Position numbers and translations under genes: made by a program
In this document: in pieces, positions 1 through 64,000 of the stretch
Layout: every line of letters starts with the position of its first letter
How positions within the stretch are numbered: the stretch's first letter is position 1
Notes under the pieces: generated by a model
The model's database searches: none
What the model was told of the DNA's origin: nothing
What the model saw: the letters and a program-made list of their open reading frames with translations, nothing else
NCBI GenBank assembly: GCA_910578995.1
Contig: CAJTSY010000007.1
Location: 7,194 to 71,193, forward strand
DNA length: 64,000 nt
Reading direction: 5' to 3'
From: an uncultured Acetatifactor sp.
GTDB taxonomy: Bacteria; Bacillota; Clostridia; Lachnospirales; Lachnospiraceae

Positions 1-1221
1 GTGGAGGCGAACAAGGTAGAGATCAGCTTAAGCTCCAAGGGAATACCCGCGGAGGACGTACTTGGGTATGAGATCGTACGCTGCATCTATGAGGGCGGCA
101 AGGTTCAGAAGGAAGTGGTGGGATTTGCGGAAGGTGGGACTGCCACCTATACGGACGTGATAGCTACCATTAACAACAGGACGGTATTTTATGAGGTTAC
201 CCTCATTGACAAGTACCTGAACCGCTCTGCGGTGAAGGAACTGGCTCCTGTGAAGATCGAGCATGACGGAAGCCTGGATAAGACCGGATGGACAGTCAGC
301 ACAAAGGACCTGGCCGTCGAAGGTGAGACCGGCACGGGAAGCAGCAATAATACACTGTACTGTGATCCGGATAATGAGACGACCTATGCAAAGGATAATC
401 TGATCGACAATAAGTCGGACACGGTATTTACGGCAACCGCAGGACAGGCGCCGGAGATCATGCTGAACTTTAATAAAAACCTTATCGTGGCAGGATTTAA
501 GATTACTGCCGGATCCGGACTTGCCGGGGTTGATTATCAGATTGTGACGTATGGCGGTGAAGTTCCTGTCAGTGTAGCGGAAGGAACATTTGGAGCGGCA
601 GCAGTGCAGACAATCCACTTTGCCAATTCCGCCGGCAAATATATCAGCACGCATGAGGCAAATGCGGTTAAGCTGATTCTGAAGCCGGCGGCCGGCAGCC
701 AGGTGTCCATCGCGGAACTGGATGTACTGGGCGTGACCGGTGACAATGTGGACTTCAGGAGAACCAGTGACGACAACAGTGCGGTGATTGGAATCCTGTC
801 AGAGGATTTCAAGTATGGCGATAACGCGGAGGATGTGATCCCGGCAGGTGCAATCGTCTTTGCGGGAGCCTATAAGGGAAATGCCGCGTACAATTCGGTG
901 CTGCTGTTTGACCAGGACGGCAATAATGTAGGCCGTGTCACAGGGACAGGCGATGAAGTGCAGGTAGAGGCATCGTCCATCATTATGGCGGACGTGCCGG
1001 AGGGCGGCGATATTACCGATGTGAGAAACGGCACCTGGATATACTGGGTGGATGCCGGAACGGACCTGTCCGGGGTGAAAAAGGTGCGCGCAGAGCTTTA
1101 TCGTGTCAACGACGCCCAGACCCAGGCTGGCCAGAGGGTTGTCAGCGACAGCCTGTTTGAGACGATGCCGGAAGTGCTGCCGTCAGTTACGCTGGACCGC
1201 GACGCAGGTTTGCAGAAGTAG
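1..1221 (+). CDS. C-terminal part of a large secreted carbohydrate-binding/glycosidase-type surface protein (discoidin / F5-8 type C-like module); 5' end lies outside the window
   Basis: Open frame from base 1. The segment TGWTVSTKDLAVEG...DNLIDNKSDTVFTA...PEIMLNFNKNLIVAGFKI follows the discoidin-type CBM pattern. Stop at 1219-1221. Confidence 0.6.
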   Translation: MEANKVEISLSSKGIPAEDVLGYEIVRCIYEGGKVQKEVVGFAEGGTATYTDVIATINNRTVFYEVTLIDKYLNRSAVKELAPVKIEHDGSLDKTGWTVSTKDLAVEGETGTGSSNNTLYCDPDNETTYAKDNLIDNKSDTVFTATAGQAPEIMLNFNKNLIVAGFKITAGSGLAGVDYQIVTYGGEVPVSVAEGTFGAAAVQTIHFANSAGKYISTHEANAVKLILKPAAGSQVSIAELDVLGVTGDNVDFRRTSDDNSAVIGILSEDFKYGDNAEDVIPAGAIVFAGAYKGNAAYNSVLLFDQDGNNVGRVTGTGDEVQVEASSIIMADVPEGGDITDVRNGTWIYWVDAGTDLSGVKKVRAELYRVNDAQTQAGQRVVSDSLFETMPEVLPSVTLDRDAGLQK

Positions 1222-1231
1222 GGGATAGAAT

Positions 1232-2278
1232 ATGAAAAAGAGTATTTTAACTGCATTTTTGGCATTCTTTATGCTTGTATTCCTGCCTTCCCTGCGGACG
1301 CAGGCGGAGAGCCAGGATGGATTTATGCTGGATGGGACAGGGGCGGTAACGCTCCAGTCCCAGCATGCCGCGAAGGAGGAAGTGTCGTCCCTTCAGTTCA
1401 GCCTGACGGTGGAAACTGAGGGGGAAGCGCAGGTTGAGTTTGTGTTTGAACCCAATCATGCAAGAATTGCGGAATTCCGTTACGATGAGGCTGCAAAAAA
1501 ACTGAATATTTATATGGCGGGAGTGGATCCGCTTTTTGAGGAGAATACGGACACACTGGCCGTTGGGAAGGTGGTTGTCCGGAATGGCAGCGGAGGGGAG
1601 GCTGTGGCCAAGGTCAGTGTGGTGGAGGATTCCCTTCAGTATGTCTATGGATCGGAACTAAAACTGATGGAAGAGGTGGAGATTCCAGAAGCGGTACAGC
1701 TGGGCAGTACATCGGGGACACAAGTGCCTTCTGAGACGCCTGAACCTTCTGAGACGCCTGGACCTGCTGAGACGCCTGGACCTTCTGAGACGCCAGTGCC
1801 GCCTTCTGAACCCCAGCCGTCTGACCCGGCCCCGGACCAGGGAACCGGCGACGACCCAAATGCGGGTTGGAATCCCGGATGGCAGTCCCCGGAAGAAAGT
1901 TCTACGGCAGGCGGAGGAGCCGGGAACGGCCGGAAACCCACAGGTACCAGTAAACCTGTGGGTACAAAGCGGGTGGAGGTAGTCTCTGCTGCATCGCCTT
2001 CCCCTACAGTGAATCCTTCCCCGGAGCCGTCAGATATACCCGGGGAGCCGGAGGATATGACCGGGCTGCCTGTCATCGACTTGGAGGAAGGGGAAGAGAT
2101 GGGATCCGCTCCTGCCATGACCGAACAGGAGGAGACCGAAGAGAATGGTCCGGCCCGTAAGGCAGACTGGGTTTTAATTGTGGTTGTTATAGCAATTGTC
2201 ATATTTGTTGCTGTGGCCGTCGTTTCCGTCATCGCTCTCAGCGGGAAAAAAACTCCCCGCAGCAACGGGCGAGGATGA
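1232..2278 (+). CDS. Membrane-anchored surface protein: signal peptide, cohesin-like beta domain, Pro/Glu/Thr/Ser linker, C-terminal TM helix
   Basis: ATG 10 nt after the upstream stop. N-terminal signal MKKSILTAFLAFFMLVFLPSLRTQA. PSETP repeats. C-terminal hydrophobic WVLIVVVIAIVIFVAVAVVSVIAL followed by KKTPRS. Confidence 0.65.
   Translation: MKKSILTAFLAFFMLVFLPSLRTQAESQDGFMLDGTGAVTLQSQHAAKEEVSSLQFSLTVETEGEAQVEFVFEPNHARIAEFRYDEAAKKLNIYMAGVDPLFEENTDTLAVGKVVVRNGSGGEAVAKVSVVEDSLQYVYGSELKLMEEVEIPEAVQLGSTSGTQVPSETPEPSETPGPAETPGPSETPVPPSEPQPSDPAPDQGTGDDPNAGWNPGWQSPEESSTAGGGAGNGRKPTGTSKPVGTKRVEVVSAASPSPTVNPSPEPSDIPGEPEDMTGLPVIDLEEGEEMGSAPAMTEQEETEENGPARKADWVLIVVVIAIVIFVAVAVVSVIALSGKKTPRSNGRG
1727..1798 (+). 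repeat. Four tandem copies of an 18-bp in-frame repeat (ccttctgagacgcctgra) encoding PSETP(E/G)
   Basis: Read directly in the sequence. Copies at 1727, 1745, 1763 and 1781. Confidence 0.8.
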
Positions 2279-2481
2279 GGGGAGACAGGCATATCAGCAG
2301 AGACCATGAAGGGGAATCATTTTCCAGGCTAAAAATGTAAATTTTGAATAAAGTGACGTATAAAATATTACATAGAATGGAAAACTTATATAATTGAAAA
2401 ATTATGAATATCATGGTATCATAAATATGTCAAGGTAGCGATAGGTTGCGCAGTGTCTGGCATTGCTATGAGGAAGATGAT

Positions 2482-3189
2482 ATGAGAATAGAACGAGTGG
2501 ATGAAAAGACAGTAAAATGTTTCCTGTCCAATGAAGAGCTTGAAGAATATGATATTGACTACAAGGACTTTATCCTGCGCAGCGACAAGGCAAGGGAGAT
2601 AGTACAGGAGATTATTGAACAGGCAGAAGAGGAAGTGGGCTATAAGCCGCCCAAGTTTGCGTTTGATCTGCAGATTATGATGCTGCCGGATCAGGGACTG
2701 ATCCTGACTTTTTCTGACAGGGATGCGGAGGCGCGGGAAAGCGATCAGTTCATTGAGTGCCTGAAGGAAATGAAACGAATCCTGCAGCGGACAAGAGAGA
2801 AGATTGCCGCAGGCACGGATTCCGGGGAAGAGACAGAGCAGAACGGGGAAGCCGGCTCCGGGGAAGAGAAGGGGAATAAGGCTCAGGAACAGCAGGTCAG
2901 CCGCCCCGGCTTTGCAGTGTTTGTGTTCTCCGGAATTGGCAGGATTATGGAATATGCCGCCATGCTGCCCTCCAACCTGATGGTGGACAGCAGCCTGTAC
3001 GAGATGGACGGACTCTATTATCTGTATCTGCTTAAAGGCCGTGCTTCCTACGAGCGGTACAGCAGAGCCTGTGTCCAGGCCATGGAATTTGGCAGCCTTT
3101 ATGCTGCGGATGAATCTCAGGTTCTCAGGCTGAGGGAGCATGGACAGTGCCTGATCAGTGAGAAGGTCATCCGGAAGCTGCGCGGGTAA
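2482..3189 (+). CDS. mecA: Adaptor protein MecA
   Basis: N-terminus MRIERVDEKTVKCFLSNEELEEYDIDYKDF...LQIMMLPDQGLILTF is the MecA signature. GAGGA RBS 7 nt upstream of ATG 2482. The longer ORF starting at 2446 lacks an RBS. Confidence 0.8.
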   Translation: MRIERVDEKTVKCFLSNEELEEYDIDYKDFILRSDKAREIVQEIIEQAEEEVGYKPPKFAFDLQIMMLPDQGLILTFSDRDAEARESDQFIECLKEMKRILQRTREKIAAGTDSGEETEQNGEAGSGEEKGNKAQEQQVSRPGFAVFVFSGIGRIMEYAAMLPSNLMVDSSLYEMDGLYYLYLLKGRASYERYSRACVQAMEFGSLYAADESQVLRLREHGQCLISEKVIRKLRG

Positions 3190-3236
3190 TGCGACGGGAA
3201 ATAGCTTTGAGTACAGACAGGATCCATAAAAATGAG

Positions 3237-3271
3237 CCGATGTCCGCGCAGGTGCGGACATCGGTTTTTTT
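3237..3271 (+). terminator. Rho-independent terminator of mecA
   Basis: 11-bp perfect stem ccgatgtccgc/gcggacatcgg, 6-nt loop, followed by T7. Confidence 0.85.
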
Positions 3272-3352
3272 CTGAAAATGGTATAAACTGCCCTCCGGAC
3301 AGGGAACCCTATTGTAAAACTGGTAAAAACCAAGGGAATCAGGGGAGGGAAA

Positions 3353-3559
3353 ATGATATCATTTCTGGAGATGGCCTTGGAGTATCCCATCGGGACCAGG
3401 GTCAGGGTGCCGGGGAATAACGGAAAGGCGGAAAGGCAGCAGGAAATCATTGGATACGAGTATTACAACGGAACCGGATATCTGGTATTCCGGAACAATG
3501 AAAAAATGGACGTGGAGAAGCTGAGCGGAATGGAAGGACAGGATGGGAAACTGAGTTAA
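3353..3559 (+). CDS. Small hypothetical protein (68 aa)
   Basis: Strong RBS GGGGAGGG 5 nt before the ATG. Coding-like composition. No recognisable motif. Confidence 0.5.
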   Translation: MISFLEMALEYPIGTRVRVPGNNGKAERQQEIIGYEYYNGTGYLVFRNNEKMDVEKLSGMEGQDGKLS

Positions 3560-3660
3560 GAATGCGGTTTATTCATAAATTCTTAGTAGTTTTACAATAT
3601 AAAAGTAAAAAATTCCCGCCCTCCAGGAACTATACTCTATAGTGACAGGAGGGATATTTT

Positions 3661-4542
3661 ATGGCGGGAAAACAGGGCAGAATGGCAGAAGCAGGACAAA
3701 TGGCGCAGGCAAACCGGGCATATTACGGGACCCGGGGCAGAAGACGGAAGAGGCGACGGAGGACCAGGGCGGCCGGATACTTTCTCAGATGCGCCGCTGC
3801 TGCGGTCCTGCTCATGGCTGTACTGGGAGCAGTCAGGGATGCGCTTATGAAACGTGTAAACGGAATGGAAGGCCTGACGGCGGATAAGGCATATGCCGGC
3901 GCTTCCCTGGAGACAGCAGGCGGAAACGGCGGAACCCAGGAGGAGCTTTTGCAGGAACTTTTGGAAAAGAACCAGGAGACCCTGGACTTTGTGAAGAGCT
4001 ACCCGGACAGGGAACAGTATAAGAGCCAGGCGGTTGACCTGGCGGAGGATTTTGAGGCCGGGGAAGTGCCCCTGCTGATGCAGTGGGACAGGCGCTGGGG
4101 ATATGACGCCTATGGGGAGGAACTGATCGGGCTTGCAGGGTGCGGTCCCCTCTGCCTTGACATGGCCTACCTGTATTTTACCGGCGACCTGGAGATGGAT
4201 CCCCGGAAGATGGCGGAGTATGCCTCTGGCGGGGGCTATTATACCGAATACGGCACCAGCTGGACGCTGTGGACTGAAGGGGCGGCGGGACTGGGAATGA
4301 CCGGAGAGGAGCTTCCCCTGGACGAAAACCGGATAAAGCAGGTTCTGGATTCCGGGGGACTGGTGGTATGCAGCATGGGGCCGGGAGACTTTACCACCAC
4401 AGGACATTTCATCCTGATAAGGGGATATGATGAAAACGGGTTTTTCGTCAATGACCCCAACCGCAGAAGCAACAGCCAAAAGATATGGGACTTTGAAAGC
4501 CTCCGGCGCCAGATCAAAAACCTGTGGGGGCTTTCAGTATAG
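3661..4542 (+). CDS. Membrane-anchored peptidase C39-like (C39_2) domain protein
   Basis: AGGAGGG RBS. Basic N-terminus plus a TM helix (AAAVLLMAVLGAV). Cys motif GCGPLCLDMAY and His motif GHFILIRGYDENGFFVNDPN, typical of C39-like papain-fold domains. Confidence 0.7.
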   Translation: MAGKQGRMAEAGQMAQANRAYYGTRGRRRKRRRRTRAAGYFLRCAAAAVLLMAVLGAVRDALMKRVNGMEGLTADKAYAGASLETAGGNGGTQEELLQELLEKNQETLDFVKSYPDREQYKSQAVDLAEDFEAGEVPLLMQWDRRWGYDAYGEELIGLAGCGPLCLDMAYLYFTGDLEMDPRKMAEYASGGGYYTEYGTSWTLWTEGAAGLGMTGEELPLDENRIKQVLDSGGLVVCSMGPGDFTTTGHFILIRGYDENGFFVNDPNRRSNSQKIWDFESLRRQIKNLWGLSV

Positions 4543-5235
4543 GGACGCCTCCGCCAGCTGTTTCTCCCTCCTGGCCAGCATGAAAAGATTTGCCTCATAG
4601 GCCTGGGCTGCCCTTGCGCGCTGGCGGTCTTCGCTCCAGGATTTCAGCAGCCGGACATGCTCCAGGTTCTGCCTGGCGATCCGCTGGGTTAAGAGCTTAT
4701 CCTGGAGCTTTTTGGCCTGGGCTTTCCTTTTCAGGTATTCCTTCAGCAGTTTTTTCCGCCTTGCCTTTTTGGCCTGGGCTTCTCTCATGCGCCTTTTCTC
4801 CGCCGCCCGCCTGGCTCTTGCGTCATCCTGCAGGCCGTAGGTAAAACCGTAGCATTTTTCGCAGGTGTCGTCGATGTGGATCAGGGCAAACCTGGGTACA
4901 TGGCAGCCGTAATTCTGAGATTTGGATTTTCCTATATAGTCGAGAACCCACTGTTCATAGGCAGGATCCTTCTGCATCCTTTCATAGGCGGCATCGGTGA
5001 TGTCGATAAACCAGTTAAGACGTCTCTGGGAAGGATGGGTGTAGAGGGAGTTTACCTTATCCTGAAAATACAGTTTATATTCCCCCAGGCTCATGTCCCT
5101 GGGAGAAACGGCGTATTTTTCGGCCATCATGTCACCAAAGCTCTCGCCGGCTTTTTCATTTCCGCCCACAGAGGGGCTTGGTGCCTGGCTGTAACCTGTT
5201 TCTGCTGTATAGCCTGTACTGATCATTTTGTCCAT
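4534..5235 (-). CDS. Hypothetical protein with a Lys/Arg-rich coiled-coil C-terminal half
   Basis: Strong RBS GGAGAAAGGAG upstream of ATG 5235. No family recognised. The 3' end overlaps the convergent gene by 9 nt. Confidence 0.65.
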   Translation of the reverse strand: MDKMISTGYTAETGYSQAPSPSVGGNEKAGESFGDMMAEKYAVSPRDMSLGEYKLYFQDKVNSLYTHPSQRRLNWFIDITDAAYERMQKDPAYEQWVLDYIGKSKSQNYGCHVPRFALIHIDDTCEKCYGFTYGLQDDARARRAAEKRRMREAQAKKARRKKLLKEYLKRKAQAKKLQDKLLTQRIARQNLEHVRLLKSWSEDRQRARAAQAYEANLFMLARREKQLAEASLY

Positions 5236-5499
5236 GTATTCTCCTTTCTCCAGGTTTTGTTCCGTTATTCCTGGTGCTGCTTTGTACTGCTACTGCATAT
5301 ACTGGGGAAATGTCCGGCTTTTGCGGCGCCGGCCTGCTCTACAGTAACCCTGCTCCCACAGCTGTTATTACATATATCGGGGAAAAATGGGATTTGATAA
5401 CAAGGATGGGATAAAATGTTGATATCACGGCATGAAATGTAACATTTCCGGCTTTTCTTTCATATGCTGTAGCTGAGAGCTGAAGGAGAAACCATTGAT

Positions 5500-7425
5500 A
5501 TGGCAATAGGCTATTTGACCATACGGGCGCGGACTGCCCAGGATGCCGTGCCGTTGGAAGGCGTGGAAGTGAAGGTCATCGGCGGACAGGGAGAGATCCT
5601 CTACAGTCTGACAACGGATGAAAGCGGGGAGACACAGAATGTTCCCCTGGAGACCCTGGACAGGGGATTTTCCCAGAACCAGTACTATTCGGGACTCCCG
5701 TACAAAAGCTATGATGTACTGGCAGGGAAAGAGGGTTTTGATATGCTGCATATTACCCATATTCCCATTTACGAGGGGGAGACGGCAGTCCAGCCCCTGG
5801 CCCTTGTCCCCATGGAAGAAAGGCAGCGCCGCCCCGGACAGACCAGGATTTTCGTCGGGAAACCGGCCGTGGCCATGCAGGAAGACAGGGAGCAGGTGGG
5901 CGGGGAGGCAGGCATAAGGGCAGACGCGAGGGCAGACGGGGAGGCAGGCATAAGGGCAGGCGCGGAGGATGACCAGGGCCGTATTCTGCGGCAGGTGGTG
6001 ATTCCCAACCCTATTACGGTGCACCTGGGGGCTCCGGGCTCCAGTGCGGCCAATGTCCAGGTATCTTTTCCGGAATATGTGAAAAATGCAGCCAGCAGCG
6101 AGATCTATCCCACCTGGCCCGACGCGTCACTGAGGGCAAATATTTATGCCATTATAACCTTTGCGTTAAATCGTATATACACAGAGTGGTACCGGAGCCG
6201 GGGGTATGATTACGACATCACAAACAGCACGGCTTATGACCAGAATTTCGTATACGGGCGGCCTGTCTATGAGTCCATCAGCAGGGTGGTGGATGAAATC
6301 TTTAATGAGTATGTGAGGAGACAGGGACAGAATGCGCCCTACTTTACATCCTTCTGCAACGGAACAACTGTCACCTGCAGGGGCCTCTCCCAGTGGGGGA
6401 CGGTTACCCTGGCGGAGAGGGGGCTTGCGCCCATTGAGATCCTGCGCAGTTATTATCCGGATGATGTGGAGATTGTGGAGACAAATGTGATAGCGAATGT
6501 GCCCGCCTCCTATCCGGGAACGGCGCTGCGTGTGGGCAGCAGCGGGCTGGATGTTGAGACTATACAGACATATCTGAACAGGATACGGAGGAATTATCCG
6601 GCCATTCCGGAGATCACGGACGAGGCGGGGATCTTCGGGGACAGTACCAAAAGGGCTGTGACCAGGTTCCAGGGCATTTTCGGCTTAACAGCGGACGGGA
6701 TAGTGGGCAAGTCCACCTGGTACACGATTTCCAGGCTGTACGCGGCTGTGGCCAGGCTTGCGGAACTGGACAGCGAGGGTACCGGCCTTGGGATTGGTTC
6801 CGTACCGCCGGGCGCCGTGCTGCGCCAGGGCTCCAGGGGGCAGGATGTGATTACCCTTCAGTACTTGTTGGACGTCATTTCAGAATATTATCCCACTGTT
6901 CCCGCGCCGGCCCAGGACGGAATCTTCGGGCCGGGGACACGGCAGGCTGTGGTTGCCTTTCAGCGGGCCATGCAGCTGTCACAGGACGGCATAGTGGGGG
7001 CAGCCACCTGGAAGAAGCTGTATGAGGTTTACCGTGGGATTGTGCAGAATGTGCCCGGTTCAGGAGGCGGCACACCTCCGGGAACAGGCGGACAGCCCGG
7101 AAGCGGCCCCTCAGGGGAGGGGACCCGGGAGTATGTGGTCCGGTCAGGGGACAGTCTCTGGCTCATAGCACAGCGCTACAACACCACGGTGGATGCCATC
7201 AAAAAGGCAAACGGACTGACCAGCAATTTGATCCAGGTAGGACAGGTGCTGAAAATCCCGGTTTCCCAGTCATCCCCTTATATTGAATATACCGTCCGCC
7301 CGGGGGATACGCTCTGGCTGCTTTCCAGGAGATATGATACCACAGTGGATGCCATTAAGCAGCTGAACGGGCTTGCCGGCGACAACCTGAGTATCGGGCA
7401 GGTGCTCCTGATTCCTGTCCGGTGA
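5500..7425 (+). CDS. SleC-like peptidoglycan hydrolase/binding protein with 2 PG_binding_1 repeats and 2 C-terminal LysM domains
   Basis: The block YVKNAASSEIYPTWP...ANIYAIITFALNRIYTEWYRSRGYDYDITNSTAYDQ...CRGLSQWGT resembles spore cortex-lytic SleC-type enzymes. Two repeats of the form GxxG.DV..LQ.YLN...FG..T..AV..FQ. Two LysM domains (YVVRSGDSLWLIAQRYNTTVDAIKKANGL and YTVRPGDTLWLLSRRYDTTVDAIKQLNGL). Confidence 0.75.
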   Translation: MAIGYLTIRARTAQDAVPLEGVEVKVIGGQGEILYSLTTDESGETQNVPLETLDRGFSQNQYYSGLPYKSYDVLAGKEGFDMLHITHIPIYEGETAVQPLALVPMEERQRRPGQTRIFVGKPAVAMQEDREQVGGEAGIRADARADGEAGIRAGAEDDQGRILRQVVIPNPITVHLGAPGSSAANVQVSFPEYVKNAASSEIYPTWPDASLRANIYAIITFALNRIYTEWYRSRGYDYDITNSTAYDQNFVYGRPVYESISRVVDEIFNEYVRRQGQNAPYFTSFCNGTTVTCRGLSQWGTVTLAERGLAPIEILRSYYPDDVEIVETNVIANVPASYPGTALRVGSSGLDVETIQTYLNRIRRNYPAIPEITDEAGIFGDSTKRAVTRFQGIFGLTADGIVGKSTWYTISRLYAAVARLAELDSEGTGLGIGSVPPGAVLRQGSRGQDVITLQYLLDVISEYYPTVPAPAQDGIFGPGTRQAVVAFQRAMQLSQDGIVGAATWKKLYEVYRGIVQNVPGSGGGTPPGTGGQPGSGPSGEGTREYVVRSGDSLWLIAQRYNTTVDAIKKANGLTSNLIQVGQVLKIPVSQSSPYIEYTVRPGDTLWLLSRRYDTTVDAIKQLNGLAGDNLSIGQVLLIPVR

Positions 7426-7450
7426 GCGATTCAAAAAGGAGCATCACAAA

Positions 7451-7478
7451 GACCGCAAACCTTTGATTTGCGGTCTTT
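7451..7478 (+). terminator. Rho-independent terminator of the SleC-like gene
   Basis: Stem gaccgcaaa/tttgcggtc, 7-nt loop, followed by TTT. Confidence 0.8.
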
Positions 7479-7486
7479 ACTGAAAA

Positions 7487-7559
7487 TGGAGCATATGGGA
7501 TTCGAACCCACGGCCTCAACAATGCGAATGTTGCGCGCTCCCAACTGCGCTAATGCCCC
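7487..7559 (-). tRNA. tRNA-Ala (anticodon CGC)
   Basis: The reverse complement folds as a cloverleaf: GGGGCAT TA GCGC AGTTGGGA GCGC G CAACA TTCGCAT TGTTG AGGCC GTGGG TTCGAAT CCCAT ATGCTCC A. The G3:U70 alanine identity pair is present. CCA is not encoded. Confidence 0.9.
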
Positions 7560-7568
7560 ATTGCATTA

Positions 7569-7596
7569 AGTATAACACAAATCAGGGGAAAATCAA
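7569..7596 (-). promoter_or_regulatory. Putative sigma-A promoter for tRNA-Ala (TTGATT-N16-TATACT)
   Basis: On the minus strand, the -35 is at 7596-7591 and the -10 at 7574-7569. The predicted start is a few nt before the tRNA 5' end. Confidence 0.5.
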
Positions 7597-7761
7597 TAGA
7601 AAAGATGGATTTTTTGCGATTTTTGCATTTCCAGTATCTGTCGGTTTTGTGTGGAATGACAGGCAAGACAGAAATTTTGCGGTAATCAATATAAAATATT
7701 AGAAAAAAGACGTATTAATCAAAAATTAAATAATAATTTTGAAAAAAGTTTCGGAATAGTG

Positions 7762-7790
7762 TTGACAAATCCGCGGAGGCAATATATAAT
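7762..7790 (+). promoter_or_regulatory. Perfect-consensus sigma-A promoter (TTGACA-N17-TATAAT) with an A/T-rich UP-like region upstream
   Basis: TTGACA at 7762-7767, TATAAT at 7785-7790, spacer exactly 17 nt. The region 7680-7760 is above 80% A+T. Confidence 0.75.
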
Positions 7791-7797
7791 AAAAATC

Positions 7798-8066
7798 ACC
7801 AAAGACATACCGGTATCTTCCATTTTAAAAGACAATTGAATAGGAAAGCCATTTCAGGCAGGCAGAAAGTGCAGTACACAGACAGGATAACGAATTGCTG
7901 AAGGAAATGAATTCAAATCGTTACAGTACACCGGGTACAGAATATAATGTGGAAAAGCGCGGGGGTAAAGTGGAAGAGAGGGAAAACTGAATAAGGAGGT
8001 ATGGTCCATTGGATGGAGAATTTTGAGGGAGCGTATTGATTGACAGATAATCAATACGCTCTCTCA
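7798..8066 (+). ncRNA. Candidate orphan non-coding RNA (about 265 nt) between the consensus promoter and a 17-bp hairpin; class unknown
   Basis: No plausible + strand ORF (only 12-, 15- and 27-codon frames with poor RBS spacing). Internal hairpins at 7888-7923 and 7926-7938. The next gene is convergent. Confidence 0.4.
8025..8065. terminator. 17-bp hairpin between the orphan unit and the convergent 5'-nucleotidase gene (possible bidirectional terminator or stabiliser; no canonical U-tract on either strand)
   Basis: Stem gagggagcgtattgatt / aatcaatacgctctctc with one G-T pair and a 7-nt loop. Followed by actgtac on + and aaaattc on -. Confidence 0.5.
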
Positions 8067-8076
8067 CTGTACATGT

Positions 8077-10050
8077 TCAGTGAGGATGGGAAGTTCCGTG
8101 CTGACGCTTTCGGGCTGCGGTTTTTCCGGCAAGCCTGACGATGAACCGGACCAGCAGCGCTGCCAGCAGGAGAAGCAGGAGCACGATGGCCAGTATGAGG
8201 AAGGCAAACCTGTTGGGATTTTTTATCAGATCCCCTATGGCTTTGCTGTTTTCCACGAGTTTCCGTCCCTGGACGCCTTCGTAGGACTGGGGGACATCGG
8301 GAATGCCGTCCTCGTCCGTGTCTTCCATGGAATCCAGATATTCTGCCACGGCGGCCCAGGCCTTCAATTCCTGCCCCCCTGAAAGAATGATGGCATCCTC
8401 AATATTCTCGATGGGTGTGCCATCCGCGAATTTCGGCTCCACGGACAGTATGCCGTAGGATATATCTGTTACGGCGCCGAGCATCTGGCCGCTGTAAAGG
8501 TCGCATACAACCCGGTACAGCCGGTCATCCTCGATTTCCGTCCTCCCTCCCTGCCCGTCCGTCATATAACAGTCCGTGACCTTGTTCAGTATCAGCCGGT
8601 TCGGATTGAAGGAGAAATTGAGGCCGCTGATGTACAGCCGGGCAGAGGGCATGAAATCTGATACGGAGGCGTCAATTTCCGCCCCTGTTTTCAGCTCCGC
8701 CCCTGTGAGATACATGCTGATCAGCGGATATCCGGGGATGCCGTCCGGGCCGATGCCAAGGGAATAGGCGTTGAATACGTCCTCTACAGTGATGTCTCCC
8801 GTTCCGAAGGTGTCACGGACACAGCCAGAGGGAACGATGGCCACGTCCACGGGGTGGGAATCGGGGGTGTCTGCCCGGGAAACCCCGCAGGCGAAGGCAT
8901 CTGCAAGGAGATTTCCCAGGTTGTGTTCGGTATGGGTATAGTACAGGTCGTCAGAGGTGGAAAATTTGACAGTGTTCCGGGCCAGAACTTCATCCCGGGT
9001 GTATCCGAACCGGGCCAGGTAGGAGGTATCCACTTTTTCCATCAGATGGTTGATTTTCTCCTGGATGGCGCTGTCGGGGGCAATCTCCTCCGTGATGGGA
9101 AGCAGGTCATAACGATCCATCTGCCAGCGTCCTTCCGGGGTTCGGGACATGGTCAGCGATCCCAGGTTCCTGCCGTAGAAACCGCAGGAGACCACGTGGG
9201 TACTGCCGTACAGAATGGGCTCATCCAGGGTGGTGTGGCTGTGTCCGCTGATGATCAGGTCTATTTCCGGCACATTTTTTGCCAGGATTTCGTCCTCCGA
9301 TTTGCTTTTGTCGGGACTGGTTCCGCCGTGGGAGACACAGATGATCATATCCACGTCTTCCTTTTCCTGGATTACCCTCACTGTGGAGGCGGCGGCTTCC
9401 GAACTGTCCCTGAACTTCAGCACGCAGGTGGGCGCACAGGCCAGGGAATCTTCCCCGAAGACGCCCAACACGGCGATTTTCAGGTTTCCTTTTGTAAGAA
9501 CCACATAATCCCTTATTCCATAGAGGGCAAAGGCATCCTTCAGCAACTGTTGGTCGGCGCTGAGTCCTTCCTTCTCCATGGCTTCCCAGTCGATATTGCA
9601 CAGAACCATGGCAGGAACCGGCTCACCGCAGGAAACGGCGGCCTCCAGAGCTCCGGCCAGGCCTGAGGAACGATAGTCGAATTCGTGGTTTCCGAGGGTG
9701 GTAACATCGCAGCCAAGCGCACCCAGTATGCGGAGTTCGGCGGCGTCCGTATGAAAAATGGTCTGCACCAGGGTTCCCATGGAAAAATCGCCTGCATCCA
9801 GAAGCAGGGTATCGGGATTCTTCTCTTTTGCCTTGTCGATAAGGGTTTTGATTCTGGCAAATCCGCCAAGTGTGACATCCCGGCCGTTTTCCACGGTGGA
9901 AAAGCTGTTCAGATGGGAATGGGTGTCATGGAGGAACAGGATGTCCACCTGCTCCCCGGCATTCCGGGAAGCCGCCCCCAGATGTAGGCAGGGATACAGG
10001 AGGAGGGCGGTGATGCAGCAGAGAATGAATCTGGATAAGCGTTTTTTCAT
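8077..10050 (-). CDS. Bifunctional metallophosphatase / 5'-nucleotidase, secreted with a C-terminal membrane anchor
   Basis: Signal peptide. Motifs DILFLHDTHSH, DAGD and GNHEFDY. C-terminal TM FAFLILAIVLLLLLLAALLV. Confidence 0.85.
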   Translation of the reverse strand: MKKRLSRFILCCITALLLYPCLHLGAASRNAGEQVDILFLHDTHSHLNSFSTVENGRDVTLGGFARIKTLIDKAKEKNPDTLLLDAGDFSMGTLVQTIFHTDAAELRILGALGCDVTTLGNHEFDYRSSGLAGALEAAVSCGEPVPAMVLCNIDWEAMEKEGLSADQQLLKDAFALYGIRDYVVLTKGNLKIAVLGVFGEDSLACAPTCVLKFRDSSEAAASTVRVIQEKEDVDMIICVSHGGTSPDKSKSEDEILAKNVPEIDLIISGHSHTTLDEPILYGSTHVVSCGFYGRNLGSLTMSRTPEGRWQMDRYDLLPITEEIAPDSAIQEKINHLMEKVDTSYLARFGYTRDEVLARNTVKFSTSDDLYYTHTEHNLGNLLADAFACGVSRADTPDSHPVDVAIVPSGCVRDTFGTGDITVEDVFNAYSLGIGPDGIPGYPLISMYLTGAELKTGAEIDASVSDFMPSARLYISGLNFSFNPNRLILNKVTDCYMTDGQGGRTEIEDDRLYRVVCDLYSGQMLGAVTDISYGILSVEPKFADGTPIENIEDAIILSGGQELKAWAAVAEYLDSMEDTDEDGIPDVPQSYEGVQGRKLVENSKAIGDLIKNPNRFAFLILAIVLLLLLLAALLVRFIVRLAGKTAARKRQHGTSHPH

Positions 10051-10196
10051 GGAAATGCATTCCTTTCTGTTTGAGTTCTCTTCTTATATTCTATAATGAA
10101 TGAGCCGGGGAAGTCAAGTTTCAAACTTATTCTGGCAGGATGTTTTAAGGCTTCTGTACAAGTTTAAAAAAATTTAATGTTTCTTTTCGTGACGAG

Positions 10197-10205
10197 TGCT
10201 ATAAT
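10197..10205 (+). promoter_or_regulatory. Extended -10 element (TGcTATAAT) upstream of the LCP gene
   Basis: tgctataat read directly. The -35 is poor. Confidence 0.4.
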
Positions 10206-10315
10206 ATATGGTAGAGTGCAGGAGAGTATATTGTGCGGCTGCGGTGTCCCACTGTGCCCTTCTCATTCGGATCATTTTTAACACGTTCTAGGGCAGCGAA
10301 AGGATTACATATTTC

Positions 10316-11911
10316 ATGGATAAGAAAAACGGCAACGAGATGGAACAGATTCAGCGGGGGCTGGAGGAATTCCTGGAAAAGGAACTGGGGCGGACCGGAA
10401 AAGCGGAAGCCCCGCGCCAGGAAACGGGAGAAACCTCCTGGAACCTGGATGCGGAGGAAGCGGACGGGGAACTGGAATTCGGGTGGGAGGAGCCGTCCAC
10501 CAGGCGGGGCAGGTACGGGGATGAAGAGTTGCCTTCCCGGCGTGACGGATATGGGGACGAAGAGAGAGTCTCCCGGCGTGACGGATACGGGGACGAAGAG
10601 AGAGTCTCCCGACGTAGCAGGTACGTGGAAGAGGAAGCGCCTCCCCGCCGGAGAAGGTATGACGATGAGGAGCTAAACTTCCGGGAAGAGCAGTATGACC
10701 CGGAGGCAGACGCGCAGGAACCGGAGGAGCTGTATGACTGGGACAGCAGACCTTCCGGCAGGCGGACACCCGGACAGGGACAGGAGCGCCCCCGGAGGCG
10801 GAAGGAAAGACGGGAGCGGGAGACTGTTCCGAGGCAGGGAGGAAGCAGGGCACGGCCGGGGGACGGAAATGCCTCCCGGGGATCCAGAAGGGTTCAGGAG
10901 GAGCCGGAAATGGCGAAAAAGGCGACGAAATCTCAAAAGAATCAGAAGAAAAAGCGGAAAAAGAAGCACCGCCTGCTGAAGTTTCTCATTGTTGTCGCGG
11001 TTGTCTTCGCCGTGCTTGGAGTGGGACTGTATCAGTTGGTGGGTGTGGTCTATGGAAAAATGACTTACCATGAAGTGGCCTCTGTCACCGGAGCTTCCAT
11101 GCAGGAGGACGGTGTGGTGAACATACTGCTTATCGGAAACGATTCCCGGGAAAACGGGGAGGACGGCAGATCCGATGCCATGATCCTTCTGTCCGTCAGC
11201 AGCAGGACCAAGACAATCTATATGACGTCTCTGCTGCGGGATATGTATGTGGACATTCCGGGGCACGACGGGAACCGCCTGAATGCGGCTTATTCCTTCG
11301 GGGGCGCCGAGCTGCTGATGGAGACCATAGAGAAGAACCTTGATATTTCCGTGAACCGTTATGTGCTGGTAAATTTTGAGGCCTTTGCGGGCCTGGTGGA
11401 TGCAGTGGACGGAATAGAACTGGAACTGACCAGCGAGGAGATAGAATATGTCAACGGATATCTGGTGGAGTACAACATGCTGACCAACAGGCCCCAGGGC
11501 ACGGACAATATGGATACCTCTGTCAGCGGTCTGGTGCACCTGAACGGTCCGCAGGCCCTTGCCTACAGCAGAAACCGTTATCTGGGTACGGACTTTGGCA
11601 GGACGGACCGCCAGAGGAAGGTGCTGACGGCCGTGATCAAAAAGCTGCCCTCGGCCCTGCTTACAAACGCGGGCGGACTGATGGACGGACTGCTGCCCAA
11701 CCTGACCACGAACCTGACACAGGGGGAGTGTTTCCGGCTGAGCCTGATGGCGGGAAAGATGCTCACCTATGACATTGTATCGGACAGCATTCCCCAGCCG
11801 GGAACATACCGGGATGTGACTATTCGCAAAATGGCCGTGTTGGAGGTGGATTTTGAAACAAATATCAGATACCTGAAGGAGAAACTGTACGGGGAACAGA
11901 GCGGGAACTGA
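10316..11911 (+). CDS. LCP (LytR-CpsA-Psr) family cell-wall glycopolymer ligase with a roughly 220-aa Arg/Glu/Asp-rich cytoplasmic N-terminal extension
   Basis: TM FLIVVAVVFAVLGVGLYQLVGVV, then the LCP core NILLIGNDSRENGEDGRSDAMILLSVS...RDMYVDIPGHDGNRLNAAYSFGG...VNFEAFAGLVDAVDG. Confidence 0.85.
   Translation: MDKKNGNEMEQIQRGLEEFLEKELGRTGKAEAPRQETGETSWNLDAEEADGELEFGWEEPSTRRGRYGDEELPSRRDGYGDEERVSRRDGYGDEERVSRRSRYVEEEAPPRRRRYDDEELNFREEQYDPEADAQEPEELYDWDSRPSGRRTPGQGQERPRRRKERRERETVPRQGGSRARPGDGNASRGSRRVQEEPEMAKKATKSQKNQKKKRKKKHRLLKFLIVVAVVFAVLGVGLYQLVGVVYGKMTYHEVASVTGASMQEDGVVNILLIGNDSRENGEDGRSDAMILLSVSSRTKTIYMTSLLRDMYVDIPGHDGNRLNAAYSFGGAELLMETIEKNLDISVNRYVLVNFEAFAGLVDAVDGIELELTSEEIEYVNGYLVEYNMLTNRPQGTDNMDTSVSGLVHLNGPQALAYSRNRYLGTDFGRTDRQRKVLTAVIKKLPSALLTNAGGLMDGLLPNLTTNLTQGECFRLSLMAGKMLTYDIVSDSIPQPGTYRDVTIRKMAVLEVDFETNIRYLKEKLYGEQSGN
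10499..10660 (+). repeat. About five degenerate in-frame copies of a 36-bp repeat (SRRDGYGDEERV-type dodecapeptide)
   Basis: Copies at 10535-10570 and 10571-10606 are nearly identical. Flanking copies are more diverged. Confidence 0.6.
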
Positions 11912-11929
11912 AAAACAGGGAGGAAGACA

Positions 11930-12238
11930 ATGGATTTTATAATTTTCTTATTTGTGGCTTTGATGTGTTTTAATGTAGCAGTGAAGATTTTTAACAGCGA
12001 AGAAAGGAACAAGGTATTCAACAAACGTCCCATCGAGGTGGAGGATGTAAAAAAGTATAACAGATTCTGCGGAACTTTGGTTATCGTCTTCTGTGTAGCT
12101 GTCGAGCTCACTTTATACATCGGAGTGCTTTTCGGCGGATGGGTCACCCTGGCCACCACGGTTGCGCTGATCGGGGAAGCCTTTCTGGTTATGGTGGTCT
12201 ACAATAAGGCAGAACGTAAAATGCTCAAAAAAAGGTAA
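11930..12238 (+). CDS. Small integral membrane protein (102 aa, about 3 TM segments)
   Basis: AGGGAGG RBS. Hydrophobic segments FIIFLFVALMCFNVAV, LVIVFCVAVELTLYIGVLF and LATTVALIGEAFLVMVV. Confidence 0.6.
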   Translation: MDFIIFLFVALMCFNVAVKIFNSEERNKVFNKRPIEVEDVKKYNRFCGTLVIVFCVAVELTLYIGVLFGGWVTLATTVALIGEAFLVMVVYNKAERKMLKKR

Positions 12239-12252
12239 CAGGGAATGGAATC

Positions 12253-13656
12253 ATGAAAGAGAGAATAAAAAGTCTGCTGCTGATATGCCCGCTGCTGCTT
12301 TGTGCCTGTGGAAACATGGGGGAGATACCCGCTTCCCTGGCGGAGGTTACGGCGGTGGAGGTGAGGGAGGAAAGTCTCCGGGAGAATGGTGTGGAGCCGG
12401 ATATTGGGCAGGAAAGCTTTCCGGCAGATGGGGATGCGAAAACGGACTCGGCGGACTTGGGGCAGAATTCCGCCGGACAGGGAGAAGCAGGGCAGAATCC
12501 CATGGGACAGGAAACAGCGGGACAGAATCCCACGGGACAGGGAGCAGCAGGACAGAATCCCGCGGGACAGGGAGCAGCAGGACAGAATTCTGCGGGACAG
12601 GGAGCAGCAGGACAGAACCCTCCAGGGCAGGAAGATGGCGCAGATGGTTCTCCTGAGTCCCAGGCCGGCACAAGTCAGTCCAAGGAGGAAACCGGGCCGG
12701 AGGAGATCCGCATTACAGTTTCCGCAGCAGGAGATGTAACCCTTGGAAACTATATCGGGCAGGGGTATGAGATCTCCTTCCGCCAGACTTATGACAAGGG
12801 CGTGGGTGACAGTTACTTTTTTGAAAATGTAGCCGACATCTTTTCGGAGGACGACCTGACCCTGGTGAATCTGGAGGGCCCCCTGACCAGATCCGGGGAT
12901 TTCCGGGAGGGCCAGACCTACTGCATTTCCGGTGATCCGGAATACGTCAATATTTTGACGGCAGGAAGTGTGGAGGCGGTGAGCATGGCGAATAACCACA
13001 GGCTCGACTATAAGGAACAGGGTACTTCCGACACGGTGGAGGCTTTGGAGGGGGCGGGGATCCTGTATGCCTATGACAACAACTACTGCATGTATGAGAC
13101 GGAGGGTATCCGGATCGGCATTGTGTCCGTCAATGAGGTAGGCCAGGGCGCAGGCGTGGAGACTTACCTGCAGGAGGGCGTGGAGAAGCTGAGGGAGGAA
13201 GGCGCGGACCTGGTGTTTGCATGCTGCCACTGGGGAATCGAGAGGGAGTATTATCCGGAGGATTACCAGAAGAGCCTGGGCAGGAAATGCATCGACTGGG
13301 GATACGACCTGGTAATCGGACATCATCCCCATGTGCTGCAGGGCATTGAGGAGTACCAGGGGAAATTCATCGTTTACAGCCTGGGGAACTTCTGCTTCGG
13401 CGCAAACCGGAATCCACCGGACAAGGACTGCATGATTTTTCAGCAGACATTCACTTTCCGGGAGGGGGAGAAGCAGGAGGACAGGGCAGTCCGCGTGATC
13501 CCCTGTTCCGTAAGCTCCGTGTCCGGCCGCAATGATTACAAGCCCACACCTGCCGAGGGGGAGGAGTTCCGCAGGATCCTGGATAAGATCAATGACTGCT
13601 GCAGCGTTTTCGAAGTGGAGTTTGACGACGAAGGATACCTGGCCGGACAGGAATGA
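12253..13656 (+). CDS. CapA-family (PGA_cap metallophosphatase-like) lipoprotein
   Basis: Lipobox LLLCAC|G. CapA core RITVSAAGDVTLGN...LVNLEGPLT...ANNHRLDY...CHWGIE...IGHHPHVLQG...YSLGNFCFG. Confidence 0.85.
   Translation: MKERIKSLLLICPLLLCACGNMGEIPASLAEVTAVEVREESLRENGVEPDIGQESFPADGDAKTDSADLGQNSAGQGEAGQNPMGQETAGQNPTGQGAAGQNPAGQGAAGQNSAGQGAAGQNPPGQEDGADGSPESQAGTSQSKEETGPEEIRITVSAAGDVTLGNYIGQGYEISFRQTYDKGVGDSYFFENVADIFSEDDLTLVNLEGPLTRSGDFREGQTYCISGDPEYVNILTAGSVEAVSMANNHRLDYKEQGTSDTVEALEGAGILYAYDNNYCMYETEGIRIGIVSVNEVGQGAGVETYLQEGVEKLREEGADLVFACCHWGIEREYYPEDYQKSLGRKCIDWGYDLVIGHHPHVLQGIEEYQGKFIVYSLGNFCFGANRNPPDKDCMIFQQTFTFREGEKQEDRAVRVIPCSVSSVSGRNDYKPTPAEGEEFRRILDKINDCCSVFEVEFDDEGYLAGQE
12461..12630 (+). 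repeat. About 5.7 tandem copies of a 30-bp in-frame repeat (GQNPxGQGAA decapeptide)
   Basis: Units start at 12461, 12491, 12521, 12551, 12581 and 12611. The central copies differ by 1-3 nt. Confidence 0.85.
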
Positions 13657-13765
13657 AAAAACGTTTGCGGAATCTGAGTCAGGAACAATCCGGGGATATC
13701 GGGAATGGGCACAAACGGCTGAGATTAAAATAATTTAAATCTGAAATAATAGGAGGAAGGCAGAA

Positions 13766-14902
13766 ATGGAAAAGAGAAAAATGGAGAACCTGGGGATTGA
13801 GACATCGCTGTTGGGATTCGGCTGTATGCGTTTCCCCGTGACAGCAGAAGGAAAGATCGACGAGCCGGAGGCGGAGCGGATGCTTGACAAAGCCATTGCT
13901 GCGGGGGTAAATTATATCGACACCGCCTATCCCTATCACAATGGCGACAGCGAGCCCTTTGTGGGAAGGGTTCTGAAGAAATACGACAGGAATTCCTTTT
14001 ACCTGGCCACAAAGCTGCCCTGTTGGAAGGTGGAGGAACCCGGGGATACGGAGAAGATTTTTGAAGAACAGTTGGCAAGACTGCAGACGAATCATATAGA
14101 TTTCTATCTTATGCACGCTCTGAGCGGGGACAGCTTCCGCAAAATGGTACAGATGGGTGTGGTGGAAAGACTGGAGAGGCTGAAGGCGGAGGGAAAGATT
14201 AAGTACCTGGGATTTTCCTTCCATGACGGCTATGAAGCCTTTGAGGAAATACTGAACTACAGGGACTGGGATTTCTGCCAGCTCCAGCTAAACTACATGG
14301 ATACGGAAAGCCAGGCGGGACTGAAGGGATACCGGCTTACCCAGGAGAAAAATGTGCCCCTGGTGGTCATGGAACCTGTGAAGGGCGGTTCCCTTGCGGC
14401 TTTTGCCGACGACATTACGGGAAAATTCCGTGAGCTGGATCCGGAGGCTTCCACAGCATCCTTTGCCCTGCGTTGGGTGGGCAGCCTGTCCAACGTGAAA
14501 GTGGTCTTAAGCGGGATGAGTACCATGGGGCAGTTGGAGGATAACCTGCGCACCTTCGCCTCCTTCCGTCCCCTTTCCCAGGCGGAGGCGGATACCATAG
14601 ACGGCATTGTGGCCCTGATCAACAGCCGGGTGCAGAACGGCTGCACGGCCTGCAGATACTGCATGCCCTGCCCCGCAGGGGTGGATATCCCGGGGAATTT
14701 CCGGGTCTGGAATACATATCACATGTACCAGAATTACAATATGGTGAAAAACAGCTGGGAGAACGGTCTGGGAGAGGAAAAACAGGCTAAAAACTGTGTG
14801 AAATGCGGCAAATGTGAAAAGGCCTGCCCCCAGAAGCTGCACATCAGGGAGGACTTGGAGAAGGTGCAGGCAGATATGGACAGGAAGGAATTCGTATTTT
14901 GA
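13766..14902 (+). CDS. Aldo/keto reductase with a C-terminal 4Fe-4S ferredoxin-type cluster domain
   Basis: AKR core LGFGCMRFP...YIDTAYPYHNGDSE...IDFYLMHAL. C-terminal CTACRYCMPCP and CVKCGKCEKACP. Confidence 0.85.
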   Translation: MEKRKMENLGIETSLLGFGCMRFPVTAEGKIDEPEAERMLDKAIAAGVNYIDTAYPYHNGDSEPFVGRVLKKYDRNSFYLATKLPCWKVEEPGDTEKIFEEQLARLQTNHIDFYLMHALSGDSFRKMVQMGVVERLERLKAEGKIKYLGFSFHDGYEAFEEILNYRDWDFCQLQLNYMDTESQAGLKGYRLTQEKNVPLVVMEPVKGGSLAAFADDITGKFRELDPEASTASFALRWVGSLSNVKVVLSGMSTMGQLEDNLRTFASFRPLSQAEADTIDGIVALINSRVQNGCTACRYCMPCPAGVDIPGNFRVWNTYHMYQNYNMVKNSWENGLGEEKQAKNCVKCGKCEKACPQKLHIREDLEKVQADMDRKEFVF

Positions 14903-14973
14903 TAAATATTCTCATGCCGCCTGCTTTTAAGGTTTTGCGGCACGCATGAGGAATGGGAATCAGGGGGACTGGT

Positions 14974-15870
14974 ATGGAGAAAGCGTTTAAACTGGATTTT
15001 GAAAATGACAAGGCCGGAAGCCTGTATGTAAACTGCTGCGGCTGTTCCCGGACCGAGAGTCTTCACAGCTTCGGTCCGGCCTCCAAACCCCATTATCTCA
15101 TCCACTATGTGCTGGACGGCAGGGGGCTGTTCCGGTTTCACGACAAGGAATACCGCCTGGAGGCGGGATACGGTTTCCTGATACAGCCCAATGAGCTGGC
15201 ATTTTACCAGGCGGACGAGAAGGAACCATGGAGCTATCTTTGGGTGGGATTCGGGGGAAGCCGGGCAGGGGAGTACCTGAACGCAATGGGGCTCAGCGCC
15301 CGGCACCCTGTTTTCGCCTGTGACAGGGATCAGGAATTATACGATATTGTCAGGGACATGATGGAGCACAATACCTTCGGGATGGCGGACGACCTGCGGC
15401 GGAACGGACAGTTGGGCGTGTTCCTGTCGATTCTGGCACAGAGCGCCGGGGTGGTGGAGAAGAATGAGGAGGATAAGGGAAACCAGTATGTGAGGAAGGC
15501 GGTACTGTTTATCCAGAGCAATTACTGCAATCCCATCAAAGTGACGGATGTAGCTGACTACGTATGTATCAACAGAAGTTATCTTTACACGCTGTTTCAG
15601 AAACTTCTGGGCATGTCTCCCCAAAGATTTCTCACCACCTTCCGCATAACAAAGGCGAGAGAACTTCTGGATTCCACATCTTATCCCATAGAGAGCATTG
15701 CATTGTCCTGCGGCTACAGCGATGCACTGGTATTTACCAAGGCCTTTCACGCCATGGAGGGGATGTCGCCCTCCCAGTACCGGAAGCAGAGCCACAGGGA
15801 AAATACCAGGGAGCAGCTCCATGAGGTGGAACATCTGATTACGCAGCTGCTGAAAACACAGGAGAAATAG
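14974..15870 (+). CDS. AraC-family transcriptional regulator (cupin sensor plus HTH_18)
   Basis: RBS GGGGGA 5 nt before ATG 14974. C-terminal VTDVADYVCINRSYLYTLFQK...SIALSCGYSDALVFTKAFH. Confidence 0.8.
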   Translation: MEKAFKLDFENDKAGSLYVNCCGCSRTESLHSFGPASKPHYLIHYVLDGRGLFRFHDKEYRLEAGYGFLIQPNELAFYQADEKEPWSYLWVGFGGSRAGEYLNAMGLSARHPVFACDRDQELYDIVRDMMEHNTFGMADDLRRNGQLGVFLSILAQSAGVVEKNEEDKGNQYVRKAVLFIQSNYCNPIKVTDVADYVCINRSYLYTLFQKLLGMSPQRFLTTFRITKARELLDSTSYPIESIALSCGYSDALVFTKAFHAMEGMSPSQYRKQSHRENTREQLHEVEHLITQLLKTQEK

Positions 15871-15890
15871 GAACCGACGGGAGCAGAATA

Positions 15891-15932
15891 AAAAGGAACA
15901 GCGGCTATTTTTCAAGCCACTGTTCCTTTTTT
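15891..15932. terminator. Bidirectional hairpin terminator between the convergent AraC and GGDEF genes
   Basis: Stem aaaaggaacagcggc / gccactgttcctttt with one mismatch. T-runs follow on both strands. The right arm overlaps the last codons of the GGDEF gene. Confidence 0.7.
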
Positions 15933-16822
15933 CCGTCGGACCACACCACTCTGTTCCGTCCAAGATCCTTGGCATTGTAGAGCATGGTGTCCGCAATCTT
16001 CAGGTAGGAATCGTAGGAATCCCCGGCCTGGGGAACCACGGTGACCCCGCCGATGCTGATGGTGACACAGGGGGAGGCCGCAGGGTTGTGGGGGATCTGA
16101 AGCCGTTCCACAGCCTGCCGGATGAGCTGGAAGAATTCAAAGGCGGACTTCGCGTCCAGTCCGATCACGATGGCCACAAATTCCTCCCCTCCATAGCGGG
16201 CCAGAAAATCCGTGGCGCGCTGCAGATAAGACGATGCTGTCTTCGCAACGGCGGCTATTACCTTGTCCCCGGCCGGATGGCCGAAGGTATCGTTGTACAC
16301 CTTAAACTTATCGATGTCGAAAATTGCCACCGTGAAGGGCAGGTTCAGGCGGCCTGCCTCCCTCCATTTCATAATGCTGTCTTCCTCATAGCGCCTCCGG
16401 TTGGCGATTCCCGTCAGCTGGTCCACCATGGCCTGCTTCATGAACTCCATCTGAAAATGGAACAGCTTAATGTGGGTATTTACCCTGGCCCTGATGGTTA
16501 TGGGGCTGAAAGGCTTGGTGATGTAATCCACCGCGCCCAGGGTGAGCCCCTTTTCCTCATGCTGCACGTCGGAGAGGCCGCTGATCAGAATTACAGGAAT
16601 GTATCTGGTGGGAAAATTCTCCTGCAGGGTCCGCAGAAGGGTAAAGCCGTCCATGTCCGGCATGATAATGTCCAGAAGTATCAGGGAAAAACGCCCTGAC
16701 TGGGCCATGCTTAATCCCTCCCTGCCCGTCTGGCAGGTGCTTACCTCATAGTCGCTTTTCAAAATGGATTTTAAGTATTCGGCCTGGGTGCGGCTGTCGT
16801 CAATAACCAGAATATGATCCAT
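15905..16822 (-). CDS. Response-regulator receiver plus GGDEF diguanylate cyclase (PleD-like)
   Basis: REC domain with LILLDIIMPDMDG. Active site RYGGEEF, with an RxxD I-site (RATD) 5 residues upstream. Confidence 0.9.
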   Translation of the reverse strand: MDHILVIDDSRTQAEYLKSILKSDYEVSTCQTGREGLSMAQSGRFSLILLDIIMPDMDGFTLLRTLQENFPTRYIPVILISGLSDVQHEEKGLTLGAVDYITKPFSPITIRARVNTHIKLFHFQMEFMKQAMVDQLTGIANRRRYEEDSIMKWREAGRLNLPFTVAIFDIDKFKVYNDTFGHPAGDKVIAAVAKTASSYLQRATDFLARYGGEEFVAIVIGLDAKSAFEFFQLIRQAVERLQIPHNPAASPCVTISIGGVTVVPQAGDSYDSYLKIADTMLYNAKDLGRNRVVWSDGKKEQWLEK

Positions 16823-16828
16823 ATTTCA

Positions 16829-18808
16829 TCAAGTCCCTTTATTTTCTATTATCTTTGCCCTGCTTTCCGTTATGTCCTGGGCAACATATACCACGGTTTT
16901 CGGCATGTCGTCCTCCCCGCACTGGCCGAGGATGGCCGTGGCCAGTATCCAACGACAGTTTTCCGAACCGGTGTCAGGAGCCGCGGGCAGCTGGCGGTAG
17001 GTGAAGGTGACATTTCGGTTCCACTGGCGCAGGGTCTGATACCAGTTTTCTATATTCATTACGCGCAGGTATTCCTCCCGGTCCTCGGGATGGATGAAGT
17101 TCTCCGCATAGATCCGCAGGGCCGCGGTGCAGTTTACCTCGCTGCCCAGGGGATCTCCCATGCTGTTTAACTGTGTCACGGCGCGAAAGGTATTGTGTGC
17201 CAGGTCCACGTAGTAGGCTGAGAAGAACAGGCTGTTCATGCAGCTGATAATGTAATTGCGTTCCTGCTGCTCCCGGAGCTTTTTTTCCTCCTGGCGTTTC
17301 TCGGCTGTGATGTCCTGGCCCAGGAGGCTGACTTTCACGCCGTCTTCCTTCCTGCTGTAGATAATGTGCTGTTCGATCCAGTGGACGGGCTCTCCTTTCA
17401 GGCGGTACTGGCAGATTTCCTCGGAATAGCTTTCCGTCTCGGCAGCTTTTTCTCTGAGATGGTCCAGGGACATGAGTGTATAATATTTTACCGCGTCATC
17501 CGGATGGACATGATTGTACAGGGCCTGCTGCATGTGGTATTCATAAATGCCCACAAGGGGACTGGGCTGGTCATTCTCGTCATCGAGGCTGATCCGCTCG
17601 CACTGTCCGCTGTCCAGGTGCACCGTGTCCATTTTAGTGTAACGGGATTTGAAGATATCCGCCATCTGCATATCCCACTGACTGTGGACCAGTTCCCGCC
17701 GCACGCGCTCATCCACATCCTGAAAAGCCACGATTCCATGAAAATTGCCGTTCTCCTTCCGCTCGCAGTAGGCGGTCACGGAAATGTAGCGGTATGTCTT
17801 GCCCGCCTGCCACTGGCAGAGAAGGTCATTCTTCCGCACTCCCGTGGAGTTGGCCTGCCTCAGGCCCTCCAGGGAAAACTTGTGTTCAAAGGCCCGCTGG
17901 TAGGCGGTGTGGAGCAGGGGGTGAATCTGTGAATGAACCAGATCATCCCAGTTGGGAAGCGGGGAGGATGATCCGCTCTGGAAGCTGCCGTCCACCAGGA
18001 CGGGCACCACCGTGCCGTGTCCAAGGTCCACGTCGTAGATGCGGAAGCACTGTTCCCCCACAGTGCGCAGGATATCCTGGTTGTGGGCAACGATCTCCTG
18101 GCGCTCCAGACCTTCGTGCATGGCATCGTGGATATCCAGGACACAAAAGATTACCATGCGGTTGTCTTCACTGTAGTCAAAACACTTTACCACTTCCATC
18201 AGCTTCCAACGGAAATCACCCATCCACCTGCGCCGGTAGATGCATGTAACCTTCCGCTTGTCAGACTGCAGGACTCTCTTCAGGCGCTCCGGCCGGATAA
18301 AGGAGATGAAGCGTTCCGCATCGTCCGGATGAATAGCGCCGCTTTCGGCGAAAAGCTCGAGCTGAAGAGAAAAATTTTCCGTATTTTTGCCGTCCAGCAG
18401 GGAATCAGGTTCTATTTTCAGAACCTCGTAGCAGTCCAAGTCAAGGTTCACACGCAGAATTTTGCGGTAAGTATAGCCGGCGTTTTCCAGGCGGGGCGTG
18501 ACTGACACTACAAAGGCAGGCGTGTCGCCCTTCCAGAGGATTCTGGTGGCAACCATGTCTACCACGCCCCCGAAAGTAGGGTTGTAGCAGATGGACCTGC
18601 CTTCCTGGCGGTTGGTTATGGTGAGAAGGGGACAGTTCACACAGGAACCCGTCCAGACCTCATGGCATGTCATCCCGATGCGGACCTGGGGAGAAACCAT
18701 ATGTACCCGTCTGTTGTAATACAGTATGTGATGATTATCCTCCCGAATGACATAGACGGCAGTTTCCGGCATGGCATTCAGGATCTGTTCGCAATCTTTA
18801 CTTTCCAA
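16829..18808 (-). CDS. Multi-PAS sensor protein without an output domain (659 aa)
   Basis: TTG start with GGAGG 8 nt upstream. N-terminal Cys-rich PAS (CHEVWTGSCVNCPL), followed by four degenerate PAS-like repeats, each containing an HP(D/E)D motif. No HisKA, HATPase, GGDEF or EAL motifs. Confidence 0.8.
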   Translation of the reverse strand: MESKDCEQILNAMPETAVYVIREDNHHILYYNRRVHMVSPQVRIGMTCHEVWTGSCVNCPLLTITNRQEGRSICYNPTFGGVVDMVATRILWKGDTPAFVVSVTPRLENAGYTYRKILRVNLDLDCYEVLKIEPDSLLDGKNTENFSLQLELFAESGAIHPDDAERFISFIRPERLKRVLQSDKRKVTCIYRRRWMGDFRWKLMEVVKCFDYSEDNRMVIFCVLDIHDAMHEGLERQEIVAHNQDILRTVGEQCFRIYDVDLGHGTVVPVLVDGSFQSGSSSPLPNWDDLVHSQIHPLLHTAYQRAFEHKFSLEGLRQANSTGVRKNDLLCQWQAGKTYRYISVTAYCERKENGNFHGIVAFQDVDERVRRELVHSQWDMQMADIFKSRYTKMDTVHLDSGQCERISLDDENDQPSPLVGIYEYHMQQALYNHVHPDDAVKYYTLMSLDHLREKAAETESYSEEICQYRLKGEPVHWIEQHIIYSRKEDGVKVSLLGQDITAEKRQEEKKLREQQERNYIISCMNSLFFSAYYVDLAHNTFRAVTQLNSMGDPLGSEVNCTAALRIYAENFIHPEDREEYLRVMNIENWYQTLRQWNRNVTFTYRQLPAAPDTGSENCRWILATAILGQCGEDDMPKTVVYVAQDITESRAKIIENKGT

Positions 18809-18920
18809 ATCCTTTTCCTCCGAAATTCATATGGAAATAATTATTATGAAAATAAAATCTATATGGATATAAATTTATGTGGACACAAATTGGAATTCTG
18901 TGCTGCCCCAATTTGGTTGT

Positions 18921-18958
18921 AGTAAAAAAACCGTCCTGAACTTGCAGAAAACGGTTTT
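18921..18958 (-). terminator. Rho-independent terminator downstream of tRNA-Pro
   Basis: The minus strand reads gaaaaccgttttctgcaagttcaggacggttttttt. Confidence 0.7.
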
Positions 18959-19054
18959 CACTCAGTCTGTATTCATAGATAATGGGAAAGCAAACCATGG
19001 AAACTGTTAGCCTTCGCGAAAAATCCTCCCACTGGTAAGCTGACAGGAAAATAC

Positions 19055-19128
19055 TCGGCGCGACAGGATTCGAACCTGCGACCTCGGCGTCCCGAACGCC
19101 GCGCTCTACCAAGCTGAGCCACGCGCCG
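19055..19128 (-). tRNA. tRNA-Pro (anticodon CGG)
   Basis: The reverse complement folds as CGGCGCG TG GCTC AGCTTGGTA GAGC G CGGCG TTCGGGA CGCCG AGGTC GCAGG TTCGAAT CCTGT CGCGCCG A. Confidence 0.9.
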
Positions 19129-19166
19129 CTGATCATACAAAGAAGGTATGATAACCGCTAGACATT

Positions 19167-19196
19167 ATAGTATCATAAAAAAAGTCGGACTGTCAA
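19167..19196 (-). promoter_or_regulatory. Putative promoter for tRNA-Pro (TTGACA-N18-TACTAT with a TG extension)
   Basis: The minus strand reads cttgacagtccgactttttttatgatactataatg. Confidence 0.5.
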
Positions 19197-19347
19197 GTAT
19201 TAAAAGAAGATTTTCTGCCAATTTTCTGCCAATTGATTCTCTTGTAATTGAAAAAGGACAGGGGGTGTGATAGGATACAGGGAAAGGAATGTAGCAGGAA
19301 CGGAACAGGAACGGAGCAGGAATGAAACAGGAAAAAGGAGAGACAGA

Positions 19348-20550
19348 ATGAGTCTGGCAGAAGTGACATTGAAAAAAGGGGAGGGACGCACCCTGAAGGC
19401 AGGCGGCGCGTGGGTATATGACAACGAAATAGCGTCCATAGAGGGAGAATTTGAGGAGGGGGACATTGTGGCCGTCCATGATTTTGACGGTTATTGTATG
19501 GGACAGGGATATCTCAACACCAGGTCCAGGATCGCGGTGCGGCTTCTCTCCCGCAGGAAGGACGTGGTGATAGACGCGGCCTTTATGGAACAGCGCGTCC
19601 GGGATGCCTGGGCGTACCGCAGACAGGCTGTTGACACTTCCTGCTGCCGGGTGATTTTCGGGGAGGCGGATTTTCTGCCGGGTATCGTGGTGGACAAATT
19701 TTCCGACGTACTGGTGGTGGAGTCCCTGGCTCTGGGAATCGACCGGTGGAAGGGCGTCATCGTGGAAGCCCTGAAGAAAATCCTGGCGGAGGACGGCATT
19801 TTTATCCGGGGGGTCTATGAGCGGAGCGACGCCAAAGTACGCCAACAGGAGGGCATGGAGCGGGTAAAGGGCTTCATAGGGGAGCCCTTCGACACGAAGG
19901 TGGAAATCCTGGAAAACGGCGTGCGCTATCTGGTGGATGTGGAGGAGGGGCAGAAGACGGGATTTTTCCTGGACCAGAAGAACAACCGGGCGGCCATCCG
20001 GCGGTTCTGCAGGGATGCCAGGGTACTGGACTGTTTTACCCACACGGGATCCTTTGCGCTGAATGCGGGAATGGCCGGGGCGGCGGAGGTCCTGGGGGTG
20101 GACGCTTCCCAGACGGCGGTGGATCAGGCCAGGGAGAACGCGGCGCTGAATCATCTGGAGGACAGGGTGCGGTTCCAGTGCGCGGATGTATTTGAGCTGC
20201 TTCCGGAACTGGAGAGGGCAGGGGAAAAGTACGACGTGGTGATCCTGGATCCCCCGGCATTCACAAAGTCACGTAATTCCGTCAAAAATGCGGTGAAGGG
20301 TTACAGGGAGATCAATCTGCGGGGGATGAAGTTGGTTCGGGACGGAGGATACCTGGCTACCTGTTCCTGCTCGCACTTTATGGAGCCGGAGCTGTTTGCG
20401 AAGACCATCAGGGAGGCAGCGGCGGGGGCCAGAAAGCGGCTGCGCCAGGTGGAATTCAGGACCCAGGGGCCGGACCATCCCATTCTCTGGGCGGCGGACC
20501 AGACATATTACCTCAAATTCTACATTTTCCAGGTTTGTGAGGAGAGGTGA
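19348..20550 (+). CDS. Class I SAM-dependent rRNA (cytosine-C5) methyltransferase, RlmI-like (PUA plus MTase)
   Basis: AAGGAG RBS before ATG 19348. N-terminus VTLKKGEGRTLKAGGAWVYDNEI (PUA-like). MTase motif VLDCFTHTGSFALNA...VILDPPAF. Confidence 0.85.
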   Translation: MSLAEVTLKKGEGRTLKAGGAWVYDNEIASIEGEFEEGDIVAVHDFDGYCMGQGYLNTRSRIAVRLLSRRKDVVIDAAFMEQRVRDAWAYRRQAVDTSCCRVIFGEADFLPGIVVDKFSDVLVVESLALGIDRWKGVIVEALKKILAEDGIFIRGVYERSDAKVRQQEGMERVKGFIGEPFDTKVEILENGVRYLVDVEEGQKTGFFLDQKNNRAAIRRFCRDARVLDCFTHTGSFALNAGMAGAAEVLGVDASQTAVDQARENAALNHLEDRVRFQCADVFELLPELERAGEKYDVVILDPPAFTKSRNSVKNAVKGYREINLRGMKLVRDGGYLATCSCSHFMEPELFAKTIREAAAGARKRLRQVEFRTQGPDHPILWAADQTYYLKFYIFQVCEER

Positions 20551-20710
20551 TATTTTGAGTATCATTTGGTTTGAGGAATATGAGAAAGCGGCTGAAAAGC
20601 TGATAGAGGAAATACGGCTTTGCGAGAAGCCCGGAATATAAGAAGATTGGAACATAATCCGCAGTTCTGTGACAATTTTTACTTTGGACAATAAAAAGGG
20701 GGTATCTGGG

Positions 20711-21421
20711 ATGGCTTCATTCATTCAAAAGAAAGGAAAGAAATTTGTAGTATTAATAGTCGTTGCTGCCATTGTAGTCATTGCTCTGGGAATATTTTAT
20801 AAAGGCTATTCAAGTGCCAAAGAGAAATATGAAGCGACGATCAAGCAGTTGGAAGAGGAGGTCAATAGGCTTTCAGAACCGGTGGCCGTTTATGAGGAGG
20901 CCGCCCAGGAGATAGACATCGCCGTGATAAATGCGGAAATTCGTGATATCGGCGAGCTTGCCACAATAGAATATCTATACACGGATGCCGGAAAATTTGA
21001 GGATCCCGCAGAGCTGTTCGGAAAAGAAATCCCGTTTTCTTTTACCACGAAGTCCTTTATCGCAAAATGGGACGGCTCCATCAAGGCAGGGGTGGACATC
21101 AGCAGGGTCACGGCGGAAGTAAATGAGACGGAAAAGGAGATAGTGGTACATATTCCCAAAGCAGAAATCCTCTCTCATGTGGTAGATGACGAGAGCATTG
21201 AAACCCTTGACGAGAAAGACGGCCTGTTCAATAAGCTAAAGATTGAAGATATCAGAGCATTTGATGCCAATAGTAAGGACGCTATGGAGAGGCGGGCGAT
21301 TGAAAACGGACTTTTAGAAAAGGCTCTGGAAAACGCAAAGGCAATTATCTACAAATTGATAGATAACGATATAGTGAAAGAATTGGGATATAATATTACG
21401 TTTGAGGTGATTGAGGAATAA
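20711..21421 (+). CDS. DUF4230-like membrane-anchored protein
   Basis: ATG 20711 preceded by AAAGGGGG. N-terminal TM VVLIVVAAIVVIALGIF. IGELATIEYLYTD...KWDGSIKAGVDIS is the pattern I associate with DUF4230. Confidence 0.7.
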   Translation: MASFIQKKGKKFVVLIVVAAIVVIALGIFYKGYSSAKEKYEATIKQLEEEVNRLSEPVAVYEEAAQEIDIAVINAEIRDIGELATIEYLYTDAGKFEDPAELFGKEIPFSFTTKSFIAKWDGSIKAGVDISRVTAEVNETEKEIVVHIPKAEILSHVVDDESIETLDEKDGLFNKLKIEDIRAFDANSKDAMERRAIENGLLEKALENAKAIIYKLIDNDIVKELGYNITFEVIEE

Positions 21422-21538
21422 ACAAAAGAGGCTGCAAAATAACAGAAACTTTAACCTATGTTGAGTAGAGCAGCAGGGCTATCGTGGTGGGGGAATAGAT
21501 ATTTCTTAATGAAATAAAAAGGAATGACTCGATTTTCC

Positions 21539-21568
21539 TTGACAAACCCTTATGGCCTGTTCTATAAT
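21539..21568 (+). promoter_or_regulatory. Sigma-A promoter of the proS leader (TTGACA-N18-TATAAT)
   Basis: Read directly in the sequence. Confidence 0.7.
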
Positions 21569-21574
21569 CCCTAC

Positions 21575-21869
21575 ATAGAAAAGTGGCTGTGAAGAGGATT
21601 AGTACAGATTCGGATGCATTTCAGAGAGAGAACGGGGGAGCTGCCGATATGGAAGGCAGGGGCGGCTGCGGCTGAAAGGTTCTTATGCGGAAGATCTGGA
21701 ACCTGCCTTGGAGCTATCATGCGAGGGAACCGTCCGGGGCTGCAGACGCAGGCGGCGACGAAAGTGTGGCGCAGGCCTGCGTTACGGGCACAGGAGACGG
21801 ACGCATGGCGTCAATTTGGGTGGTACCGCCGGATTTCCGGTCCCTTTGGGGATGGAAATCCGGCTTTTT
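21575..21869 (+). promoter_or_regulatory. T-box riboswitch leader (proline-specific by context) with a terminator/antiterminator
   Basis: AGAGA box at 21622. T-box sequence caatttgggtggtaccgcc at 21812-21830. Terminator ccggatttcc...ggaaatccgg plus T5 at 21829-21869. Lies directly upstream of proS. Confidence 0.85.
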
Positions 21870-21927
21870 CGTATTACGAAAAGGCTGGATGGGAATGCTG
21901 CGGAACTTTTAATAGGGAGGAAAGAAA

Positions 21928-23361
21928 ATGGCAGACAAGAAAATGGTAGAAGAAATCACTTCCATGGAGGTGGATTTCGCGCAATGGTACACGGACGTAG
22001 TAAAGAAGGCAGAACTGATTGATTATACTTCCGTAAAGGGATGCATGGTAATCAAGCCTGCGGGTTATGCGATCTGGGAATTGATCCAGAAGCAGCTGGA
22101 CGCCCGTTTCAAGGAGACAGGGGTGGAGAACGTATACCTGCCCATGTTCATCCCTGAGTCCCTGCTCCAGAAGGAGAAGGACCATGTGGAAGGATTCGCG
22201 CCGGAGGTGGCATGGGTGACCCACGGCGGTCTTGCGCCCCTGCAGGAAAGGCTCTGTGTGAGGCCTACATCAGAAACACTTTTCTGTGATTTTTATAAAA
22301 ATGACATACATTCCTACAGGGACCTGCCCAGGGTGTACAACCAGTGGTGCTCGGTGGTGCGTTGGGAGAAGGAGACCAGGCCCTTCCTGCGCTCCCGGGA
22401 ATTCCTCTGGCAGGAGGGCCACACCGCCCACGCCACGGAGGAGGAGGCCCAGGAGAGGACCATTCAGATGCTGAACGTGTATGCGGACTTCTGCGAGGAA
22501 GTACTCGCCATACCGGTGATAAAAGGACGCAAGACCGACAAGGAGAAATTTGCCGGAGCCATAGCCACTTACACCATCGAGGCGCTGATGCACGACGGCA
22601 AGGCTCTGCAGTCCGGCACCAGTCACAATTTCGGGGACGGCTTCGCCAAAGCCTTCGGCATCCAGTTCGCCGATAAGGACAACACCCTGAAATACGTGCA
22701 CCAGACCTCCTGGGGAATGACCACCCGGCTCATCGGGGCCATCATTATGGTGCATGGCGACAATGAGGGCCTGGTGCTTCCGCCCAGGGTTGCGCCTGTC
22801 CAGATCTGTATCGTGCCCATCCAGCAGAAGAAGGAGGGGGTATTGGAGAAAGCTTACGAGCTCCGTGACAGGCTGAAAGGCGGTTTCCGGGTGAAGGTGG
22901 ACGACACGGACAAGAGTCCGGGATGGAAGTTTGCGGAGGCGGAGATGCGCGGGTATCCCATCCGCGTGGAGATCGGACCCAAGGATCTGGCGGCGGGAAA
23001 ATGCGTGCTCTGCCGCAGGGACACCAGGGAAAAGATAGAAGTAAACCTGGAGGAGCTGGAGGCAAAGGCAGGCGAACTGCTGGAAACCATCCAGAGGGAA
23101 ATGCTGGAGCGGGCCAGAGCTCACAGGGACGCCCATACCTACACGGCCGCCGGCATGGAAGAGTTTGAGAAGATATTTAACGAAAAAGCGGGGTTCGTGA
23201 AAGCCATGTGGTGCGGGGACGAGAACTGTGAGGTACAGATCAAGGAGCGCTTAAGCGTCACCAGCCGCTGCATGCCCTTTGCCCAGGAGCATATTTCGGA
23301 TACCTGCGTGTGCTGCGGAAAGCCTGCGAAGAAAATGGTGTACTGGGGACGGGCATATTAA
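21928..23361 (+). CDS. proS: Proline--tRNA ligase (short archaeal/eukaryote-like type, no INS editing domain)
   Basis: N-terminus [33 protein letters not shown]. Class II motifs. C-terminal Zn-type [18 protein letters not shown] ending in Tyr. Confidence 0.95.
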
Positions 23362-23384
23362 GACGACGGAAAGGATTTGCGGAG

Positions 23385-24368
23385 TTGGATTATATTGTAT
23401 TTGACCTGGAATGGAATCAGGGGGGCGCCGGTGAGGAGGAAGGGCCTGCCGGCCTGCCTTTTGAGATCATTGAGATAGGCGCCGTAAAATTGAATGACCA
23501 GGGTACCAGAACCGGTGAGTTCAGCCAGCTGGTAAAGCCGGCAGTTTACCGCCAGATGAACCAGGTTACCGGCAGGCTGCTGCACCTGCAGATGCAGGAA
23601 CTGGAGAATGGGATTCCCTTTGTCCAGGCGGCGGGACAGTTTCTGGAATGGTGTGGGGAGGAGCGCAGATTCTGCACCTGGGGAAGTGCGGACCTGACGG
23701 AGCTGCAGCGCAACATGAAATACTATGGCATGGAGCCTCTTGCCGGGGGGCCCATTGTCTATCTGGACGTGCAGAAACTTTTCAGCATTGCCTTTGAGGA
23801 CGGAAAATCCAGAAAGGCCCTGGAACATGCCGTGGATTTCCTTCAGATGGACAAGGATATTCCCTTTCACAGGGCTTTCAGCGATGCGCATTATACCGCA
23901 AAGGTTCTGGCATGTGTTATGAGGGAGAAGCCTCAGACCCTGGAAAAAGTGTCCTTTGATGTATTCCACCCTCCGATAGACAGGAAGTCGGAGATAAAAA
24001 TACGCTTTGACACTTATGAAAAATATATTTCCAGGGAATTTTCCGGCAAGACGCAGGCTTTTGCGGACAGGGAGGTGGCCGCAAGCAAATGTTATCTCTG
24101 CTGCCGCAATCTCCGTAAAAAGATCAGATGGTTTTCACACAACGGGAAAAATTATTATTGTCTGGCCTACTGTGAGAAACACGGATACCTGAAAGGGAAG
24201 ATCAGAGTCCGCAAATCCGCGGAGGACAAGGTATACATTGTCAAAACTACCAAACTGATTTCCCCGGAAGAGGCAGCCATGCTGAAAAAGCGCAGTGAGC
24301 ATGCGCGGAAGGAGTTCCGGTTTGGCGGAGGGAAGGATGAGAGGCATAAGGAAGCGCCGGGAAATTAG
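23385..24368 (+). CDS. DnaQ-like 3'-5' exonuclease (KapD-like) with a Cys-rich C-terminal region
   Basis: ExoI motif IVFDLEWN. HRAFSDAHYTA (ExoIII-type His). The start is uncertain: TTG 23385 lies after the proS stop with an AAAGGA RBS, while the ATG at 23310 would overlap proS by 52 nt. The 3' end overlaps the convergent gene by 4 nt. Confidence 0.75.
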   Translation: MDYIVFDLEWNQGGAGEEEGPAGLPFEIIEIGAVKLNDQGTRTGEFSQLVKPAVYRQMNQVTGRLLHLQMQELENGIPFVQAAGQFLEWCGEERRFCTWGSADLTELQRNMKYYGMEPLAGGPIVYLDVQKLFSIAFEDGKSRKALEHAVDFLQMDKDIPFHRAFSDAHYTAKVLACVMREKPQTLEKVSFDVFHPPIDRKSEIKIRFDTYEKYISREFSGKTQAFADREVAASKCYLCCRNLRKKIRWFSHNGKNYYCLAYCEKHGYLKGKIRVRKSAEDKVYIVKTTKLISPEEAAMLKKRSEHARKEFRFGGGKDERHKEAPGN

Positions 24369-25846
24369 AACTCAAGATCCCGGTACCCGCCGGATTTCCT
24401 GTTCTTTCCGCGCCTCCTGTTTCTCCGCCGTCTCCGCTCCTTTTTACTGTCCCTGTTTTTCCGGCCCCCAAACTGGTAATTCTTCAGGATGGAGCGGATC
24501 AGCAGCCAGATCAGTATGATTCCGGCCAGGATGCCGGCTCCTGTCAGCAGAAATGTTATGTTTACAAAGATCACAGGCCTGCCGTCAACCCCCTGAACCG
24601 GGGTGGGGATGTCTTCCGGGGTGGTGTCGAAGAGGCTGTCCCCTTCCGGCTGCGCGGAAAAATGAACCCTTGCGGAGCCGATTGGAATCCCCTGATAGGT
24701 ATAGGATATGACCGCAGCCTGGTTTTCGTCCCCTGTGTCATAGGAAATGGAGGATTCAACATCCTCGAAGGAAGCCGTCCTGGGGAGAAGGACAAAATCG
24801 TCCCTGTCCAGGGACAGGAAGGGACGGGAGCTGCCGAACAGGTCGTTTCCGCTGTAGAACAGGCCCGTGTCGTCGATATTATACCTGGTTTCGGACTTGG
24901 ATACGTTCCTTTTCTCAAAATTGGAGAATCCGTACTCAAACAGGGAGATGGTGTCCTGATACTGGTAGGGAGATTCGTCGTGCATTACCACGCAGATAAG
25001 CTTCATGCCGTCCTTTTCCGCACAGGATACCAGACAGCTTCTGGCGATATCCGTGTAACCGGTCTTGCAGCCCACCAGATATTCATAGGCGTATTCCCCG
25101 CCGGGGATGATCTTCATATTATTGTTTTCCAGTTTGCCCAGGGGGAGCTTTTCCGTGGGGGGAAAGTCAATTCTCCGGGACAGGGTGATCTTGCAGAGCA
25201 TCTCGTTGGCGAAGAAAGCCCTGCCGATCATGGCCAGGTCGTATGCGGTGGTGTAATGATTCTCATCCGGCAGGCCGTTGGGGTTGACGAAATGGGAATT
25301 CAGGGCGCCCAGTTCCGCGGCTCTTTCGTTCATGATGCCGGCAAATACCTGCCAGTCCGTGGTCTGTGTGATATGTTCCGCCACGGCATAGCAGACTTCG
25401 TTGGCGGAGCGGATCAGAATGGCGTTCAGGCTCTGCTCCATGGTCAGTTCCTCCCCGGGGTTCATGGCGATATGGCTGCTGTCATAAGGCGTGTCAAAGA
25501 CGGCGTCATGGGAAAAGGTGACAATCTCGTCCATTTCGCACCGCTCCGAGGCGATCAGCGCCGTGAGGATTTTGGTGGTGCTGGCCGGGTACTGGCGCTG
25601 GTGGATATTTTTGGAGTAGAGGATGGCGCCGGTCTCGATTTCCATCAGGATGGCGGACTCGGCCCCGACCACCGGGCCGTTGGGCCAGCCGGGAATTTCG
25701 TTGGACTGGATCTCCATGGCCCGGTGGGTTTCAAGCAGCAGCTCGGCCTGGGAGGAGGCGCCTGCCGGTGCACAGGGCAGCAGAAGGCCGCAGCAGAGGG
25801 CGGCAGCGAGTCTGTATATCAATCCTTTTTTCGTCTTTTTCATCAT
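24365..25846 (-). CDS. D-alanyl-D-alanine carboxypeptidase (peptidase S11, PBP5-type) with a C-terminal TM and basic tail
   Basis: Signal peptide. SxxK (ASTTK), SxN (SAN) and KTG (CKTGYT) motifs. Confidence 0.9.
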   Translation of the reverse strand: MMKKTKKGLIYRLAAALCCGLLLPCAPAGASSQAELLLETHRAMEIQSNEIPGWPNGPVVGAESAILMEIETGAILYSKNIHQRQYPASTTKILTALIASERCEMDEIVTFSHDAVFDTPYDSSHIAMNPGEELTMEQSLNAILIRSANEVCYAVAEHITQTTDWQVFAGIMNERAAELGALNSHFVNPNGLPDENHYTTAYDLAMIGRAFFANEMLCKITLSRRIDFPPTEKLPLGKLENNNMKIIPGGEYAYEYLVGCKTGYTDIARSCLVSCAEKDGMKLICVVMHDESPYQYQDTISLFEYGFSNFEKRNVSKSETRYNIDDTGLFYSGNDLFGSSRPFLSLDRDDFVLLPRTASFEDVESSISYDTGDENQAAVISYTYQGIPIGSARVHFSAQPEGDSLFDTTPEDIPTPVQGVDGRPVIFVNITFLLTGAGILAGIILIWLLIRSILKNYQFGGRKNRDSKKERRRRRNRRRGKNRKSGGYRDLEF

Positions 25847-25937
25847 AGGATAACCTCACACTGATAGATTATGGGAATGATCCCGCTCCTATTATACACC
25901 ATTTGGGAAAAAAACCATAGCAGCTTTTATTCTTGGA

Positions 25938-25966
25938 TTGACAAGTCTGCGAAATTAAAGTACAGT
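25938..25966 (+). promoter_or_regulatory. Putative promoter of trmB (TTGACA-N17-TACAGT)
   Basis: Read directly in the sequence. Confidence 0.45.
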
Positions 25967-26017
25967 TAATACAGAATCCGCAGACATGCGGCAGAACCCC
26001 AGACTGTCAGAAAGCAA

Positions 26018-26707
26018 GTGGAGAAGATGAGATTACGCAACATTACAGGTTCGAGGGAGGTGATTTCACTAAGCCCTTATGTAATAAAAGAGGAGATGCA
26101 GCCGGAGTGTCCGGGCAGGTGGAAGGAGATTTTCGGAAACGGGAATCCTGTCCACATTGAAGTGGGTATGGGAAAGGGAAAATTTGTCCATACTATGGCC
26201 AGGATGCATCCGGAAATCAATTACGTGGGCATAGAAAAATATTCCAGCGTTCTGCTGAGGGCTGTCCGGAAGATGGAACGGGAGGAGCTTCCCAATCTGA
26301 AATTCCTGCGGATGGACGCGGAGAAGATCACGGAAGTGTTCGGCCGGGGGGAAGTGGAGAGGATCTACCTGAATTTCTCGGATCCCTGGCCCAAGGACAG
26401 GCATGCCAAACGCAGGCTGCCCTCCAGGGAATTTCTGGCGCGCTTTGCCCGGATCCTGAAAGCGGGCGGCAGACTGGAATTCAAGACGGACAACATGGAT
26501 CTGTTCAGCTTTGCGCTGGGGGAACTGGAACCGGCAGGTTGGACATGTCTGGCATCCACCCGGGATCTCCACAGCGATCCGGAGATGATGCAGGGAAATG
26601 TCATGACGGAATATGAGGAGAAGTTTTCTTCCATGGGTAATCCCATCTGTAAATATGTCATAGAAAAGGCTGGGACAGCCCGCGAAGAAACCGCATATGC
26701 GGATTAA
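26018..26707 (+). CDS. trmB: tRNA (guanine46-N7)-methyltransferase
   Basis: IHIEVGMGKGKF...YVGIE...FSDPWPK.RH.KRRL motif set. The start is either GTG 26018 or ATG 26027. Confidence 0.9.
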   Translation: MEKMRLRNITGSREVISLSPYVIKEEMQPECPGRWKEIFGNGNPVHIEVGMGKGKFVHTMARMHPEINYVGIEKYSSVLLRAVRKMEREELPNLKFLRMDAEKITEVFGRGEVERIYLNFSDPWPKDRHAKRRLPSREFLARFARILKAGGRLEFKTDNMDLFSFALGELEPAGWTCLASTRDLHSDPEMMQGNVMTEYEEKFSSMGNPICKYVIEKAGTAREETAYAD

Positions 26708-26815
26708 TGGAGCTTTCTGCGGTATGTTGACGCGGAGAACACGGGAGAAGGCAGGTCCGGGGCGCCGGGGACTGCCGCCAATTTAAAAAGAAACGGCGCA
26801 GAAAAGAGGTAAAAT

Positions 26816-27136
26816 ATGGAATATAAATTCACGGCGGACAATTTTGAGACGGAGGTACTGAACTCCTCCATTCCCGTACTGGTGGACTTTTATGCGGACT
26901 GGTGCAATCCCTGCAGGATGATGGGGCCGGTGGTGGCCAGGGTCGCCCAGGAGTACGAGGGTAAGATGAAGGTGGGAAAATGCAACATCGACGAGAATAT
27001 GGAAGTGGCAAAGAAGTATCATGTTTCCAGCATCCCCGCATTTGTGATCTTCAGGGACGGAAAACCTGCGGCGGATTTTGTGGGCTCCATGCCCGCGGCG
27101 GAGCTGAAGGAAAAGGTGGAGCAGGCACTTGGATAA
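26816..27136 (+). CDS. trxA: Thioredoxin (active site WCNPC)
   Basis: VLVDFYADWCNPCRMMGPVV...IPAFVIFRDGK. Confidence 0.9.
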   Translation: MEYKFTADNFETEVLNSSIPVLVDFYADWCNPCRMMGPVVARVAQEYEGKMKVGKCNIDENMEVAKKYHVSSIPAFVIFRDGKPAADFVGSMPAAELKEKVEQALG

Positions 27137-27137
27137 G

Positions 27138-28013
27138 ATGAAAAGAGAACATTTTTTATATGAAGTGAAAAGGACGCTGATCTGTGTGGCGGCGGCATTT
27201 GTGTATGCCACTGGTGTCAATCTGTTTATCGTGCCGGCAGGGCTGTACTCGGGCGGCGTAATGGGTTTTTCCCAGGTGATCCGTACCCTGCTGACACGTT
27301 TCGGGGGGTTGGACTTTGGCGGTTTTGACGTGGCAGGTCTGATTTATTACATGATCAACATTCCCCTCTTCATTATTGCCTTTACCCGGCTGGGGAAGAC
27401 TTTCTTCTTCAAAACCCTGGTCACTGTCACCGCCATGACCACCTTCCTGTCGGTTGTTCCGGTAACGATGATCGTGGAGGACAGAATGGCGGCCTGTGTG
27501 GTGGGCGGCATCATTTCAGGCAGCGGCATCGGCGTCATGCTGCGGATGGCGTCCTGCAGCGGAGGCATGGATGTGGTAGGTCTCATTCTGGCCAAGTGGA
27601 AGAAGGATTTCAGCGTGGGAAAGGCCGGCCTTATGCTCAACCTGGTGCTGTACGGGATATGCTTTTTCCTGTTCGATGTGGAGATCGTGGTTTACTGTAT
27701 CATATATGCGGCGGTGTATTCCACGGCCATGGACCGGGTGCATACCCAGAATATCAATGTGGAGGCCAATATCATTACCAAGGCGGATACGGCTGAACTG
27801 GAGAAAGCTGTGTTCGACGAGATTTACAGGGGCATGACAAAGTGGTCCACCCAGGGGGCATATACCCACCAGCAGTCCCACATGCTTTATGTCACTCTGT
27901 CAAAATATGAGGTGGGCCGTCTGAAGGCGGTGGTACATAAGTATGATCCCCACGCGTTTATCGTGATCAATGAGGGGGTCAGTGTGGACGGTAATTTCCT
28001 GAAGAAACTGTAG
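27138..28013 (+). CDS. YitT-family membrane protein (DUF2179 C-terminal domain)
   Basis: Multi-TM N-terminal region with GLYSGGVMGFSQV. C-terminal YTHQQSHMLYVTLSKYEVGRLKAVVHKYDPHAFIVINE. An alternative TTG start at 27129 overlaps trxA. Confidence 0.8.
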   Translation: MKREHFLYEVKRTLICVAAAFVYATGVNLFIVPAGLYSGGVMGFSQVIRTLLTRFGGLDFGGFDVAGLIYYMINIPLFIIAFTRLGKTFFFKTLVTVTAMTTFLSVVPVTMIVEDRMAACVVGGIISGSGIGVMLRMASCSGGMDVVGLILAKWKKDFSVGKAGLMLNLVLYGICFFLFDVEIVVYCIIYAAVYSTAMDRVHTQNINVEANIITKADTAELEKAVFDEIYRGMTKWSTQGAYTHQQSHMLYVTLSKYEVGRLKAVVHKYDPHAFIVINEGVSVDGNFLKKL

Positions 28014-28052
28014 AAAATAGTACGGGCCTGCGCAGCAGGCCCGTACTATTTT
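28014..28052. terminator. Perfect bidirectional terminator between the yitT-like and DUF1846 genes
   Basis: aaaatagtacgggcctg cgcag caggcccgtactatttt: a 17-bp stem with A/T runs on both sides. Confidence 0.85.
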
Positions 28053-29527
28053 CAATATTTTTTCCGATTGGTCTGAATGGGTTCGCAGGTCAGGTCCACC
28101 CCCAGCCGCTTGAATATCTTGGTATCCACCTCGGAGAGCATTACGGAGGTGTGAACCTGGCAGCCTTTCAGTTTGGGCAGCTGTTCCAGGGACTGCCTGG
28201 CATTGCTGTCACTGCAGGCCGCCAGGGTGAGGGCGATGAGCACCTCGTCGGTGTGGAGGCGGGGATTGCGCCCTCCCAGGTAACGGACCTTCAGATCCTG
28301 GATGGGCTCGATGGCTTCCGGTTTGATCAGTTTAATGTTGTGGTCTACGCCGGCCAGGTATTTCAGGGCGTTCAGCAGCAGCGCCGCGGAGGCCCCCAGA
28401 AAGTCCGAGGTCTTGGAGGTGATGATATGGCCGTCCGGCAGCTCGATGGCGGCTGTGGGAACCCCCAGTTCCTCCGCCAGGCTTCTGGCCACGGAGGTGA
28501 CCTTCCTGTCGGCGGTGGTGATCTTGGCCTGCTTCATCAGCAGTTCGATCTTCAGCAGTTCGTTTTCGGAGGCATCGTCCCGGACCATTCTGCCCAGCGT
28601 GGTGTAATAGCGGCGGATGATCTCCATCTTGGAGGCCTCGCAGCAGGCCTCATCGTCTATGATACAGTTTCCGGCCATGTTGACACCCATGTCAGTAGGG
28701 GATTTATAGGGATTATCCCCGTAAATACTCTCAAAGATGGCGTTCAGCACCGGGAAGATCTCGATATCCCGGTTGTAATTTACCGTGGTTTCACCGTAGG
28801 CTTCCAAATGGAAGGGATCGATCATATTGATGTCATTCAGATCCGCGGTGGCCGCCTCGTAAGCCAGGTTGATGGGGTGCTTCAGGGGGATGTTCCATAT
28901 GGGAAAGGTCTCAAATTTGGCATACCCGGCTTTCACCCCCCTCTGGCGATGGTGGTAGAGCTGTGAGAGGCAGGTTGCCATCTTGCCGCTTCCGGGCCCG
29001 GGAGCAGTGACAACGATGAGGGGACGGGTGGTCTCTATATAGTCGTTTTTGCCGTAGCCATTATCGCTGACGATGAGGGGGACGTTGGCGGGATAGCCTT
29101 CAATGGTATAGTGCAGATAGACTTTTATGTTTTTCTTCTCCAACTTGGCCTTGAACTGTTCTGCGCTGTGCTGTCCCTGGTAGTGGGTGATGACCACGCT
29201 TCCCACGTACAGGCCGCGGTTCTGGAATTCGTCCCTCAGGCGGAGCACATCCACATCGTAAGTGATGCCCAGGTCTCCGTGGATCTTGTTTTTTTCGATA
29301 TCCACCGCACTGATGACAATGACGATCTCTGCGTAGTCGGAAAGCTGCATCAGCATCTGCAGTTTGGCATCAGGGGTAAAACCGGGAAGCACCCGGGAGG
29401 CGTGGTAATCGTCAAAAAGCTTTCCGCCGAATTCCAGATACAGCTTGTCCCCGAACTGCACAATTCTCTCCTTGATATGTTCCGACTGCATTTTCAGATA
29501 CTTGTTGTTGTCAAACCCGATTTTCAT
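28052..29527 (-). CDS. DUF1846 (UPF0371) family protein
   Basis: N-terminus MKIGFDNNKYLKMQSEHIKERI...LYLEFGGKLFDDYHASRVLPGF is characteristic of UPF0371. Confidence 0.85.
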   Translation of the reverse strand: MKIGFDNNKYLKMQSEHIKERIVQFGDKLYLEFGGKLFDDYHASRVLPGFTPDAKLQMLMQLSDYAEIVIVISAVDIEKNKIHGDLGITYDVDVLRLRDEFQNRGLYVGSVVITHYQGQHSAEQFKAKLEKKNIKVYLHYTIEGYPANVPLIVSDNGYGKNDYIETTRPLIVVTAPGPGSGKMATCLSQLYHHRQRGVKAGYAKFETFPIWNIPLKHPINLAYEAATADLNDINMIDPFHLEAYGETTVNYNRDIEIFPVLNAIFESIYGDNPYKSPTDMGVNMAGNCIIDDEACCEASKMEIIRRYYTTLGRMVRDDASENELLKIELLMKQAKITTADRKVTSVARSLAEELGVPTAAIELPDGHIITSKTSDFLGASAALLLNALKYLAGVDHNIKLIKPEAIEPIQDLKVRYLGGRNPRLHTDEVLIALTLAACSDSNARQSLEQLPKLKGCQVHTSVMLSEVDTKIFKRLGVDLTCEPIQTNRKKY

Positions 29528-29648
29528 GTGCGGCCCCCATCCTTTTCGTTTGATTCATTTTTTATTTTACCATAGAATCCTCCGGATTGGAATGGTAAAA
29601 AGTTTAGAAATCTTTAAGAGTTAAATTGATTTTTTCACAATTCTGCTA

Positions 29649-29677
29649 TTGATTTATCAATTAGTAATCTCTATAAT
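29649..29677 (+). promoter_or_regulatory. Sigma-A promoter of ftsH (TTGATT-N17-TATAAT)
   Basis: Read directly in the sequence. Confidence 0.65.
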
Positions 29678-29724
29678 GACATTGGGATTGAGACAAAAAG
29701 GGAAGCGATGGAAACGGAGTTACT

Positions 29725-32124
29725 ATGGATAATCAGATGAATCAATATGATAACGGCGGCGGTTATAACAACGGTTCCGGCGGCAGTCCGGGAAATAACG
29801 GCGGCGGGGGCGGAAACCAGCCGCCCAGGCGGCCCAATATAATGATGGTGCTGCTGGCGGCGCTGAGCACGCTGCTGCTTGTCTTCATGCTCTGGAACCT
29901 GCTGTTCGGGGGCAGCGGCAATACGCAGGAGGTAAGCTATACAAAATTTCTGGAGTATGTCAATGAGGACCAGGTCGAGGCGGTGGAAGTCCAGAGCACG
30001 GGACAGGTTCTGTTCACCCTGAAAAACGAGGAGAAGGAGACGGACAGCGTCCCCACCCCCCTGCCGGGATATCCTTTTTACGGAAACACGAAGGTCACTT
30101 ATTCCACTATCATCATGGAGGACCTGGACACCCTTACGGCCCGGATGGAGGAGCATGGAATAGACGGAAGCCGGGTTCTCAGCGACAATTCGGGGCGGAT
30201 CCTGGATATTCTGCTGTATGTGGTGCTGCCCGTGCTGCTGATGTGGATCCTTCTGGGAGTAATTTTTAAGAAAATGGGCGGCTCAGGCGGCCCCCTGGGC
30301 GTGGGAAAGAGCAATGCCAAGGTGTATGTGCAGAAGGAGACAGGCGTTACTTTTAAGGATGTGGCCGGGGAGGACGAGGCCAAGGAATCCCTGGTGGAAG
30401 TGGTGGATTTCCTGCACAACCCCGGAAAGTATTCAAAGATCGGGGCCAGGCTGCCCAAGGGCGCGCTGCTTGTGGGCCCGCCCGGTACCGGCAAGACCCT
30501 GCTGGCCAAGGCTGTGGCAGGGGAGGCCCATGTTCCTTTTTTCTCCCTGACAGGTTCCGATTTTATAGAACTGTATGTGGGTGTGGGCGCCAGCCGTGTG
30601 CGCGACCTGTTTAAGGAAGCCACCAAGAACGCCCCCTGCATCATTTTCATCGATGAGATCGATGCCATCGGGCGGAGCCGTGATTCCAAGTACGGCGGAG
30701 GAAATGAGGAGCGGGAACAGACGCTGAACCAGCTGCTGTCGGAGATGGACGGTTTTGACAGTTCCAAGGGAATTCTGATCCTGGGCGCAACGAACCGGCC
30801 GGAGATCCTGGACAAGGCCCTACTGCGGCCCGGGCGTTTTGACAGGCGGATCATTGTGGATAAGCCTGACCTGAAGGGGCGCGTGGAGATTCTGAAAGTG
30901 CATGCCAAGGACGTGAAGATGGATGAGACGGTGGACCTGGATGCCATTGCCCTGGCTACTAGCGGCGCGGTGGGTTCGGACCTGGCCAACATGATTAACG
31001 AGGCTGCCATCAATGCGGTAAAGGAAGGCAGGAACTATGTCTGCCAGAAGGATTTGTTTGACGCGGTGGAAGTGGTGTTGGTGGGCAAGGAGAAAAAGGA
31101 CCGCATCATGAGTAAGGAGGAGCGCAAGATCGTCTCCTACCACGAAGTGGGGCATGCCCTTATCAGCGCCCTGCAGAAGAATTCGGAGCCGGTGCAGAAG
31201 ATTACCATAGTGCCCCGCACCATGGGGGCCCTGGGCTATGTCATGCATGTGCCGGAGGAGGAAAAGTACCTGAATACAGAGGCCGAGCTGCGGGATATGC
31301 TGGTGGGCCTGGTGGGCGGCCGGGCGGCGGAGGAAGTGGTATTTGACACCGTCACCACGGGAGCGGCCAATGATATAGAAAAAGCAACCGACATTGCGCG
31401 GAACATGGTGACGCGGTACGGCATGAGCAAGCGGTTTGGCCTGGTGGGGCTTGCCACTGTGGAGAGCCAGTACCTGGAGGGGCGTACGGCCCTGAACTGC
31501 AGCGATGCCACGGCGGCGGAGATCGACGCGGAAGTGGTGGAGATTCTGAAGGAAAGCTATGACAAGGCTCTGGGGATGCTCCGGGAGAACCGGGAGATTA
31601 TGGATAAACTGGCGGAGTTCCTGATCGAGAAGGAGACCATTACAGGCAAGGAATTCATGGCCATTTTCCGTAAGGAAAAGGGGATTCCCGAGCCGGAGGA
31701 GTCCGAAAAGACGGCGGAAGGGGAGACGGCTCCCTCCGGGGAAAAGTCCGCGGATCATGGAACGAAGGAATCGGCATCTTTCGGGGAAGCAGCTTCGGAT
31801 CAGAAAGAACCGGCATCTTCCGGAGAAACAGCTTCGGATTGGAAGGAACCGGAGTCTCCCGGGGAAGCTTCGGACCGGAAGGAACCGGAAACCGGCACCG
31901 GGGAGCCTGCCCGTGAGCCGGAGGCAGGAATGGTGCCGGAGGATCCGTCCGCAGACCGGGCGGAGGAGCCTGGCGGTTCGGCCGGTGAATCCGGGGCAGT
32001 GGCCGCACAGGAACCGGAAGAAGGGGATCCGGAGCAGAACCCGGGCGGTGAACCGGAACATCCGGAGCCTGAGGGAGAGCATGCCCGTAAAGCGGGGAGA
32101 TTTTCCAACGGCACTATAGAGTAA
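29725..32124 (+). CDS. ftsH: ATP-dependent zinc metalloprotease FtsH with a Gly/Asn-rich N-terminus and a roughly 160-aa acidic Pro/Glu-rich C-terminal tail
   Basis: Walker A GPPGTGKT. Walker B IIFIDEIDA. Zn motif HEVGHAL. Confidence 0.95.
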   Translation: MDNQMNQYDNGGGYNNGSGGSPGNNGGGGGNQPPRRPNIMMVLLAALSTLLLVFMLWNLLFGGSGNTQEVSYTKFLEYVNEDQVEAVEVQSTGQVLFTLKNEEKETDSVPTPLPGYPFYGNTKVTYSTIIMEDLDTLTARMEEHGIDGSRVLSDNSGRILDILLYVVLPVLLMWILLGVIFKKMGGSGGPLGVGKSNAKVYVQKETGVTFKDVAGEDEAKESLVEVVDFLHNPGKYSKIGARLPKGALLVGPPGTGKTLLAKAVAGEAHVPFFSLTGSDFIELYVGVGASRVRDLFKEATKNAPCIIFIDEIDAIGRSRDSKYGGGNEEREQTLNQLLSEMDGFDSSKGILILGATNRPEILDKALLRPGRFDRRIIVDKPDLKGRVEILKVHAKDVKMDETVDLDAIALATSGAVGSDLANMINEAAINAVKEGRNYVCQKDLFDAVEVVLVGKEKKDRIMSKEERKIVSYHEVGHALISALQKNSEPVQKITIVPRTMGALGYVMHVPEEEKYLNTEAELRDMLVGLVGGRAAEEVVFDTVTTGAANDIEKATDIARNMVTRYGMSKRFGLVGLATVESQYLEGRTALNCSDATAAEIDAEVVEILKESYDKALGMLRENREIMDKLAEFLIEKETITGKEFMAIFRKEKGIPEPEESEKTAEGETAPSGEKSADHGTKESASFGEAASDQKEPASSGETASDWKEPESPGEASDRKEPETGTGEPAREPEAGMVPEDPSADRAEEPGGSAGESGAVAAQEPEEGDPEQNPGGEPEHPEPEGEHARKAGRFSNGTIE

Positions 32125-32136
32125 AAAGATAGCATC

Positions 32137-32170
32137 AAGCCTTTTCCTTTTGACTGGGAGAGGCTTGTTT
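32137..32170 (+). terminator. Probable terminator hairpin after ftsH
   Basis: 11-bp stem aagccttttcc/gggagaggctt with two G-T pairs, followed by gtttgt. Confidence 0.5.
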
Positions 32171-32207
32171 GTATTCCATGAAGCGTGGCAGACGGGAGGA
32201 TGAAGGG

Positions 32208-33338
32208 ATGAGGGTCAGGAAATGTATACTGGCAGGCATCGTGACGGCGCTGGTATTGTGCGGATGCGGCCAGGAGGCAGAGGAGGATACAGAGGCAGGG
32301 AATCTGGAGGGGATGGAAGTCGCCCTGTCCTCCGTGTCAGGTGAGGACGAAACAAATATGACGAATGTGTCGGAAACGAAAAACCGCGGAGAGGCGGGAG
32401 AAGGAGATGGCATTTCGGAGGAGCAGGGACTGGAGGACAGCGGTGAATCCGGGGAGACAGGAACCGGAGGGAACCCGGGGGCGGAGGGTTCTGCGGGAGC
32501 CATAGCTAAGCCTGGGACAGAAGGAAGTGCCGGAGCAGAGAAGGAATCCGGAACAGAAGGCTCTGCGGGAACCGGGGCTGATCCCGAGACAGAAGGCTCT
32601 GCCGGGGGATCCGGCGGCACAGGGAGCCAGGACACGGAACAGAATCCCTCCGACTGTCCGGTCTGTGAGACCACGCCCGAACCTCCGGAGGCTTCCACAG
32701 GACAGAACGGATATGTGGTAGTCATCGACGCGGGACACCAGAAGAAGGGAAACAGTGCTAAGGAGCCCATAGGGCCGGGCGCCAGCGAGACGAAGGCCAA
32801 GGTGGCGGGAGGAACTTCCGGGGTTACAAGCGGACTGAAGGAATACGAACTGACCCTGATGGTGGCAGAGAAACTTGAGGAGGAACTGTCCGGCAGGGGA
32901 TATGAGGTCATCATGGTGCGGACCACCCACGATGTGGACATGAGCAACAGCGAGCGGGCCCAGGTGGCCAATGACGCGGGGGCGGATGCCTTTATCCGGG
33001 TGCATGCCAACGGTTCGGAAAACACCTCGGTGCACGGGGCCATGACCATCTGCCAGACATCTTCCAATCCCTACAATGCGGATTACTACCAGCTCAGCAG
33101 GGATCTGTCGGATTATGTTCTGGATGAACTGGTGGCGGCCACGGGCTGCAAAAAGCAGTATGTCTGGGAGACGGATACCATGAGCGGCATCAACTGGTGC
33201 CAGGTTCCCGTCACTATAGTGGAGATGGGGTACATGACCAATCCGGAAGAAGATACCCTGATGGCCACTGAGGAGTATCAGGGGAAAATAGCGGACGGAA
33301 TTGCCAACGGAATCGATAAATTCCTGGGAAACCAGTGA
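32208..33338 (+). CDS. N-acetylmuramoyl-L-alanine amidase (Amidase_3) lipoprotein with a low-complexity GTEGSAG linker
   Basis: GGGAGG RBS 8 nt before ATG 32208. Lipobox LVLCGC|G. Amidase_3 core [12 protein letters not shown]...[11 protein letters not shown]...[12 protein letters not shown]. Confidence 0.85.
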
Positions 33339-33413
33339 GCGGAGGAATTTCACGGACTGACGCCCCCGGCTTATGCCCCGGAGAGGCGAAAATGACAGAC
33401 AAGGAGCAGCGCC

Positions 33414-35306
33414 ATGTTCAATTTTGAAGAGGAATTAAAAAAGCTTCCCAAAAACCCGGGAGTGTATATCATGAGGGATGACAAGGATGTCATTTTATAC
33501 GTGGGCAAGGCGATTAACCTGCACAACCGTGTCAGATCCTATTTCCGGGAAAACATCGGACGGGGACCCATGATCGATAAGATGGTGTCCCTTATTGCCC
33601 GCTTCGAATACATCGTCACGGACTCAGAACTGGAAGCGCTGGTGCTGGAGAACAACCTGATCAAGGAACATTCCCCCAAGTACAACACGCTGCTGAAGGA
33701 CGACAAGACATATCCCTACATCAAGGTAACGGTGGGGGAGGAATACCCCCGGATTCTCTTTTCAAGGGTGATGAAAAAGGATAAATCCAGGTATTTCGGT
33801 CCCTATACCAGCGCTGCGGCAGTGAAGGACACCATCGAGCTGCTGAACAAGCTTTACCGCCTGCGCACATGCAGCCGCAGCCTGCCCCGGGACATCGGCC
33901 TGGAGCGCCCCTGCCTGAACTACCATATCAAGCAGTGCGACGCACCCTGCCAGGGATATATTGACAGGGAGAAGTACCGGGAACAGGTGTCCCGTGCCCT
34001 GGAGTTTCTGGGAGGCAGTTACAATAAGATTCTGGACGAACTGGAGTCAAAGATGAAGGAGGCTGCGCAGAACCTGGATTTTGAGGCCGCGGCGGGTTAC
34101 CGGGACCTGTACAACAGTGTCAGGCAGGTGGCCCAGAAGCAGAAGATCACGGACAGCGCAGGCGAGGACAAGGACATCATTGCCCTGTACAGGGATGACA
34201 GGGAGGCTGTGGTACAGGTATTCTTTGTCCGTGACGGCAAGCTCATCGGCAGGGAACATTATTATATGACACACGTGTCGGATGAAGACAAGGGCCAGAT
34301 CCTGGAAAATTTTATAAAGCAGTTTTATGCGGGAACGCCTTTTATTCCCAGGGAACTGATGATCCAGTATGAGATCGGGGACAGGGAGCTGATTGAGAAA
34401 TGGCTTTCCGGCCGCAAAGGAGCCAGGGTTTACATAAGGGTGCCCAAGATCGGCGCAAAGGAGAAACTGGTGGAGCTGGCGGCGCAGAATGCGAAGCACA
34501 TCCTGGAACAGGACAGGGAGCGGCTGAAACGGGAGGAGGGGCGGACCATCGGCGCGGTGAAGGAGATCGCAGGGCTTCTGGGACTGGAGCGCATCGAGCG
34601 GATGGAAGCCTTCGATATCTCCAATATCAACGGGTTTGAGAACGTGGGGTCCATGATTGTATTCGAAAAAGGGAAGCCCAAGCCCAGCGACTACCGCAAG
34701 TTCCGCATCAGGACAGTGTCAGGCCCCGACGATTATGCCTGCATGAAGGAGGTGCTCACCAGGCGTTTCCGTCACGGGTTGGAGGAGGGAAGGGAGCTGG
34801 AGGAAAAGGCGCTTGACAAAACATATGGAAGCTTTACGAAATTTCCGGATCTGCTTATGATGGACGGCGGAAGGGGGCAGGTCAACATTGCCCTGTCCGT
34901 CCTCAGGGAGCTGCAGATTCACATCCCGGTGTGCGGTATGGTGAAAGACGACAGCCACAGAACACGGGGACTGTATTACAATAATGTAGAACTGCCCATA
35001 GACACCCGGTCGGAAGGATTTAAGCTGATTACCAGGGTGCAGGACGAGGCCCACCGTTTTGCCATCGAATACCACCGCTCCCTGCGCGGCAAAGCCCAGG
35101 TAAAGTCCGTTCTGGACGAGATCCCGGGGGTGGGTCCTGCCAGGCGGAAGGCGCTGATGCGGCATTTTAAATCCATTGAGGAGATAAAGACAGCGGAAGT
35201 GGAGGAACTGGCGGCGCTTCCGGAGATAAACCGCAGGGCCGCGGAAGAGATATATGGTTTCTTTCACGGGAAACAGGCATCTTCCGCCGGGGATTCCCAG
35301 GGGTGA
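33414..35306 (+). CDS. uvrC: Excinuclease ABC subunit C
   Basis: GIY-YIG N-terminus ([19 protein letters not shown]). UVR domain. C-terminal HhH. Confidence 0.95.
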
Positions 35307-35390
35307 AAATCTTAATTTCCTTTGCACTTATTGCTTCACAATGTGAGGTTATTATGTTACAATAACATAAAAACAGGAGATAAGGCAAGC

Positions 35391-36335
35391 ATGGAAAGCG
35401 TGAAATTAACCCGTCTGATCGACAAGATGAAGCTGGAAAACCTGACGCCCGAGATCGATGTGAAGGATATACGCATTACGCAGCCGGATGTAAACCGTCC
35501 CGCGCTGCCGTTGGCGGGGTATTTCGAGCACTTTGATTCCACCCGGCTGCAGATCATTGGTTTTGTGGAGTACAGCTATATGGAAAACATGCCAGATGAA
35601 CGCAGGCGGGAGATCTACGACGAGTTTATGAGCTATGACGTGTCTGCGGTGGTGTTCTGCCGGGAGCTGAAACCGGATCCCATTTTCAAGCAGGCTGCCC
35701 TGACCCACAGGGTTCCCCTGCTCTCCACGAAAAAGTCCACGTCGGCTTTTATGGCGGAGGCCATCAGATGGCTTAACGTAAAGCTTGCCCCCTGCATTTC
35801 CGTCCACGGTGTGCTGGTGGATGTCTACGGGGAGGGCGTGCTGATCACCGGTGAGAGCGGGATCGGCAAGTCCGAGGCGGCACTGGAACTGATACGCCGG
35901 GGACACCGCCTGGTCACCGACGACGTGGTGGAGATCAGAAAGGTCAGCGATGACTCCCTTGTGGGTTCCGCGCCGGATATGCTGAAGCACCTGATCGAGC
36001 TGCGGGGAATCGGAGTGGTGGATGTGAAGGCCCTGTTCGGGGCGTCTGCGGTTATGGACACCCAGAACATTGACCTGGTGATCCGCCTGGAGGACTGGGA
36101 CCGGGACAAGGAATACGACAGGCTGGGCCTGGAGGAGAACTATACGGAGTATATGGGGAACAAGGTCGTCTGCTATAATATTCCCATCCGTCCGGGCAGG
36201 AATGTGGCGGTTATCTGCGAATGCGCCGCCGTCAACCACCGCCAGAAGAAGATGGGGTATAACGCGGCCCAGGAGCTTTATTCCAGGGTGCAGAATTCCT
36301 TCGGCAGGAAGCGGGAAGAGGAAGATCCGTTTTAG
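35391..36335 (+). CDS. hprK: HPr kinase/phosphorylase
   Basis: AGGAGA RBS. P-loop GESGIGKSE. LIELRGIGVVDV. Confidence 0.95.
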   Translation: MESVKLTRLIDKMKLENLTPEIDVKDIRITQPDVNRPALPLAGYFEHFDSTRLQIIGFVEYSYMENMPDERRREIYDEFMSYDVSAVVFCRELKPDPIFKQAALTHRVPLLSTKKSTSAFMAEAIRWLNVKLAPCISVHGVLVDVYGEGVLITGESGIGKSEAALELIRRGHRLVTDDVVEIRKVSDDSLVGSAPDMLKHLIELRGIGVVDVKALFGASAVMDTQNIDLVIRLEDWDRDKEYDRLGLEENYTEYMGNKVVCYNIPIRPGRNVAVICECAAVNHRQKKMGYNAAQELYSRVQNSFGRKREEEDPF

Positions 36336-36377
36336 AAAAAAATGTTTTCACAGAGAAGAGAAAGGGTTGGTGGCATT

Positions 36378-37316
36378 ATGAGCAAGTACGCATTTGGGGT
36401 TGACATCGGTGGAACAAGCGTCAAAATGGGGCTTTTTGACGTGAACGGCAATGTTCTGGACAAATGGGAGATTCCCACGGTGAAGGACAACAGGGGAGCT
36501 TCCATTCTGCCTGATGTGGCGAGGAGCCTTCAGGCCAGGCAGAAGGAAAAAGGCATCCTGGAAGAGGAGCTTACCGGCGTGGGCGTGGGCGTACCCGGAC
36601 CCATGAATGAGGAGGGTACCCTTCTGGGGGGAGCCGTGAACCTCGGATGGGGATCCTTTAACATACCCGAAGCCCTGGGCGCATATATTAAGGTACCGGT
36701 AAAAGCGGTGAACGATGCCAATGCGGCTGCCTTTGGCGAGATGTGGCAGGGAGGCGGCAAGGGATATGACAGCATGGTGGCTGTGACACTTGGCACCGGG
36801 GTAGGCGGCGGCATCGTGGTCAAGGGCAGGATCCTGGTGGGGGCCTGCGGCGCAGGGGGCGAGATCGGCCATATCCATATAGAAGACAGGGAAGAAGAAG
36901 CCTGCAACTGCGGCAATAAGGGCTGTCTGGAGCAGTACACCTCGGCTACCGGGATCGTCCGGCTGGCCAGGCGTTATCTTGCGTCCCACGATACAGCCAC
37001 CGTGCTTCAGACGGAGAGGCTGTCTGCCAAGATCGTGTTCGACGCAGTGAAGGCAGGGGACAGGGCTGCCATGGAGATTGCCGGGCAGTTCGGCGATTAC
37101 CTGGGCAAGGGCCTGGCTATGGTGTCTTCCGTGGTAAATCCGGAGATCTTCGTGATCGGGGGTGGCGTGTCTAAGGCAGGTGAAGTCCTGCTCTCCTACA
37201 TAGAGCCCAGGTTCCGGGAATATGCTTTTGGCAACTGTAAGGACACAAAGTTTGCCCTGGCAAAACTTGGAAATGATGCCGGCATCTATGGGGCGGCCGC
37301 TCTGGTGCTGCTTTGA
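36378..37316 (+). CDS. glcK: ROK-family glucokinase
   Basis: FGVDIGGTSVKMG. GEIGH...C.CG..GCLE zinc motif. Confidence 0.85.
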   Translation: MSKYAFGVDIGGTSVKMGLFDVNGNVLDKWEIPTVKDNRGASILPDVARSLQARQKEKGILEEELTGVGVGVPGPMNEEGTLLGGAVNLGWGSFNIPEALGAYIKVPVKAVNDANAAAFGEMWQGGGKGYDSMVAVTLGTGVGGGIVVKGRILVGACGAGGEIGHIHIEDREEEACNCGNKGCLEQYTSATGIVRLARRYLASHDTATVLQTERLSAKIVFDAVKAGDRAAMEIAGQFGDYLGKGLAMVSSVVNPEIFVIGGGVSKAGEVLLSYIEPRFREYAFGNCKDTKFALAKLGNDAGIYGAAALVLL

Positions 37317-37349
37317 GGGCTGAAAGAAGAAAAAAGGGAAGTCGTTTAA

Positions 37350-38258
37350 ATGATCGGTGGAGCAGTAGTTGAGGCATTACAAAAATTTGTACCGCGGGAA
37401 AATATTCGCCTACAGGAGCCTATGGCAGGTCATACTACTTTTCGGATAGGGGGACCTGCCGATTGCTTTGTGGAACTGGAGAACGAGGAACAGCTGAAAA
37501 AACTGCGGCGGTACCTGCAAATGACGGGAGTGTCGTTTTTCGTACTGGGGAACGGCAGCAACCTGCTTGTAAGCGACTCGGGATATAAGGGAATCGTACT
37601 GCAGATCGGGCCAAAGATGAGCAGTGTGACAGTGGAGGGAAACCGGATTGTGGCGCAGGCAGGGGCTACCCTGGTGCAGGTGGCCAGGACTGCCATGGAG
37701 CACGGACTGTCGGGACTGGAATTCGCCTCCGGCATCCCGGGCACCGTGGGGGGCGGCGTGGTTATGAACGCCGGCGCCTATGGCGGGGAGATGCGTCAGG
37801 TGGTGACCCAGGTAAATGTGGTGAGCAGGGACGGGGAACTGATGGAACTGGACAATGAAACCATGGAATTTGGCTACCGCACCAGCGTCATCCGAGAGAG
37901 TTCCTTTATTGTGACAGAGGTTACTTTTCGGCTGGAACCAGGTGACAGAGATGTCATAAAGGCGAAGATGGAGGAACTGTCTGCCGGGCGGCGGGAGAAA
38001 CAGCCCCTGGAATACCCCAGTGCGGGAAGCACCTTTAAGCGCCCGGAGGGACATTTTGCCGGACAGCTGATCATGGAAGCAGGATTCAGGGGATTTCAGA
38101 TAGGAGGAGCCAGGGTGTCCGAAAAGCATTGCGGCTTTGTAGTCAATGCGGGAAATGCCACTGCCCGGGATGTGCAGGAAGTAATCGCCCGGATACAGCT
38201 GCGCGTGGAGGAGCAGTTTGGCGTGAAACTGGAGCCGGAGATCATATTTTTGGGCTGA
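37350..38258 (+). CDS. murB: UDP-N-acetylenolpyruvoylglucosamine reductase
   Basis: HTTFRIGGPAD...LGNGSNLLV...AGSTFKRP. Confidence 0.95.
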   Translation: MIGGAVVEALQKFVPRENIRLQEPMAGHTTFRIGGPADCFVELENEEQLKKLRRYLQMTGVSFFVLGNGSNLLVSDSGYKGIVLQIGPKMSSVTVEGNRIVAQAGATLVQVARTAMEHGLSGLEFASGIPGTVGGGVVMNAGAYGGEMRQVVTQVNVVSRDGELMELDNETMEFGYRTSVIRESSFIVTEVTFRLEPGDRDVIKAKMEELSAGRREKQPLEYPSAGSTFKRPEGHFAGQLIMEAGFRGFQIGGARVSEKHCGFVVNAGNATARDVQEVIARIQLRVEEQFGVKLEPEIIFLG

Positions 38259-38282
38259 TGCAGTGCGCAGACCGGAGGACAT

Positions 38283-39149
38283 ATGAGATTTGTAGTTGTT
38301 ACGGGAATGAGCGGCGGCGGCAAAAGCACCGCCCTGAAAATGCTGGAGGATGCCGGATTCTACTGTGTGGACAACCTTCCGGTCTCCCTGGTTGAGAAGT
38401 TTGCGGAGTTGGTCTCCATGCCGGGCGGGGAAGTGAACAAGGTGGCCCTGGGCCTGGATGTGCGTTCGGACCAGTCTTTTACGGATGCCACACGGATCCT
38501 GGAAAAACTGAAAAGTACAGGCTATAAAATAGAGATCCTGTTCATGGATGCCGACGAGAATGTCCTGATTAAGCGCTATAAGGAGACCAGGCGCGTCCAT
38601 CCCCTGGCAGCTGACGGAAGGATAGGGGATGGCATCAGGGCAGAACGGCGCGTACTGGACAGGATCCGGCGCCACTCGGATTATGTGATCGATACCTCCC
38701 ATCTGCTCACAAGGGAGCTGAAGGAGGAGATCGACCGTATTTTTGTGGAGAATGCGGAGTATAATAGCTTAATGGTGACAGTTATGTCATTTGGATTTAA
38801 GCACGGAATACCGGCAGATTCGGATCTGGTTCTGGATGTACGTTTTCTGCCGAATCCATTTTATATAGAAGAACTGAAGCATAAGACCGGAAACGACAGG
38901 GAAGTACAGGAATATGTAATGGGCTTTCCGGAGGCGGAGGAATTTATGACAAAGCTGACCGACATGCTCCGGTTCCTGATTCCCAATTATGTCAGAGAAG
39001 GAAAATACCGCCTGGTGGTCTCCATCGGCTGTACCGGCGGAAAACACAGAAGCGTCACCCTTGCCAACGAGCTTTACAGGCGCATGAAGGATAAGGGAAA
39101 ATATGGAATAAAATTGTATCACCGGGATGTGAACCAACAGGGGAAATAG
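38283..39149 (+). CDS. rapZ: RNase adapter protein RapZ (YvcJ)
   Basis: MRFVVVTGMSGGGKSTALKMLED...GCTGGKHRSV. Confidence 0.95.
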   Translation: MRFVVVTGMSGGGKSTALKMLEDAGFYCVDNLPVSLVEKFAELVSMPGGEVNKVALGLDVRSDQSFTDATRILEKLKSTGYKIEILFMDADENVLIKRYKETRRVHPLAADGRIGDGIRAERRVLDRIRRHSDYVIDTSHLLTRELKEEIDRIFVENAEYNSLMVTVMSFGFKHGIPADSDLVLDVRFLPNPFYIEELKHKTGNDREVQEYVMGFPEAEEFMTKLTDMLRFLIPNYVREGKYRLVVSIGCTGGKHRSVTLANELYRRMKDKGKYGIKLYHRDVNQQGK

Positions 39150-39183
39150 CCTGCAGGGCAGACATTCCGGCCGGGGAGGACAT

Positions 39184-40050
39184 ATGTCATTCTCAAGTGA
39201 GGTTAAGGCGGAACTGGCCGGAAGGGTCAGTCCGGCCAGACATTGCCAGATTGCGGAGCTGGCGGCCCTCATGAATCTGTGCGGTCAATACGGCCGGGAT
39301 GAGAAGGGGGGATTTACCGTTGGATTTCAGACTGAAAATGAAACCGTTGCCAGAAAAGGCTTTACATTATTGAAAAAAACATATAATATAGATACGGACA
39401 GGGTGTTGGACGGGGAGGAAATGCAGGGGCTGCTTGCCAAAGTGGGAGATCTGGACAAGCCTGTGAGTCCCCTTCTGATCAAGAATTCCTGCTGTCAGAG
39501 GGCCTTTCTCAGAGGAGCGTTTCTCAGTGTGGGTTCCATGAGCGATCCGGCCAAAGGATACCATCTGGAATTTGACTGCGTGGACGGAGCAAAGGCGGCA
39601 CAGCTGCGGGAACTGATGAAGGTCTTCGGCATAGAATCCAGGATTATCCGCCGGAAGAAATACCATGTGGTATACCTGAAGGAGGGGGAGGGGATTGTGG
39701 ATCTGCTGAATGTCTGCGAGGCCACCGTATCCCTGATGAACATGGAGAATCTGCGTATTTTGAAGGAGATGCGGAACTCCGTGAACAGGCGGGTGAATTG
39801 TGAGACTGCCAACATTGCGAAGACGGTAAACGCTGCCGCCAGGCAGGTGGAGGATATCGAGTATATCAGGATACATTACGGTTTTCAGAACCTGCCGGAC
39901 AATCTGCGGGAGATGGCGGAGATCAGATTGGAATATCCGGATGTGCCGTTGAAGGAGCTGGGGGAATACTTTGAACCGGTTCTGGGCAAGTCCGGGGTAA
40001 ACCATAGATTACGCAGGCTCAGTGAGCTTGCGGAAAAAATAAGGCTGTAA
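39184..40050 (+). CDS. whiA: DNA-binding protein WhiA
   Basis: MSFSSEVKAEL...RAFLRGAFLSVGSMSDP. C-terminal HTH KSGVNHRLRRL. Confidence 0.9.
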   Translation: MSFSSEVKAELAGRVSPARHCQIAELAALMNLCGQYGRDEKGGFTVGFQTENETVARKGFTLLKKTYNIDTDRVLDGEEMQGLLAKVGDLDKPVSPLLIKNSCCQRAFLRGAFLSVGSMSDPAKGYHLEFDCVDGAKAAQLRELMKVFGIESRIIRRKKYHVVYLKEGEGIVDLLNVCEATVSLMNMENLRILKEMRNSVNRRVNCETANIAKTVNAAARQVEDIEYIRIHYGFQNLPDNLREMAEIRLEYPDVPLKELGEYFEPVLGKSGVNHRLRRLSELAEKIRL

Positions 40051-40084
40051 AGCATGAAAAGAACGGATGGCAAGGAGGAAAGAA

Positions 40085-40357
40085 ATGAAAAAGAAAAGTA
40101 TCGGCATCAGTCTGGAAGATGAGCAGATGGCCAGACACATCGCATTGCTGGTCCAGAAAGCCAGTAAATACGAAAGCGCCATTTATATCCAGTCCGGTGA
40201 GAAAAGGGTAAATGCCAAAAGCATCATGGGTATGATGACGCTGGGACTGGATATCAGCGAAAACCTGGAAATCATGGCTGAAGGTCCTGATGAGGATGCT
40301 GCCGTAGACGGCATTATTGATTTTGTGAGAGGGATAGAAGCCGGATTGAAAGTATGA
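40085..40357 (+). CDS. HPr-family protein lacking His15 (Crh-like)
   Basis: AGGAGG 6 nt before ATG 40085. The Ser46 context VNAKSIMGMMTLG is conserved. The His15 position reads QMAR rather than the canonical HAR. Confidence 0.85.
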   Translation: MKKKSIGISLEDEQMARHIALLVQKASKYESAIYIQSGEKRVNAKSIMGMMTLGLDISENLEIMAEGPDEDAAVDGIIDFVRGIEAGLKV

Positions 40358-41268
40358 ACAAAAAACTGTTATTTGTATACAATCCGAAAGCCGGGAAAGC
40401 GCTTATCAAAAATAAGCTGGCGGATATATTGGACGTCTTTGCAGGGGCCGGATATGAGATTACAGTGGCGCCCACCCGCAGGCAGGGAGATGCCGTGGAG
40501 GCAGTGGCAGGGCGGCGCAGGGAATACGACCTGGTGGTATGCAGCGGAGGCGACGGTACCCTGGATGAAGTGGTAACGGGGATGATCCGGAGCGGGTTCC
40601 GCACTCCCATCGGCTACATTCCGGCAGGCAGTACCAATGATTTCGGCGGAAGCCTTTCCCTGCCGAAGAACATGGTGCAGGCGGCGGAGGTGATCGTGGA
40701 AGGCAGGGATTTTCCCTGCGACATCGGTTCTTTTTCCGACAGTGACGGAGAGGATGTATTTGTGTACATTGCCGCCTTCGGTATTTTTACGGATGTATCC
40801 TATGAAACTGCACAGGACATGAAAAACGTGCTGGGACATATGGCGTATCTGCTGGAAGGAATGAAGAGGCTGTCTTCCATCCGCTCCTACCATGTAAAGG
40901 TCAGCTGGGAGGAAAACGAAGTGGAGGACGATTTCGTCTTCGGCATGGTCACCAATTCAACCTCTGTGGGAGGCTTTAAGAACATTACGGGCAAAAATGT
41001 CCAGATGGACGACGGCGTCTTCGAGGTGACTTTGATCAAGAGTCCCAGAAACCCGGTAGAACTGAATAATATTATGGTGTCCCTGCTGAACCGGGATATT
41101 GACACCAATTCCATATACTCGTTCCGCACCGCGGAGCTGACACTGGAATCGGAAGAACCCCTGGCATGGACCCTGGATGGCGAAAACGGCGGCAGCCATA
41201 CAAAAACAACGATCAGAAATGTATGTAAAGGAATTGACATCAGGGTAGGAAATCCGCCTTCCAAATAG
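40354..41268 (+). CDS. Diacylglycerol/lipid kinase (YegS/BmrU/DagK family)
   Basis: ATGA start/stop overlap with the upstream gene. NPKAGK and GGDGTLDEV motifs. Confidence 0.9.
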   Translation: MNKKLLFVYNPKAGKALIKNKLADILDVFAGAGYEITVAPTRRQGDAVEAVAGRRREYDLVVCSGGDGTLDEVVTGMIRSGFRTPIGYIPAGSTNDFGGSLSLPKNMVQAAEVIVEGRDFPCDIGSFSDSDGEDVFVYIAAFGIFTDVSYETAQDMKNVLGHMAYLLEGMKRLSSIRSYHVKVSWEENEVEDDFVFGMVTNSTSVGGFKNITGKNVQMDDGVFEVTLIKSPRNPVELNNIMVSLLNRDIDTNSIYSFRTAELTLESEEPLAWTLDGENGGSHTKTTIRNVCKGIDIRVGNPPSK

Positions 41269-41361
41269 ACAGGCAGCTGAATCAGATAATAAGCGCTGCG
41301 TGAAGAACCCTGTGCGGGGGAGGCACATGGCGCAAATATATAAAATGGAGGTATTAGAATT

Positions 41362-42225
41362 ATGCTAGTTTCTGCAACAGAAATGCTTAAAAAAGCAAAG
41401 GCAGGCCATTATGCGGTGGGCCAGTTCAACATCAACAACCTGGAGTGGACCAAGTCCATCCTGCTGACTGCCAAGGAGTGCAAGTCCCCCGTGATTCTCG
41501 GCGTGTCCGAGGGCGCAGGCAAGTACATGGGCGGCTACCATGCGGTGGTGGGCATGGTGAACGGCCTGCTGAAGGATCTGGACATTGATGTTCCCGTAGC
41601 CCTTCATCTGGACCATGGTTCCTATGAGCACTGCTATAAGTGCATCGAGGCCGGTTTCTCGTCCGTAATGTTTGACGGATCCCACTATCCCATCGACGAG
41701 AACGTGGCGAAGACCACAGAGTTGGTTGCGGCGGCACACGGAAAGGGAATTTCCATTGAGGCCGAGGTAGGCTCCATCGGCGGAGAAGAAGACGGTGTGG
41801 TAGGCATGGGCGAGTGCGCTGATCCCAAGGAGTGCAAGGCCATCGCTGACCTGGGAGTTGACTTCCTGGCGGCAGGCATCGGCAATATCCACGGCAAATA
41901 TCCCGCTAACTGGAAGGGATTAAGCTTTGAGACCCTGGATGCCGTACAGCAGCTGACAGGGGACATGCCCCTGGTTCTTCACGGCGGCACAGGCATTCCT
42001 GCCGATATGATCAAAAAAGCCATCAGCCTGGGCGTGGCGAAGATCAATGTAAATACTGAGTGCCAGCTGGCCTTTGCCGCAGCTACCCGCAAGTACGTGG
42101 AAGAGGGCAAGGATCTGCAGGGCAAGGGATTTGACCCCCGCAAGCTTCTGGCTCCCGGAGCTGAGGCTATCAAGGCTACCGTAAAGGAGAAGATGGAGTT
42201 ATTTGGTTCTGTAGGCAAGGCCTAA
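41362..42225 (+). CDS. fba: Class II fructose-1,6-bisphosphate aldolase
   Basis: GHYAVGQFNINNLEW...LHLDHGS...HGGTGIP. Confidence 0.95.
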   Translation: MLVSATEMLKKAKAGHYAVGQFNINNLEWTKSILLTAKECKSPVILGVSEGAGKYMGGYHAVVGMVNGLLKDLDIDVPVALHLDHGSYEHCYKCIEAGFSSVMFDGSHYPIDENVAKTTELVAAAHGKGISIEAEVGSIGGEEDGVVGMGECADPKECKAIADLGVDFLAAGIGNIHGKYPANWKGLSFETLDAVQQLTGDMPLVLHGGTGIPADMIKKAISLGVAKINVNTECQLAFAAATRKYVEEGKDLQGKGFDPRKLLAPGAEAIKATVKEKMELFGSVGKA

Positions 42226-42273
42226 TTCATATTTTGTTAACAGATCATTCAATGTATATTTGATTTCTAATCA

Positions 42274-42408
42274 TTGTTTATACATTTCTTATGGATATAC
42301 TATATTCATAAGCAACGAAGACAAAATGAATTAGCAAGCCACAGTTTACAGAATAACTTTTTCATAATTATAGCCAGGGAACCCGGTTCCCTGGCATCCT
42401 CCTTTTTT
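42274..42408 (+). ncRNA. Candidate sRNA unit L: TTGTTT-N16-TATACT promoter, about 100-nt transcript, 9-bp hairpin, AUCCUCC, U6
   Basis: -35 at 42274-42279. -10 at 42296-42301. Hairpin gccagggaa cccgg ttccctggc at 42373-42395. atcctcc at 42396-42402. tttttt at 42403-42408. Confidence 0.4.
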
Positions 42409-42644
42409 AGGGGGGAAATCTGTCCTGTCAGGAATCAGGGAGCCGTCCCGGCCTTCATGCAATATCCCTTGGAAATAGAATAATCTGTATCCATCCTATA
42501 AAAACATGCCGGGACGGAAGGAATGTCGGCGGATCGGGTCGTGCGGGAAAGCGGAGGCCTTTGGTTCTTTCTGGAAACGGAGCCATAAAGCGGCCTGAGA
42601 AAAGGGAGTTATAAAGGTGAATGGGAAAGTTCTAAAAAGAGGTT

Positions 42645-42779
42645 CTGAAAAGGGAGGATGCCAGAGAACTTACGTTCCCTGGCATTATTATGAAAAAGTT
42701 ATTTAGTAAACAGTAACTCTGGTTGGCTGTAGGCTTTTGCTTGATAAAATCAGTATACTGAAAAGAAATGTATAAACAA
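42645..42779 (-). ncRNA. Candidate sRNA unit R, a paralog of unit L on the opposite strand
   Basis: On the minus strand: -35 TTGTTT at 42779-42774, -10 TATACT at 42757-42752 (spacer 16), hairpin at 42683-42660 (gccagggaac gtaa gttctctggc, one G-T pair), then atcctcc and tttt. Confidence 0.4.
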
Positions 42780-42837
42780 TGGTCTTTAATTTAATAATAA
42801 TTTAATGAATTGTTAACAAAACATGAACGCCCTGTAT

Positions 42838-43359
42838 TTAGCAGCATTCCGGCTCCGGATATTCCACCCCGAAGGTGTCCGCAGTCACACTTTCCATAAT
42901 CTGGGGCTCCAGGGGCCGGTCTCCGCCGTCGGTGGGAGTTTCAGCGATCCGGTTTACAACCTCCATGCCCTCCGTCACTTTACCGAAGGCAGCATAGCTT
43001 CCGTCCAGATGGGGCGCGCTCCTGTGCATGATGAAAAACTGGGAGCCCGCGGAATCAGGATGCATGGAGCGGGCCATGGACAGGACTCCGGGTGTGTGTT
43101 TCAGGTCATTTTTGACGCCGTTTCTGGCAAATTCGCCCTTGATGTGATAACCGGGGCCGCCCATGCCGCTTCCTTCGGGACAGCCGCCCTGGATCATGAA
43201 TCCATTGATGACCCGGTGGAAGATAAGGCCGTCGTAGAATTTCTTGTTTACCAGGCTGATGAAATTGTTCACGGAAATGGGAGCGGTCTCCGGGTACAGT
43301 TCAAGACGGATTATTTCCCCGCTTTTCATGGTGATGGTGACAACAGGATTTTTTTCCAT
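42838..43359 (-). CDS. ppiB: Peptidyl-prolyl cis-trans isomerase (cyclophilin type)
   Basis: FHRVINGFMIQGG...GVLSMAR...SQFFI. Confidence 0.95.
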   Translation of the reverse strand: MEKNPVVTITMKSGEIIRLELYPETAPISVNNFISLVNKKFYDGLIFHRVINGFMIQGGCPEGSGMGGPGYHIKGEFARNGVKNDLKHTPGVLSMARSMHPDSAGSQFFIMHRSAPHLDGSYAAFGKVTEGMEVVNRIAETPTDGGDRPLEPQIMESVTADTFGVEYPEPECC

Positions 43360-43457
43360 AATAGATATCCTTTCTGTTTAAAATGAGATATAATGACAAT
43401 TGTACCATGTGATTGTAACCTAAAATGTATCTTTCGTAAAGAGGGAAGTGGATAAAG

Positions 43458-44249
43458 TTGGCATACTTAAAAGAAATTCCCCTTGCCGTTGATGGGGAGA
43501 GGGCAGTGCTGTATGTGACGGACGACGCGGCGGCCGGGGAAGAGCTGCGCAGCCGGGGAGAGGCTGTGATTATCTACCTTCATCCGGAGAACCGGGATCA
43601 AGACTTTTCAGGATTTTTGTTTGCGGTGGAAGATCCGGAGGAGCTGGAGCCTGAATATGTGGAAAGGGCTTACCGCAGGCTGAAGGGGATGCCCTGGAAT
43701 ATTCTGGAGACGGACAGATGCCTGGTGCGGGAGACCATGCCGGAGGATGTGGAGGCTTTTTACCGGATCTACAGCAATCCGGCCATTACGGAGTACATGG
43801 AGGATCTGTATCCGGACAGGGAGCAGGAGAAACGTTACATCCGGGAATATATTGAAAAAGTCTATACCTTTTTCGGTTTCGGCGTGTGGACGGTGGTGGA
43901 GAAGGGAACCGGAGAGGTTATCGGACGTGCGGGCTTTTCCTACCGGGAAGGATTTGAAGATCCGGAACTGGGGTTTATCATCGGAGTACCCTGGCAGCGG
44001 CAGGGATATGCGTGGGAGGTCTGCAGGGCGGTGTTGGCCTATGCTTCGGCGGCCCTGGAATTTCATAAAGTGCAGGCTCTGGTGGAGACGGAGAATCTCC
44101 CGTCTCTGAAACTGTGCGAACGGCTGGGATTCCGGCGCCATTCCCTTGTAACTTTAAACGGCAGGAGCCATTATCTTCTTTTTCTGACCGAATTTGCCGG
44201 GGAAGCCGAAAGTCAGGCAGTCCCGGCAACGGGGGAGGATTTCGGATGA
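43458..44249 (+). CDS. GNAT-family N-acetyltransferase (RimJ/RimL-like) with a roughly 95-aa N-terminal extension
   Basis: TTG start. GNAT core GEVIGRAGF...WQRQGYAWEV...LGFR. Confidence 0.8.
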   Translation: MAYLKEIPLAVDGERAVLYVTDDAAAGEELRSRGEAVIIYLHPENRDQDFSGFLFAVEDPEELEPEYVERAYRRLKGMPWNILETDRCLVRETMPEDVEAFYRIYSNPAITEYMEDLYPDREQEKRYIREYIEKVYTFFGFGVWTVVEKGTGEVIGRAGFSYREGFEDPELGFIIGVPWQRQGYAWEVCRAVLAYASAALEFHKVQALVETENLPSLKLCERLGFRRHSLVTLNGRSHYLLFLTEFAGEAESQAVPATGEDFG

Positions 44250-44375
44250 ATGTCAGGAACAAGGCACCCAGGCCGGGAAGATTGTCTCCACAGGGGGAGG
44301 CTTCCGGAAAAATCCCTGGAAATAAGGCATCCGGCCCGGATGAACGGGCCCCAGTCTGGAATTCGGAGGGGACGG

Positions 44376-44430
44376 GAAAAAGAACAGGGGCTGCCCCGCT
44401 GCGCATGTCTGCGCCTGCGGGACAGCCCCT
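44376..44430 (-). terminator. Terminator hairpin downstream of hflC
   Basis: Stem aggggctg/cagcccct enclosing a GC-rich inner helix, followed by gttcttttt on the minus strand. Confidence 0.6.
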
Positions 44431-44444
44431 TTACGCCATGTCTG

Positions 44445-45317
44445 TCATCGGTTTCCGTAGAAAATCTGTGCGATGGGAGAGTCCGGGGAAAGGATCACGG
44501 TTTTATTTCCGCCCGTCATGGAATTCTTCAGGGCGTCAAGACTTCTCACAAAGGAATAAAATTCCTGCCTGGATTCATCATTGTAGGCCTCGGAGAGGAT
44601 CCGCATATACTCGGCCTCGCCCTCTGATACCAGAATGGCGGCTTCCTTGTCTGCCTCAGAGAGGAGGACGGTGACTTCCTTGTCAGTGGTATTCCGGATG
44701 ATCTGCGCCTCTGAACTTCCCTCCGCGGTATAGGTGGCGGCAATATTGTCGCGCTCGGAGATCATGCGTTCATACACGGCGGCTTTGTTGTCCCCCGGGA
44801 GGTCCAGTTTTTTGGTCTCAAAGGACAGCAGGGCGATGCCGTACTGGTCAAGGGAATTTCCGATATTGGCCAGGATGGCAGCGGACAGTTCCCCGTCCCT
44901 TCCGGAAATCACGTCATCCTGGGTGGTGCTGCTGATGACGTTCTTGGTGGAATTGTACACAATGACATCGAGCCTTCCCTCCGCATTGGTGATGGAGGAA
45001 TTCAGGGTCTGGGCAAATTTCTGGGGATCCGCAATCTTCCACAGGATGTAGCTGTCGCAGATCATGGTCTTCTTGTCGCTGGTGATGACGTCGGAGGAAG
45101 GCAGATCGTACAGCAGCACCTGTTTTGGCAGCTTATCCACGCTCTGGATAAAGGGAACCTTGAAACTGATGCCGGCCTGTGCTACCACATGGTCGATCTT
45201 TCCGAACTGACGGATCAGGCTGTATTCGTTTTCCTGGGTAACCACAATGCTGGACAGTCCCGTGATGAGGGCGGCCAGTACCACAACAATCAGGGCAATT
45301 TTTTTCACGGCTTTCAT
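44445..45317 (-). CDS. hflC: Protease modulator HflC (SPFH/band 7)
   Basis: GGAGG RBS. N-terminal TM. SPFH core directly downstream of hflK. Confidence 0.9.
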   Translation of the reverse strand: MKAVKKIALIVVVLAALITGLSSIVVTQENEYSLIRQFGKIDHVVAQAGISFKVPFIQSVDKLPKQVLLYDLPSSDVITSDKKTMICDSYILWKIADPQKFAQTLNSSITNAEGRLDVIVYNSTKNVISSTTQDDVISGRDGELSAAILANIGNSLDQYGIALLSFETKKLDLPGDNKAAVYERMISERDNIAATYTAEGSSEAQIIRNTTDKEVTVLLSEADKEAAILVSEGEAEYMRILSEAYNDESRQEFYSFVRSLDALKNSMTGGNKTVILSPDSPIAQIFYGNR

Positions 45318-45356
45318 AGATACACCTCCTGGTTTCTATTTGGGGTTATAGTCTGT

Positions 45357-46433
45357 TTAAGGCTGGGTTTCCGGGACGGGGGTCTCCTCCGGAAGGGATG
45401 GGGGAGCCGCTGTTTCACCGCTGTTTTCCGCGGAGGCGCCGTCACTGCCTCCGGTGAAGGAATCCAGGGGATAGATGGTCTGCATGTTGCCCCCGGATCC
45501 CTCTATGACCACCTTCAGGCCTGGCAGCACATTTTCCATTGCTTCGTAAAACATTCTCTGCTTGGTGATCACCGGATTTTTGATATATTCCGCATACATG
45601 GCGCTAAAGCGGGCCACCTGGGCGGTCGCCTCGTTGATCCGCTCCATCTTCCGGGCTTCCGCGTCCTTGATGATGCCGTCCGCCTGGGCCTGGGCGGAGG
45701 GGAGCTGTTCATTGCGGTATTTGTTGGCGTTGTTCAGCGCCGTCTCCTTGCCCTGCTTTGCCGATTCCACGGCCTTGAAGGCTTCCATGACTTCCACAGT
45801 GGGAGGCTCGGAATCCTGGATGGTGATATTTACCAGCTGGATGCCGATGTCCTGCTCTGCCAGGCGGTTCAGGATCATTTCCCGGATGGAGGACTGGATT
45901 TCATTTTTTCCTGTGGTCAGCACATCGTCCACGGGATAGCTGCCGATTACGGTACGGATACAGCTCTGGCTGATGTTCTTCAGGATGTTCAGGGGATCCC
46001 TGGAAGCGAACATGGCCTTTACCGGATCGCTGTAACGGTATTCCACATAGAAATCAACGTCTATAAAATTAAAGTCGGAAGTGATCATCAGGGATTCCTC
46101 TTCGTTTAGCTCATTGCTCTCCGTGTCATAGCCGATGGAAAATCCCTGGATGGTGGTATTCACCTTCCTGACCTGCTGGATAAAGGGTATTTTGAAATGA
46201 AGTCCCGGATCCGTCACCGCCTGGGCCTTTCCTAACGTGATCAGCACCGCCTGCTCCTGCTCCTTGATCTCATAGGCGGAATTCAGCCCCAGGATAGCGA
46301 TTATAACGGCCAGCACCGCTATCGCCCCGATTTTGCCCGCGGGACCTTTTTTGGACGGGCCGCCCTTTTTTTCCCGGCTGCCGTCCACTGTCTCAAAACC
46401 ATTTACAAAATTGCGAAAAGAACCGCTTCCCAT
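45357..46433 (-). CDS. hflK: FtsH protease activity modulator HflK (SPFH/band 7)
   Basis: ATG 46433 lies 7 nt after GGAGG; the GTG at 46439 is too close to the RBS. TM helix plus SPFH domain. Confidence 0.9.
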   Translation of the reverse strand: MGSGSFRNFVNGFETVDGSREKKGGPSKKGPAGKIGAIAVLAVIIAILGLNSAYEIKEQEQAVLITLGKAQAVTDPGLHFKIPFIQQVRKVNTTIQGFSIGYDTESNELNEEESLMITSDFNFIDVDFYVEYRYSDPVKAMFASRDPLNILKNISQSCIRTVIGSYPVDDVLTTGKNEIQSSIREMILNRLAEQDIGIQLVNITIQDSEPPTVEVMEAFKAVESAKQGKETALNNANKYRNEQLPSAQAQADGIIKDAEARKMERINEATAQVARFSAMYAEYIKNPVITKQRMFYEAMENVLPGLKVVIEGSGGNMQTIYPLDSFTGGSDGASAENSGETAAPPSLPEETPVPETQP

Positions 46434-46737
46434 ATACACACCTCCTGCATTCTTTTTCCCATTGTTTTCAGGTTGAGAATATCATACTCTCATTCCCGGG
46501 AAAAGGCAACAAATATTATCGCACTATATGCGGAGGTAACGTGCTTGCGGAAACCTTCGAAGCATATGCCTTTAAGTTTATTGAAAAATAAGGTTATTTT
46601 TTGCAGTAAGTATGATATAATGACTTTGTTTCATGCAGGTGTCCCGGGGAGGCTTTTTTGGCAGAAAGCAGTGTATCCTTTATGAAAATGGGGCAGACTG
46701 TAGAGACAGCGTAAATTATTTCAGGAGGAGACTTATT

Positions 46738-47457
46738 ATGAAAAAAATGTTTTTGTACCTGTGCGTCGGGGCTGCGGTTCTGAGTCTGTCGGCATGCGGC
46801 AAGGCAGGCCGGGAGGAGGGAAGCTCCCAGGAGCAGGGCAGTGAATCGGGCAGCCAGGAGCAGCCGGGCGCCGGGGATGAGAGCACCCAGGAGGGTACCG
46901 GGGATGACAGCCAGGAGGGTATCGGGGATGACGGCCAGTCGGGAGCCGGGGACGGCAGTCTGGAGGACGGACAGGTTCCGGAGACCCCCGAGGGCTGGAG
47001 CGAGGAAATGCAGGGGATGAGGGATGCGGTTGTAGAAGCGCTGGGTCAGGAGAATTACTGGCCGGACATGCCTGTTGATGCCCAGATGCTGGAGATGTTT
47101 TACGGGATTACATCCGATATGTACGAGGACTATATGGCCGAGACGCCCATGATCAGCGCAAATGTGGATGCCCTGGTGATCATCCGGGCAGCTGATGACA
47201 AGGCGGACGGGGTGGAGGAAGCCCTGAAGGCCTACCGGGAGGCAAATGTGAACGATACCATGCAGTATCCCCAGAATGTGGGCAAGATCCAGGCGTCCCA
47301 GGTGGAACGGATAGGCTCTTATGTTGTCTTCGTACAGCTGGGGGGATTTGCCATTGAGGCAGAATCGGAGGAAGAGGTGATTGCCCAGTGCCAGGAGGCC
47401 AACAGTCTGGCCCTGGATACGATTCGCGAAAAAATTGAAGGTTCTGCGGGAAACTGA
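46738..47457 (+). CDS. DUF4358-like lipoprotein
   Basis: AGGAGG RBS. Lipobox LSLSAC|G. Acidic linker, then LGQENYWPDM...MFYGITSDMYEDY...PMISANVDALVIIRA. Confidence 0.75.
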   Translation: MKKMFLYLCVGAAVLSLSACGKAGREEGSSQEQGSESGSQEQPGAGDESTQEGTGDDSQEGIGDDGQSGAGDGSLEDGQVPETPEGWSEEMQGMRDAVVEALGQENYWPDMPVDAQMLEMFYGITSDMYEDYMAETPMISANVDALVIIRAADDKADGVEEALKAYREANVNDTMQYPQNVGKIQASQVERIGSYVVFVQLGGFAIEAESEEEVIAQCQEANSLALDTIREKIEGSAGN

Positions 47458-47511
47458 CGGGGCCGAAAGCAGCGGCGCCCAAAGGCGTTCCCTGCAAAGG
47501 AGAGAAATGAG

Positions 47512-48924
47512 ATGGTATTCAGCAGCGTAGTATTTCTGTTCCGCTTCTTGCCTTTGTTTTTTATCCTGTATTATTTGATTCCCGGGAGGATGAAGAATGT
47601 TATCCTCTTTTTGGGGAGCCTTCTTTTCTATGCATGGGGGGAGCCGGTGTATGTGCTGCTGATGCTGTTTTCCACAGTGGCGGACTATGTTCACGGACGG
47701 CTGTTGGAGCGGTTCAGGGGCAGGGGGGCGGCAAGGGTGATCCTGCTGTCCTCGGTGCTGATCAACCTGTCCCTGCTGTGCTTTTTCAAGTACGGGGACT
47801 TCCTGGTTGGGACGGTGAACGGGATGTTTGGCACGAATCTGGCGCCCCTCAACCTGCCCCTTCCCATCGGCATCTCCTTCTACACCTTTCAGACCATGTC
47901 CTACACCATCGACGTGTACCGGGGGGAGGCGGGGGTACAGAGGAACCTGTTGGACTTCGGGGTGTATGTGGCCATGTTTCCACAGCTGATCGCAGGACCT
48001 ATTGTGAAATACCGGGATGTGGAGAGCAGGCTTCATAACCGGCCGGTGGACCTGGTCTCGGTGAGCGGCGGCATGAAGCGCTTCTGCACAGGCCTGGCGA
48101 AGAAGGTTCTCCTGGCGAACCAGCTGGGGGAACTGTGGGTGCTTGTGTCGGAAAGGAACCTGGGGGAGATAAGCGTCCTCACTGCATGGATCGGAATCGC
48201 AGCCTTTGGGTTCCAGATCTACTTTGACTTCTCCGGCTATTCCGATATGGCCATCGGCCTGGGGGAAATGCTGGGATTCCGGTTTCCGGAGAACTTTCAC
48301 TACCCTTACATTTCCCGGTCGGTTACGGAGTTCTGGCGCAGATGGCATATTTCCCTTGGGAGCTGGTTTCGGGAATACGTCTATATTCCCCTGGGGGGTA
48401 ACCGGAAGGGCATCTGCAGGCAGCTGCTCAACATTTTTGCCGTGTGGATGCTCACGGGCATCTGGCATGGGGCCGGATGGAATTTTCTGTTCTGGGGACT
48501 GTGGTTCGCCCTTGCGCTGATGCTTGAAAAACTGTTTCTGGGAAAAGTCCTGTCCTGGCTTCCGGGGGGCGTGGGCGTTGTCTACACTCTGCTGGTGGTA
48601 TTTGTGGGATGGGTGCTGTTCGCCCTGGAGGCGCCGGGCAGAATCTGGGGATATCTGATGGTCATGGCGGGGATGGGCAGAAATCTGGTGGACGGGGAAG
48701 CTTTGTACCTGTGCGGGCAGTATGCGGTTCTGTTTGGAATCGCCCTGCTGGCTTCCACGCCCCTTGCTGCCGGGGTGGCAGGGAGGCTGCGCAGATCCCG
48801 GACTGGCTGGGCCATTGCGCTGTACCGTTTCGGGGAGAAGGTGATTCCGGCGGCGCTGCTGATTCTGGCCGTGGCGGGAATCGTGGATGCCTCTTACAAT
48901 CCGTTCCTGTATTTCCGCTTTTAG
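47512..48924 (+). CDS. MBOAT-family O-acyltransferase (AlgI/DltB-like)
   Basis: Polytopic membrane protein. ISFYTFQ and the catalytic His context FWRRWHISLGSWFREYVYIPLGG. Confidence 0.9.
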   Translation: MVFSSVVFLFRFLPLFFILYYLIPGRMKNVILFLGSLLFYAWGEPVYVLLMLFSTVADYVHGRLLERFRGRGAARVILLSSVLINLSLLCFFKYGDFLVGTVNGMFGTNLAPLNLPLPIGISFYTFQTMSYTIDVYRGEAGVQRNLLDFGVYVAMFPQLIAGPIVKYRDVESRLHNRPVDLVSVSGGMKRFCTGLAKKVLLANQLGELWVLVSERNLGEISVLTAWIGIAAFGFQIYFDFSGYSDMAIGLGEMLGFRFPENFHYPYISRSVTEFWRRWHISLGSWFREYVYIPLGGNRKGICRQLLNIFAVWMLTGIWHGAGWNFLFWGLWFALALMLEKLFLGKVLSWLPGGVGVVYTLLVVFVGWVLFALEAPGRIWGYLMVMAGMGRNLVDGEALYLCGQYAVLFGIALLASTPLAAGVAGRLRRSRTGWAIALYRFGEKVIPAALLILAVAGIVDASYNPFLYFRF

Positions 48925-48941
48925 GCCGGGGGAGTTTATAT

Positions 48942-50063
48942 ATGAACGAAAAGAGAAGCGCTTTTTACACAGTGCTGTTACTGTCAGCCATTATACTTGT
49001 CTTTACTTTTGCGGACCTGATCCGGGGAGACCGCGTTTTTTCCGACATGGAAAATAAGGTCCTGGCCCGGAAACCGGATTTCTCATGGGAATCGCTGATG
49101 GAGGGAAGCTATACCGGAAAATACGAAACCTATCTCACGGAGCAGTTTGTGGGTCGGGATAAGTGGATTGCCGTCAAAACGTATATGGATATAGTCCTGC
49201 AGAAAAAGGAGATTAACGGGGTATACCTGGGGGCGGGGGATTATCTTATCGAACAGCATCTGCCGGAAGCGTATTCTTCCGTACAGGAGACCAAAAAACT
49301 GGTCATGCTGGACAGGCTGGTGAGGGAATGGGATGCGCGGGTGATGATGGTGCCCACCGCCGATACCATTCTCAGTGATAAGATGCCTTTTCACGCTCCT
49401 TACTATGACCAGGAGGCCTTTCTGGAGCGGGTCCGGCAGCAGATCGGCGAGGAACACTACATCGACGTGTACTCTGTACTGAGCCGGCACAGGGAGGAAG
49501 AAATCTATTACCGTACGGACCACCACTGGACTACACTGGGGGCGTACTACGGCTATCTTGCCTGGATGGGGGCTGTTGGGGAGACGGGGGAGTATTATGA
49601 TGCCGCCTCCATGGAGACGGTGGCGGAGGATTTCCTTGGAACGCTGCACTCCAAGGTGAATTTCAATACAAAGGCGGACGTCATCCGTTATTTTCCGGAG
49701 ACTGCCCGGTGGCCTGTGACGGTGACCTACGACCTGAGGGATACCAGGGATACCTGTTATGAGGAATCTTATCTGGAGACGAAGAACAAATACGGTTTTT
49801 TCCTGGATGATAATCACGGGTTCGTAGACATCCAGACGGAGTGCCGGAATGGAAAAACCCTGTTTGTGATTAAGGATTCCTATGCAAACTGCTTTATTCC
49901 GCTGCTGATTCCGCATTATGAGCGGATCGGCGTGATGGACCTGCGGTATTTTAACGGGAGATTATTCCGTTTTATGGAGGAATACAGGCCGGAGGATGGC
50001 ATGGATGTGCTGGTGATGTACAACTGCATCCATTTTCTGGAGGATTTCGCCTATCTGGAGTGA
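48942..50063 (+). CDS. DHHW-motif protein (AlgJ/AlgX-like SGNH partner of MBOAT)
   Basis: GGGGGAG RBS. N-terminal TM. Literal motif YYRTDHHWTTLGAYYGY. Confidence 0.85.
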   Translation: MNEKRSAFYTVLLLSAIILVFTFADLIRGDRVFSDMENKVLARKPDFSWESLMEGSYTGKYETYLTEQFVGRDKWIAVKTYMDIVLQKKEINGVYLGAGDYLIEQHLPEAYSSVQETKKLVMLDRLVREWDARVMMVPTADTILSDKMPFHAPYYDQEAFLERVRQQIGEEHYIDVYSVLSRHREEEIYYRTDHHWTTLGAYYGYLAWMGAVGETGEYYDAASMETVAEDFLGTLHSKVNFNTKADVIRYFPETARWPVTVTYDLRDTRDTCYEESYLETKNKYGFFLDDNHGFVDIQTECRNGKTLFVIKDSYANCFIPLLIPHYERIGVMDLRYFNGRLFRFMEEYRPEDGMDVLVMYNCIHFLEDFAYLE

Positions 50064-50096
50064 GGATACTTATATAAAAGGGACAGGAGAGATAAA

Positions 50097-50756
50097 ATGC
50101 AGGCAGTGGTTTTTGATATGGACGGCGTTCTTTTTGACACGGAAGTTGTGTGCATGAAAGCGTGGATGGCAGTGGCGGAGAAAAACGGACTGCCGGATAT
50201 GGAGACGGTTTTTCCCAGGTGCATCGGCCTGAATTCCAATGACAGCAGGCAGATTGTGAGGGAGGCCTACGGGGAAGGGTTCGACTATCCTGCCTTCCGG
50301 CAGGAGGCGGCGGTCTGGCTCCAGGAATACCTGCGGCGAAACGGGCTTCCCATAAAGCCGGGGGTCCGGGAAATCCTGGAGTGGCTTAAGGGTTCCGGGT
50401 ACATAGTGGGGCTGGCGTCCTCCACCAGGAGTTCCTCTGTTTTCACCTATCTGGACCGGGCCGGGATGCGGGAGTATTTTCAGACAGTGGTGACAGGGGA
50501 CATGGTGGAGCATTCCAAGCCCCGTCCTGATATTTACCTGATGGCCTGCGGCAGGCTTGGGGTGGAACCGGGACAGGCTTATGCAATTGAGGATTCTCCC
50601 AACGGAATCCGCTCCGCCCACGCTGCGGGAATGCGGCCAATTATGGTGCCGGACATGATAGCGCCGGATGAGGAAATGCGGCGGCTGAGCGTAATCATAC
50701 GAAAGGACCTGAGGGAGGTACTTTGCTATCTGCAGCAGGGGAAGGGAAATGCGTAA
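50097..50756 (+). CDS. HAD-superfamily hydrolase (beta-phosphoglucomutase/phosphatase-like)
   Basis: VVFDMDGVLFDTE...ASST...AIEDSPNGIRSAHAAGM. Confidence 0.85.
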   Translation: MQAVVFDMDGVLFDTEVVCMKAWMAVAEKNGLPDMETVFPRCIGLNSNDSRQIVREAYGEGFDYPAFRQEAAVWLQEYLRRNGLPIKPGVREILEWLKGSGYIVGLASSTRSSSVFTYLDRAGMREYFQTVVTGDMVEHSKPRPDIYLMACGRLGVEPGQAYAIEDSPNGIRSAHAAGMRPIMVPDMIAPDEEMRRLSVIIRKDLREVLCYLQQGKGNA

Positions 50757-51608
50757 ATGGCGAATCTGGGAATTCCGCAGAATACCATAGAGATTCTGCG
50801 CAGACACCATGTGGTGATCCAGAAAAAGTACGGGCAGAATTTTCTCATTGACACAAGAGTGCTGGACCGGATCATTCAGGCTGCCGGTATCACGCGGGAG
50901 GACTGTGTCCTGGAGATTGGCCCCGGACTGGGCACCATGACCCAGTACCTGGCGGAGCGCGCCGGGGAAGTGGTGGCGGTGGAGATAGACAGGAATCTGA
51001 TTCCCATTCTGGAGGAGACCCTTGCACCGTACGACAATGTCACGGTTATCAACCAGGACATCCTGAAGATGGACATAAGGGGCCTGGCGGAGGAAAGGGG
51101 AGGCAGGCCCCTTAAAGTGGTGGCAAACCTGCCCTACTATATTACCACTCCCATTATTATGGGATTATTCGAAAAAAACGTGCCCCTGGAGAGTATTACC
51201 GTCATGGTGCAGAGGGAAGTGGCGGACCGGATGCAGGCGGGTCCCGGAACCGGGGATTACGGAGCTCTCTCCCTTGCGGTACAGTATTATGCGAAGCCGG
51301 AGATTGTTGCAAATGTGCCGCCAAACTGTTTTATACCCAGGCCCGGCGTGGGAAGCGCCGTGGTGCGTCTGACCAGATATCACACCCCGCCGGTGCAGGC
51401 GGAGGATGAGGAAAAACTGTTCTCCCTGATCAGGGCGGCTTTTAACCAGCGCCGCAAAACCCTTGCCAACAGCCTGGGGAACGCGCCGGAGCTGGGAATT
51501 TCCAGGGAGAGGACAAGGCAGGCGCTGGAAAAGATGGGGCTGCCCGCCACCGTCAGGGGGGAGGCGCTTAACCTGGAACAGTTTGCCGAGCTGAGCCGTC
51601 TGCTTTGA
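50757..51608 (+). CDS. rsmA: 16S rRNA (adenine1518/1519-N6)-dimethyltransferase
   Basis: KKYGQNFLID...EIGPGLGTMT...NLPYYITTPI. Confidence 0.95.
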   Translation: MANLGIPQNTIEILRRHHVVIQKKYGQNFLIDTRVLDRIIQAAGITREDCVLEIGPGLGTMTQYLAERAGEVVAVEIDRNLIPILEETLAPYDNVTVINQDILKMDIRGLAEERGGRPLKVVANLPYYITTPIIMGLFEKNVPLESITVMVQREVADRMQAGPGTGDYGALSLAVQYYAKPEIVANVPPNCFIPRPGVGSAVVRLTRYHTPPVQAEDEEKLFSLIRAAFNQRRKTLANSLGNAPELGISRERTRQALEKMGLPATVRGEALNLEQFAELSRLL

Positions 51609-51665
51609 CATCGTTTTTTCTGCGTATTTGGCATGCAGTCTGGAACGATTATTCGCAATTTCTTT

Positions 51666-51695
51666 TTGACATATGCAAGACTGTTATGTTACACT
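51666..51695 (+). promoter_or_regulatory. Putative promoter (TTGACA-N18-TACACT, TG-extended) for the TPR/acidic-repeat gene
   Basis: Read directly in the sequence. Confidence 0.45.
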
Positions 51696-51767
51696 AGCAA
51701 GTAAGACTGGGCGCTGTATGCGAGACGGATTTCCGGTTGTTTTTACCAGAAGAGGGAGCGGATTACG

Positions 51768-54700
51768 TTGGATAAATATGAATATAAAGTAAGGGCGGAT
51801 GAAATAAAATCGCTGATAGCAGAAGGAGAGTACGGCCAGGCTGCGGATATCGCGGATATGATCGACTGGCGGCGGGTAAAAAGCGTCATGATGCTTTGCA
51901 TGGTCAGTGATCTGTATAAGGTGAACAGGCGCTATGAAGATGCAAAGAATATGCTGAAGCTGGCCTATGAGAGAAAACCGGGAGGCAGAACCATCTGCTA
52001 TTCGCTCTGCGAGCTGTGCATTAAGACGGAAGAATTTGTGCAGGCAGTGAACTATTATAATGAGTTTGTAAAAGCAGCCCCCAAGGACTCCGGGCGCTAC
52101 ATTCTGCAGTATAAGCTCTATGAGGCGCAGAACGTGAACCTGGAAGAACGTATTGGGGTTTTGGAAGAACTTAAAAAACGGGATTACAGGGAGAAGTGGG
52201 CCTATGAACTGGCTTACCTCTATCACAGGGTGGGGCTTGCAACCCGCTGTGTGGAGGAATGTGACGAACTGATCCTGTGGTTCGGGGACGGTAAGTATGT
52301 GGTGAAGGCCATGGAGCTGAAGATGCTCCACCAGCCCCTGACACCGTCACAGCAGGATGTGTATGACCACCGTTTTGACGAATATGTACAGGAAGAATCA
52401 TATTCGGAGGATGCCGAGGCGCAGGAATATGAGCAGCAGGAGGTTTATTCTGATTCCGGTGAGGAGGCGCTTCCTTATGAGGGGTATGGCAATTATGAAT
52501 CGGGATATGCAGAGGAACAGGGGGAAGCCCCTGATCTCCCGGAGGAGCTGGACATCCAGGTGAAGACCATGGATGTGGGAAAGTACAATACCATTAACCT
52601 CCAGAAAGAGCTTGCCGCAGGGCTCCAGGAAGTGCTGGGGGCAAATGGAGATCCCGGCAGTCCCGAAGAGAATATGGCCGGATACGGCGGGGAGGAGCCG
52701 GCAGGCGCGATTCCGGGGGAAATGGAAGAAACCGAGGAAACGGAGGTATTCTTCGGGGAGACCGGGGAGATGGCAGGAACGGAACTGGAATCCCTGGCGG
52801 ACCGGGAAGATGTCTCCTCGCTGGTCATGCGGCAGATGCAGGAAGAGACGGAAGCAGGGAACAGGCCGACGGACGTTGCTGTAGAGCGGGAGCCGGTGCA
52901 GGAGGCGGAAGCAGGGAACAGGCCGGCATACGGTGCAGCAGAGCGGGAGCCGGTGCAGGAGGCGGAAGCAGGGAACAGGCCGGCATATGATGCTGTAGAA
53001 CGAGGGCCGGCAGCTGTGGAGAACATGTCGACATCCGGCGATCTGGCAGAGGTGCTTTCCCAGGAGACGGATGGACAGATCAGAATGATCCTGCCGGAAA
53101 AAACGGTTGTGGAACGGCAGATTACAGGCCAGATGAAAATAGAAGATATTTTGGCGGAATGGGAGCGGACGAAAAAAGATAACGAAGAAAAGTGCAGGGA
53201 GGAAGTACGCAGGCATGTGCTGCGGCAGACCGGCCCTATGTTTACAGAGTTTGAGGCTTCTGTCCGTGACGGGCTTCTTGCCCAGCTGGAGGAAGCCCCT
53301 GGGGAAAAGCCGGCAGGCAGGGAGGCGGAAGGTAAAGCCTCGGCCGCTGCAGGCTCGACGGAAGCGGGGACAGGGCAACAGCGGCGGGCGCAGGGACGTC
53401 CGGATTATATAGAAAAACCGGGGGATGGGGAGGAGTACTGTACAGAATCCGCAGAGGAACAGCCCTCCCTGAACTATGGGGAAGAAAGTTATGCAGAAGG
53501 GGCTTATGTGAAAGAGCCTGATGGTACGGAATTCCAGGGTTACGTGGAAGAGGCTTATACAGAAGAGTCCTGTGCGGAATCCGCGGAGAGTGGGGAATAC
53601 CAGAATTATGAGGAAGAAGGGACTTATATAGGGGAGTACGAGGATGCGGAACTCCAGGGTTATGCGGAGGACGCTTATGTGGAAGGGACTAATGTGGAAG
53701 AGGCGAAGAACCGGGAATTCCAGGATTATGGGGAAGACGTTTATGCAGAAGGGGCTTATGCGGAAGAGCCTGATGGTACGGAATTCCAGGGTTACGTGGA
53801 GGAGGCTTATACAGAAGAGTCCTGTGTGGAATCCGCGGAGAGTGGGGAATACCTGAATTATGAGGAAGAAGGGGCTTATATAGGGGAGTTTGAGGATACG
53901 GAATTCCAGGATTATGGGGAAGACGTTTATGCAGAAGGGACTTATGTGGAAGAGCCTGAGGATACGGAATTCCAGGATTATGGGGAAGACGTTTATGCAG
54001 AAGGGACTTATGTGGAAGAGCCTGAGGATGCGGAGTTTCAGGGCTATGTGGAGGACGCTTACATAGAAGGAACCAATGCAGAAGAGTCCAGTGGGGAAGA
54101 GCCGGCCTATGAGGAAGCTGCTGGTTATGCAGAAGAGTTGGAAGACCTGAAAGATGTGGAATTTATGGAGGCCGATCATGCGGAATGGGCTGAAGAACAG
54201 GAAGAACTGGATTACAATGATCCCCCGGAACTGACAGAAGGCGGGGATGAATCGGAGGAAGACAGGGCCGGGGAGCCGGAGGAGGAAGAACAGGAAGCTC
54301 CCCGGACGGAGGCGTCAGACTATCTGGAGGTACTGGAACAGGTGGAGGAGCTTCAGGATCAGGAAGGGAAGACAGCTCGGGAAGGCGGTAAAAAGCAGAA
54401 AACATCCTCCAAATCTTCCGATGGAACCGGAAGAGATTCTCTGGAACGGGAAAAAGCCAAAGTTCGCGATCTTACCCGGGAGGAAAAGGAACTGTTTGCC
54501 CCTTTCATTCAGAACCGGCAGTCCAGGGAACAGCTTGTGAAGGCAATCGACGGCATTAGTATGGCGGCTTATACCGGAAATATAGTCATTACCGGTGAAG
54601 AGGGAATGGATACCATGACACTTGCGAAGAACATGATTCGCGAGGTGAGGATGACGGACAGTAATTTCTCCGGAAAGGTGGCCAGGATTACCGGGGAGGG

Positions 54701-55211
54701 ATTGAGCCGGAAGAATGTAAGGGAGACACTGGAAGGCCTGAACAACGGGGCGCTGATTATCCAGAAGGCCTCGGGAATGGACAGCAATACCGCATCTATG
54801 CTTCATATGGCGCTGCAGCAGGAGAAATTTGGAATCATCGTTATTATAGAGGACACAAAGAAGGCCATTCAGAAACTGTTTTTGGGAGTACCCCAGTTGT
54901 TTGGCGACTTTACGTCCCGCATGGATCTGGAGGCCCTGAGCAACGACACGCTGGTGTCCTTTGGCAGAAGGTATGCGCGGGAAAAAGAGTATTCCATAGA
55001 TGATCTCGGAATGCTCGCGCTGCACACCAGAATCGAGGAGTGCCAGACCATTGACCATGTGGTGACTGTGCTTGAGGTAAAGCAGATTATAGATGAGGCC
55101 ATACGTCATGCCAACAGAAAGACCCTTGGGCATTTCTTTGATATTCTTCTGGCGAGACGGTACGACGATGAAGACATGATTATATTGACTGAAAAGGATT
55201 TTGTAGCATGA
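51768..55211 (+). CDS. Large TPR-containing protein with a roughly 600-aa acidic Tyr/Glu repeat region and a C-terminal degenerate SpoVK/CbbX-like AAA domain
   Basis: TTG start with a GGGAG RBS. N-terminal TPR-like helices. C-terminal NIVITGEEGMDTMTLAKNM...GALIIQKASGM...IIVIIEDT...SRMDLEALSNDTL aligns by eye to SpoVK-type AAA domains, but the Walker A Lys and Walker B Asp-Glu are replaced. Confidence 0.8.
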   Translation: MDKYEYKVRADEIKSLIAEGEYGQAADIADMIDWRRVKSVMMLCMVSDLYKVNRRYEDAKNMLKLAYERKPGGRTICYSLCELCIKTEEFVQAVNYYNEFVKAAPKDSGRYILQYKLYEAQNVNLEERIGVLEELKKRDYREKWAYELAYLYHRVGLATRCVEECDELILWFGDGKYVVKAMELKMLHQPLTPSQQDVYDHRFDEYVQEESYSEDAEAQEYEQQEVYSDSGEEALPYEGYGNYESGYAEEQGEAPDLPEELDIQVKTMDVGKYNTINLQKELAAGLQEVLGANGDPGSPEENMAGYGGEEPAGAIPGEMEETEETEVFFGETGEMAGTELESLADREDVSSLVMRQMQEETEAGNRPTDVAVEREPVQEAEAGNRPAYGAAEREPVQEAEAGNRPAYDAVERGPAAVENMSTSGDLAEVLSQETDGQIRMILPEKTVVERQITGQMKIEDILAEWERTKKDNEEKCREEVRRHVLRQTGPMFTEFEASVRDGLLAQLEEAPGEKPAGREAEGKASAAAGSTEAGTGQQRRAQGRPDYIEKPGDGEEYCTESAEEQPSLNYGEESYAEGAYVKEPDGTEFQGYVEEAYTEESCAESAESGEYQNYEEEGTYIGEYEDAELQGYAEDAYVEGTNVEEAKNREFQDYGEDVYAEGAYAEEPDGTEFQGYVEEAYTEESCVESAESGEYLNYEEEGAYIGEFEDTEFQDYGEDVYAEGTYVEEPEDTEFQDYGEDVYAEGTYVEEPEDAEFQGYVEDAYIEGTNAEESSGEEPAYEEAAGYAEELEDLKDVEFMEADHAEWAEEQEELDYNDPPELTEGGDESEEDRAGEPEEEEQEAPRTEASDYLEVLEQVEELQDQEGKTAREGGKKQKTSSKSSDGTGRDSLEREKAKVRDLTREEKELFAPFIQNRQSREQLVKAIDGISMAAYTGNIVITGEEGMDTMTLAKNMIREVRMTDSNFSGKVARITGEGLSRKNVRETLEGLNNGALIIQKASGMDSNTASMLHMALQQEKFGIIVIIEDTKKAIQKLFLGVPQLFGDFTSRMDLEALSNDTLVSFGRRYAREKEYSIDDLGMLALHTRIEECQTIDHVVTVLEVKQIIDEAIRHANRKTLGHFFDILLARRYDDEDMIILTEKDFVA
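52851..53010 (+). repeat. About 2.8 tandem copies of a 57-bp in-frame repeat (EAGNRP..A.ERE/GP.QEA)
   Basis: Units start at 52851, 52908 and 52965. Confidence 0.8.
53490..54075 (+). repeat. Nested in-frame tandem repeats: two copies of about 252 bp (53490, 53742) plus 63-bp sub-repeats (from about 53892)
   Basis: Long near-identical DNA runs, for example gcagaaggggcttatg...gatggtacggaattccagggttacgtgga.gaggcttatacagaagagtcctgtg.ggaatccgcggagagtggggaatacc. Confidence 0.85.
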
Positions 55212-55225
55212 AAGGTGGGAAAGAA

Positions 55226-57139
55226 ATGACAGAACAGAGAACAAAGGTGTTTATTTCCGAGGCAGACCAGTATCTTTTTTCACAGGCGACCCATTACGAC
55301 ATTTATAAAAAACTGGGCGCCCATGTGTCTGAAGAGGAAGGAGTGGAGGGAATCTATTTTGGGGTATGGGCTCCAAATGCCAGGGCCGTACATGTAATCG
55401 GCAGCTTCAACAACTGGAACGAGGAAGAGTATCCCATGGAGAAACTGGGGCCTGTGGGTATCTGGGGACTGTTTATTCCCGGGGTGAAGACAGGGGAAAT
55501 GTACAAATTCCTCATCACGGCCGGGGACGGCAGAAAGCTTTACAAGGCGGATCCCTTTGCCAACTACGCGGAGTACAGACCGGGGACGGCTTCCATTATC
55601 ACAGACCTGGAGGGCTTTGAATGGAAGGATACTAAATGGATGGTATCCCGTGATGCGAAGAATGTATACAGGCAGCCCATGGCCATTTATGAATGCCATA
55701 TCGGCTCCTTTATGAAGCATCCCAACGGGAAGGAGGGCTTCTATACATACCGGGAATTTGCGGACAGGCTTGCGGAATACCTGAAGGAAATGAAATACAC
55801 CCACATTGAGCTGATGGGGGTCCTGGAACATCCCTATGACGGATCCTGGGGGTATCAGGTGACGGGATACTACGCCCCCACATCCAGATACGGCACTCCG
55901 AAGGACTTCATGTATCTGGTGGACAAAATGCACGGTATAGGCGTGGGCGTGATCCTGGACTGGGTGCCGGCCCACTTTGCTACGGATGCCCATGGCCTGG
56001 CGGAGTTTGACGGACAGTGCATCTTCGAGCATCCGGATCCCAGGCTGGGATCCCATCCCGACTGGGGGACCAAGATCTTTAATTACGCCAAACCGGAAGT
56101 GAAGAATTTCCTTATCGCAAACGTGCTGTTCTGGCTCCGGGAATTCCACATCGACGGGATCCGGGTGGATGCCGTGGCTTCCATGCTGTACCTGGATTAT
56201 GGCAAGCAGGCCGGCCAGTGGGTTCCCAATAAGTACGGCGGACACGAGAACCTGGAGGCCATTGAGTTCTTCAAGCACCTGAATTCCGTGGTCAGGGGCA
56301 CCTATCCGGGCTTTATCACCGTGGCCGAGGAGTCCACCGCATGGCCCAATGTATCCGGGGAGATCGGCGGGGAAGGCCTTGGGTTTACCTTTAAATGGAA
56401 TATGGGGTGGATGCATGATTTCTGCGAGTACATGAAGTTGGATCCCCTGTACAGAAAGGGAAGCCATAATACGCTGACCTTTGCCATGAGTTACAATCAT
56501 GCGGAAAAGTATATTCTGCCCCTGTCCCACGACGAGGTGGTGCATCTGAAATGCTCCATGGTGAACAAGATGCCCGGGTATCAGCTTGACAAGTATGCGA
56601 ACCTCAGGGTGGGTTACACCTACATGTTCGGCCACAGCGGCAAGAAACTGCTGTTCATGGGACAGGACTTCGGACAGGAAAGGGAATGGAGCGAGGAGCG
56701 GGAACTGGACTGGTTTCTGCTTGGCGAGAAAAACAACCAGGGTCTCCAGGCCTATGTGAAGGAACTGCTGAAGCTGTACCGCAAATATCCTGCCCTCTAT
56801 GAGATAGACGACAGTTGGGACGGCTTTGAATGGATGAATGCCAACGACGGGGAGAACAGTGTCTACTCCTTTGTGAGAAAGTCTTCCAAGGGCACCAACA
56901 GCCTTCTGTTTGTGCTGAACATGACGCCCATAAAGAGGGAGGCTTACAGAGTGCCCGTGCCCACCGTGTCCAAAAAGAAGAAATATAAGCTGCTGCTGAA
57001 CAGCGACGAGGAGAGGTTTGGCGGGTGGGGCAATGAGATCGAAAAGGAAATCCCGGTGGAAGCTGTACCCTGCCAGAACAGGGAATTTTCCATTTCCGTG
57101 GATCTGCCTCCCTACGGCGCGGCAGTGTTTCTCTTCTAA
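55226..57139 (+). CDS. glgB: 1,4-alpha-glucan branching enzyme
   Basis: GH13 motifs DWVPAHF, GIRVDAV, AEEST and LSHDEV. ATG 55226 lies 6 nt after GGTGGG. An alternative ATG at 55208 forms an ATGA overlap with the upstream stop. Confidence 0.95.
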   Translation: MTEQRTKVFISEADQYLFSQATHYDIYKKLGAHVSEEEGVEGIYFGVWAPNARAVHVIGSFNNWNEEEYPMEKLGPVGIWGLFIPGVKTGEMYKFLITAGDGRKLYKADPFANYAEYRPGTASIITDLEGFEWKDTKWMVSRDAKNVYRQPMAIYECHIGSFMKHPNGKEGFYTYREFADRLAEYLKEMKYTHIELMGVLEHPYDGSWGYQVTGYYAPTSRYGTPKDFMYLVDKMHGIGVGVILDWVPAHFATDAHGLAEFDGQCIFEHPDPRLGSHPDWGTKIFNYAKPEVKNFLIANVLFWLREFHIDGIRVDAVASMLYLDYGKQAGQWVPNKYGGHENLEAIEFFKHLNSVVRGTYPGFITVAEESTAWPNVSGEIGGEGLGFTFKWNMGWMHDFCEYMKLDPLYRKGSHNTLTFAMSYNHAEKYILPLSHDEVVHLKCSMVNKMPGYQLDKYANLRVGYTYMFGHSGKKLLFMGQDFGQEREWSEERELDWFLLGEKNNQGLQAYVKELLKLYRKYPALYEIDDSWDGFEWMNANDGENSVYSFVRKSSKGTNSLLFVLNMTPIKREAYRVPVPTVSKKKKYKLLLNSDEERFGGWGNEIEKEIPVEAVPCQNREFSISVDLPPYGAAVFLF

Positions 57140-57182
57140 TTCATCCTTTGTGGGTAAAGGTTTTTTCCATAATTACCGAAAT

Positions 57183-57220
57183 AAAAGGTGTGAGTACAAC
57201 AGGTGTGCTTGCACCTTTTT
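57183..57220 (+). terminator. Probable terminator of glgB
   Basis: aaaaggtg ... cacctttt outer stem with an inner aggtg/cacct hairpin, followed by T5. Confidence 0.55.
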
Positions 57221-57301
57221 ATCTTTAGAAAATCCGGAAAGTCTTTCCCCGGAGCCTGGAGGAGCAGGGGAAAGAGACGGAACTGGAACAGGAGAGCGAC
57301 T

Positions 57302-60300
57302 TTGAAGATTACATTTACAGAACAGGCGATCAAAGAAGCACAGAGACGGCAGAGGGAGAGAGTGCAGGGAGCCCAGGCCGACCACATTGTGTCGGCTACC
57401 CAGACCCCTTTCGCGGCATTCTTCGGGGGAGACGGCAGATCCGATCTTCCGGGGGCAGGCGGGGAAAGGGGAAAAAGCCTCATTGAACTTCAGCAGGAGG
57501 CGGCTGACATAGACGTTGGCGTCAACCGGGATTATATGACAGTCATGTCACATACTCTTTCCGATGAGGATTACGCCAGGATGCAGGAGGAGGGCTTTGA
57601 CTTCGGCAGCATGGATCCCCAGGAGGCCGTAACCATTTTGGATAAGATCAAGGCGGAACTGGCCAGAGCGGGGAAGGACATTGTGGGGTATACCGACGAC
57701 CTGGATGTGAAGACCCTGACGGCCGCCCTGGGAAGCCAGACACTGGCAAGGGCCGTGCTGGACGGCTTCCGCGAGGCGGATGTCCCCCTGACCAGGGAGA
57801 ATCTTGCGTCCGTGTCCAGGGCCTGGGCCATGGCGTCGGAACTGCAGCCTATGGCGGAGGGGAGCCGCAGTTACCTCATTGACAATGAACTGGAAAACGA
57901 GATATGGAGCCTGTATCTGGCCCAGAACAGCGGTGCGGGCAGGGGAAGCAGCGTTCCCCGCTTTTACGCGGAGGAGGTTCAGGGATATTACACCCGGAGC
58001 GCAGGCACGGAGCAGAGCGGTGAGATCCAGGGGCAGGTGGACAGGATCATCCGGCAGTCGGGAAGGGAAGTAAACGAGGACAGCCGGAGGAATGCGGCCT
58101 GGCTCCTTGACAGAGGCCTGCCCGTCACCGGGGATAACCTGAGACGTCTGGAGGAACTTCGGGAACTGGAGCTTCCCCTGACGGAAAAACGGTTCGGAGA
58201 GGCCGCTGCCGCTGCGGTGGCCCAGGGGAAAAACCCCATATATGCCTCCCTGAGCGGAAACGGGGAGAGCCTGTACGAGAAGGCGGCCGCCGTTTCGGAT
58301 TATTACCACAGCAATGCCTTGTGGGAGGCCAGCGTGGGGGACATCACTGCCAGACGGCAGCTGGAGGAGGTCAGGCTGCGCATGACGGCGGAGGTGAATG
58401 TGAAGCTGCTTAAGAGCGGATTTTCCATTGACACGGCCCCCATGGAGGAGCTCATCGAAGCCCTGAAACAGGCTGAATACGAACTGGCAGGCCAGTATTT
58501 CCCCAGGGATTCCATGGCCCTTGAAAAGTATCACAATTACCGGCAGGTCAGCAATGTGACAGGCCAGCTGCCGGGGCTGCCCGCGGACGTGCTTGGAATG
58601 TTTGCAAAGGGCCAGGGCGGCGCCTCCCTGGAAACCATTTACAATGAAGGCCGGGTGCTGCAGGACCAGTATGAAAAGGCACAGGCAAGCTATGAGAAAC
58701 TGATGACCGCTCCCAGAAACGACATGGGGGACAGCATTGAGAAGGCGTTTGCCAGCGTGGACCATATTCTGAAGGATCTGGGACTGGAGCTTACGGAGGA
58801 GAACCGCAGGGCGGTGAGAATCCTGGGTTACAACCAGATGGAAATGAACACGTCCAATGTTGAGGCAGTAAAGGATGCGGACAGACAGGTCCAGGGCGTG
58901 TTGGAGAAGCTGACGCCCGCGGCCACCCTGAAGATGATCAGGGACGGTTTCAATCCCCTGGAGAAGAGCTTCGGGGAACTGGAAAAGTATTTCAGGGAGC
59001 TGCCGCCCGAGTACAAGAAAGAGGCGGAGAGCTACAGCCGCTTTCTGTATGGACTGGAGCGGAATAACGAAATTACGCCGGAGGAGAGGGAAAGTTATAT
59101 CGGCATTTACCGCCTGGTGCGCCAGATTGAAAAGGCCGAGGGCGCTGCGGTGGGAGCCCTGGTGAACGCCCAGGCAGAGCTGCACTTTTCCAATCTGCTC
59201 TCCGCGCTGCAGAATAACAGGAGAAAGAGTGTGGATATCCGCGTGCCGGATGAACTGGGGGACATCCCCAAGCCGGCCCGGGGCGGGGAAAGCATCTCGG
59301 AACAGATATCCAGGGCATTTGTGAAAACCGTGGCCGATATCAGGGCGGCGGCAGAACCTGCGGCTGCCCCCGAACCTGGGAAGTCCGGGGACACTGCGGG
59401 GAACGGGCAGGACCGTCCCGGACAGGGGACGGCAGGCAGGGCTACAGGGATGTCAGGTTCGGCCTCAGGGGTGACAAGCGGAGCAACAGGCATGTCAGGT
59501 TCAACTGCCGGGACGACAGGCTTGGCTGCCGGAACGACAGGCTTGGCTGCGGAGGCGGCAGGGCCTGCGGAACCTGTGGCAGAAGCTTTTGTGAAGGCTG
59601 CCAACGACGTGCTGACGGAAGTGTCGCCTGATGAGAAGGCCACGAGGGAATATAACAGGACACAGTTGGAAGAGCAGCGGCAGGCGGTGAATGCCGCGGA
59701 CCAGGAAAGCATTACGGTACTGCAGAGGGGCGAGCTGCCTGCCAGCGCGGATAATCTGATGGCGGCACAGGCGCTTACCTACGGAACGGAAAACCTGTTT
59801 TCCTTTGGGGACAGACAGCGTTCCGCGGGGGTGAAGAAGTCTCCCGTGGACATCATGGCGCTGTTGGCCCGTAAGGCCAATCCGGATGGGGCCGCGGAGG
59901 AACCAAAGCAGGAAGAAGGCCCTGCGTCCGCCAGGCTGTGGCAGAAACTGGACAGTATGGAGGAATTTGTCTCCGATTACAGCCAGATGACCGAAGACTC
60001 CATGAAATCCGTGGAGGAGGCCACCTTTGCGGAGGCAGACAGCAGCATGGACGTGAAACAGATGCAGCTGAGCCACAAACAGCTTACCGTGGCGGCAGCC
60101 CTGGCAAAAAGGGAGGAGTATTATCTGCCCATGTATGTGGGTGACAGGCTTGCCAGGGTTCACCTTACCCTGGACAAGAGCAGCCAGGAGAAGGGAACCG
60201 TCACCATCGGCGTGACCCTTTCCGAGGAGGAGCATATGCAGGCCAGGCTCACACTGAACCAGGGGACCGTACATGGAATGCTTTTCGGTGAAGGCAGAGT

Positions 60301-60511
60301 AGAGGTAACGAAACTGCAGGAGATAGCCGATAATTTTAGAAAGGAAGCGGAGGGCAGCTGGAATGTAGGAAACCTTTCCACCATTGCCTCCGAGAAACGC
60401 ATGCCGGAGCTGATCCGGTCAGGGAAACACAACCCCACGGAAAGCGCGGAACTGTACCGCGTGGCAAAGGTATTTCTGGGAGCAATAGTCCGGCAGGGTG
60501 AAGCCGCCTAG
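57302..60511 (+). CDS. Large hypothetical protein (about 1070 aa) directly upstream of flagellin; the C-terminal region is weakly FliK-C-like
   Basis: The ORF opens at 57203 inside the glgB terminator. The best start is TTG 57302, 7 nt after AGGAG. Coding-like composition throughout. No catalytic motif recognised. Confidence 0.7.
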   Translation: MKITFTEQAIKEAQRRQRERVQGAQADHIVSATQTPFAAFFGGDGRSDLPGAGGERGKSLIELQQEAADIDVGVNRDYMTVMSHTLSDEDYARMQEEGFDFGSMDPQEAVTILDKIKAELARAGKDIVGYTDDLDVKTLTAALGSQTLARAVLDGFREADVPLTRENLASVSRAWAMASELQPMAEGSRSYLIDNELENEIWSLYLAQNSGAGRGSSVPRFYAEEVQGYYTRSAGTEQSGEIQGQVDRIIRQSGREVNEDSRRNAAWLLDRGLPVTGDNLRRLEELRELELPLTEKRFGEAAAAAVAQGKNPIYASLSGNGESLYEKAAAVSDYYHSNALWEASVGDITARRQLEEVRLRMTAEVNVKLLKSGFSIDTAPMEELIEALKQAEYELAGQYFPRDSMALEKYHNYRQVSNVTGQLPGLPADVLGMFAKGQGGASLETIYNEGRVLQDQYEKAQASYEKLMTAPRNDMGDSIEKAFASVDHILKDLGLELTEENRRAVRILGYNQMEMNTSNVEAVKDADRQVQGVLEKLTPAATLKMIRDGFNPLEKSFGELEKYFRELPPEYKKEAESYSRFLYGLERNNEITPEERESYIGIYRLVRQIEKAEGAAVGALVNAQAELHFSNLLSALQNNRRKSVDIRVPDELGDIPKPARGGESISEQISRAFVKTVADIRAAAEPAAAPEPGKSGDTAGNGQDRPGQGTAGRATGMSGSASGVTSGATGMSGSTAGTTGLAAGTTGLAAEAAGPAEPVAEAFVKAANDVLTEVSPDEKATREYNRTQLEEQRQAVNAADQESITVLQRGELPASADNLMAAQALTYGTENLFSFGDRQRSAGVKKSPVDIMALLARKANPDGAAEEPKQEEGPASARLWQKLDSMEEFVSDYSQMTEDSMKSVEEATFAEADSSMDVKQMQLSHKQLTVAAALAKREEYYLPMYVGDRLARVHLTLDKSSQEKGTVTIGVTLSEEEHMQARLTLNQGTVHGMLFGEGRVEVTKLQEIADNFRKEAEGSWNVGNLSTIASEKRMPELIRSGKHNPTESAELYRVAKVFLGAIVRQGEAA

Positions 60512-60642
60512 AAGACAGAACATGCTTGAAGTCGGCGTATGCTGAAAACCGGTATATGCTTAACAGCAGCATATGTAAAAAAACGGGCGTCCTCCGTTCC
60601 CTGCGGGAGAGGGACGTACGGCTGAAACAGGAGAGTGAAAAG

Positions 60643-61842
60643 ATGAGAATCAATTACAATGTATCCGCAATGCTGGCCAATAACAAACTGGCAAACAACG
60701 ACAATCTGCTGTCAAAATCCCTTGAGAGGCTGTCATCGGGCCTGAAGATCAACTCCGCCAAGGATAATCCGGCGGGACTGGCCATGGCCAAGAGGATGAA
60801 TGCACAGTTGGAGAGCCTTGAAGTGGCAACCCAGAGCGCCGGGGACGGCGTCTCCATTATTGAGACGGCGGACGGCGCCATGGCGGAGATTACCGAGATG
60901 CTGCAGAGGATGAATGAGCTGGCGGTAAAGTCTGCCAACGGCCCTTATTCTGAAAATGACAGAAAAGTCATACAGGACGAGGTGAAACAGCTTACAGAAG
61001 AAATCACCCGGGTGGCGGAAACCACGGAATTCAACGGACAGAAACTGTTGGACGGGACGTTTTCGCTGAAGGGTTATGTGAAGGGCAACCTGGATGTGAA
61101 AGTAAGCTCTTATTCCGAGGAGGTGACCGCCAAGATTTACACGGTCAATGAACTGGTTATCGAGGAAAATCCCATGCCAAAGGATGACAGCGACAGATAC
61201 CGGGTGAAGAGCGTGGAATTCAAGGACGGGGATTTCCCTGAAGGCGCCACTGCTTCCATGCGGGATAACATGCTGACCATCCAGGGTGTCAACGGATTTA
61301 AGATGACCCTGGATCTGTCCAAGGTGATTGCGGATGCCAACGGGACTTTCCCCATAGATGTCACCAAGGGAAAGGCAGAGCCCCTGGTGGTGGACGCAAC
61401 CGGAATCGGCCCCATGGTAGTGCAGGTGGGGGCCAATGAGGGACAGATACTGGAGATGGATATTCCGAGAGTCTCTCTCAGTGAGATGGGGCTGAACAAT
61501 TTTTATGTAAAAGAGGGGGATGACGGCCAGGGAGTATGGACACTGGATGTGAGTACGGAGGAGACGGCTACGGAAGCCATCAAGCGTATTGACGGAGCCC
61601 TGCAGTATGTGTCCGGGATCCGGGGCCGTCTGGGGGCATATCAGAACAGGCTGGAGTCCACCATCAACAGCCTGGACATTACCTCGGAGAACATGACGGC
61701 GGCATATTCCAGGATTATGGATGTGGATATGGCGGAGGAAATGACAAATTACACCACTTACCAGGTGATGACCCAGGCTGCCACGTCCATGCTGGCCCAG
61801 GCCAACGAGAGGCCTTCCCAGGTGCTGCAGCTGCTGCAGTAA
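60643..61842 (+). CDS. fliC: Flagellin
   Basis: N-terminus MRINYNVSAMLANNKL...LERLSSGLKINSAKDNPAGLA. C-terminus RIMDVDMAEEMTNYTTYQVMTQAATSMLAQANERPSQVLQLLQ. Confidence 0.95.
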   Translation: MRINYNVSAMLANNKLANNDNLLSKSLERLSSGLKINSAKDNPAGLAMAKRMNAQLESLEVATQSAGDGVSIIETADGAMAEITEMLQRMNELAVKSANGPYSENDRKVIQDEVKQLTEEITRVAETTEFNGQKLLDGTFSLKGYVKGNLDVKVSSYSEEVTAKIYTVNELVIEENPMPKDDSDRYRVKSVEFKDGDFPEGATASMRDNMLTIQGVNGFKMTLDLSKVIADANGTFPIDVTKGKAEPLVVDATGIGPMVVQVGANEGQILEMDIPRVSLSEMGLNNFYVKEGDDGQGVWTLDVSTEETATEAIKRIDGALQYVSGIRGRLGAYQNRLESTINSLDITSENMTAAYSRIMDVDMAEEMTNYTTYQVMTQAATSMLAQANERPSQVLQLLQ

Positions 61843-61844
61843 AC

Positions 61845-61873
61845 GGCAGGACTGGCTGCCCTTTCAAATTTTT
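61845..61873 (+). terminator. Probable terminator after fliC
   Basis: ggcag gactgg ctgcc, followed by ctttcaaattttt. Confidence 0.5.
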
Positions 61874-61911
61874 GATTGGTATATGCGCTGGAGCGCACAC
61901 GGGGTACAAGG

Positions 61912-62397
61912 ATGAAAAAAGAAGAGAAACAGCAGTTTACGCTGAGGATTACCCAGGCAAATCCCACGGAACTTGTGGTTATTTTGTATGAGATGCTTCT
62001 CTGCTACCTGGAGGACGCAGGGGAGGCGCTTGGGCAGGAGGGAGACAGTGAAGGGGGGCATTTCCGGGAAGCCGTCCGGAATGCCCGGGGCTGCCTCAAT
62101 GAGCTTCTGAATTCCCTGGATTACAAATATGAACCGGCGCCCACGCTGCACCGTCTCTATATGTTCTGCATCAGGCGGTTGGCAAGGGGCGAGCAGCGCC
62201 GGGACAATGCGGCACTGGATGAGATCAGGCGGGTGATCGTACCCCTGCATGATGCATATCAGAAGATTGCGGACCAGAACAGCGCAGGGCCGGTGATGAA
62301 TAATTCACAGACGGTTATTGCCGGCCTGACATACGGAAGGAATACATTAACCGAGAACCTGGCTGACCAGGGGCTGAACAGGGGCATACTTGCATAG
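61912..62397 (+). CDS. fliS: Flagellar export chaperone FliS
   Basis: ITQANPTELVVILYEMLLCYLEDA matches the FliS N-terminal helix pattern (TASP.eLv.mLYdG). Lies directly downstream of fliC. Confidence 0.8.
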   Translation: MKKEEKQQFTLRITQANPTELVVILYEMLLCYLEDAGEALGQEGDSEGGHFREAVRNARGCLNELLNSLDYKYEPAPTLHRLYMFCIRRLARGEQRRDNAALDEIRRVIVPLHDAYQKIADQNSAGPVMNNSQTVIAGLTYGRNTLTENLADQGLNRGILA

Positions 62398-62643
62398 GGA
62401 ATCTCCGTCCGGATAGTTTTCCGCGGCGGCAAGATCCGTCAGATGCTTGTATCTTTTTTGAAGTGAATAAATCTCATAAATGTAGCTGTCGATCATGTCG
62501 ATTTCCACAGCGTTGTCAAAACCCGCGTAGGCATCATTAAGGGCCTGCCGGGTTTTTTCGATGGAATCCTTTAAGGTCAGGGGAGCATAATCTTCCCCGG
62601 TCATGCTGTCAGTTCCGATTTTATGGCTGAAATACATTTTCAT
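62347..62643 (-). CDS. yaaL: DUF2508 (YaaL) family protein
   Basis: AAGGAG 7 nt before ATG 62643. LKDSIEKTRQALNDAYAGFDNAVEIDMIDSYIYEIYSLQKRYKHL is the YaaL pattern. Confidence 0.8.
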   Translation of the reverse strand: MKMYFSHKIGTDSMTGEDYAPLTLKDSIEKTRQALNDAYAGFDNAVEIDMIDSYIYEIYSLQKRYKHLTDLAAAENYPDGDSLCKYAPVQPLVSQVLG

Positions 62644-62826
62644 GCAAACGCTCCTTTCCAAATGGCGATACAGTTTCCGTTACAAGTATAGACGCACGGG
62701 TAGAAAAATATTCCAATTCTGGAAAAATTAGATAATAGGCATCTTTTCTTCACCGTGGACATATTTATGTTCCATAGGGAACAGGTACGGCGGTAAATCT
62801 GACGGGAAACAGACGGGGGTGCGGGG

Positions 62827-63021
62827 ATGGAGAAAATATTAAATGTGTTTATGAGATGTATTCTGGGAACCATCGCCATGTATTTTATCAACACGGCTTT
62901 GGAAAAAATGGGATTCACCCTTGGGGTAGGCATTAATGCAGTGACCGTTTTGACATCCGGAATCCTTGGATTTCCGGGGCTTCTGGCCCTTTATGCAATT
63001 GGATTTTATAAACTTTTGTAG
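62827..63021 (+). CDS. bofA: Pro-sigma-K processing inhibitor BofA family protein
   Basis: C-terminal GVGINAVTVLTSGILGFPGLLALYAI matches the BofA conserved segment (INLVTTAISGILGIPG). Confidence 0.8.
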   Translation: MEKILNVFMRCILGTIAMYFINTALEKMGFTLGVGINAVTVLTSGILGFPGLLALYAIGFYKLL

Positions 63022-63057
63022 ATTTTTGCCAAAATAATTTTTTTTGGTGTTTTCCTC

Positions 63058-63085
63058 TTGCAATTTGGGCGGGCAGTGGTATAAT
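63058..63085 (+). promoter_or_regulatory. Promoter (TTGCAA-N16-TGgTATAAT) ahead of the prepilin peptidase gene
   Basis: Read directly in the sequence. Confidence 0.55.
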
Positions 63086-63118
63086 GCATTTACAACATCA
63101 CAAATCAAGTGATTCAGT

Positions 63119-63685
63119 ATGATTCATGTACTTCGGGAGGCAGGTTTCGCCTCAGAGATCAGTTTATTTATTTTGAAAAAAGGAGATGGTTTGTTGGCGG
63201 TTTTGTGTGTAATTTTAGCCGCAGTCTGCTGCTATGACTACAGTGGCAGGAAGATTCCCAACCGTCTGGTTCTTCTGGCGGCGTTCTGGGGGGCGGGATG
63301 GCAGCTGTGGGGCAGAGGGCTGCCGGGCATGTTTTCCTGTCTGGGACAGATGAGCCTGGTGGCGGCATGTCTGTATCCTGTCTTTAAAATCGGCGGACTG
63401 GGTGCCGGGGATGTAAAACTGCTGGGGGTGACGGCAGGGTATCTTCCCTTTGAAAAGATTCTTCCATTCCTGTTCTGTTCCCTGCTTGCTGCGGCAATGG
63501 TTTCCCTGGTAAAAATGTGGAGGAAAAAAATGTTCCGGGAACGGATGCAATGTCTGTCGGGGTATATGCAGGAAGTGATGAGAAGCGGCAGCTGGCAGCT
63601 GTATCCCCGCACAGTGTCCTCGGGTGTCTGTCTGTCCGGACCGGTATTTGTCAGCCTGCTGCTTTATTTGGGAGGTGTGTATTGA
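63119..63685 (+). CDS. A24-family prepilin (Flp/Tad-type, CpaA-like) peptidase
   Basis: Polytopic membrane protein with CCYDYSGRKIPN and GLGAGDVKLLGV (the two catalytic Asp contexts). The true start may be TTG 63191/63194, 5-8 nt after AGGAG. Confidence 0.8.
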   Translation: MIHVLREAGFASEISLFILKKGDGLLAVLCVILAAVCCYDYSGRKIPNRLVLLAAFWGAGWQLWGRGLPGMFSCLGQMSLVAACLYPVFKIGGLGAGDVKLLGVTAGYLPFEKILPFLFCSLLAAAMVSLVKMWRKKMFRERMQCLSGYMQEVMRSGSWQLYPRTVSSGVCLSGPVFVSLLLYLGGVY

Positions 63686-64000
63686 AGGAAAAGGTCAGAA
63701 AGGTTATGTTATTGTGCGATGAGGAGGAAGAGTACGCCCATCTGCTGACAGAGTTCATGGAACAGCGGGGAAACCTTCCGTGGGAGGTGAGAACCTATAC
63801 AAATGTCAGGGACATGCTTTCCATGGAAAAGGAGGGGGTGGAGCTGTTGGTGGTGGCGGAATCCGTATACTGTCCTGATCTGCAGAAGCTATCCCCCGGG
63901 CGCCTGGTAGTGCTGAATGAAAGCGGCATCATGAAATGGCAGGATACCTTTTATGTGGACAAGTACCAGGAGGCGGAGGAGATACTGAGGCAGCTGCTGG
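63682..64000 (+). CDS. Partial CDS (3' end outside the window): receiver-like (CheY-fold-like) N-terminal domain protein, possibly a TadZ/CpaE-type pilus assembly component
   Basis: TTG 63682 overlaps the upstream stop (TTGA) and lies 6 nt after GGAGG. The frame stays open to the window end. The VMLLCDEEEEYAHLL...VELLVVAES pattern resembles a degenerate receiver. Confidence 0.5.
   Translation, partial: MKEKVRKVMLLCDEEEEYAHLLTEFMEQRGNLPWEVRTYTNVRDMLSMEKEGVELLVVAESVYCPDLQKLSPGRLVVLNESGIMKWQDTFYVDKYQEAEEILRQLL

Follow-up and report, generated by a model that had tools for sequence, protein, structure and literature searches.

Members of the Lachnospiraceae are dominant, health-relevant commensals of the gut, and we know of almost no characterized small RNA (sRNA) among them; a literature search for characterized Lachnospiraceae sRNAs found none. 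In enterobacteria, sRNAs of the DapZ/MicL type are embedded in a 3′UTR, are driven by a promoter of their own and end at the terminator of the parent gene. Among OmpR/PhoB-type response regulators, the PhoP boxes of B. subtilis follow the pattern TT(A/T/C)A(C/T)A with an 11-bp periodicity. The Firmicute sRNAs RsaE/RoxS, FsrA and RNAIII commonly act through a C-rich (UCCC) motif that is anti-Shine-Dalgarno (anti-SD) in nature (PMC4152353). From Clostridium saccharobutylicum (formerly C. acetobutylicum P262) p3 has been described, a 43-nt, nitrogen-induced antisense RNA of glnA (PMC3025663, PMC4152353).

We have analyzed a window of 64 kb (the whole stretch of DNA under study, from an uncultured Acetatifactor sp.) in which the spacer between fba and ppiB would, on balance, be made up of two diverged, convergently oriented paralogues of a Lachnospiraceae sRNA gene. 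Like the genes of the RsaE/RoxS-FsrA-RNAIII group, each would be a free-standing gene of ca. 100 nt in a low-GC Gram-positive host, here with a predicted promoter and terminator of its own. The features of the spacer and its flanking genes, with the evidence in brackets, are as follows.

41362..42225, + strand: fba, class II fructose-bisphosphate aldolase, 287 aa (ORF list; Pfam F_bP_aldolase on the identical protein)
42226..42415, + strand: left unit, a complete family copy co-directional with fba (nhmmer model positions 2-187, E=7e-38)
42226..42286, + strand: left upstream array of TTCA-like tetramers every 11 bp, TTCA, TTAA, TTCA, TTTG, ATCA, TACA (sequence)
42296..42301, + strand: left −10 box TATACT, predicted transcription start at ca. 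42308 (near-invariant fixed column in 122 units)
42352..42368, + strand: left invariant stretch AAUAACUUUUUCAUAAU, complement of AUUAUGAAAAAGUUAUU (family alignment)
42373..42395, + strand: left hairpin 1, 10-bp stem, loop CCG (fold; family covariation)
42396..42415, + strand: left AUCCUCC (anti-SD), then U6 and GGGGGG (sequence, fold)
42416..42644, no strand: central G+C-richer filler of ca. 229 bp (composition profile; blastn and tblastx self-matches only)
42645..42828, − strand: right unit, a complete family copy co-directional with ppiB (nhmmer positions 1-185, E=1e-35)
42648..42657, − strand: right CCUCCC, then UUUU (sequence)
42658..42685, − strand: right hairpin 1, 12-bp stem with one G·U pair, GUAA loop (fold)
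42687..42703, − strand: right invariant AAUAACUUUUUCAUAAU (family alignment)
42752..42757, − strand: right −10 box TATACT, predicted transcription start at ca. 42745 (family alignment)
42838..43359, − strand: ppiB, cyclophilin-type peptidyl-prolyl isomerase, 173 aa (ORF list)

The first-pass annotation had described this spacer as two convergent, paralogous promoter-to-hairpin units, a candidate pair of sRNA genes, and each point of it that can be tested computationally was supported. The 612 bp contain, as it had proposed, no credible ORF (only short ones, unmatched in the related loci compared), and they are built on an inverted duplication of ca. 185 nt, 42226-42410 (+) against 42827-42645 (−), recovered by blastn as a 188-nt match with 73.9% identity (E=2e-23). 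An inverted-repeat search returned it as two blocks, 42226-42301/42752-42827 and 42341-42410/42645-42714, each 76% complementary, and the MAFFT alignment of the two arms had 80% column identity. Both arms open with TTCATRTTTTGTTAACA, the left one immediately 3′ of the fba stop codon and the right one 9 nt past that of ppiB. The other elements that had been listed were also confirmed in each arm: TTGTTT-N16-TATACT (−10 at 42296-42301 and 42757-42752), the identical 17-mer AATAACTTTTTCATAAT at 42352-42368 (+) and 42703-42687 (−), a hairpin whose loops differ (42373-42395 and 42685-42658), and ATCCTCC plus a T-run 3′ of it. Allowing up to 3 mismatches, the 17-mer was matched 4 times, twice exactly, where 0.12 matches were expected. 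As for the central 229 bp, blastn and tblastx searches for their origin in the related loci and in the window returned nothing besides the segment itself. The spacer is identical in sequence and orientation in four independent assemblies; since the assemblies with identical fba or ppiB proteins all share an identical spacer, strain-level variation is uninformative here.

The unit extends well beyond this genome. We found it at full length (ca. 185 nt) in 147 other Lachnospiraceae loci, and the loci that carry it (ca. 150) derive from metagenomes of the human gut, the rumen, the mouse and other sources; a cultured strain with the unit is Parablautia muri D42-62 (locus L011). It is present in 32 of 80 genomes anchored on fba, and all 120 contigs found by a pattern for the 3′ module also have the promoter blocks. 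A literature search found no paper describing it. That it has no Rfam family, as had been suspected, was borne out by a cmscan of Rfam 15 at a permissive E-value (up to 10) over window positions 41300-43500 and 7 related loci, in which the best matches overlapping the unit reached 13-21 bits against gathering scores of 40-100. We are inclined to regard it as a conserved sRNA gene family new to Rfam, duplicated in the genome studied here. Read 5′ to 3′, its members consist of a TTCA array, a −10 box, a variable body of 25-70 nt, the invariant AACUUUUUCAUAAU, a hairpin (hairpin 1), CCUCCC and a U-run. Both arms of the window match the family profile (E=1e-35 to 7e-38). The two copies are 68% identical to each other, and the best identity of either to the units of other species is 71%; being about as diverged mutually as across species while retaining every invariant column, both appear to be under purifying selection.

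The annotation had held that the pairing of the hairpin stem is kept in spite of drift. For hairpin 1 this holds across the family: 98% of the cells are paired, compensatory double changes occur at 8 of the 10 pairs, and not one of 500 shuffles did as well (slid controls gave 23-43% paired). RNAalifold finds the identical helix, and folding z-scores range from −2.5 to −6.3. At its base (UGCCAG/CUGGCA) the stem keeps its sequence as well as its pairing. There is also a strand bias: read on the arm strand, the hairpins contain 24 G·U pairs but 6 A·C, and out of 66 distinct hairpins the arm strand has the more stable one in 44 and the reverse strand in 4. Covariation and G·U bias together argue for selection on an RNA. 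The minimum-free-energy folds leave most of AACUUUUUCAUAAU and CCUCCC single-stranded, and that of the left arm pairs 5 bases of the invariant stretch. The U-run begins 7-8 nt past hairpin 1, which, strong as it is, is for this reason not a canonical terminator. A second small hairpin, CCUCCC/GGGAG with the Us directly after, is paired in ca. 59% of family cells; in the left unit it is the G-run that is able to pair back on CCUCC, and a terminator scan called the right arm only. We also considered a hairpin 0 sequestering AAUAACUU, which at −2.4 kcal/mol was weakly better than shuffles (−1.7) and was absent from the RNAalifold structure, and we do not propose it.

On the upstream side, the −10 box (TATAcT, columns 72-77) is near invariant across 122 distinct units. 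The 19-nt “−35 block” of the annotation is indeed identical between the two arms, but its TTGTTT hexamer is not conserved across the family, which has no conserved −35 at all. What precedes the −10 box is a set of six repeats in 11-bp phase, with the consensus TTcA/TTcA/TT.a/TTcA/aaCA/..CA at columns 2, 13, 24, 35, 46, and 57, that reaches to 12 bp before it. A −10 box with phased TTCA repeats and no −35 is the layout expected for a tandem-binding activator of the response-regulator type, and the promoter looks activator-dependent. The sigma-54, sporulation-sigma, Rex, CcpA, GlnR/TnrA and ARG-box patterns known to us do not fit the conserved blocks, and the GTTCATANNNNGTTCAYA pattern occurs nowhere else in the 64-kb window. 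The phasing of the TTCA tetramers could instead reflect DNA curvature, with no regulator involved.

The RNA predicted from each unit would be ca. 100-130 nt long, transcribed from its own promoter, variable in its 5′ part and fixed in its 3′ part. Its 3′ module is exactly complementary to a Shine-Dalgarno (SD) sequence plus AUG-AAA-AAG. CCUCCC would pair with the SD and UUUUUCAUAAU with AUUAUG-AAA-AA, around a hairpin 1 that keeps its fold at the junction, and the ribosome would be blocked, the direction of regulation that we infer. In many species, CCUCCC would fold into the small second terminator hairpin.

When the seed was compared with 1220 SD-preceded ORF starts, the top matches were PII genes (−28.9 kcal/mol vs. 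a background of −13.6 ± 3.8), and in the related loci Amt and PII ranked as the best two of 40 gene families (Mann-Whitney p=8e-8; shuffled seeds 1e-4 to 0.57). In a cognate cofold hairpin 1 remains intact, flanked by 14 + 7 bp. These figures come from 14 distinct PII/Amt initiation regions that are phylogenetically non-independent, in a small target set that is biased since the nitrogen genes are neighbors of the unit. Shuffled seeds also prefer these AU-rich regions with a strong SD, to a lesser degree, and a complement of SD plus AUG-AAA-AAG would match many ordinary genes starting with MKK. With this in mind, PII (glnK-like) and ammonium-transporter genes are the best candidate targets in the relatives, where they often adjoin the unit, and no PII, amt or glnN gene lies within the 64-kb window. 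The scan restricted to the window was dominated by internal sites, the one that we judge the likeliest true gene start among the top ones being that of a lipoprotein at 46738, which we retain as no more than a lead. Other candidates were discarded. The window ppiB partly matches the seed (ATTATGGAAAAAAAT), and the MAQNP starts of its relatives lack complementarity, which speaks against ppiB as a target or autoregulation. The match to an HPr-like gene (window 40085, AAGGAGGAaagaaATGAAAAAG) is not conserved across 33 loci. An antisense RNA of the clostridial p3/glnA type was rejected too, the glnN initiation regions having a median of −13.8 kcal/mol, equal to the background.

It is possible, if doubtful, that in gut Lachnospiraceae the family acts as a widely conserved and hitherto unrecognized riboregulator that governs nitrogen uptake and signalling, with a two-part recognition of the initiation region, switched by a response regulator bound to the six phased TTCA repeats and with its gene dose doubled here. 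Its anti-SD tail after a hairpin would recall the 3′ end of 16S rRNA (helix 45 plus CCUCC). The CAU-containing stretch would read the start codon and two lysine codons, a three-way junction would form on glnK/amtB mRNAs, and the doubled dose would stem from an ancient inverted duplication.

There are several other explanations for the same pattern. The one that survives best, unlikely as we consider it, is that of a real sRNA whose business is not with ribosome-binding sites: a platform for proteins (chaperone, RNase, or sponge), or an RNA acting in cis on the 3′ ends of the convergent fba or glnN. The stem base, conserved in sequence beyond what pairing demands, would fit a protein contact, and neither of the neighbors tested as targets (ppiB and the HPr-like gene) is a conserved one. 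Besides, convergence with fba is seen in 37 units and with glnN in 20. This explanation has, however, to treat as coincidence both the exact complementarity to SD plus AUG-AAA-AAG and the leading rank of PII and Amt among 40 families. Against it, too, Firmicute sRNAs such as RsaE, FsrA and RNAIII commonly act through C-rich anti-SD seeds (PMC4152353).

The second, quite unlikely in our view, is that the units are nothing other than 3′UTR-plus-terminator modules of fba and ppiB, conserved for termination between convergent, highly expressed genes and giving rise to no independent RNA. Part of this is probably true of the window, where each unit seems to serve also as 3′UTR and terminator of fba or ppiB since it directly follows the stop codon (at it or at most 9 nt away), and no other convincing terminator comes before the hairpin. 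The commonest arrangement in the family is also of this kind, with ppiB directly upstream and co-directional in 49 of 149 units (fba holds that place in 12, and other genes do so elsewhere), and in the reverse direction the U-rich UUUAUUAU after hairpin 1 could stop the convergent gene. Yet a terminator needs no invariant 14-mer, no stem fixed in sequence, and no fixed TATACT or phased repeats 100-180 nt upstream. The whole unit is retained behind unrelated or divergent upstream genes (the latter in ca. 45 units), so it cannot simply be a 3′UTR of ppiB or fba, and relatives such as L069 and L017 keep it despite a separate terminator-like structure right after fba. Homologues that were fba/ppiB 3′UTRs without conserved structure had been named as a reason to drop the sRNA proposal, and the homologues turned out to keep the hairpin structure. 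The divergent upstream genes, together with the G·U strand bias, speak for an RNA read on the arm strand from a promoter of its own.

It is very improbable that the opposite strand is the functional one, with GGGAGGA, the hairpin and AUUAUGAAAAAG forming a split ribosome-binding site for a short ORF (MKKLF...), its product being, e.g., a type I toxin or a leader peptide and the arm-strand RNA its cis-antisense partner. With hairpin 1 folded, the SD-to-AUG spacing would be an ideal 7-8 nt, and several of the short ORFs are hydrophobic. But they span 4-32 aa and are unconserved past MKK(L/F), one locus (L063) lacks the ATG, no conserved promoter exists on that side and the sequence past the CCTCCC side is unconserved, the 24 to 6 G·U bias favors the arm strand, and in most contexts the transcript would enter the 3′ end of a convergent gene. 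A type I toxin-antitoxin system was rejected, as the opposite-strand ORFs are not a conserved small hydrophobic ORF.

Least credible of all is a DNA-level element, be it a mobile repeat of the MITE kind, an inverton whose switch the two arms would form, or a landing pad for a transcription factor. This would account for the long inverted repeats around a unique 229-bp core and for the duplications elsewhere (a tandem in L138 and two copies in L201). It is opposed by the low copy number (two in 64 kb, and a single copy at 145 of the 147 related loci, against the multi-copy repeat named earlier as a possible refutation), by a synteny that the annotation had suggested checking and that in 84 of 120 metagenome loci places fba, ppiB or glnN close to the unit, by the lack of terminal inverted repeats in single units, by 0 matches in phage contigs and plasmids, by the identical spacer orientation in all four assemblies, by arms only 74% identical, unlike recombinase sites, and by the signs of selection on RNA in hairpin 1.

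We return to a pair of sRNA genes as the preferred reading. The family is a good candidate for a new Rfam entry. Its promoter architecture, covarying hairpin, invariant seed and a testable glnK/amtB hypothesis would make it an entry point to post-transcriptional regulation in Lachnospiraceae, and the inverted pair would be a natural case of sRNA gene duplication with both copies apparently under selection.

Compared with the systems described above, the unit resembles p3 in being a short RNA convergent with a glutamine synthetase gene in Clostridia (in the 20 relatives with glnN; in 11 it has a PII gene next to it) and in being complementary, by prediction, to an mRNA for nitrogen assimilation near its 5′ end. 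It differs, as far as a comparison by description goes, in that the predicted pairing is with PII/amt and not with the adjacent glutamine synthetase gene, in its greater length and conserved hairpin, and in the position of the window copies, which lie between fba and ppiB and have no nitrogen gene in their vicinity. As in the DapZ/MicL type, each unit of the window begins at the stop codon, or just past it, of fba or ppiB, with which it is co-directional, and supplies the only evident terminator of that gene, so that read-through and promoter-derived transcripts would share a 3′ end. Unlike them, the promoter follows the stop codon and is not inside the coding sequence, the unit is also found fully intergenic with divergent neighbors, the host belongs to another phylum, and nothing implies a dependence on Hfq. 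With promoters of the OmpR/PhoB type it has in common the six TTCA direct repeats 11 bp apart and the unconserved −35, and the window boxes TTCATA and TTAACA match the PhoP hexamer pattern; the regulator, unlike that of PhoP boxes, is a hypothetical one. Finally, the RsaE/RoxS-FsrA-RNAIII group shares with it a conserved C-rich complement of the SD, here predicted to block ribosome binding. There is no homology with this group in sequence or structure (the Rfam cmscan, extended to E=10, gave no match above noise), and the C-rich motif is not in a loop but 3′ of the conserved hairpin, often within the terminator stem. To it the unit couples a second invariant stretch, directed against the start codon together with the two codons after it in a predicted three-way junction, and such a two-part clamp on SD and start codon around a retained hairpin would be an uncommon seed geometry.

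The 612-bp spacer between fba and ppiB consists largely of two inverted copies of one unit, laid out as follows.

41362-42225, + strand: fba, converging on the spacer
42226-42415, + strand: left unit (hairpin 1 at 42373-42395)
42416-42644: central core between the units, 229 bp
42645-42828, - strand: right unit (hairpin 1 at 42658-42685)
42838-43359, - strand: ppiB, converging on the spacer from the other side

The first-pass annotation had described an inverted duplication with a set of shared motifs, and all of it was recovered by repeat search, blastn and pairwise alignment. The repeat search gave two pairs of blocks (42226-42301/42752-42827 and 42341-42410/42645-42714, 76% complementary each), and blastn aligned the arms as a single 188-nt match (73.9% identity, E=2e-23). 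In the pairwise alignment both arms have TTCATRTTTTGTTAACA abutting the stop codon, TTGTTT-N16-TATACT, a hairpin whose stem is kept while the loops differ, and ATCCTCC followed by a T-run; the 17-mer AATAACTTTTTCATAAT is identical in both (two exact copies against 0.12 chance matches expected). No third copy was found by blastn or nhmmer within the 64-kb window. The core has a G+C content of 45-58%, against 26-39% in the arms, and within it CCGTCCCGGC (42443-42452) and GCCGGGACGG (42508-42517) form a 10-bp inverted repeat without mismatch. Neither blastn nor tblastx matched the core to any of about 200 related loci or to the rest of the window. A scan also flagged as terminator-like a 5-bp hairpin over the fba stop codon (42212-42224, TAGGC-AAG-GCCTA, then ATTCATATTT), which is weak and probably non-functional as a terminator.

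Assemblies with identical fba or ppiB proteins have identical spacers, which are thus uninformative on constraint, and we therefore compared 80 fba loci from other species (blastn, then three rounds of nhmmer). A complete unit of ca. 185 nt was present in 32 of them, one copy per locus, and in all but one (L018) it lay on the strand opposite fba. Searching metagenomes with the 3' module alone (CTTTTTCATAAT...GCCAR...YTGGCATCCTCC) gave at least 120 contigs, most of those listed matching the unit at full length, with partial matches mainly at contig ends. As the upstream promoter-like blocks came along in 120 of the 120 listed contigs, the 185 nt are one unit. Among the matches listed, a second copy occurs at only two further loci, both times in direct orientation: L138 (5901-6350, - strand), where the near identity of tandem copies 265 bp apart suggests a recent duplication, and L201 (2031-2232 and 3547-3748, - strand), with copies 1.5 kb apart. 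Duplication of this gene is thus recurrent, and the inverted arrangement has so far been seen, among these matches, only in the window. A scattered MITE-like repeat, the alternative raised in the first-pass annotation, is contradicted by the essentially single copy number, the mostly conserved synteny and the lack of matches to the 3' module in 2.9 million viral contigs or to the spacer in 72,556 plasmids. The unit is a chromosomal, gene-like element.

In the family alignment the two arms are 68% identical, and each is about as far from the units of other species (best 71%) as from the other arm. Such divergence implies either an old duplication or saturation of the variable parts. All invariant columns are kept in both arms, so both copies are under purifying selection.

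The anatomy was derived from 122 distinct units. Columns 1-60 carry TTcA-type tetramers at columns 2, 13, 24, 35, 46 and 57, in exact 11-bp phase, the first two forming a near-invariant GTTCATAnnnnGTTCAyA, and TATAcT at columns 72-77 is also near invariant. These units share no conserved -35 hexamer; the TTGTTT proposed earlier as a -35 is common to both window arms but is not a feature of the family. Promoters activated by winged-helix response regulators bound in tandem have this layout, in which direct repeats in 11-bp register run up to a good -10 and a -35 is lacking; the unit has six such repeats. The window boxes TTCATA and TTAACA presumably match the hexamer pattern of B. subtilis PhoP; the box pair does not occur again within the 64-kb window. 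In many units cATAAGATACAG follows ca. 7 nt past the -10, a position that fits the starts predicted earlier at 42308 and 42745. Then come a poorly conserved body of 25-70 nt and a 3' module with the consensus aaAACTTTTTCATAATaaa-TGCCArG...CyTGGCA-TCCTCCCTTTt. Judged from sequence, the combination of kept upstream DNA signals, an unconstrained 5' body and a constant 3' end is what one would expect of an sRNA gene, in which the seed and terminator region would be the functional part of the putative sRNA.

The earlier proposal of a conserved stem held up well under covariation analysis. Hairpin 1 pairs in 98.1% of the cells of an alignment of 31 sequences, with compensatory double changes in 8 of 10 pairs, values reached by none of 500 column shuffles (slid controls were 23-43% paired), and RNAalifold on the predicted transcripts returned the same helix and no other. 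Single-sequence folds of six units had z-scores of -2.5 to -6.3, most of UUUUUCAUAAUAAA being left unpaired in most of them. Many species have a second small hairpin, in which CCUCCC pairs with a downstream GGGAG ahead of a U-run. This second hairpin has the look of the actual terminator, but no more than 59% of cells are paired in it.

In reverse complement the 3' module is AAAAGGGAGGA-[hairpin]-UUUAUUAUGAAAAAGUU, which, with the hairpin folded, places a textbook SD 7-8 nt from AUG-AAA-AAG and would suit coding on the opposite strand. We rejected this because the ORFs (4-32 aa, one without ATG) have nothing in common after MKK(L/F), promoter conservation is absent on that strand and the G·U bias is contrary. 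Across 66 distinct hairpins the arm strand, i.e., the strand read from the unit's own -10, has 24 G·U pairs against 6 A·C (G·U on the other strand), and its hairpin is the more stable in 44 cases against 4. The selected RNA is therefore that of the arm strand, as the -10 predicts, and we read it as a putative anti-initiation-region module.

Neighbours were classified for 149 units.

Gene neighbours of the unit (number of 149 units)
Upstream and co-directional: ppiB (immediately upstream), 49; fba (left-arm arrangement), 12
Downstream and convergent: fba, 37; glnN (type III glutamine synthetase), 20
Upstream and divergent: any gene, about 45; a PII gene, 11
Downstream and co-directional: an alanine/cation-symporter-like gene, 12

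Of the 120 listed unit-anchored contigs, 84 carry fba, ppiB or glnN. Not being tied to one upstream gene, the unit must often, where transcribed, use its own promoter. The right arm has the common ppiB-then-unit arrangement and the left arm the rarer fba-then-unit one, shared with 11 other loci. Since the left unit abuts the fba stop codon, it replaces the separate fba terminator of relatives; both window units probably double as 3'UTR and terminator of fba and ppiB. Directly after fba, two relatives (L069:4868-4917 and L017:4861-4931) have sub-threshold Rfam Thr_leader matches (24-32 bits, gathering score 55) that look like an ordinary fba terminator, and the start of the left unit at the stop codon explains why the window lacks them. 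In 12 loci a co-directional agcS-like symporter gene begins 140-230 nt after the unit (e.g., L016: unit 2783-2988, ORF 1114-2643, both - strand), and there the unit's putative terminator could act as an attenuator.

As to targets, CCUCCC of the unit RNA would pair with the SD sequence of an mRNA and UUUUUCAUAAU(AAA) with (UUU)AUUAUGAAAAA, hairpin 1 staying folded at the junction of the two pairings. Complementarity to the initiation regions of ppiB and of an HPr-like gene is not conserved; the window ppiB start (43359-43345, - strand, AGGATATCTATTATGGAAAAAAAT) is partly complementary to the seed, and relatives' ppiB starts MAQNP instead. Consensus seeds were scored against all starts of ORFs of 100 aa or more in related loci that have an SD before them, 1220 in number, and the background was -13.6 ± 3.8 kcal/mol. 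PII (glnK-like) genes took the top four places, at -28.9 kcal/mol. Of 40 families the best two, with medians of -20.8 and -20.7, were the ammonium transporter and PII respectively, with fba, ppiB, glnN and the others at background. This separation (Mann-Whitney p=8e-8, against 1e-4 to 0.57 in eight shuffled-seed controls) comes from only 14 distinct initiation regions, related by descent and neighbours of the unit, whose strong SD and AU-rich composition aid any U/C-rich probe. For L089, cofolding the cognate RNA with the PII initiation region gave 14 + 7 bp around an intact hairpin 1 (ddG -10.7 kcal/mol), and the adjacent amt gene gave -8.6. In many loci PII and amt genes adjoin the unit. The 64-kb window has no PII, amt or glnN gene. 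We regard a link to nitrogen as the main hypothesis and not as a result.

Where PII and amt adjoin the unit (L089:3320-3420 and 3930-3950; L069:7717-7800), the ca. 20 nt before their start codons are almost identical (cgcaaaacaaggaggatt[g/a]ttATG), and the PII leader has an extra AAAACAAGGAGG, then AAATCCTCTCC, which is SD-like and could fold onto an anti-SD; the PII-amt operon may have separate leader-based control. Within the window, one of the strongest predicted partners of the 3' module, and the highest-ranked judged a true gene start, is the initiation region AGGAGGAgacttATTATGAAAAAAATG (-21.4 kcal/mol) of a lipoprotein-like gene (MKKMFLYLCVGAAVLSLSACGK...) at 46720-46760, followed by an MBOAT-like gene.

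We classify the unit as a candidate gene for a bacterial base-pairing sRNA, duplicated here. At the level of sequence, the gene-pair interpretation of the first-pass annotation is supported by the conserved family, structure, strand and own -10, except for its -35 assignment. The comparative case is strong, and function is inferred from it. Such a candidate is a familiar sort of element, in a host group that is important and poorly charted for sRNAs. Rfam 15, searched in permissive mode, holds no matching family for the window or seven relatives, in keeping with the earlier failure to place the units, and we found no description in the literature. In predicted function its nearest known counterparts are RsaE/RoxS, FsrA and RNAIII, which are anti-SD sRNAs of Firmicutes with C-rich motifs (PMC4152353), and the antisense RNA of clostridial glnA; in position, the unit resembles 3'UTR-embedded sRNAs with their own promoters. 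By sequence or structure it belongs to none of these. Its place beside PII and amt genes recalls Clostridium saccharobutylicum, where the p3 antisense RNA is encoded downstream of glnA and convergent with it (PMC3025663, PMC4152353).
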